Below are positions 1-32,675 of a DNA stretch of 32,675 nt, piece after piece. The stretch is from a virus. Lineage: Duplodnaviria > Caudoviricetes. The translations under genes and the position numbers were made by a program. The stretch is taken from positions 1 through 32,675 of the IMG/VR virus record IMGVR_UViG_3300044228_004908. The stretch is one strand, 5' to 3'. Every line of letters begins with the position of its first letter. Within the stretch, counting starts at the first letter, position 1. The notes under the pieces were generated by a model. The model was not told where the DNA came from, searched no databases, and saw only the letters and a program-made list of their open reading frames with translations.

Positions 1-678
1 AACTTAAACCAAACTTCAGTTTCTGGCTCTACTATTTTTACGGACGCAGGATCTGCTTCTACGTTCAAAGTTTCTAATGCCGGTGGCACAGTAGGGGACA
101 TTGTTAATTCTTCAAACACAGATGAAACAGTAGGTCTGATGTTTTATGATCGCGGGGTCGCAGTTTTTGATCTTTCAAAAATCCTGTCAGGCGCTCAGCA
201 CGTTTCAGGTGTTATTGATGCTATGTCAAGCAACGCTCACGCAGATGCTGTTGCAGGACAAACAGTTATTGGCGACACTGAGGGCAACATAAAAGCTAAG
301 TTCATTCCTGATTTTATGGTATCTGGCTCAATTGATAACATTGTTGATCACTTGGCTTCTACCAGATTCCAATCAGGAACTCTAACAGCCATGACTTTCC
401 AGAACTTGACTAACATTAACTCGACCCTGTATTTCTGCCGTGCTAATGCAGATGAGTTCAATTACTCATCAAATCCAACGTACTTAGACTCTGACGGCAA
501 TATTAACGTCATAGATGCAGGCGCAAGACAAGATGGATCACAGAAGTCGTTTGCATTTGTTACAAAGGTTGGTTTGCATGATGCGCAAGGAAACCTCCTA
601 GCAGTAGCAAAACTTAGTCGCCCCGTTGAAAAGAATCCTGAGAAGGATATCACGTTCCGAGTTCGATTGGACTTCTAA
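1..678 (+). CDS. Virion structural protein (tail/baseplate-associated), 5'-truncated by the window edge
   Basis: Frame 1 is open from base 1 (NLNQTSVSGST...) into the listed ORF at 139. C-terminal module 'FNYSSNPTY...VTKVGLHDAQGNLLAVAKLSRPVEK...FRVRLDF' resembles tail-collar/baseplate 'GLxDxxGNLxAVA' motifs and is shared with the next gene. Function is inferred. Confidence 0.6.
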   Translation, partial: NLNQTSVSGSTIFTDAGSASTFKVSNAGGTVGDIVNSSNTDETVGLMFYDRGVAVFDLSKILSGAQHVSGVIDAMSSNAHADAVAGQTVIGDTEGNIKAKFIPDFMVSGSIDNIVDHLASTRFQSGTLTAMTFQNLTNINSTLYFCRANADEFNYSSNPTYLDSDGNINVIDAGARQDGSQKSFAFVTKVGLHDAQGNLLAVAKLSRPVEKNPEKDITFRVRLDF

Positions 679-738
679 TTCGTCCTGAACGAGGAGCTAG
701 TAATCACGTAATTTCGAGTGTCTTTTGAGATTTAAACC

Positions 739-3162
739 ATGACAATTTTTAAAATCGATAGAGATAATTTCGAAAACACGTCGATTCAAGCTGCGCCATC
801 AAAGTCATTCTCTTCAAGCTCAATGGGCGTCACCGGTACATTATTTGTGTACCCAAGGCGATCAGATGCGCTCAAGGAAGTTATAGAATTTCCAACCCGA
901 AACCCGCGCCCACAGTCTTTTGACGACGCATCTCTAGAAAGACAATTTCAAGATGCTCGAACCGCAATCCAAAATGACATTGCTGATATTGGATCCAGCA
1001 CAGACCACTATGGCAACATGGACAAAATACTTTCGTTCATTAATACTGCGCTGCCTCCTTCGCCAATTATAAATCAAACGACTGCATCAATCCACCGCTT
1101 AACAAGATCTGTCGATGCAGATCGGGTGTTTGAGAAAAAAAGGTATATCGTTGATAATTTATACCCTGCGAATAGAGTGAAATTTCCTTCTTCTCATTTT
1201 TCGTACACAAATTATCACTCGCTTAATTTTTTTACAGCTTCTCAAGTTCCAACGAGGGCGTGTTTGTTATATCCCAACTCAGCATCAATTGAGCACGAGA
1301 GTAGAATATCAGGCTCTTACGTAGTGTCAGATGCTTTCACTTTTGAGTTTCACATTAAACCGAAAAATTTATTTGTGGCAAATGATTCGGGCTATAACCC
1401 AGGAACAATTCTACATCTAAGTTCTTCGTATGCAGTCTCACTAGTTTCAGGTTCTTCTGTAGACGAGAAAGGTAACTCTGATAAGTTTAGAATACAGTTA
1501 CAACTAAGTCATAGTGCAGATGTAACGCCATCTTTAGCAGTTCCAGGCGGCTATCCTAACGATTTGATATTTTTATCCGAAGACAACGCGTTGTCAAAAA
1601 ATGACTGGCACCACGTTGCAATAAAGTGGAAATCAAACAGAGATGCATCTACAGGAAGCTTTGTTGTCAATAGCAAAGAAGCTGGAACATTTGTTCTGCC
1701 TTCATCTTCTATAGCGCCTGAACCTTACGGGGCTGACAAAAATAACCCAGCAGTTCTTGTCGTAGGAAATTACTACGAAGGCACCAATGAAGGAACGAGT
1801 GCACAATCAAGATTCTTTTCTGAAAAAGTGGCCACAAACTTTGGGTTAAAAGATATGGACCCGGGCGTAACCGAAACTCTTCCAGACGTCTTTGACTTTA
1901 CTTCACCTTTATGCGCTGAGATTCATGATTTAAAAATATATGAAACTTATCGAGAAGATGAGCAAATACAAACAGGCTCTATTCAAGGATCTGGAAACAG
2001 ACAAGAAGCTGGGCTTTTGCTTCATGTTCCGCCTTTCTTTACAAAACAATCACCCGCAAGAAATATTTCAACGACACTAACGTCAGAGCTTACAGCGTCA
2101 ACTGAAACCCCATTCAACACAGATCTTTCTTTTAGGGTCGCAGGCCACGACCTAAACATTGAAAACTTTACAAGAGACTTAAAGACTCTTAATTTCCCAA
2201 GGCATATGTCATTAACAGGAAGTTCAGGCTATGATTTGCCTGTAGGCGGAAATGCTAATGACGCTTTGTTTGAAGTTCCCGAAGTTAGGTATAGAAACTT
2301 ATTTCTTCTTCCGTGTGATGACGGAAATTTTGCTCCAAACTTCTCCATTGTCGAAACAGGGAGCATACCTACGGGCCCAGTAAAATCAGGATCACTTTTT
2401 TATCACTATACGAATGATATGGATTTTGTTGATTTAAGCATGATCAAGCTTCGTGAACTGATACCATCTCAATCATTCCCTACGTTTCCCGAAGAAGTTG
2501 CTTACGAATCAATTAGGACTATTACGACAATAAAGCAAGAAAATCCTTCCAACGCGACTCCCGAAGCGCCGAAAGGGGATTACTACGTTTTACCCTTTGT
2601 ATACGGAAGAACCCTTGATAATTCTTCTGATGAAATAGTCATTTTCGACGTTAGTAAGTTGTACTACGGTGAAAGAATAAAGCCTGGGACATTTGAAATA
2701 CAAGACACATCACTTACAGGATCTGGCGGTCAAATTGGCATTAAACTGAAAGATGATGGATTTGGTAACTTGTACAGAGCAGACTCCGGAACATCACATG
2801 CAACCTGGAATTCTGTTGGAAACATCTTCTATGAAGAAGGAATTGCAGTAGTAAAATCACCAAATATACCACTTTTTGGAAAAGATCAATTTTCTGTATC
2901 GATGAAGGGTGAAAGAGAAGTCCACGCAATGAAAGTTCATGTTATTGCACCGGCTGCCTCGCTTAACTCTTCTTCAAATCCTTCATATATACCCGTCTCA
3001 GCTTCTCTAAACGCGAACGAAGCAAATGCAGAGTTTGTCGCAATTACAGGAATTAATTTTCATGATGACAATTTAAACGTTATAATGAAAACAAAATTTG
3101 CGCAGCCCGTTATTAAAAGAACTGACGACCGCGTGATGTTTAAGAGTAAGCTGGATTTTTAA
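739..3162 (+). CDS. Virion structural protein with a LamG/ConA-like domain and a C-terminal module paralogous to the upstream gene
   Basis: 807 aa. 'AFTFEFHIKP' and 'NDWHHVAIKW' are LamG-like motifs. C-terminus 'SSSNPSY...ITGINFHDDNLNVIMKTKFAQPVIK...FKSKLDF' aligns by eye with 1..678. Confidence 0.6.
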   Translation: MTIFKIDRDNFENTSIQAAPSKSFSSSSMGVTGTLFVYPRRSDALKEVIEFPTRNPRPQSFDDASLERQFQDARTAIQNDIADIGSSTDHYGNMDKILSFINTALPPSPIINQTTASIHRLTRSVDADRVFEKKRYIVDNLYPANRVKFPSSHFSYTNYHSLNFFTASQVPTRACLLYPNSASIEHESRISGSYVVSDAFTFEFHIKPKNLFVANDSGYNPGTILHLSSSYAVSLVSGSSVDEKGNSDKFRIQLQLSHSADVTPSLAVPGGYPNDLIFLSEDNALSKNDWHHVAIKWKSNRDASTGSFVVNSKEAGTFVLPSSSIAPEPYGADKNNPAVLVVGNYYEGTNEGTSAQSRFFSEKVATNFGLKDMDPGVTETLPDVFDFTSPLCAEIHDLKIYETYREDEQIQTGSIQGSGNRQEAGLLLHVPPFFTKQSPARNISTTLTSELTASTETPFNTDLSFRVAGHDLNIENFTRDLKTLNFPRHMSLTGSSGYDLPVGGNANDALFEVPEVRYRNLFLLPCDDGNFAPNFSIVETGSIPTGPVKSGSLFYHYTNDMDFVDLSMIKLRELIPSQSFPTFPEEVAYESIRTITTIKQENPSNATPEAPKGDYYVLPFVYGRTLDNSSDEIVIFDVSKLYYGERIKPGTFEIQDTSLTGSGGQIGIKLKDDGFGNLYRADSGTSHATWNSVGNIFYEEGIAVVKSPNIPLFGKDQFSVSMKGEREVHAMKVHVIAPAASLNSSSNPSYIPVSASLNANEANAEFVAITGINFHDDNLNVIMKTKFAQPVIKRTDDRVMFKSKLDF

Positions 3163-3710
3163 TGTATGTACTAGGCCTTGATATTTCCACATCTTGTACG
3201 GGAATTGCAATTCTGCATCATTCTGGTAAACTTCAGCAGCTAAATTATGTTGATTTATCAAAGTGTAATACGTACTGGGATAAAGTTGATCTATTTCGTG
3301 AGGAAATGAAAAAAATTTTATTTAGGTTAGACGGTCCAATCCAGAGTATTTATATCGAAGAAAGCCTGCAGAGATTTCGAACCGGAATGTCTTCTGCAAA
3401 AACACTTTCAACTTTAACAAAATTTAACGGCGTAGTTTCTTTTATTGCAAGAGAGTTGACAGGAGCTGCACCCGAGTACTTTAATGTGAATACGGCGAGA
3501 AAATCTGTAGGGATTTCCGTCAAGCGCGGAGAAAACGCAAAAGAAAAAGTTCAAGAGTGGGTTGAACAACAGATTGACTTCAATTGGCCGACCAAAATAC
3601 TAAAGTCAGGACCTAGAAAAGGCACTGAGGTAAAACTCAAAGCTTGCGAAGACATGTCAGACGCTTACTTGATAGCTGCTGCAGGAATAAAAATTGTAAA
3701 CTCAAACTAA
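3162..3710 (+). CDS. RuvC-like Holliday junction resolvase
   Basis: RNase H-fold acidic motifs 'VLGLDISTSCTG', 'IYIEE', 'DMSDAY'. Start overlaps the upstream stop (TAATG). Confidence 0.85.
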   Translation: MYVLGLDISTSCTGIAILHHSGKLQQLNYVDLSKCNTYWDKVDLFREEMKKILFRLDGPIQSIYIEESLQRFRTGMSSAKTLSTLTKFNGVVSFIARELTGAAPEYFNVNTARKSVGISVKRGENAKEKVQEWVEQQIDFNWPTKILKSGPRKGTEVKLKACEDMSDAYLIAAAGIKIVNSN

Positions 3711-3722
3711 GTTGTTTATAAT
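3694..3722 (+). promoter_or_regulatory. Sigma70-type promoter upstream of the primase
   Basis: TTGTAA (3694-3699), 17-nt spacer, TATAAT (3717-3722). Predicted +1 falls at about 3729, the GTG start. Confidence 0.65.
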
Positions 3723-3728
3723 GTTCTT

Positions 3729-4697
3729 GTGAGTAATTTGAATACCACCCACGAGAAGGTTACCTTCTTAAAGGGAGTTTTTGGAAGCGGCCGTCTGATG
3801 AATGACGGCATTAACTTCCATGTAAAGTGTCCAAGTTGCGGTAGAGGTAATAAGAAAAAGTTTGTAATTAGACTTGACAATGACTTGTGTCACTGTTTTG
3901 TGTGCGGTCTTAAAGCTAAAAATCTAGTCCCAATCCTTAAAAAGTATGCTGATCCTAGCGACTTACAAAAATATGTCAATAATTTCTACAAAGGAGAGAT
4001 GGCAGCTGGCGAGATCGAGTCAGAAAGTGAAAAACTAAGACTCCCTGAAAAGTTTAGGCTTCTTGCTAGATCACTATCAGACGACGACCCAGATATTAAA
4101 AGTGTCATAAAGTACGTCCTGTCCAGAGGTTTGACAGCCAGAGACTTGTGGTATTATAAAGTCGGCGCGACGACAGTTGGCGGAGACAGAAGAAGGGCTA
4201 TAATACCTTCTTTCGATTCTGAGGGAAATCTTAACTTTTACACTGGTCGCGACATTGACGGCGACAGATTTCCGAGGTATCTAAACTCCGCTGTCGACAA
4301 AAAACTTATTGTTTTTAACGAGATCAACATAGACTGGAGTGAAGAACTTACACTAGTTGAAGGGCCTTTTGATTTAATGAAGTGCAATGATAACGCAACG
4401 TGCTTATTAGGATCAGGTCTTGCGAGAGACGCTTTGTTATTTAATAAAATTGTTGAGCACAAAACTCCTGTGGTTTTGGCGCTTGACTCTGATATGAAAT
4501 CTAAGACAATGTCGCTAGCAAAAAGACTTCATGAATTTGACATTCAAGTTAGAATTTTAAAAACCGATGGGTTTGATGATGTTGGTGCAATGTCAAAAAA
4601 AGAATTTTTAAAAAGAAAGGATGCTGCCTCACTTTGGTTGCCTTTTGATAATCTTAAATTTAAGATATCTAATCTTGCAACAGGTAGTATGATTTAG
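3729..4697 (+). CDS. DNA primase (Zn-finger + TOPRIM, DnaG/T4 gp61-like)
   Basis: N-terminal CPSC...CHCFVC zinc ribbon, 'FYTGR', 'RYLNS', TOPRIM 'LVEGPFD' and 'LALDSD'. GTG start. Confidence 0.88.
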   Translation: MSNLNTTHEKVTFLKGVFGSGRLMNDGINFHVKCPSCGRGNKKKFVIRLDNDLCHCFVCGLKAKNLVPILKKYADPSDLQKYVNNFYKGEMAAGEIESESEKLRLPEKFRLLARSLSDDDPDIKSVIKYVLSRGLTARDLWYYKVGATTVGGDRRRAIIPSFDSEGNLNFYTGRDIDGDRFPRYLNSAVDKKLIVFNEINIDWSEELTLVEGPFDLMKCNDNATCLLGSGLARDALLFNKIVEHKTPVVLALDSDMKSKTMSLAKRLHEFDIQVRILKTDGFDDVGAMSKKEFLKRKDAASLWLPFDNLKFKISNLATGSMI

Positions 4698-4708
4698 CAG
4701 GAAATTTT

Positions 4709-7700
4709 ATGAGTATTAGAATCGCACACATTGGCGATGTACACTATCGCAGTTTGTCACGACATGATGAGTATCGAAAAGTATTCGAAGAGTTTTGCGA
4801 AAAAGTAAAAGAGCTTAACGTTGATTTAATATACGTTGCAGGTGACATCTATCACACGAAGACTCAAGGAATATCTCCTGAAGTAATCGATGAAATGAGC
4901 TGGTGGTTTACAGCATTAGCAGAAGTTGCTCCAACTCATGTCATTCTAGGCAATCATGACGGTAACATGGTTAACGCGCATAGGCAAGACGCAATTACTC
5001 CTGTTGTAAATGCACTCAATAATCCAAGAATTCATCTGTATAAGCAGTCTGGTACTTATCCATCTGGAATAAAAGGTTTAAACTGGAGTGTTTTCTCGTG
5101 CTTTGATGAAAAAGGCTGGAAGAATGTCAAACCTGTAGAAGATGAAATCAACATTGCTTGTTATCACGGCTGTGTTGTTGGATCAACTACTGATCAAAAT
5201 TGGGAACTTGATGGTGAGATAAAACTTAGCTTTTTTGATGATTACGAGTTTGTTATGCTCGGTGACATCCACAAGTTCCAGTTTTTAAATGAAAAAAAGA
5301 CAGCCGCTTATCCCGGCTCTACAATTCAGCAAAACTATGGCGAAGACCCAAATAAAGGTTTTTTAGTCTGGGATATTAGAGACAAGGATGACTTTGACGT
5401 CAATTTTCATAGGCTCTCTAATCCTCACCCGTTTGTCACGATCGATTGGCAAGGTAGTGTACCATCAACTATTAAAGAAGCTAAGAAGCATAAATCAGGG
5501 TGTCGATTTAGAATTAGAACAACTGAGACTATTCCGCAGATTGAAATCAAGCAATTTCACAATGAATTAAAGGCACAGAGGCAGCCTAAAGAACTAGTGT
5601 GGAAGTTTGACCAAGATCCTGATGAAACAAACGTAATTGATGCAAATAACAACCTTGTAAAAGAAGATCTTAGAGATCCAAAAGTTCAAGTTAAAATTTT
5701 GAAAGACTACGTTTTTGATGGCAAGTTTAACGACGATGAATGGGAAGACATCGAGAAGTTAGTCAATCGATACATTACCCTTGCAACACAGAACGAAGAT
5801 GTCACAAGACACGCAAAGTGGTCTATTAAATCTCTTGAGTTTGACAACACATTTTCGTATGGAAAAAACAATAAGATCGATTTTACCAAGCTAAATGGAA
5901 TTACTGGTATCTTAGGTAGAAACAGGGCAGGTAAGTCCTCTATTGTTGGAACCATAGTTTACAATTTATTTAACGGCACAGACCGCGGCTCAATTAAAAA
6001 CCTTCACGTGATAAACTCCAGAAAAGGTCATTGCAACGCTAAGATGATTGCAAAAATCGGAAGTCATGATCATTTGATTGAGAGGCAATCAGTTAGGTAC
6101 GAAGATAGAAAAGGAAAACAGTCTGCTGTCACAACTTTAAATTTTCAAAAGATCGATGCTGCTGGCAATATTATTCAAGACTTAAACGGTGAGCAGAGAA
6201 CTCAAACTGAGAAAGTAATAAGAAAAATGTTCGGCACCTCTGATGACTTTTTGCTAACATCGCTTGCCACGCAAGGCAACATGAATGCATTCATTAGCCA
6301 GGGATCTTCTCATAGAAAATATGTTCTATCTAAATTCTTGGATCTTGATATCTTTGAAAAAATGTCTAGTCTTGTAAAGAATGACTCTGCTGAGATTAAA
6401 GGTAAACTTTCTGCTTATCCAGAGAGAGACTGGAATGCAGCTATTTTCATGTTAAGAAAAAACAAAAAAGAGCATGACGAAGAGATGGTTCTGCTAGAAA
6501 ACGAATTAGTAGGGTTAAGAGAAGAAGCACAAAAAGTGCAACTCGAATTATCTAATTTCTCAGAAACAGATCTTGTCTCTGAGTCAGAAATCAATGAAAA
6601 ACAACAAGAAGTAAATAAGCTATCTGAGAAAACAGACGAAGTTCAGATTCGCCTTGAAGCATGTAATAATAAAATTAATGATATTCAAAATAAAATTGAT
6701 AAGATTGAAGAGGTAAAAACAAGATTTCCAATCGAAGAAATTAGAGAGAGGAAACAAGTTTACAATGATCTTGAAAAGCAGCTTACTTCCTTAGCACATC
6801 AGCACGATTCTGCAAAGCAAGTTCTAAAAAATCAAAAGAAATCTGTTAAATTACTTGATGATGTTCCTTGCGGAGATTCTTTTCCAACATGTAAGTTTAT
6901 CAAAGAATCACACAAGAATAAGAAGCTTATCGTCGAGCAACAAGATATAGTAGCTAATTTTTCAAAAGATTTGCGCGCAATGAAGAGATCATTCAAAAAG
7001 CTTGAAGAAGAAGACCTGGGCGAAAAGATTCAAAAGTATGAACAATTAATGTCAAGACTCTCAGCGTTTAACGTAAACCTAACAAGAAAACAGAGTGAAA
7101 AAGAAGTATTAGAAAGAGACTTCAGAGATTTGACTGAAAATCTTGAAAAATCTATTAAATCTTTAGATAACATGAGAATGAGATCTTCCTCTGAAGATGT
7201 ATCAGATGTTGCAAAAAACCTTAATGAGAATCTAAAAGAGATGCTTTCTGTGATTCAGCAGAAAGATGCCAGAAGAATTTCTCTTGCAGAACTTAAGGGC
7301 AACATAGACAGCCAAATTAAAAAGCTCCAAAGCGAAAGAGACGATTATTCTAAACTTAAGAGGATTTGGAAGATTTATGATTTCTTAATGAAGGCTTGGT
7401 CTAAAAAGGGTTTGCCTACTCAAATTATTAAGTCTCAACTCCCTGCAATTAACAATGAGATCGAAAAGATATTAAATGGTGTTGTTGATTTCACTGTTAA
7501 GCTTGAAACAGACCCTGAGTCAAATTCTGCAGAAATATACCTTGACTATGGGGATAGCAGAAGAATAATCGAGCTTGCGTCAGGAATGGAAAAGATGATT
7601 TCTTCTCTTGCAATCAGAGTTGCACTTTTAAACGTTTCTTCTTTGCCTAAGACCGACATGCTGATCATCGACGAAGGCTTTGGTTCTTTGGACGAGGCCC

Positions 7701-7852
7701 AGGTTGCTGCCTGTAACAGCTTGCTAGTCTCTCTTAAGAAGTGGTTTAGAAACATCTTGGTCATTACTCACGTCGATTCAGTAAAAGATATTGTTGACAA
7801 CACTTTGGAGATATCAAGTAAAGGAAAGGACTCGCACGTAGAGTATGTCTAA
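4709..7852 (+). CDS. Fused SbcD/Mre11 nuclease - SbcC/Rad50 SMC ATPase (T4 gp47+gp46 equivalent)
   Basis: Metallophosphoesterase motifs 'HIGDVH', 'AGDIYH', 'LGNHD', 'YHG', 'GDIH', 'YPGS'; then Walker A 'GRNRAGKSS', Q-loop 'LATQG', long coiled coil, signature 'ASGME', Walker B/D-loop 'LIIDEGFGSLD', H-loop 'VITH'. Confidence 0.92.
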   Translation: MSIRIAHIGDVHYRSLSRHDEYRKVFEEFCEKVKELNVDLIYVAGDIYHTKTQGISPEVIDEMSWWFTALAEVAPTHVILGNHDGNMVNAHRQDAITPVVNALNNPRIHLYKQSGTYPSGIKGLNWSVFSCFDEKGWKNVKPVEDEINIACYHGCVVGSTTDQNWELDGEIKLSFFDDYEFVMLGDIHKFQFLNEKKTAAYPGSTIQQNYGEDPNKGFLVWDIRDKDDFDVNFHRLSNPHPFVTIDWQGSVPSTIKEAKKHKSGCRFRIRTTETIPQIEIKQFHNELKAQRQPKELVWKFDQDPDETNVIDANNNLVKEDLRDPKVQVKILKDYVFDGKFNDDEWEDIEKLVNRYITLATQNEDVTRHAKWSIKSLEFDNTFSYGKNNKIDFTKLNGITGILGRNRAGKSSIVGTIVYNLFNGTDRGSIKNLHVINSRKGHCNAKMIAKIGSHDHLIERQSVRYEDRKGKQSAVTTLNFQKIDAAGNIIQDLNGEQRTQTEKVIRKMFGTSDDFLLTSLATQGNMNAFISQGSSHRKYVLSKFLDLDIFEKMSSLVKNDSAEIKGKLSAYPERDWNAAIFMLRKNKKEHDEEMVLLENELVGLREEAQKVQLELSNFSETDLVSESEINEKQQEVNKLSEKTDEVQIRLEACNNKINDIQNKIDKIEEVKTRFPIEEIRERKQVYNDLEKQLTSLAHQHDSAKQVLKNQKKSVKLLDDVPCGDSFPTCKFIKESHKNKKLIVEQQDIVANFSKDLRAMKRSFKKLEEEDLGEKIQKYEQLMSRLSAFNVNLTRKQSEKEVLERDFRDLTENLEKSIKSLDNMRMRSSSEDVSDVAKNLNENLKEMLSVIQQKDARRISLAELKGNIDSQIKKLQSERDDYSKLKRIWKIYDFLMKAWSKKGLPTQIIKSQLPAINNEIEKILNGVVDFTVKLETDPESNSAEIYLDYGDSRRIIELASGMEKMISSLAIRVALLNVSSLPKTDMLIIDEGFGSLDEAQVAACNSLLVSLKKWFRNILVITHVDSVKDIVDNTLEISSKGKDSHVEYV

Positions 7853-8126
7853 AAAGATCACTGAGTTTAGCGAAGGATTTATGTTGATTCAAGACGAAGA
7901 CATGGATTCTGTACCTCTTGCTTGCCCTGTTTGTGACTATTTTATTGACACTGATCAACACGCTGAGTATTATGCTAAGTACAAATGCTGTTTTGATTGC
8001 GGCGTCAAGTGGGCAGAAGGCATGAACAAAGAAAATTGGAAAAATGGCTGGCGACCTGACAAAGAAGTCATTGAAGCAGAGAAAAATTTTAGACGGAAAA
8101 TGGTCTCTCCGTTAAGGTTTGACTGA
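7845..8126 (+). CDS. Small putative zinc-binding protein
   Basis: 93 aa with CPVC and CCFDC pairs and a 'WKNGWRP' motif. Overlaps the SbcCD stop, suggesting translational coupling. Confidence 0.7.
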   Translation: MSKKITEFSEGFMLIQDEDMDSVPLACPVCDYFIDTDQHAEYYAKYKCCFDCGVKWAEGMNKENWKNGWRPDKEVIEAEKNFRRKMVSPLRFD

Positions 8127-8132
8127 TTTGAT

Positions 8133-8141
8133 ATATTTATA
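8133..8141 (+). promoter_or_regulatory. Putative late promoter motif ATATTTATA
   Basis: Intergenic, about 24 nt before the 8165 start. The ATATTTA core recurs before several structural genes. Confidence 0.6.
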
Positions 8142-8164
8142 TGTGAGCTTATGCGGAGATTACT

Positions 8165-8590
8165 ATGCTTTCATTTGAAGATGTAAACGTTCTAGGACAA
8201 TTAATTGATACTTCTTTTGGCTACTCTTCTACAGGTGAAGAGAAGTACCAAGTTCCTGCTGGAAGATCTATTAAATCACACATTTCGGGAGAGACCGGCG
8301 AGGATAGACTTATTGTAAAGTTTACAACAGTTGTTAATCTTCACGGACACGAAAGTCAGCTGGTTGATGCAAATCACCCAGGTGCAAAAAGAGTTAAAGA
8401 AGAGTCCCTTAAATTGACTAAGGATTATATTGACGCTCTTAAGAAAGAATTTAAGGAAGCTACAGGTAAAACCTTGCGTCTTAAGGAAAGCTCCACAAAT
8501 GACAGCGTTGAGCTTGTCAACTATAACATTTTTAACCCGAACAAAACTGTGTACTATAGAAGGAATTCAATCTTTTCTATAGAGGGCTAA
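8165..8590 (+). CDS. Hypothetical protein directly upstream of TerL
   Basis: 141-aa ORF with a GGAG SD, preceded by the late motif. No recognised domain. Confidence 0.75.
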   Translation: MLSFEDVNVLGQLIDTSFGYSSTGEEKYQVPAGRSIKSHISGETGEDRLIVKFTTVVNLHGHESQLVDANHPGAKRVKEESLKLTKDYIDALKKEFKEATGKTLRLKESSTNDSVELVNYNIFNPNKTVYYRRNSIFSIEG

Positions 8591-8591
8591 A

Positions 8592-10190
8592 ATGGCTATC
8601 GCCAATAAGCAAAAACAAGTAAAAGAGATTATCCGCTGCGGCAAGGATCCCGTGTACTTCATGCAGAAGTATGTCAAGATCCAGCATCCGACGAGAGGAC
8701 TAATATCCTTTGAGACGTACCCGTTTCAGGAAACTTGCGTTGATGAGTTTGAAAACAATAGATTTAATGTTATACTAAAGTCTAGGCAGCTTGGGTTGTC
8801 AACCTTATCAGCGTCTTACGCGCTCTGGATGGCAATATTTCAAAGAGACAAGAATATTCTTGTTATTGCAACTAAATTAAATGTGGCAATGAACTTCATT
8901 AGAAAAGTGAAGACAATGCTTAGATCCCTACCTAAATGGCTGATACTGCCTGAGGTTGTGGCAGACAATAAGCAGACAATTGAATTTAGTCATGGCTCTG
9001 TTATAAAGGCAATTCCAACTTCTGATGACGCAGGACGCTCAGAAGCTCTTTCTCTTTTGATCGTTGATGAGGCTGCATTTGTTAAGAACTTTGATACGCT
9101 TTGGATGGGTTTGTATCCTACGCTATCAACTGGTGGTCGTGCTATTGTTCTGTCAACTCCAAATGGTGTCGGTGGCCAATACTACAAATTGTATACTGAT
9201 GCGACTCAAGGTGAGAATGAATTTAATCCTATTAATTTGCCTTGGCACGTTCATCCAGAAAGAGACGATGATTGGTTCCAGAAAGAAACTCGGAACATGT
9301 CCAAGCGCCAGATCGCTCAAGAGCTTCTGTGCGATTTCGTAGCTTCAGGCGAGACATTTCTCACAGGTGATAATTTAGACTGGATTAGAGATGCAGTAAG
9401 AGATCCTGCAGGTAGAGAGCACGAAGACAGAAATTTGTGGATCTGGGAGTACCCTAAAACTGGTCACAAGTACATTATATCTGCGGATGTTGCTCGAGGT
9501 GATTCAAGGGATTATTCCACGTGCCACGTTATTGACGTTGAAGCAGGAGAAGTTTGCGCTGAATATAGGGGTAAAATCCCACCCGATAGGTTCGGTGAAA
9601 TGCTAGATCATCTGGGAAGAAGGTATAATAACGCACTTCTCTCTCCTGAAAATAATACTTTTGGTTACACAACAGTCATGAAGTTAAAAGAGCTTAAGTA
9701 TCCAAATGTTTATTACGCGAAAAACAAGGCAGTCTATCTCGGAAATTATTCACCTGAAAGAAATGACCAAGTAGGCGGATTTAGTACACAAGGCCAGTCA
9801 AGATTGCAGATTCTTTCCAAGCTTGAAGAGAATATTAGAAATAAATCTCTTAAGATCTACTCTTCGCGTCTATATGAAGAATTAAAGTCCTTCGTGTGGA
9901 AAGGACAAAAAGCCCAAGCTTTAAAAGGGCACAACGATGATCTTGTTATAAGCTTAGCAATCGGCGCTTGGCTGTATGACGGAATGATGGGTGGGGGACA
10001 AGTGGACGCTGATTTGAGCAAAGCGATGTTAGCAGGAATATCAGTTTCTAGTAGAAGTAAAGACGATATTGTTCACAGCCCTACCCACAGAATGCCTCAA
10101 AATCCTTTCGCGCCTATTAAGCAAGAACAGTGGGAGAAAGGCAACAAGTCCTTCGATAAGAAAAAAGGTTACGGCTGGTTATTAGACTGA
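8592..10190 (+). CDS. terL: Terminase large subunit (T4 gp17-like)
   Basis: 'DPVYF', Walker A 'KSRQLGLST', Walker B 'LLIVDEAAF', coupling motif 'STPNG', nuclease 'SADVARG...DYS', 'ENN', 'HNDDLV'. Confidence 0.96.
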   Translation: MAIANKQKQVKEIIRCGKDPVYFMQKYVKIQHPTRGLISFETYPFQETCVDEFENNRFNVILKSRQLGLSTLSASYALWMAIFQRDKNILVIATKLNVAMNFIRKVKTMLRSLPKWLILPEVVADNKQTIEFSHGSVIKAIPTSDDAGRSEALSLLIVDEAAFVKNFDTLWMGLYPTLSTGGRAIVLSTPNGVGGQYYKLYTDATQGENEFNPINLPWHVHPERDDDWFQKETRNMSKRQIAQELLCDFVASGETFLTGDNLDWIRDAVRDPAGREHEDRNLWIWEYPKTGHKYIISADVARGDSRDYSTCHVIDVEAGEVCAEYRGKIPPDRFGEMLDHLGRRYNNALLSPENNTFGYTTVMKLKELKYPNVYYAKNKAVYLGNYSPERNDQVGGFSTQGQSRLQILSKLEENIRNKSLKIYSSRLYEELKSFVWKGQKAQALKGHNDDLVISLAIGAWLYDGMMGGGQVDADLSKAMLAGISVSSRSKDDIVHSPTHRMPQNPFAPIKQEQWEKGNKSFDKKKGYGWLLD

Positions 10191-10284
10191 ATTATTTACT
10201 GCTGCTGATAAATACTGTATGTTGTGAATAGTTATTGACAGCGCTAATTCAAAAAGTGCTCTCTACCCAAATGTAGGAGCTTCG

Positions 10285-12189
10285 ATGGCAGACGAACCAA
10301 GTTTCTTTAATAGATTAACCCGACTTTTCCGATCAGGTCCGATCGTCAAAAGAAAGATCAAGGCTTATCGAGAGCCCACCACTGGAACTGCAATTCAGCA
10401 ATTCCAGAGATCACAAAGCCATGTATATGCTAACGCAATCAGCGCGTACGGCATGTACGATCGCATGAGTCGCTACGCAGACTTTCAAGAGATGGAAGCA
10501 ACCCCAGAGATAGCATCAGCGCTTGATATCTACTCTGATGAGACTGTTGCCCAAGATGAAAACGGAAAAAGTTTGCACATCTATTCTGAAAATGAAAAGA
10601 TTAGAAAGATTCTTGAAGAGCTTTTTTACGACAATCTAAACATTGACTTTAATTTAAATCCTTGGGTTAGAAATCTTTGTAAGTACGGCGATTTCTTCTT
10701 GTTTTTGGATATTAGCCCTGAGTATGGCGTCCTTAGCGGCTTTCCTGTTCCTGTAAATGAAATAGAAAGAGAAGAAGGATTTGATCCTGAAGATCCAATG
10801 GCGACGCGTTTTAGATGGGTAACTCAAGGAAATAAAATACTTGAAAATTGGCAAATCGGTCACTTTAGGTTGCTAGGTAACGATGCCTTTCTCCCGTACG
10901 GTTCTTCAGTGATTGAACCTGCAAGAAGAATTTGGCGCCAACTTATTATGATCGAAGACGCGATGCTTGTTTACCGAGTAATCAGATCACCTGAACGAAG
11001 AGTTTTTAAGATTGACGTTGGTAATGTTCCTCCTGAAGAAGTGGAAAACTACATGCAACAAGCTAAGTCTGCACTTCGGTCGAGTCAAGTGGTAGATAAA
11101 CGAACTGGTCGAGTTGACATGAGGTATAACCCGCTTTCAGTTGACGAAGATTACTTCTTGCCTGTAAGAGGTCAACAAGACGGCACATCAATCAACACTT
11201 TGCCTGGAGGCCAAAATACAACTGCTATTGAAGATGTTGAGTACATACAAAAGAAATTGTTTTCTGCGCTTAAAGTACCGAAAGCTTATCTTGGATATGA
11301 CGAATCTTTAAGCTCTAAGGCAACACTTGCACAAGAAGATATTAGGTTTTCTAGAACAATTACCAAGATTCAAAAAGTTGTAATATCTGAGCTTAACAAA
11401 ATCGCTGCCATTCATTTATTTGCAAACGGATTCGCTGATGAAGATTTAATTGATTTTGAAATTAGGCTTTCAAATCCTTCGACAATAGCACAGCAGCAAA
11501 AGCTTGAGTTATTTAGATCTAAATTTGAAATCGCTGCTCAGGCACCCGAAGGTGTTCTTTCAAGAGATTATGTGAGAAAACAAATTATCGGTTTGACTTC
11601 TGAACAGATTGAAAAAATCGAAATTGAAAAGGACGAAGACAAACTTAGAGATCTTGAAATTGAGTCAATAACTTTACAGGCCCCTGAAGGCGCTCCTGCC
11701 CCTGAAGGAGAAGCTGAAGAAGTTGGCGCAGAAGAAGAAGAGGCAGAAGGCGAAGGCGGACTTGAAGTCAGCGGTGACTCTCCTGATGATGAAAACTTAA
11801 TTCTCGGTGTCCCAACAATGCAAACTCCCGAGCAGAAAGATAAAAATCAAAGCACTAAAACTGGTACACCAGTAAAAGCAAGCTCAAAAGTTAAAGTTAC
11901 CAAACCCAGAAGATCTCGTGGTGGAGACGGAAGAATCGATCCTGTAAGGCCTCCAGGCTCTACGTCTTATACTACACCGCGGCAAGAGAGATACGTCAAC
12001 AACAAGACATTCGATCGTGAGATAGTAAAAGGCTCTGATCTTAGGCTTGAAGAGCAAGAAAAATATCAAAATAATCTAACTGCTACTTTAAAGAAAACTT
12101 TAAAAAACCTTGAAAATGAAATAGGTAATAGTAGAACAAAGTCGACCCTGATCACTGAAGGAGAGGATTTTACAGATGGCGAAGCATAA
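10285..12189 (+). CDS. Portal protein (T4 gp20-like) with a low-complexity C-terminal extension
   Basis: 'PEIASALDIY', 'EDAMLVYRVIRSPERRVFKIDVGNVP', 'EDYFLPVR', 'I.TLPGG', 'DVEYIQKKLFSALKVP', 'EDIRFSR' are gp20-family motifs. Follows TerL. Confidence 0.95.
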   Translation: MADEPSFFNRLTRLFRSGPIVKRKIKAYREPTTGTAIQQFQRSQSHVYANAISAYGMYDRMSRYADFQEMEATPEIASALDIYSDETVAQDENGKSLHIYSENEKIRKILEELFYDNLNIDFNLNPWVRNLCKYGDFFLFLDISPEYGVLSGFPVPVNEIEREEGFDPEDPMATRFRWVTQGNKILENWQIGHFRLLGNDAFLPYGSSVIEPARRIWRQLIMIEDAMLVYRVIRSPERRVFKIDVGNVPPEEVENYMQQAKSALRSSQVVDKRTGRVDMRYNPLSVDEDYFLPVRGQQDGTSINTLPGGQNTTAIEDVEYIQKKLFSALKVPKAYLGYDESLSSKATLAQEDIRFSRTITKIQKVVISELNKIAAIHLFANGFADEDLIDFEIRLSNPSTIAQQQKLELFRSKFEIAAQAPEGVLSRDYVRKQIIGLTSEQIEKIEIEKDEDKLRDLEIESITLQAPEGAPAPEGEAEEVGAEEEEAEGEGGLEVSGDSPDDENLILGVPTMQTPEQKDKNQSTKTGTPVKASSKVKVTKPRRSRGGDGRIDPVRPPGSTSYTTPRQERYVNNKTFDREIVKGSDLRLEEQEKYQNNLTATLKKTLKNLENEIGNSRTKSTLITEGEDFTDGEA

Positions 12190-13009
12190 CAAAAAGAGAA
12201 ATTCTGGCTTACTCTATGAGTTTCTTGTCAGAAGCATCTCAAGGGCTATGGTTGAAAACAATCGCGACCGGGAAACAATCGCCCGGCACCTCGTCCACAA
12301 ATATTTTAAGCAAGGAACTGAGCTTCATAGAGAGTTCCGGCTGATTAATGCACTTGTTAACGTACCTGTCGGAAACGAGAACCTCGCACACACTGTGATT
12401 CACGAGGCCAGAGCAGCAGCTAATAAATTTGATGGTGAAGTCCTTAATAAAGAAAAGTCAACTTTAATAAGAGAGATCAATCACAAGCTAGGCCCGGACA
12501 CAGTTTACACCGAGTCAGTTCCAAATTACAGAGATTATGCCACAGCCGGAATGATCCTGGGTTACTGGCGTAACGAGCTTGATCTTGATATCTCTACAGT
12601 GATAAATTACGAAGCTCAAATTGTTGAGAATCTGTCAAGATCTGCAGAAGACTCTGATCTTGAAAGCGAATATGATGAGCAAGTCGACCCACTTGTTGTT
12701 AAGGTTATGGCAGAGAAACTTAATAGAAAATACAGTGCAAAGATGTCTTCCGACCAGATGGCGCTAATTAAGTCCTATATTTTTTCTGAAAATCACTCGC
12801 AAACAAAGGTGATCGCTGAGTCAATTAAGGAAAAAGCTCTTAATTCTCTTTCTTCTTACTTGCAAAACAAAGAAGAACACGAGGCCGAAAAAATCCAAGA
12901 AGTAATTGATCTAATATCTGGGCAAACACCAGAAGATTTAAACGATGAAACTTTGACAAGATTCTTACAAATGACACAAATAGTACAAGAGATCGAGGGA
13001 AATCAATGA
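12176..13009 (+). CDS. Hypothetical head-module protein
   Basis: 277 aa, helical-looking, N-terminus 'KHNKKRNSGLLYEFL'. Overlaps both the portal and protease genes. Confidence 0.75.
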   Translation: MAKHNKKRNSGLLYEFLVRSISRAMVENNRDRETIARHLVHKYFKQGTELHREFRLINALVNVPVGNENLAHTVIHEARAAANKFDGEVLNKEKSTLIREINHKLGPDTVYTESVPNYRDYATAGMILGYWRNELDLDISTVINYEAQIVENLSRSAEDSDLESEYDEQVDPLVVKVMAEKLNRKYSAKMSSDQMALIKSYIFSENHSQTKVIAESIKEKALNSLSSYLQNKEEHEAEKIQEVIDLISGQTPEDLNDETLTRFLQMTQIVQEIEGNQ

Positions 13010-13620
13010 AGCTTTTAACTGAATACGTAAATTTTGAATATTCCAGAGAGCAGCTTGCTGAGTCTCGTGAGAGAAACAACGGAAGACTTGTTATGTCAGG
13101 CATCTTGCAGAAAGCAGGAACGCTTAATCAAAACGGCAGAGTTTATCCAGCAGACGTACTGGAAAGAGAAGTTCGAAATTATCAAAAGTTTATTACTGAG
13201 GGAAGAGCTCTCGGCGAACTCGACCACCCAGACTCATCTGTTGTTGAGCTTAAGAACGTCTCACACGTAGTTAGATCTGCTCACATGGATGACGGAATTG
13301 TTTACGGAACAATTGAAGTTCTTGAGACACCCAATGGAAAAATTTTGGAAAGTCTCGTTGAAAGCGGAATTAAAATTGGGATTTCTTCTCGAGGAGTTGG
13401 CTCAACAGAAAAGACAGGCAGTCACGTAACCGTTCAACCAGATTTCCAGCTGATTTGCTGGGATATCGTTTCTGAGCCCTCAACACCCGGCGCTTTCGTA
13501 ATGAAAGAAGCAAGAGACTTGACATCCCAAGAAATACAACAATTAAATCAGTATCTAGGAAAAGATGTCAGGGTTGACAGAGTTCTTAATGATATTCTTC
13601 AATGGAAGAATGAGGAGTAA
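13006..13620 (+). CDS. Prohead core protease (T4 gp21-like)
   Basis: 'NQNGRVYP', 'ALGELDHP', 'NVSH', 'TPNGKIL', 'GISSRGVGS', 'WDIVSEPSTPGA'. Confidence 0.95.
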   Translation: MKLLTEYVNFEYSREQLAESRERNNGRLVMSGILQKAGTLNQNGRVYPADVLEREVRNYQKFITEGRALGELDHPDSSVVELKNVSHVVRSAHMDDGIVYGTIEVLETPNGKILESLVESGIKIGISSRGVGSTEKTGSHVTVQPDFQLICWDIVSEPSTPGAFVMKEARDLTSQEIQQLNQYLGKDVRVDRVLNDILQWKNEE

Positions 13621-13623
13621 AAA

Positions 13624-14064
13624 ATGCCATTAAACAATCCTTTTATGGGCGCAGGTGATGTTCCTTCATACCAAATGTCAGCTATCCCTTTTGTGACTTC
13701 ATCAAAAGTTGCAGAAGTAGGAACTACGCCAATACACATTCAACTTCCAAACGTTTCGAGGTTTATCGTTATTCACAATCCAACTGAGCATGTTTTAAGA
13801 ATTGGCTTTACAGAAAATGGAGTGAAGGCGACAGGAGGCTCAGTTTCAGGTTCATCACATGAACAAAACGGTGATCATGCAAATTACTTGATACTTTCCG
13901 GCAATCAGTCTACCGGCCGACTTGAATTAAGAGTGAAAGACTTATTCTTCATGAGAGACGGTGGATCAAACTCAGGTTTTAGTCTTCTTGCGGGCATAAC
14001 TCCCATTAAGAGAACGATGTTTCCAGCTCTTACAGGATCTGAAGGTTACATAGGAATAGGATAA
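13624..14064 (+). CDS. Hypothetical protein, beta-rich, probably a virion component
   Basis: 146 aa with GAGGAG SD, alternating hydrophobic strands and three [ST][GS]S motifs; lies in the head module. Confidence 0.7.
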   Translation: MPLNNPFMGAGDVPSYQMSAIPFVTSSKVAEVGTTPIHIQLPNVSRFIVIHNPTEHVLRIGFTENGVKATGGSVSGSSHEQNGDHANYLILSGNQSTGRLELRVKDLFFMRDGGSNSGFSLLAGITPIKRTMFPALTGSEGYIGIG

Positions 14065-14065
14065 A

Positions 14066-14485
14066 ATGGCAAAGTTGACTAAAAAAGCACTTAAAGGCTT
14101 GGTGAAAGAATGCTTAATTGAAATTCTATCTGAGGGTATTAGCTCTGAAACACTTACTGAGTCAAGAAAGCCTGCTAAAAGAAATGCTTCCCCTGAGAGA
14201 GAGTTCTTGTCAAGGAAAAAAGCGTCAGACAACATTAAGTTTGACCAGAATGCAAAAGCTGTCTCCAAGACTTTAACCGAAGATCCTGTGATGCAGTCAA
14301 TATTTGCTGACACCGCTAAAACAACACTTCAGGAACAAGTAGCTGCTGCTAAAAGACCTGCAGTACCAGCAGGCGCCGACCGCGCTGCTCAAATTGTTAG
14401 TCAGGCAAATCCCGAAGATTTGTTTGAAGGAAATTCAAACTGGGCAACTTTAGCTTTTGCTGACTCATCACCAACTCCAAAATAG
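14066..14485 (+). CDS. Hypothetical protein, possible prohead core/internal protein
   Basis: N-terminal amphipathic 'KLTKKALKGLVKECLIEILSEG' followed by LxE sites (LSE, LTE). Confidence 0.7.
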   Translation: MAKLTKKALKGLVKECLIEILSEGISSETLTESRKPAKRNASPEREFLSRKKASDNIKFDQNAKAVSKTLTEDPVMQSIFADTAKTTLQEQVAAAKRPAVPAGADRAAQIVSQANPEDLFEGNSNWATLAFADSSPTPK

Positions 14486-14542
14486 ATTAATTGTTTCAAT
14501 TGTTGATATGTATTTGTAGACAACTGCACAAGGAGAGCAGAC

Positions 14543-15025
14543 ATGGCTGAAGTACCTATGGGTAATATTGTTCAAGTTGAACCACCTGAAAATCCTGGTT
14601 TGCCAGGAAATAGAAATGTTGAATCCCTTCAAAAAGCTTTTAAGAACTCACCTACAATTGAGGGCCAGCCGTACGCAGGCAAAGATGATGCTGTTAAAAC
14701 ACAGTTTGAAAATCTAGTCCTAAACGGAGAAGTTCAAAACGGCTTTGGTCTCTCCTCTTATAACAGAGACTTTATCAACGCGCCAGACGTCGCTGCAGTC
14801 GAAGAGGACAATGACGGTAACAAAATTGTTTCACCTTACGCACCAAACGTTGCATCGCCAAACGAAGACGGAATTCAAGAAGACGAAGTAAAGCCGTTTA
14901 AAGGCGCTGGCGGAGCTTTCACAGGGGACCAGCTAGCTAATCCATCAAAAACATCAGGTCAAATTAGTCGTTTAACTTTAGGCTCGTTCGGTCTTGGGAC
15001 TAGCAAGCCTCAAGGTAGTGAGTAA
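14543..15025 (+). CDS. Hypothetical Pro/Gly/Asn-rich protein
   Basis: 160 aa, strong AAGGAG SD at 14530-14535, variant motif GTATTTGTA upstream. Confidence 0.75.
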   Translation: MAEVPMGNIVQVEPPENPGLPGNRNVESLQKAFKNSPTIEGQPYAGKDDAVKTQFENLVLNGEVQNGFGLSSYNRDFINAPDVAAVEEDNDGNKIVSPYAPNVASPNEDGIQEDEVKPFKGAGGAFTGDQLANPSKTSGQISRLTLGSFGLGTSKPQGSE

Positions 15026-15029
15026 TTAA

Positions 15030-15593
15030 ATGAGTGGCTTAGTTGAATACCATTTTAGCGGTATTCGACCTGACTCCAGAGCCGGCTCAGGCTATGGCAA
15101 CACAGCAAAGTCAACGTCAGGTGTAGGCAGGAACTACACGAAGAATTCTTATTTCCCATACAATGATCCCGTAGAAGACGTAGAAGATCAAGATGCTATT
15201 GGAAATACAAAAACGTTAACAAAATTTAACACCAAGCTAAATAGAAATTATGTTAGTAACAACCCTGCAGGACCTTTTTATACTGACAGGGGCGCTTTTG
15301 TCAATGGCGCTTCAAGAATTGACTTGATTGGTGAGATCAAATTTTCTGTACAGAACACAGACTTGCTTTTAGAGATGCACAGCTCTCTTGGTGGTATTTC
15401 CCAGCTTTATGCAATGGGAAATGGAGCAGGAATTTACAAAACCCGAACTGGGAAAACTATCGGAGTCAATTTTGGTTCTCCGAGGCACGCCCAGGCAGTC
15501 AAGACAAAAAAAAGAATTTATAGGCTAAAGGATTTGCTTCTTCCTGCTGAAGAGCAAGAAGACAAGGAAGAAAATGAAGAGAAACAAGTATAA
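15030..15593 (+). CDS. Hypothetical protein
   Basis: 187 aa, Gly/Ser/Asn-rich with an acidic tail; tightly packed between neighbouring genes. Confidence 0.7.
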   Translation: MSGLVEYHFSGIRPDSRAGSGYGNTAKSTSGVGRNYTKNSYFPYNDPVEDVEDQDAIGNTKTLTKFNTKLNRNYVSNNPAGPFYTDRGAFVNGASRIDLIGEIKFSVQNTDLLLEMHSSLGGISQLYAMGNGAGIYKTRTGKTIGVNFGSPRHAQAVKTKKRIYRLKDLLLPAEEQEDKEENEEKQV

Positions 15594-15837
15594 GAATCGT
15601 TTTAAGCGCCGTGAGCCTCTCGGGCCACAATCAGGCACTTGTCTTGAAGTAAAGGCGCGCGACGGTGAGACAGCTGAAGCCTTAGCCATGAGATTTAAGA
15701 GGCAAGTAAAGAGAACCGGGCTTCATGATGAGATAAGAAATGCTTATATGGAAAGATTTAAATCTAAGTCCGAAAAGAAAAGAGAGAAGCATCTTAGAGC
15801 CTTAAAAAGGCTTAAGAGAAACCAGAATAGGTATTAA
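15574..15837 (+). CDS. rpsU: Phage-encoded 30S ribosomal protein bS21 homolog
   Basis: 'LEVKARDGETAEALAMRFKRQVKRTGLHDEIR...FKSKSEKKREK...A.KR' follows the bS21 pattern V.V...E..E.ALRRFKR.....G...E.R....YEKPS.KR..K. Small and very basic; sits just upstream of scaffold and capsid genes. Confidence 0.85.
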   Translation: MKRNKYKNRFKRREPLGPQSGTCLEVKARDGETAEALAMRFKRQVKRTGLHDEIRNAYMERFKSKSEKKREKHLRALKRLKRNQNRY

Positions 15838-15862
15838 TTTTTGATTTTTTTTATTTCCGTAA

Positions 15863-15870
15863 ATATTTAA
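15863..15870 (+). promoter_or_regulatory. Putative late promoter motif ATATTTAA
   Basis: Intergenic, about 22 nt before the likely scaffold ATG at 15892. Confidence 0.55.
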
Positions 15871-15891
15871 CAGTGTAGATGGGTGATTATT

Positions 15892-17517
15892 ATGTCTAAC
15901 AGCCTTTTTAAAGATGCGCTTGCAGATGCCAAGAAACTTCGCGAAATTGCGGAGCAAAATGCCAAGAATTCAATCATAGAGTCGATTGCCCCAAAAATTC
16001 GAGAAATGATCGAAAAACAGATCCTCGGCGACTTTTCTGATTTGAATGACGAAGCAGATATTTTTGAATCTGACAAGCAAGACCAAGAACTCGATCTCAC
16101 AGCAGAGGCAGCTCATGAGTTGCAAAAAATGCTAGGTGGGGTCACAGATGAGCAAGTAGAACTTTCTACGCGGCGACTCAAGGAAATTGTAGCAGAGATC
16201 ACTGTGCAAGTTTCCCAGGGCGTTAACGAAGAAGTACTTGATGCTTTTCAAACTAAGTTTACTGAACTCAATGAGCAAAAATTAGTCTTATCTGAAGATG
16301 CTCAAGGCGAATTCGCTGAAGAATATGGAGTTCTTTGGAGCAAGCTTGAGTCAGCTCAGACGCAGATTGAGGTCGCTCACAAGGCTTCTGTCCGTGTGGA
16401 GGCTTTGCAAGAAGTATTCTCAGAGATCACAGATAAGAACCCAGCTGATTTAAATGAATCAGATCTTAATAACTACATAACACTCGTCGGTATTGCTGAC
16501 ACAGCAATCCGTACATTAACAGAAAACCTAAATACGCGAGTAGAATACAACAACGAACATGAAGGTATTCTTTCGCAAACCTTTACTAATCTTTTAGAGA
16601 CCGTAGAAAATAACAAAAAGGAGCTTGGAACAATGAAGAGAACTCTACGTGACCTTCTTTCAGAAGAAAGAATCACCATCGAACTTGACTTGGGGGATGA
16701 CGTAGAAGTTGATGCCTCCGAAGTTGTCGCAACTGTCGCTGACGCTGAAGATGACGCTGATGCCGACGCAGAACCTGAAGGTGCTGAGGAAGAGATGGCT
16801 GCTGATGCCGACCTTGAACTTGCAGATGTCGAAGACGAAGAAGAGGCTGAAGCAATGGTTGCTGAAGAAGATATCGTCCTTGAAGTTGACGGTGATGATC
16901 TTGAAGCTGCTTTGGCCGAAATGGTCTCTGAGATGTCAGAAGCTACAGATGAAGATGCTGAAGATTTGAATGAGTCTGAAGAAGTTGAACTTACTGACGA
17001 CACAGTCATCGAGATATCTGAGTCTATGCTCCGTGATGAACTTGCAAAAATTCGCTCCCTTAACGAAGCTGAAGAAGCTGAAGAAGTTGAGGAAGAAACA
17101 ATTAATGAAAATGATGAAGCCCAAGAAGTGGTCGCCGAAGAGCAAAATGACCAACTTAACGAAAAACTCGAAGCATATGAAGAGGCAATTGATGAGCTTA
17201 AGGGCCAGCTCGGAGAGATGAACCTCTTTAACGCAAAACTACTCTACACTAATAAGCTGCTTATGAATAGTGATCTGACGCAGGCACAACGCGCACGTGC
17301 CATCGAATCACTCGATGAAGCGAGAAGCTTGAGAGAAGTGAAGCTGCTTTTTAAGACTCTTACTGAGTCTTTTAACAAACGCGCTAAGGAAACAGTTACT
17401 GAATCCAAGAAGCGTGTCGTTGGTTCTGCAAGTCGTGCAACGCGTGCCGCAGGTGCTCCATTGAATGAGTCACCCGAAGCATCTCGATGGGCAACTCTAG
17501 CAGGAATCGGCAAGTAG
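15892..17517 (+). CDS. Prohead core scaffolding protein (T4 gp22 equivalent)
   Basis: Very acidic coiled-coil protein immediately upstream of the capsid gene, with many [LIV]xE sites and a C-terminal 'RWATLAGI' helix. ATG 15892 preferred over GTG 15883, which is also possible. Confidence 0.82.
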   Translation: MSNSLFKDALADAKKLREIAEQNAKNSIIESIAPKIREMIEKQILGDFSDLNDEADIFESDKQDQELDLTAEAAHELQKMLGGVTDEQVELSTRRLKEIVAEITVQVSQGVNEEVLDAFQTKFTELNEQKLVLSEDAQGEFAEEYGVLWSKLESAQTQIEVAHKASVRVEALQEVFSEITDKNPADLNESDLNNYITLVGIADTAIRTLTENLNTRVEYNNEHEGILSQTFTNLLETVENNKKELGTMKRTLRDLLSEERITIELDLGDDVEVDASEVVATVADAEDDADADAEPEGAEEEMAADADLELADVEDEEEAEAMVAEEDIVLEVDGDDLEAALAEMVSEMSEATDEDAEDLNESEEVELTDDTVIEISESMLRDELAKIRSLNEAEEAEEVEEETINENDEAQEVVAEEQNDQLNEKLEAYEEAIDELKGQLGEMNLFNAKLLYTNKLLMNSDLTQAQRARAIESLDEARSLREVKLLFKTLTESFNKRAKETVTESKKRVVGSASRATRAAGAPLNESPEASRWATLAGIGK

Positions 17518-17576
17518 TACTTTATTTCTTTTAATAATTTTTTAACACTAACATAAATCTTTTAAGGAGATTTAAA

Positions 17577-19493
17577 ATGAACAAGTTTTCTCTTGAGTCT
17601 TTGACTGAGGGAATCCGCTCTCGTCACCTGGGTGAAGAAAATGCCCGTTTGACAGAGAAGTGGACTCGCACAGGTCTTCTGCGTGGTCTTGATGGTGTTG
17701 CTCGTGAAAACATGGGCCGCCTTCTTGAGAACCAAGCAGCGGAACTCCTTCGTGAGCAGTCCTCCATCTCTGGTGGTGGCGGTGGTCTCGCATCGTCCGG
17801 TGACCTTCGCGGTTTCTCTAACATCGCATTTCCAATCGTCCGCCGTGTTTTCGGTGGTCTGGTTGCAAACGAGCTGGTTTCCATCCAGCCAATGAGCCTT
17901 CCTTCCGGACTGCTCTTCTACCTTGATTACACCTACGGTTCCAACGTTGGTGGTGACGCATCCCTGACCACAGGTGACGCAGGATCCGCAAACCAGGAAA
18001 CATATAGCCGTGGTGATTCTATCTATAACAACCCAACAGGCAAGGGCGTACGCTCTGGTTCTTTGGCAACAGGCGGTCAGTACGATCTCGCAGGCGCAAC
18101 CTACTCCAAGGTTCACAGCTCCTCGCTTCTTACAGTAATGACAGCTTCCGGTTCCTTCGGTACCAGCAACGTTCTTACTACAGGTGTTCACTGCCACGCA
18201 ACAGGTACTGATGGACGTTTTCTTCAGTTCGACCCACAGGTCACAACACTTATTGAAGAAGACGCACTTAACGGTGCAGCAGACGGCACTGGTATCTTCC
18301 AGTTCCTCTTCCTGCCTTTGATAGACTTTGCTGACACAGTTGATCTTTCAAACGTCAAGGATATTTCCTTGTTTGATTCAGACGCATCAGCTCGCGGTGT
18401 TGTTGCCCTCGGTAGCGACTTCCAAGGCGGACAAAACGTCCTTAACCTTCGTCGTCTGAACCAGATCGGTACATTCGCAAACAGCGCATTTACCCCTAAC
18501 CCACTGGTTAAGAAGGGTGACGCAAACGCAGTCCTTTTGGCTGTTGTTTCTGGTACATACGCTCCTGCCGCAGGCGCTGTAGAAGGTACATGCACCCTCA
18601 CAGCTTCCTTCGCAATTGCTGACTCCTTGAACGTCGAGGACGGTTCTGGTTCTACCCTTACCATTCCTTCTTTCGAATCTGACTTCGGTGCAACACCTTC
18701 ACCAGTCATTCCTGAGATCGACATCAAGGTCGAGTCCATCGCAGTTACAGCAGCAACTCGTAAGCTGCGTGCTCGCTGGTCTCCAGAACTCGCACAGGAT
18801 CTCAACGCATACCACTCGCTGGATGCAGAAGTTGAGCTCACACAGATCCTCTCTGAGCAAGTTGCTCTTGAGATCGACCGCGAAATTCTTAACGACCTTC
18901 TCGTTGAAGCACGTGGTGCAAACCTCTTCTGGTCTCGCGCACCTGGTAAGTTCGTCAACAAGGAAAACGGTCTTGAAGTTACGCTTAGCAGCACGCTCGC
19001 TGCTGGCCCACGCTTCACAGGTACAGTTCGCGAATGGTACGAAACTCTCGTTGAGACAATCATCGACGTTGCAAACACCATTCACCGTAAGACCCTGCGT
19101 GGATCTGCAAACTTCATCGTGGTTTCCCCTGATATGGCAACCATCCTTGAAGCTTCCGTCCTCTACCGTCCATCCTACAGCTTGGACGGCGAAGGTCAAG
19201 TCTCTACCCCATTCACATTGGGCGCAGAGAAGGTTGGTACATTGAGCAACCGCTTTACGGTCTACAAAGATCCTTACTTCCCACGTAACAAAGTTCTCGT
19301 CGGATACAAGGGTGGATCTTACCTTGAGACCGGATACGTATATGCTCCATACGTACCGCTGATCGTCACACCTACCATTTTCGCACCAGAAGACTTCACA
19401 CCTCGCAAGGGCGTGATGACTCGCTACGGTAAGAAGATGGTTCGCGCTGACTTCTACGGAACAGTTACTTGCTTGGATCTTAACGTGATCTAA
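17577..19493 (+). CDS. Major capsid protein (T4 gp23-like) with a large insertion domain
   Basis: 'LLENQ', 'FPIVRRVF', 'VSIQPMSLPSGLLFYLD', 'AVTAATRKLRARWSPELAQDLNAYHSLDAEVELTQILS', 'YAPYVPL', 'FTPRKGVMTRY'. AAGGAG SD and strongly biased codons. Confidence 0.97.
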   Translation: MNKFSLESLTEGIRSRHLGEENARLTEKWTRTGLLRGLDGVARENMGRLLENQAAELLREQSSISGGGGGLASSGDLRGFSNIAFPIVRRVFGGLVANELVSIQPMSLPSGLLFYLDYTYGSNVGGDASLTTGDAGSANQETYSRGDSIYNNPTGKGVRSGSLATGGQYDLAGATYSKVHSSSLLTVMTASGSFGTSNVLTTGVHCHATGTDGRFLQFDPQVTTLIEEDALNGAADGTGIFQFLFLPLIDFADTVDLSNVKDISLFDSDASARGVVALGSDFQGGQNVLNLRRLNQIGTFANSAFTPNPLVKKGDANAVLLAVVSGTYAPAAGAVEGTCTLTASFAIADSLNVEDGSGSTLTIPSFESDFGATPSPVIPEIDIKVESIAVTAATRKLRARWSPELAQDLNAYHSLDAEVELTQILSEQVALEIDREILNDLLVEARGANLFWSRAPGKFVNKENGLEVTLSSTLAAGPRFTGTVREWYETLVETIIDVANTIHRKTLRGSANFIVVSPDMATILEASVLYRPSYSLDGEGQVSTPFTLGAEKVGTLSNRFTVYKDPYFPRNKVLVGYKGGSYLETGYVYAPYVPLIVTPTIFAPEDFTPRKGVMTRYGKKMVRADFYGTVTCLDLNVI

Positions 19494-19528
19494 GACAGAA
19501 CATCAGTTCTAAGGAATTTATTCCTGAG

Positions 19529-19560
19529 AAAGAGCCGCCTTTTGGCGGCTCTTTTTTTTT
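19529..19560 (+). terminator. Rho-independent terminator after the capsid gene
   Basis: AAAGAGCCGCC-TTTT-GGCGGCTCTTT hairpin running into a T9 tract. Confidence 0.92.
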
Positions 19561-19657
19561 GGAGTAAAAAAGCGATCACAAAAGCATAATTAGTTTAGAA
19601 CAGCTTGTTATAGTAAATTTTCAAGTTCAAATATTTGGTAAACAAAAGGAGACTTCA

Positions 19658-20203
19658 ATGGTCAAGACAGTCATCAATAATAAGGGCGTGGTTGCTCGCA
19701 CTGGCACAGGAACTAAGATCGAAAATGATCTAAATATTTCAGGCGCAACAACAATCGGTGGCGCAGCTACTGTTACAGGCCAGGGGCTCACAGGATGTGC
19801 TTATAGTGCAGAATCGGCAATTACAGGCACAGGTGCTACAAACACAGACTTGGAAGTTACAATTCCAGCAGGCGCTGTTATCCTCGACGTAGGTGTTGTG
19901 TTTACTGAGGCAGTCGTAATTAACTCGAACGCCAACCTATCAGTCACAGTCGGATTCTCTGCAGGAGACAATGCTATCTGTACTGCAACTAATATGATTT
20001 CTGCCAACACAGCTGCTGCCCTAGGTTCAGCAATTTCTGTCTCAGGAGCCAATGGAGAAGGAGCAGCAGCACTAGCTTTTGTCGCAAATGCTCCGCTAAG
20101 AGTTGCAGCTGAGGACGTCATCTTCTTCAGAGTTGCTAACTCTGCAAACAACGTTACAGCCGGAAAAGCCGTCGCATTCGTAAGATACATGGTGGTCTCA
20201 TAA
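19658..20203 (+). CDS. Putative capsid decoration/head-fibre protein, paralog 1
   Basis: 181 aa, Ala/Gly/Thr/Val-rich beta protein, 'VTIPAGAVILDVGVVFTEAV'. AAGGAG SD, directly after the capsid gene. Function inferred from position and composition. Confidence 0.6.
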   Translation: MVKTVINNKGVVARTGTGTKIENDLNISGATTIGGAATVTGQGLTGCAYSAESAITGTGATNTDLEVTIPAGAVILDVGVVFTEAVVINSNANLSVTVGFSAGDNAICTATNMISANTAAALGSAISVSGANGEGAAALAFVANAPLRVAAEDVIFFRVANSANNVTAGKAVAFVRYMVVS

Positions 20204-20228
20204 CAAGAAGTATTAAAAGGAGAATATC

Positions 20229-20780
20229 ATGGCAAAAGTAGTAATCGATGATGTAAGAGGCATAGACCAAAAATCAGTAGGTTCAGGTGCAGTTATAAAA
20301 AACACATCAGAGTTTGCGGGAACTTTGAACTTAAATCCCACGTCAATCACAAACTCAGGCGGCGGACTAACAATGGTTGCTTTAGGTGAAGCTAAGTCCT
20401 TACTAAGGACAGGAGCGGGTAATGTTGCTCTTTCTTGTACAGTTCCTGCAAATGCAATGTTAGTTAATGTTGGTGTTGTTTTCACAACTGCAGTGACGCT
20501 TAGCGGTGCGACTAATTCAGGTGTCACAGTTGGCACATCCGCTGCTGGCACTGATATCTCAACAGGAAATCTTGGTTCATCAACTGCATCACCAGCCCCA
20601 ATCAATACAGTTATTTCAACTAAAGCATCAACCGAAGCTGGTGGGACATTGTCTTTTGTAGCTAATGCAAAGCTACACTTTACATCCGAGCAGGTAATTC
20701 ATATTACGGTTAATAATCAAGCAAACAACATAACAGCTGGAGTCGGAGTCCCCTTTGCTGAGTATATTATTGTTTCATAG
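20229..20780 (+). CDS. Putative capsid decoration/head-fibre protein, paralog 2
   Basis: 183 aa. 'CTVPANAMLVNVGVVFTTAV', 'LSFVANA', 'ANNITAG' match paralog 1. AAGGAG SD. Confidence 0.6.
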   Translation: MAKVVIDDVRGIDQKSVGSGAVIKNTSEFAGTLNLNPTSITNSGGGLTMVALGEAKSLLRTGAGNVALSCTVPANAMLVNVGVVFTTAVTLSGATNSGVTVGTSAAGTDISTGNLGSSTASPAPINTVISTKASTEAGGTLSFVANAKLHFTSEQVIHITVNNQANNITAGVGVPFAEYIIVS

Positions 20781-20805
20781 AATTAAATCATAATTCGCTA
20801 AAGAG

Positions 20806-20833
20806 AAGGCTCTCAAAAACGAGAGCCTTTTTT
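20806..20833 (+). terminator. Rho-independent terminator
   Basis: AAGGCTCTC-AAAAAC-GAGAGCCTT hairpin followed by TTTT. Confidence 0.88.
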
Positions 20834-20877
20834 GTACTTAAAAAAAGTGCTTGTTTTGTCCTAAATTATTTGACACC

Positions 20878-20885
20878 ATATTTAA
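20878..20885 (+). promoter_or_regulatory. Putative late promoter motif ATATTTAA
   Basis: Downstream of a terminator and about 28 nt before the neck gene start, where a new promoter is needed. Confidence 0.6.
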
Positions 20886-20912
20886 TACTGTTAGAATTAA
20901 CGGAGAAATCTT

Positions 20913-22085
20913 GTGGCAACATTTGCAAACACATTAAACCCAACTCCATTTGGAGCTTTTGATTCTGATACAGACTTCCAAACAGATGGTGACAGCATGG
21001 TCACGTTTGTCAAGAGAAAGCTTGGCGACGATATTCTATCTGTTGAATTAACAAAGAAACAGGTCTGGGCATGCTTTGAAGAGTCATTTTTCCAGTATGG
21101 GCAAATTGTTAATGAGTACCAGGCGAGATCGCAGATATCTTCATTTTTAGGTACACCCACTGGATCCTTAACAGGGTCGGAACAGAAGTACCCTAGAGAT
21201 ACTCTTGAGTTTTTAGTTAGACAAGCAGAGCCTTATGCGTTCGAAGCATCTGTCGGAGGTAGCTACAACTCAATCTCAGGATCGATCGCTCTCGAAGCCG
21301 GCCGTCAAGATTATGATTTATACGATGAGTTAAAAGATTCATCTGGTAACTTATTGTTTTCCTCGTCTTTAAATGTGAATAGCACAAGAATGAAAATTCA
21401 AGAAGTGTTTCACTTTAACCCGCAGGCAGCGTATAGGTTTTTTGATACAACGTCAGCTATAAACTATCTCAATAATGAGTTCTCTTTTGAGTCTTTTACA
21501 CCTGAGACTATTTTTTACGTACTTCCTGTATTTGAAGATATATTAAGAGCAGGGCAGATGAACGTATCTCATAGAGTGAGAAGATCTAATTATTACTATA
21601 AGATAATAGGGACAAAGCTTCGAATATATCCTATGCCGACAGGAGATCAAACTAACAGAGACTTGTATGTTCGTGTCACCTTTGCTCCAGATCCTCTTAA
21701 TCCTGCTTTTGAAGATGCGACAATTGAAGGTGTTTCAAACCTTTCCAATATTCCTTTTGGGGATTTGCAGTACTCAAGAGTAAATAGCATTGGTAGGCAA
21801 TGGGTAAGACAGTATACGCTCGCACTCGCGACCGAGCTTCTTGGGCACGTTAGATCAAAATTCTCTACGATGCCCATACCAAACAACACAGTTCAGTTGG
21901 ACGGTAGCAGCCTAGTCACTCAAGGTCGCGAAGACAAAAAAGAATTGAATACTAAATTAAGATCTATGCTAGAGTCGCTTACATATGACAAGATAATTGA
22001 AATGAATGCGACCAAAGCCGAAAACATACAGCGTCAACTTAAAACTGTGCCTGTTCCAAATGGGCGCGCAATTACAATGGGGTAG
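20913..22085 (+). CDS. Neck/head-completion protein (T4 gp13-like)
   Basis: 'FVKRKLG...LSVEL..KQV..C', 'WVRQYTLAL..ELLGHVRSKF...PIP...VQLDG..L...G.EDK'. GTG start with a GGAG SD; expected position. Confidence 0.82.
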   Translation: MATFANTLNPTPFGAFDSDTDFQTDGDSMVTFVKRKLGDDILSVELTKKQVWACFEESFFQYGQIVNEYQARSQISSFLGTPTGSLTGSEQKYPRDTLEFLVRQAEPYAFEASVGGSYNSISGSIALEAGRQDYDLYDELKDSSGNLLFSSSLNVNSTRMKIQEVFHFNPQAAYRFFDTTSAINYLNNEFSFESFTPETIFYVLPVFEDILRAGQMNVSHRVRRSNYYYKIIGTKLRIYPMPTGDQTNRDLYVRVTFAPDPLNPAFEDATIEGVSNLSNIPFGDLQYSRVNSIGRQWVRQYTLALATELLGHVRSKFSTMPIPNNTVQLDGSSLVTQGREDKKELNTKLRSMLESLTYDKIIEMNATKAENIQRQLKTVPVPNGRAITMG

Positions 22086-22093
22086 GATAGAAA

Positions 22094-22759
22094 TTGGGTA
22101 GACTGTTTATTACGCCTAGAGAAATTGGTTTGGTTAATGATCTTACCAAGGAGCTCATAAAAGACGTTGTAGGTCAAAAGATCTACTACTATTCAATTTC
22201 TCTAACTAAGACAAAAATCAATACTCTTTACGATGAGGCACCCGAAAAGATTTTTGAAAACCCAGTTGAAATAAATTGCTTTGTAGACTACAAAGAACCC
22301 ACATATAAAATCGGTCAATTCGGAGTTGACGAAACACAAAACCTCGAAGCGTACATTCAATATCGCGATCTGCTTGACAAAGGCATTGAAATCGATGTCG
22401 GTGACTTTTTCTCTTATGGCGACGTGTTCTTTGAAATAATTTCAGCAACCAAGATAAAAGAACTTTTTGGTCAAATAGAATACGGTGATGGTTACAGACT
22501 AATTGGTAAACAGGCAAGAAAAGAACAGTTTCTCACGCACGTTATCGGCCCCACTGATGAAAAATACTCTGATGACGATGCCGTTCAAGAATCTTTTGTC
22601 CAACAGCGAGGCTTTGATAGTAATTCTGAAGGCAAAACAGGAGATGTTAGAGAGCTACAAAAAAATGATGTTCTCGATGCACCACTTTCAGGACCACAAG
22701 AAGTTTCGCCAAAAGGTCGCGACGGCAGCGCAGGATCTTCTTTTTACGATGATGAGTAA
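22094..22759 (+). CDS. Neck/head-closure protein (T4 gp14-like)
   Basis: 'GQKIYYY', 'LYDEA..K.F', 'GQFG', 'I.VGDFF.Y...FFEI'. Follows the gp13-like gene; TTG start. Confidence 0.72.
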   Translation: MGRLFITPREIGLVNDLTKELIKDVVGQKIYYYSISLTKTKINTLYDEAPEKIFENPVEINCFVDYKEPTYKIGQFGVDETQNLEAYIQYRDLLDKGIEIDVGDFFSYGDVFFEIISATKIKELFGQIEYGDGYRLIGKQARKEQFLTHVIGPTDEKYSDDDAVQESFVQQRGFDSNSEGKTGDVRELQKNDVLDAPLSGPQEVSPKGRDGSAGSSFYDDE

Positions 22760-22764
22760 AGCTT

Positions 22765-23970
22765 ATGTCAACCAGAGATAATTTAAAAAAGCCGAAGGGC
22801 ACAAATGATTTTATCCCGTCAGGTCTAGACGGCAATAACATTCCTGAAGATTTTCATCTCCCGTCTTGTGGGCTTGAAGATATAGACAAAGCTTTTTTTG
22901 ACTTATTCGACCAGCAGCTTAACTTCAATATTGAAAACAGGAGTAAAACACTGACTGTGCCTGTTGTTTTTGCCACAGGTGAAAGGTTTGCGATTGTTAA
23001 AAGAAGAAAACCCTTGAGAGACGCAGCTGGTGCACTTATCCTACCTGTTGTCGCAATAAGAAGATCGGCCATCGACCAGTCTCCTGCAACAGAGCGCCTT
23101 GCAGATGTCGGTGACCTTGTAATTAAAAAAAGGCTTAGTAAAAAAGATCCAAGATATCAAAACTTAGTTAATAAACCAAGTCTAAAAAATCAAGATAGCG
23201 TCGCTGATTCTTCTCATGACTTAGACACGACAAATCCAAGGTCTGCTACTCCAGGCACAGTAAATTCTAGAAGACCAAGAACTCAAGAAACTGTAAACGT
23301 ACAAGCAGGAAAACTTCTCGCTCCCGATTTAGGTGACAATATATTTGAAGTGCTTACCATACCTTTCCCGCATTTTATAACTGTGAATTACGAGGTTACA
23401 TTCTGGACGCAATACATGTCACATATGAACCAACTTATAGAAAAGTTCGTTAGTTCATACACAGGCAACAGAAATCAATTTAAGATCGAAACTGAAAAAG
23501 GGTATTGGTTTGTCGCTTACGCTGCAAACACTGTGACTAACGCAGACAACTTTGATAATTTTTCGCAGGATGAAAGATTAGTACGCTATACTTTTAACAT
23601 GACAGTACCAGCGTATATAGTTGGAACTCAAAATCCAGGACAAATGAATCCTATTAGAAGTTATATTTCTGCTCCTGATGTTTCTTTTGAGATTTTTACA
23701 GCAAATGCTCCTATAGTCGAGCACCCTAGCCAACTCCCTGACCCAACAGGAAATCTTGATAAATTTATTTTAAATGACGTTGATCAAATCAACACTGCAG
23801 GTAATGAAATAGAAGACCGGCGCCTACAGTACTTAAAAGCTGTCAACAAGATACGAAATCCCTTTTCTGGGGAGAACGAAAATGAGTTTCTCAAAGTTTT
23901 GACAAGAAACCAACGTCAGGGCGAAACAGTTGTCAGCGCGCGTATAATTAATAAGATTGATGATATATAA
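22765..23970 (+). CDS. Tail terminator/sheath stabiliser (T4 gp15-like)
   Basis: 'VPVVFATGER', 'ILPVVAIRR', 'P..ITVNYEVTFWTQYMSHMNQLIE', 'R.VRYTFNMTVPAYI'. Between neck and sheath genes. Confidence 0.72.
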   Translation: MSTRDNLKKPKGTNDFIPSGLDGNNIPEDFHLPSCGLEDIDKAFFDLFDQQLNFNIENRSKTLTVPVVFATGERFAIVKRRKPLRDAAGALILPVVAIRRSAIDQSPATERLADVGDLVIKKRLSKKDPRYQNLVNKPSLKNQDSVADSSHDLDTTNPRSATPGTVNSRRPRTQETVNVQAGKLLAPDLGDNIFEVLTIPFPHFITVNYEVTFWTQYMSHMNQLIEKFVSSYTGNRNQFKIETEKGYWFVAYAANTVTNADNFDNFSQDERLVRYTFNMTVPAYIVGTQNPGQMNPIRSYISAPDVSFEIFTANAPIVEHPSQLPDPTGNLDKFILNDVDQINTAGNEIEDRRLQYLKAVNKIRNPFSGENENEFLKVLTRNQRQGETVVSARIINKIDDI

Positions 23971-24036
23971 AGACTTTTGGCTTTTCTCCTCATAATTATT
24001 ACGTTACTATAGTGACCACTGTAGGAGATTAATCAC

Positions 24037-27000
24037 ATGGCAGAAAAGACTTTTAGATCTCCGGGCGTATTCCAGCAAGAGGTAGATCTCACACAGAGAG
24101 TTCAAGATCCTCTTGGAACTCCGGCGGGTATTATTGGAACTGCAGAGAGAGGACCTGCTTTTGTTCCAGTTACTGTGGGCAGCATGGCAGATTTTCAAAC
24201 TAAGTTTGGAAGTCTCGATTCTAAGAAGTTTGGCCCTTATGCTGTTAAAGCATTTTTGGATCATGCTAGCGCCGCAACATATGTAAGAGTTTTAGGTGGA
24301 GGAGCAAACTCCACAAGCTCTGATATTTCAACAACTGAAGATCAAGGTTCTGTAAAGAACGCAGGTTTTAAAGTAGCACCTGTTACTTCTGACGGTAGAC
24401 AGGTAAAAGGCGCGGTCCAAATGATCGCAGCTCGTCACTCTGTTCCAGCAGCTGAGTCACAGTCCCCAAGAATATTTACAGACAATGATTCGTTCCCAGG
24501 TGGAGGCGCAGGAGGATTCGTAAACCTCATTAGAGGCGTCATATTCACAACCAATGAAACTGCAGTCGGTGTTTTAGATGGTGCAGAAGACGGAACAGAC
24601 ATATCTGCAATTAGTAACGTTGCTGCATTAAGCACTTCCGGCATAATGGACGGCAAGTTTAAGATTTACGTTTCTTCTTCAAATGATTCTTTTGGAACTG
24701 TGGATGCACAATCAGGTGTCCGCATACTTACAGCCTCTCTGGATCCAAGAGACAAAAATTACATTAGAAGCATTCTAAACACAAATCCAGATAAGTTTGA
24801 AGAAGAAGGTCACTTGCTCTACGCTGCATACGATGTTGAAGCATCTCTCGCAGCAGTTGCAACATCTGGCGACGCTGTCGCAATGCTTTCAGGATCTAGT
24901 AATACGTCGACTAATAATCCAGCAGGCGACGCTTTCTTGTCATCTTATGGTAGGTTTGACACGAGATACGCAACTCCAAAGACCACTGAAATTATCTCTC
25001 AGCCTTTTGGGGAAAAAGAGTTTGATTTGTTTCATTTTGAATCTCTTGATGATGGTGCATTCTCAAACGACCAATACAAGATATCAATAGCAAATATCAA
25101 AGGGTCGACCGATCCACTCAATCCATACGGTACGTTCACAGTTTACGTTCGTGCTTACGATGACTCTGACGCATCTCCTGAGATAATTGAACAGTTTCCA
25201 AACTGCACCTTAAATCCAGACGCTGAGTCGTTCATTGGCGCAATGATCGGTGATCGAAGATTAAAATACAATTTCGATGCCACAGATGAATCAGAAAGAA
25301 AACTGGTATCGCTAGGATCTTACTCGAATAAGTCAAACTTAATTAGAGTTGTTCTTAGCGCACAGCTCCAGAACGGAGACGTTCCTAAGCAAGCATTTCC
25401 TTTCGGTTTTAAAGGTTTGCCAGTTCTTAAAACAAATGATAGTTTAACTGATGTTCCTCCAACAACTCAAGATCCTAGGCTTTACTGCTTAGGCCTCGTT
25501 GGCGGCGCAACCGCTCAAATTTCTGGCTCTATCGTTCCTCCTGTGCCTTACGTTTTTAAGGTAACCAAAGGCGCAGTGGCAACATCAGCTGCTTACGCAG
25601 GTGAGCCTGGCGCCCTTGAGGATGAAGATCCAAGAATTTACTGGGGCGTTAAGACAACTCTTCTTGCTCCAGACACCACGATTAATCCAAACTCAAAAGG
25701 CGCTACTGCCAACGCAATATTGAAATCGAACTTAAACGGTGGGATCAATCATGGCCTCAAGGACATGCTCAAGTTTTCCGGCATTTCCAAGATGGATAAC
25801 CTGGTAACAGGATCTGGCGCCAACGATCTCAATAACAATAAGTTTACACTTGCTCGAGTTGCACTCTCAGCTCAAGCAGGCGGAACAGCAACTGGTTTCT
25901 ACAGCGATACTGAGATTACAGGTGCAGTTGGCCCATACATGAGAGAAGCAGTATACTTGAGAGATGCTAAGCTTGATAACACATCTTATGTTGCAACTGA
26001 TGGAACCAAAGCAAATAGAATTACTTTTGGTACTCTTGCAGCGCAGACTTCTTCCGTGACTTTCAACAAGTTTACAGATTACATGAAGTTTACGACAGTT
26101 CTTCACGGCGGTTTTGATGGTCTTAATATCTTAGATAAGAACGCAGTAAGAATGAATGATAAGTCAGTATCAATCGATTCAGGCGGTGGAGCTGCTACAG
26201 CTTTCACTTCTCCTGGTTTATCTTCAAACGTTGCAGGAACAGGCTTAGACAATAACGGTGTTAACTCTTACAGAGCTGCAGCGTTATCGATACTTGATCC
26301 GTTTACAACAAACATTAACATACTTTCCATCCCAGGTATTAGAGAGCCTTTCGTTACGGACTTTGTCCTCGACAAGAATACCGATTACGGCATGTCTCTA
26401 TACCTCATGGATATTCCAGCTTATGACAAGAATAGCAATAGACTTTACGATGATTCAACTAATCGCCCAGAAGTACAGGCAACAGTTGCTAAGTTTGAGG
26501 CAAGAGGAGTAGACAATAGCTCTGCAGCTTCCTACTTCCCAGATGTTTCAATTGATGATGAAACCAACAACAAAATCGTTGAAGTTCCTTCTTCTGTTGC
26601 GGCAATCGGAGCACTAGCCTTCACAGACAAGGCGCGCTATCCTTGGTTCGCCCCTGCAGGGTTTGATCGAGGATCACTTTCAAACGTACAGTCAGCTAAG
26701 GCTAAGTTGAATGCCGCTGATAAAGATACATTGTACGATGCAAGAATCAATCCCATTGCAACTTTCCCAAGAATCGGACCAGGTGGCACACCAGGTTACG
26801 TGATCTTCGGGCAGAAAACCTTACAGCAGGCAAAATCTGCGCTTGATAGAGTGAACGTTAGAAGAATGCTCCTCGAAGTTAAGCGTCAAGTTGTCGCTGT
26901 TGCAAACAACTTTGTCTTTGAACAAAATACTCCGGCATTGAGAAAGAAATTCGTTGCTCAAGTATCTCCTTTGCTCGCTGCGGTGCAAGCCCAAAGCGGT

Positions 27001-27162
27001 ATTGAGAAATTTAGAGTGATAATGGACGACACTAACAATTCTCAGGCTGATATTGAGTCGAACAGATTAAACGGTAGGATCATTCTTGTTCCTACACGTG
27101 CTATTGAATTTATCTCACTCGACTTTATTATCACAAATGCTGGTGTGAGTTTCGAAGTATAG
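24037..27162 (+). CDS. Tail sheath protein 1 (gp18-like)
   Basis: 'SPGVFQQEVDLT', 'G.AERGPAFVP', 'PWFAPAGFDRG', 'LYDARINPI', 'FGQKTLQ..SALDRVNVRR', 'FEQN', 'PTRAIEFISLDF'. Confidence 0.95.
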   Translation: MAEKTFRSPGVFQQEVDLTQRVQDPLGTPAGIIGTAERGPAFVPVTVGSMADFQTKFGSLDSKKFGPYAVKAFLDHASAATYVRVLGGGANSTSSDISTTEDQGSVKNAGFKVAPVTSDGRQVKGAVQMIAARHSVPAAESQSPRIFTDNDSFPGGGAGGFVNLIRGVIFTTNETAVGVLDGAEDGTDISAISNVAALSTSGIMDGKFKIYVSSSNDSFGTVDAQSGVRILTASLDPRDKNYIRSILNTNPDKFEEEGHLLYAAYDVEASLAAVATSGDAVAMLSGSSNTSTNNPAGDAFLSSYGRFDTRYATPKTTEIISQPFGEKEFDLFHFESLDDGAFSNDQYKISIANIKGSTDPLNPYGTFTVYVRAYDDSDASPEIIEQFPNCTLNPDAESFIGAMIGDRRLKYNFDATDESERKLVSLGSYSNKSNLIRVVLSAQLQNGDVPKQAFPFGFKGLPVLKTNDSLTDVPPTTQDPRLYCLGLVGGATAQISGSIVPPVPYVFKVTKGAVATSAAYAGEPGALEDEDPRIYWGVKTTLLAPDTTINPNSKGATANAILKSNLNGGINHGLKDMLKFSGISKMDNLVTGSGANDLNNNKFTLARVALSAQAGGTATGFYSDTEITGAVGPYMREAVYLRDAKLDNTSYVATDGTKANRITFGTLAAQTSSVTFNKFTDYMKFTTVLHGGFDGLNILDKNAVRMNDKSVSIDSGGGAATAFTSPGLSSNVAGTGLDNNGVNSYRAAALSILDPFTTNINILSIPGIREPFVTDFVLDKNTDYGMSLYLMDIPAYDKNSNRLYDDSTNRPEVQATVAKFEARGVDNSSAASYFPDVSIDDETNNKIVEVPSSVAAIGALAFTDKARYPWFAPAGFDRGSLSNVQSAKAKLNAADKDTLYDARINPIATFPRIGPGGTPGYVIFGQKTLQQAKSALDRVNVRRMLLEVKRQVVAVANNFVFEQNTPALRKKFVAQVSPLLAAVQAQSGIEKFRVIMDDTNNSQADIESNRLNGRIILVPTRAIEFISLDFIITNAGVSFEV

Positions 27163-27170
27163 ATATTTAT
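27163..27170 (+). promoter_or_regulatory. Putative late promoter motif ATATTTAT
   Basis: Fits in the short gap between the two sheath genes, about 24 nt before ATG 27194. Confidence 0.6.
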
Positions 27171-27193
27171 GATATGATATTGGAGTTTTGAGA

Positions 27194-30100
27194 ATGGCTG
27201 AAAACATCCCAGGCGTCCGCGCAAATGAAATTGATCGTTCCCAAGTTACGCCTTTAGGAATCGATGGTATTCCCGCAGGCGTAATCGGAACTGCGCATCA
27301 AGGACCTGCATTCGTCCCAGTTACTATTTCTAATTTTGCAGATTTTGAAAAAATCTTTGGTGTTATTGATAAGGTTGCAGACAAGTCCATGTTCGGACCA
27401 GTTGCAGCTCAACAGTGGCTTAGAAATGCTAATGCCCTGACTTACGTTAGAGTTCTTGGCGCAGGCAACGGAAAGCAAAGAACTAGCGATGATATCGTCA
27501 CTAATGGCGGGTTCGTAGTAGGAAACGAGTTACCACAAGATTCAGGTTTCTTGGGTGCCAATTCATTCGCAAATGAGAATGGTGAACCGGGAAGAGTTTA
27601 CTTTCTTGGCGCTTATATGTCACAGTCAAATGGATCAACCATTTTCTCTGACGCAGGAATACAAAACCTAGGTGAGGACAAAGCACGCCCAATACTTAGA
27701 GGTGTTCTTTTTACACCGTCAGGAACTTCTCTCACACTTTCTTGCTCAAACGGTGTCGCAGACAACATACCTTCAGATACAGACACTACAGCATCAAGCG
27801 TTGGATTTGTTACAGGAACAGTGAACTTTGAAAACGGTTCTCCGAAGTTTACGATGCTGATTAAGGGTTTGAAAGACACTACGGAAAACATCATTACTGC
27901 TTCTCTTGACCCTGCAGAAGCAAAAAGCTATTTTGCAACAGCTTTTAACACAGATCCTTCTAAAATGGAAGAGCGTGGACACTACTTATACACTCATTAT
28001 GATGTTTATTCTGGGTTTGCAGTTGTCACAGGATCTGGTTTGACACCAAGCGATTCTGCAGAAATGATCAACAAGACATGTTCTACGACCTACGGAGGCG
28101 GCTCAGATGTCGTCTTCTTAACAACCAGCTCCCTTGACAGAAACACACTTGACGGTGATGTTCCAAACTATGAAGGATTCCAGACCAGGTTTGATCACGC
28201 AAGATCGCCTTTCGTGATTTCCCAAAAGTTTGGTGGAACTGCGAAAGATCTGTTTAGAGTTCACGCATTAAGCGATGGTGTTACTAAGTCTAAAGCATCT
28301 GATCCTGTTGGATCTAACACTAAATTTAAAGTTTCCATCGAGAACATTAGAAAGTCTACTGATCCTAATAATGACTACGGTACTTTCGATCTTGTCGTCA
28401 GAGACTTCTTCGATCAAGATGAGTCTAGCAAGCAGATTCCTTTGGAGCAGTATAGAGGGCTTTCCCTGGATCCAGGCGCTGACAGATATATCGGCCGAAT
28501 AATCGGTGATAGAAATATTTTTTACGATTTCGAGCAGCAGACAGGATTCCAAAAGATTGTTGTCCAAGGCAAATATTCCAATATGTCTAATTTAATCCGC
28601 GTTGAGATTAACGCAGATGTAGAATCAGGTGATATCGACGGCACAGCGCTTCCGGTTGGATTTAGAGGGCTTGATCACCTGATAACGTCAGGAAGTAACC
28701 CGCTTACAGCAATTCCAGATGCTGGCCTCACAACAGACGCAACTGAGCTACTCAAGTCAACAGTTGAGCCCCCAGTTCCATTCAGAGAACATTTACTTAT
28801 TGGTTCTGGTAGCGTAAGCGCTCGCGCCAAACCTTCCTTATATTGGGGCGTTCAATTCCAGCGTAAGGTTGAATTGGCTAAGCCGAATGAAGATTTACAA
28901 TCTGAGCCAACCATTCAAAGTTTCACGAAGTTCTTCCCTAATTTCTACGGCTTGAATAGCACAAACATGAACGTTATGACAGGTTCAAACGCAGGCCAAG
29001 CAGATGCTTCAGGTATCGTATTTGACTGTGATAGATTTAATAACAACGGATTTACACTTGAAAACGTTAGGATTCTTACAGGCTCTGGCGATAAAGCAGA
29101 CGCTTCTTCTAACGGAATCAAGGAGTGGAGATACGAACGAGCAGGAAATGTTACTGCAGATGCTTCTGCTAAGACTAGAGCCTGGACAGTTGATGATACC
29201 AGTGATCAAAAAGTATCTAACGTTTCTAAGTTCACGTTCCCAATCCAGGGTGGTTTTGACGGCCTAAGCATCTTCGATGCAGATTCAGCTAACCTTAATG
29301 ATAAGTCCGCCAAGGGCGAAATGGATGATGCAAACCGCGGACAAAGAGAAGGTTCTACAGTTTCAGCATACTTTAGAGCTCTTGACGTTATGGCAGATAA
29401 ATCAGACGTTGACATTCAGCTTCTGGCAATTCCTGGCCTTCGACAAGAAGTGATTTCAGATCAAGCTATTCTAAAGGTAGAAGACAGGTTCGACGCGCTT
29501 TACATTATGGATATTGAAGAAAGAGACAATGTTAACACAGTGGTTACATCTTCGGTCCAAAAAGATAGCATAAGCGTTGCAAATACAGTTACGGCGTTTG
29601 ATTCTAGAAACTTAGATTCTTCCTTTGCAGCCGCTTACTTCCCAGACGTGACAATGACTGTGGCACAGAAATCATTGGACTCTCAGACGAAAGTTCTTAG
29701 AGAACAAACCACATCGGTTGTGGTACCCCCTTCTGTTGCAGTTATCGGTGCATTCTCCGCGAATGATCGCGTTGCATTCCCATGGTTCGCCGCAGCAGGA
29801 TTTAGCAGAGGCGCTCTCAAGAATGTTACAGAAGTTAAGACTAAATTAAACGAAGACAACCTTGAAGATTTGAATAACTCAAAGATTAACCCAATCCAGA
29901 CGTTCCCGAACTCTGGGCCAGTGGTATTCGGTCAAAGAACTCTGCAGCAAGCAGCATCTGCTCTTGACAGAGTCAATGTTAGAAGGCTTCTGATTGACAT
30001 CAGGCGCTCAGTGCGCCAGGCAGCAAATCAGATCCTGTTTGAGCCAAATAGAGAGGCAACCCTTGCAAGGCTCAGCGCAAGAGTTCGACCAATCTTGCAA

Positions 30101-30280
30101 AACGTTCAGCAGAATTCAGGCATCGATAGATTTAAAGTTATCATTGATGCTTCTACTACAACTCAAGCAGACGTTGAGAACAACACTGTGAGAGGAAAAA
30201 TCTTTATTCAACCAACCCGAACCGCCGAATTCATCTCTCTCGACTTCGTCGTTACAAATGCGGGCGTAGAAGGAATTTAA
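27194..30280 (+). CDS. Tail sheath protein 2 (gp18-like paralog)
   Basis: 'PGVRANEID', 'GPAFVP', 'PWFAAAGFSRG', 'INPI', 'FGQRTLQ..SALDRVNVRRL', 'FEPN', 'PTRTAEFISLDF'. ATG 27194 is 8 nt after GGAG and is preferred to TTG 27188. Confidence 0.95.
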   Translation: MAENIPGVRANEIDRSQVTPLGIDGIPAGVIGTAHQGPAFVPVTISNFADFEKIFGVIDKVADKSMFGPVAAQQWLRNANALTYVRVLGAGNGKQRTSDDIVTNGGFVVGNELPQDSGFLGANSFANENGEPGRVYFLGAYMSQSNGSTIFSDAGIQNLGEDKARPILRGVLFTPSGTSLTLSCSNGVADNIPSDTDTTASSVGFVTGTVNFENGSPKFTMLIKGLKDTTENIITASLDPAEAKSYFATAFNTDPSKMEERGHYLYTHYDVYSGFAVVTGSGLTPSDSAEMINKTCSTTYGGGSDVVFLTTSSLDRNTLDGDVPNYEGFQTRFDHARSPFVISQKFGGTAKDLFRVHALSDGVTKSKASDPVGSNTKFKVSIENIRKSTDPNNDYGTFDLVVRDFFDQDESSKQIPLEQYRGLSLDPGADRYIGRIIGDRNIFYDFEQQTGFQKIVVQGKYSNMSNLIRVEINADVESGDIDGTALPVGFRGLDHLITSGSNPLTAIPDAGLTTDATELLKSTVEPPVPFREHLLIGSGSVSARAKPSLYWGVQFQRKVELAKPNEDLQSEPTIQSFTKFFPNFYGLNSTNMNVMTGSNAGQADASGIVFDCDRFNNNGFTLENVRILTGSGDKADASSNGIKEWRYERAGNVTADASAKTRAWTVDDTSDQKVSNVSKFTFPIQGGFDGLSIFDADSANLNDKSAKGEMDDANRGQREGSTVSAYFRALDVMADKSDVDIQLLAIPGLRQEVISDQAILKVEDRFDALYIMDIEERDNVNTVVTSSVQKDSISVANTVTAFDSRNLDSSFAAAYFPDVTMTVAQKSLDSQTKVLREQTTSVVVPPSVAVIGAFSANDRVAFPWFAAAGFSRGALKNVTEVKTKLNEDNLEDLNNSKINPIQTFPNSGPVVFGQRTLQQAASALDRVNVRRLLIDIRRSVRQAANQILFEPNREATLARLSARVRPILQNVQQNSGIDRFKVIIDASTTTQADVENNTVRGKIFIQPTRTAEFISLDFVVTNAGVEGI

Positions 30281-30310
30281 CTCACATGAGAATATTTTTT
30301 GGCGTGACGT

Positions 30311-30319
30311 ATATTTATA
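30311..30319 (+). promoter_or_regulatory. Putative late promoter motif ATATTTATA
   Basis: Intergenic, about 26 nt before the tail tube start. Confidence 0.62.
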
Positions 30320-30344
30320 ATGAGAGAGATGTTAGGAGCTTGTA

Positions 30345-30836
30345 ATGGCAGAAACACTATCAGTCGCAGAGATGCTTCCAAATAAGTTTGAACCGAAACG
30401 CAAGTTTCGATGGGTTTTTGCTATAGAAGGGATAGACGCATTCTTAATGAAGACCGCAGCTCGTCCCCAGATTCAAACCCCGGCCCAGACAATACAGTTC
30501 ATCAATCACACGCGTTATGTCGCAGGAAGAACTGTTTTCCAGGAAATGAACGTTTCTCTTTACGATCCTATCGCACCTTCAGGTGCTCAGCAGGTTATGG
30601 AGTGGGTGAGAACTCACTTTGAATCCGTTTCTGGTCGTAGTGGCTACGCTGACTTTTACAAGCGTGACTGCCAGATCAAGATGTTGGATCCAGTAGGAAC
30701 AGTTGTTGAACTCTGGGACGTCAAAGGTGCGTTTATCACAAGCGCTAACTTTGGTCAAGACTTGGATTACAATTCTGAAGCTCCTGCAGAAGTTCAGCTT
30801 ACGCTGAGATTTGACAACTGCGTCCTTCAATACTGA
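30345..30836 (+). CDS. Tail tube protein (T4 gp19-like)
   Basis: 163 aa, 'FEPKRKFRW', 'YVAGR', 'Q.VMEW', 'YKRD..I.MLDP.G..VE.W...GAF', 'LDY'. Follows the sheath genes; AGGAG SD. Confidence 0.9.
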   Translation: MAETLSVAEMLPNKFEPKRKFRWVFAIEGIDAFLMKTAARPQIQTPAQTIQFINHTRYVAGRTVFQEMNVSLYDPIAPSGAQQVMEWVRTHFESVSGRSGYADFYKRDCQIKMLDPVGTVVELWDVKGAFITSANFGQDLDYNSEAPAEVQLTLRFDNCVLQY

Positions 30837-30941
30837 TTTAATATCCGACGTATATGGCATATCCGCATTGCTCTTTGTGAGCAAGCCAAAAAATTTGTAT
30901 TCACTGGTTTAACGTCTCTCTCACGTTAACATACAATATAA

Positions 30942-31805
30942 ATGATTCGAAAGGACACCAGTATGTCTCGCAAAAATGATATCTTTACTTCTACTGGCAT
31001 GCACGAACAGATGATGCAGCCATCGATCGAGAGGATGGAACAAGACTTAGGTTTTGACATTCCTGTTGAGCAAGTACCTTTGCCCTCGCAGGGTTTAGCA
31101 TACCCAGAAGGACACCCGCTTCACGGAAAAGTTGCTGTTTCAATTAGAGCAATGACAGCAAGAGAAGAAGATATCCTCACGTCAAGAGCACTTATTAAGC
31201 AAGGCACCGTTATTTCACACCTGCTTTCTTCTTGCCTAATGGACAAGACAATAAACACACGCTCAATGCTCAGTGGTGACCGAACAGCGGTGATGATCGC
31301 ACTTAGAATCACAGGATACGGTGCTGGATATAACGTTGAGATGGATTGCCCAGAATGCGGAACAAATCAACAGTGTGAGTGCAACTTGGCAGACCTCCCT
31401 ATTAGAACCCTCGATCTTGAACCTGTCGAACCAAACACAAACTTATTTGCTTTTAAGTTGCCCATGTCAGGTAAGACCGTTCACTTTAGATTTGCTACTG
31501 GCGAAGATGAGGAAGAGCAATCGCTTCTCACAGAGAGAAAGAGAAAGCAAGGCTTTACAGCAGACAGCTTGGTAACAGATAGACTCCAGCGTGTAATCGT
31601 TTCTATCGATGGAGAGACTTCAGGCGGAAAGATAAATCAATTTATCAGAAACATGCCTGCTAGAGATTCTTTGACCCTACGACGCTATATTGACGCACAC
31701 GAACCTTCGGTGTTAATGACGACACCCTTCACATGCACTGGTTGCGGATATGAAGAGGAGGTGGGCCTTCCGATAGGCCCATCGTTTTTTTGGCCTGAAA
31801 CCTAG
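30942..31805 (+). CDS. Baseplate hub/tail assembly chaperone (T4 gp26-like)
   Basis: 'VPLPSQG..Y', 'MTAREEDIL', 'GDR.A.MI.LR..GYG', CPEC, 'FKLP.SG..V.FR', CTGC, terminal 'FFWP'. True start may be ATG 30963, which has AAGGA upstream. Confidence 0.78.
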   Translation: MIRKDTSMSRKNDIFTSTGMHEQMMQPSIERMEQDLGFDIPVEQVPLPSQGLAYPEGHPLHGKVAVSIRAMTAREEDILTSRALIKQGTVISHLLSSCLMDKTINTRSMLSGDRTAVMIALRITGYGAGYNVEMDCPECGTNQQCECNLADLPIRTLDLEPVEPNTNLFAFKLPMSGKTVHFRFATGEDEEEQSLLTERKRKQGFTADSLVTDRLQRVIVSIDGETSGGKINQFIRNMPARDSLTLRRYIDAHEPSVLMTTPFTCTGCGYEEEVGLPIGPSFFWPET

Positions 31806-32058
31806 TGATAGAGATATCTACCTAGAGCAAACATTTCTTCTAATGTACTACGGTGGCTTCACTTACTCCGAAGCTTATAAGCTCCCAATCCAGTACCGCA
31901 ACTGGTTCATCGATCGAATTAATAAAGAATTTAAAAAAGCAGCCGACCAGGGTGAAGCCGCGCAGTCAAGAGCCGCGCATCAAAACGACCCTACAACAAG
32001 AGCACTTTCAGGTCACTCCCGAGCAGAAGGACCTTCTAGAATCAGAAGATTTACGTAA
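31786..32058 (+). CDS. gp51-like C-terminal module, probably made as a frameshifted extension of the gp26-like protein
   Basis: The frame of ORF 31843 is open upstream to a TAG at 31774-31776 and reads FFGLKPSDRDIYLEQTFLLMYYGGFTYSEAYKLPIQYRNWFI, resembling the gp51 pattern F.LM.....S..E...M...ER. ATG 31843 has no SD at usable spacing. Confidence 0.65.
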   Translation, partial: FFGLKPSDRDIYLEQTFLLMYYGGFTYSEAYKLPIQYRNWFIDRINKEFKKAADQGEAAQSRAAHQNDPTTRALSGHSRAEGPSRIRRFT

Positions 32059-32062
32059 CTGT

Positions 32063-32070
32063 ATATTTAC
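32063..32070 (+). promoter_or_regulatory. Putative late promoter motif ATATTTAC
   Basis: Intergenic, about 41 nt before ATG 32111. Confidence 0.55.
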
Positions 32071-32110
32071 TAAATGCTGATAAGCAAAAATCCCAACAAC
32101 GGTGTAAGAC

Positions 32111-32675
32111 ATGGCAGAAGGTATTGACAATCTATTAGCGCAGCTAGATTTACTCGTAAGTCAAAATAATTCGATCACTGCAACAGTGTCAAATCTGCAA
32201 GAGCTTAAGACGCTAGTAAATGATATTAACGCGCAAGGAACAGCAGGTCTTTCATCTGCGCAGCAAGCTAAACTTAAGACAGCGCAAGCTTTAATTAAGT
32301 CTACAGCTTCTTCTGCAAAACAGGTTGGGCAAGCAGCTTCTGCTGCAGCTGTATCTACTAACGATATGACTGAATCCTTGAAGAAGGCCGGAATGGCTGT
32401 AGGTCTCGGGGCTCTTACAATCGGTGCTTTTAAACTAGGAAGTCAGCTCGACAAAGTAGCATTTAAAGCCTCAGGGATGGATAAAGTTTTCAAGACAATG
32501 GGTGTTTCCGGGGCAGAAGGATTCACAGACGCATTCGTAAAATCGTACGACGAGAAAGTTGTGCCTGTCTTGCAGCAAGCAGAAGATTCTTTTGCATCTC
32601 TTTTCGGTGAAGCACAACAAAAGGGTACGGGTGCAGTTGCTAATTTAGGATTTGACCTAAGACAACAAGTTGATC
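32111..32675 (+). CDS. Probable tape measure protein, N-terminal part (3'-truncated, absent from the ORF track)
   Basis: Open from ATG 32111 to the window end (MAEGIDNLLAQLDLLVSQNN...AGMAVGLGALTIGAFKLG...). Ala/Gln/Ser-rich and helical with a hydrophobic Gly/Ala stretch; canonical position after tube and chaperone genes. Confidence 0.62.
   Translation, partial: MAEGIDNLLAQLDLLVSQNNSITATVSNLQELKTLVNDINAQGTAGLSSAQQAKLKTAQALIKSTASSAKQVGQAASAAAVSTNDMTESLKKAGMAVGLGALTIGAFKLGSQLDKVAFKASGMDKVFKTMGVSGAEGFTDAFVKSYDEKVVPVLQQAEDSFASLFGEAQQKGTGAVANLGFDLRQQVD

Follow-up and report, generated by a model that had tools for sequence, protein, structure and literature searches.

A predicted programmed +1 ribosomal frameshift in the gp26-like tail assembly chaperone gene of a T4-like myovirus from seawater

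The gp26-like gene of a T4-like myovirus from seawater metagenomes very probably makes two tail assembly chaperones by means of a programmed +1 ribosomal frameshift of the G/GT kind. The gene resides in a single contig of 32,675 bases (hereafter the window, meaning the whole stretch of DNA that was analysed). Its short product (TAC-N) is encoded on the plus strand at 30963..31805, with ATG 30963 probably serving as the start; this yields 280 aa, as does the database record, compared to 287 aa from ATG 30942. As described in a previous sequence-only reading of this DNA, the gene ends with TCG TTT TTT TGG CCT GAA ACC TAG, in which a run of 7 T residues (T7) occupies 31785-31791 and the stop codon 31803-31805. 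The predicted shift site is the run itself, TTT TTT T (31785..31791, plus strand), which consists of two tandem UUU_U tetranucleotides; translation of both routes indicated that a slip at either UUU gives the identical junction. Likewise, the +1 frame is closed by a TAG just 5' of the T run, as had been noted (31774-31776, a gap of 8 nt), and is then open until the TAA at 32056-32058. From 31789 to 32058 (plus strand) it encodes a gp51-like C-terminal domain (TAC-C) of 89 aa. The predicted products are consequently the 280 aa protein and a fusion of 364 aa (371 aa from ATG 30942), supporting the earlier suggestion of a short protein plus a +1-phase fusion while correcting its fusion size of ~370 aa.

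The order of genes in the window is terminase, portal, protease, capsid, two sheath genes, tube, the gp26-like gene, the gp51-like frame and the first part of what is likely the tape measure gene. The upstream neighbour, a gp19-like tail tube gene (30345..30836, plus strand), matched phrog_4542 (E 4e-29) and PF06841 (E 1e-5, under the curated cut-off). The ORF at 32111..32675 (plus strand), which is cut at the end of the window and has a counterpart of 670 aa in the relative L001, displayed no match to Pfam or PHROG profiles. Its position is that of the annotated tape measure genes of phages immuto, HSE3 and LIS04, and in 43 of 46 close loci a long ORF follows within 800 nt, often behind a gene of ~80-100 aa. 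Thus, the chaperone locus sits between the tail tube and likely tape measure genes, as in the G/GT type. The ~80-100 aa gene, located between the C domain and the tape-measure-like gene, is present in most close relatives (e.g., L010:4044-4307, L029:4148-4417 and L054:4103-4384) and absent from the window; it had no PHROG match. L022 and L070 carry at this position an ORF of 236-273 aa that by eye resembles Nudix proteins. Elsewhere in the window, the two tail sheath genes are arranged in tandem (24037-27162 and 27188-30280; 1041 and 1030 aa), and a single ORF of 1047 aa at 4709-7852 matches both SbcD-like and SbcC-like nuclease subunits, a fusion of the gp47-gp46 type.

The gp26-like protein matched PF12322 (E 4e-16) and phrog_150 (E 3e-17), and a profile of the family of its N-terminal part matched the T4 gp51 family when compared using hhalign (probability 92.6%, E 4.5e-7), arguing that the N domain is homologous to gp26/gp51 (PF12322). 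A passage of PMC3004832 lists T4 gp26 and gp51 as hub assembly chaperones. The C domain profile matched the last ~50 residues of T4 gp51 weakly, albeit in a collinear fashion (probability 26%, E 7e-4); nine other gp51 blocks scored at or below 1% against the same profile, and an hmmsearch comparison of the C domain with T4 gp51 was not significant. DUF6760 was detected in 13 of 52 aligned C-domain members and a PHROG named tail assembly chaperone in 2 of the 52, while the C domain of the window alone matched no Pfam (including DUF6760) or PHROG family. The predicted structure had a pLDDT of 84; a Foldseek search of the PDB with this model returned no match at E≤0.001, and hence no solved chaperone fold.

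We next consider whether the T run and the reading phase are real. An assembly homopolymer error, in which the genome would carry T6 and one continuous gene, had been named as a possible refutation. Contigs of 4 public DNA runs, one of which is possibly the source of the window, cover the site and contain no indel (this comparison was with contigs rather than raw reads), and 2 IMG/VR relatives (L001 and L002, with 99.7% and 92% protein identity) carry the same T7. Together with conservation of the phase, these observations indicate that T7 is not an assembly slip. Using the gp26-like protein, we retrieved 80 IMG/VR loci, of which 78 reach the stop codon, giving 70 distinct close junctions. All 70 end in F(F/L)WP plus 2-4 residues, and in all 70 the +1 frame encodes the same C domain. 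This frame spans 71-94 codons in the 65 complete close junctions, the remainder being cut by the contig end, compared to a median of 2 codons for the -1 frame, which closes after 2 codons in the window as well. Among 112 distinct junctions of distant relatives, a profile search assigned the C domain to the +1 frame in 105 and to the -1 frame in 4, and detected no C domain in 3. Across all relatives, with exact duplicates merged, there were 174 junctions, 170 of which have the gp51-like domain in the +1 frame; loci that ran off the contig (L003, L005, L109, L196, L197 and L224) or had no C-domain match (L174, L195 and L226) were left out before counting. The same +1 geometry was found in the cultured phages immuto, Mel-JY01, HSE3, LIS04, GXN1, SP-15, LuckySocke and BRock. 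No in-frame fusion of the N and C domains was found among 52 longer candidates, which is weak evidence.

Constraint at the junction extends to individual nucleotides. Of the 170 +1-phase loci, 166 contain, within ten codons of the end of the gene, an in-frame UUU with a pyrimidine as the next base. This is the proper count, since a statement that +1 slippage fits 166 of 166 would be circular for loci picked by UUU_Y. Of the exceptions, L209 has UUU_Y one codon further up, while L172, L175 and L176 are without it. Based on the Phe usage of each gene, 38 loci would be expected to have no TTT in their last 10 codons, compared to 2 observed. Where Pro follows Trp, it is encoded by CCT in 149 of 154 loci, against a background of 517 of 1425 (36%), and this choice gives Leu in the +1 frame (CTG in 124, CTT in 11, CTA in 11 and CTC in 3). 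Among the 52 aligned C domains, this Leu (L3) and P33 are invariant, while F1 and G2 are nearly so, and protein-level conservation of the +1 frame begins at the slip site. The dual coding of FFWP and FFGL that the sequence-only reading had proposed to look for was thus found in related junctions. FFWP-like residues are also kept in L177 and L191, in which the two genes are separate, indicating that part of the conservation acts at the protein level. The UGG codon, which had been named as a slip context, is common at this position but dispensable, as CGT, CAG, CAC, CGG, TAC, TTC, CCA and AGT also follow the site; in HSE3 and GXN1 the site reads TTC TTT CGT C. The 3 exceptions L172, L175 and L176 encode the C domain in the +1 frame and all have AAT CCC AGT AAG before the stop, making a +1 slip at CCC_A a candidate second type of site.

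The C domain appears to lack a start of its own, so that it overlaps the gp26-like gene out of frame as in the G/GT type. The first ATG, GTG or TTG in the +1 frame of the window is ATG 31843, and no start precedes the beginning of the conserved motif. This ATG had been described as lacking an SD; its SD is indeed weak (-2.1 kcal/mol), and the late genes of the phage carry SDs at their starts, yet among the 28 further starts examined, 5 score no better than -3.0, so that the weak SD alone is thin evidence. We questioned whether the C domain might instead be started anew, either at ATG 31843 or at a non-canonical CUG right after the T run, aided by an internal SD that a hairpin brings near. The +1 codon after GGC is CTG in 124 of 149 loci, an SD near the end of a gene is common among coupled genes (stated in a passage of PMC5009743), and L177, L191 and L089 do run as separate genes. 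We nevertheless consider a new start very improbable. The 25 of 149 loci with CTT, CTA or CTC suggest that Leu is kept rather than a start, the +1 frame as far as 14 codons beyond the site holds no ATG in 64 of 69 close loci and no ATG, GTG or TTG in 37 of the 69, and the Met of the MYY motif is replaced in several relatives. Furthermore, a new start would account neither for the use of TTT in preference to TTC nor for the fact that UUU_Y has been lost in just those loci that have a start. In L177 and L191, sisters that represent one event nested among +1 loci (support 0.98), and in L089, the C domain has gained an ATG of its own along with a new stretch at its N-terminus, and the slip site has been lost, representing a third route for supplying this domain.

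Natural variants of the site bear on the mechanism by which the frame is changed. In bacteria, UUU_Ynn has been described as a tetranucleotide prone to +1 slippage (PMC5009743, in part). Common variants are TTT CTT TGG, TTC TTT TGG and TTT CTA TGG. In a phylogeny from which the last 15 codons of the gene were excluded, changes to TTC TTT arose at least 7 times, to TTT CTT at least 8 times and to TTT CTA at least 4 times, indicating that these variants are not a quirk of one lineage. Phage Mu uses a -2 shift, and a -2 ribosomal shift on TTT TTT, which the earlier reading had offered as an option, would reach the same downstream frame with one more Phe. P-site re-pairing after such a shift is possible in 147 of 166 loci, including the window, but impossible in the remaining 19 (TTC TTT, TTT CTA and CTG TTT), which are spread over several lineages, and T hardly ever precedes the Phe pair; we accordingly assign this possibility a very low likelihood, slightly below that of a new start. 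RNA-polymerase slippage requires long A/T runs. Slippage on T7, stimulated by the terminator-like hairpin and leaving some mRNAs one U short, was proposed by the sequence-only reading and could draw on the 9-bp GC-rich stem followed by G and T7 in the window and on runs of at least 7 T in 100 of 166 loci, but it is the least credible of the three explanations because the longest run is only 3-4 T in 62 of the 166 UUU_Y loci, which retain the same +1 geometry and arose several times independently, so that no long unbroken A/T homopolymer is kept across homologs, and because the register of the stem is not conserved. In loci with T7, polymerase slippage could nevertheless contribute to the output. 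The natural variants thus exclude -2 and homopolymer slippage as general explanations, and it appears that only a +1 ribosomal slip fits all of them.

A minority of relatives use the opposite phase. The C domain lies in the -1 frame in L214 and in the cultured jumbo phages RsoM2USA, Atu_ph07, Xoo-sp13, BF and RaK2. In all 6 of these -1 relatives a T precedes the Phe pair, giving T_TTT_TTY, compared to 5 of 166 +1 loci. The canonical -1 heptamer X_XXY_YYZ was found in 1 of 166 +1 loci, identifying the +1 arrangement as a variant rather than the canonical G/GT form.

Two elements lie 5' of the predicted shift site, and both are present as the sequence-only reading described them. The SD-like AGGAGGT (31756..31762, plus strand), a candidate stimulator, ends 22 nt 5' of the first Phe codon. 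GGAGGT ends at this same distance in 62 of 69 close loci; elsewhere, the SD-like word lies at 24-25 nt in 37 of 57 immuto-like loci and at 22 nt in 10 of 40 others. The Glu codon within the word is GAG in 62 close loci and GAA in 2, against a background of 634:518. Pairing with the anti-SD word beat the codon-matched null in 67 of 69 close, 49 of 57 immuto-like and 30 of 40 other loci. Pairing to -6 kcal/mol was seen in 0 of 6 -1 relatives. It was also absent from 5 of 9 phage-record +1 loci, and the weak or absent SD in these loci indicates that the SD is not required. Bacteroidota rarely use SDs for initiation. The immuto-like group (L081 and L091-L170), relatives of a Flavobacterium phage, keeps the SD-like word in a GGAGGG form 24-25 nt upstream. 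The anti-SD region is contacted by ribosomal protein bS21. A phage-encoded bS21 is found among the head genes of the window (15574-15837; PF01165 E 3e-4, under the curated cut-off), and this candidate link might bear on the internal SD.

The second element is a hairpin (31760..31783, plus strand) with a 9-bp stem (31760-31768/31775-31783) that includes one G-U pair. Its 6-bp core (31763-31780, -12.6 kcal/mol) survives with the SD engaged. Here the predicted RNA fold reaches -18.1 kcal/mol (z -2.9, equalled in 2 of 200 shuffles), and the stem has a z of about -4 compared to codon-matched nulls. There are 5 terminator-like matches in 30200-32675, including this stem, compared to 2.2±1.9 in shuffles. 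A conserved terminator-type stem was not borne out: in an alignment of 54 of the 69 close loci, from which near-duplicates and loci with other spacing were left out, RNAalifold retained only 2 invariant pairs, and the register seen in the window was 49.8% paired with no covariation above controls. Folding propensity is conserved more broadly. In 64 of 69 close loci, the 11 codons before the site fold better than the codon-matched null (mean z -1.39, with values near 0 in four control windows), and the 7-codon spacer alone does so in 56 of 69 close, 40 of 57 immuto-like and 27 of 40 other loci. With the SD codons fixed, the effect was kept in close loci (57 of 69) and was slight in immuto-like loci (30 of 57, mean z -0.29). 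On the 3' side, comparison to mononucleotide shuffles revealed a slight signal at most (mean z -0.52, +0.22 and -0.49). SDs known to stimulate +1 shifting lie 3 nt away and those for -1 shifting 9-14 nt away (passages of PMC5009743). Since 22 nt lies outside these spacings, the hairpin would have to shorten the path, or the SD would serve some other purpose, for instance by making ribosomes pause or keeping them close to the stop. In a 70S system, an upstream hairpin stimulates +1 shifting at a stop-codon site only when RF2 is absent (PMC6321510, in part). That the 5' elements stimulate the slip in the phage is something we infer.

Based on these findings, we propose the following model for programmed +1 frameshifting. 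Most ribosomes would terminate at 31803 and release the 280 aa short form. In a minority, peptidyl-tRNA-Phe would re-pair from UUU onto the UUU or UUC one base downstream, and these ribosomes would add the 89 aa gp51-like domain to produce the 364 aa fusion, presumably a minor product. The SD-like GGAGGT 22 nt upstream, together with a hairpin that refolds behind the ribosome, may raise the rate of slippage, while a non-T base before the Phe pair may keep the -1 route shut. By analogy with lambda gpGT, the fusion would hold the tape measure protein and recruit the tube protein.

The model shares features with several known systems. As in the lambda tail assembly chaperones gpG and gpGT, whose G-T frameshift is conserved (Levin 1993; Xu, Hendrix, Duda 2004/2013/2014; cited from passages of PMC5009743), two overlapping frames between the tube and tape measure genes would give a short and a C-terminally extended form from one gene. 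In contrast to lambda, the shift is +1 rather than -1, the site is a single-tRNA UUU_Y rather than X_XXY_YYZ, the signals are 5' rather than 3', and the protein family is PF12322. T4 gp26 and gp51, members of this same family, had been taken as separate genes. They are two genes in T4, one short and one long in T4-type phages, but the genes encoding tail chaperones in T4-like phages have already been identified as such (TAC-N/TAC-NC) by Vladimirov, Gautam, Davidson 2022 (discussed in parts of PMC10885494). Poly-T -1 signals in T4-like TAC-N genes are mentioned in a passage of PMC12846349 that cites Vladimirov 2022; these frameshifts are -1, as in the five cultured jumbo relatives, unlike the one predicted in the window. 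The myovirus HSTV-2 provides another tail chaperone gene with a probable +1 shift: its G-T frameshift is described as 'very likely +1' (PMC5009743, in part). It differs in having an archaeal host. UUU_Ynn +1 sites are also used by bacterial Yersinia YopN-TyeA and by influenza PA-X, at UCC_UUU_CGU (same source, in part). In both, as proposed here, a P-site UUU slips to UUY, and the sites of HSE3 and GXN1 even have TTC TTT CGT C; the site in the window differs in lying within a phage structural operon and having conserved 5' elements. Finally, the RF2 (prfB) +1 frameshift has an SD 3 nt upstream (PMC5009743, in part), and engineered upstream hairpins have been described as well (PMC6321510, in part). 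Like our model, these combine slippage at a P-site YUU with an internal SD, a 5' hairpin or both. Nevertheless, the RF2 arrangement of an SD 3 nt 5' and a stop codon in the A site is not that of the window, in which the SD is 22 nt away (24-25 nt in immuto-like loci) and the A-site codon is sense.

Thus, the logic of chaperone frameshifting, a +1 case (HSTV-2) and the role of gp26/gp51 as chaperones were already known, and the part that may be new is the anatomy of the signal, namely a far SD with a variable hairpin and a one-base +1/-1 toggle. We tentatively raise the possibility, which we regard as rather doubtful at present, of a new bacterial +1 stimulator, in which an internal SD 22-25 nt upstream is brought near by a sequence-variable refolding hairpin and pushes peptidyl-tRNA-Phe at a UUU_Y sense codon, coupled with a toggle between +1 and -1 shifting across T4-like myoviruses through the base before the Phe pair plus gain or loss of the 5' module. 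In the open-access literature covered by our searches, we found no description of this +1 site or of a far SD, and the papers that one such search listed did not contain the term DUF6760. The presence of DUF6760 in 13 of 52 members suggests that DUF6760 proteins elsewhere represent chaperone C domains reached by frameshifting. In the cultured phages that we looked at, the C domain is entered as a separate hypothetical gene or left unannotated, and these annotations would be corrected. The passages of PMC10885494 on sense-codon +1 frameshifts in bacteria describe few validated cases and no general motif. The interest of these loci lies in the direction of the shift, the toggle, and the far SD and hairpin; if our interpretation is true, they would constitute a large natural family of bacterial sense-codon +1 frameshifts, with natural variants ready for testing.
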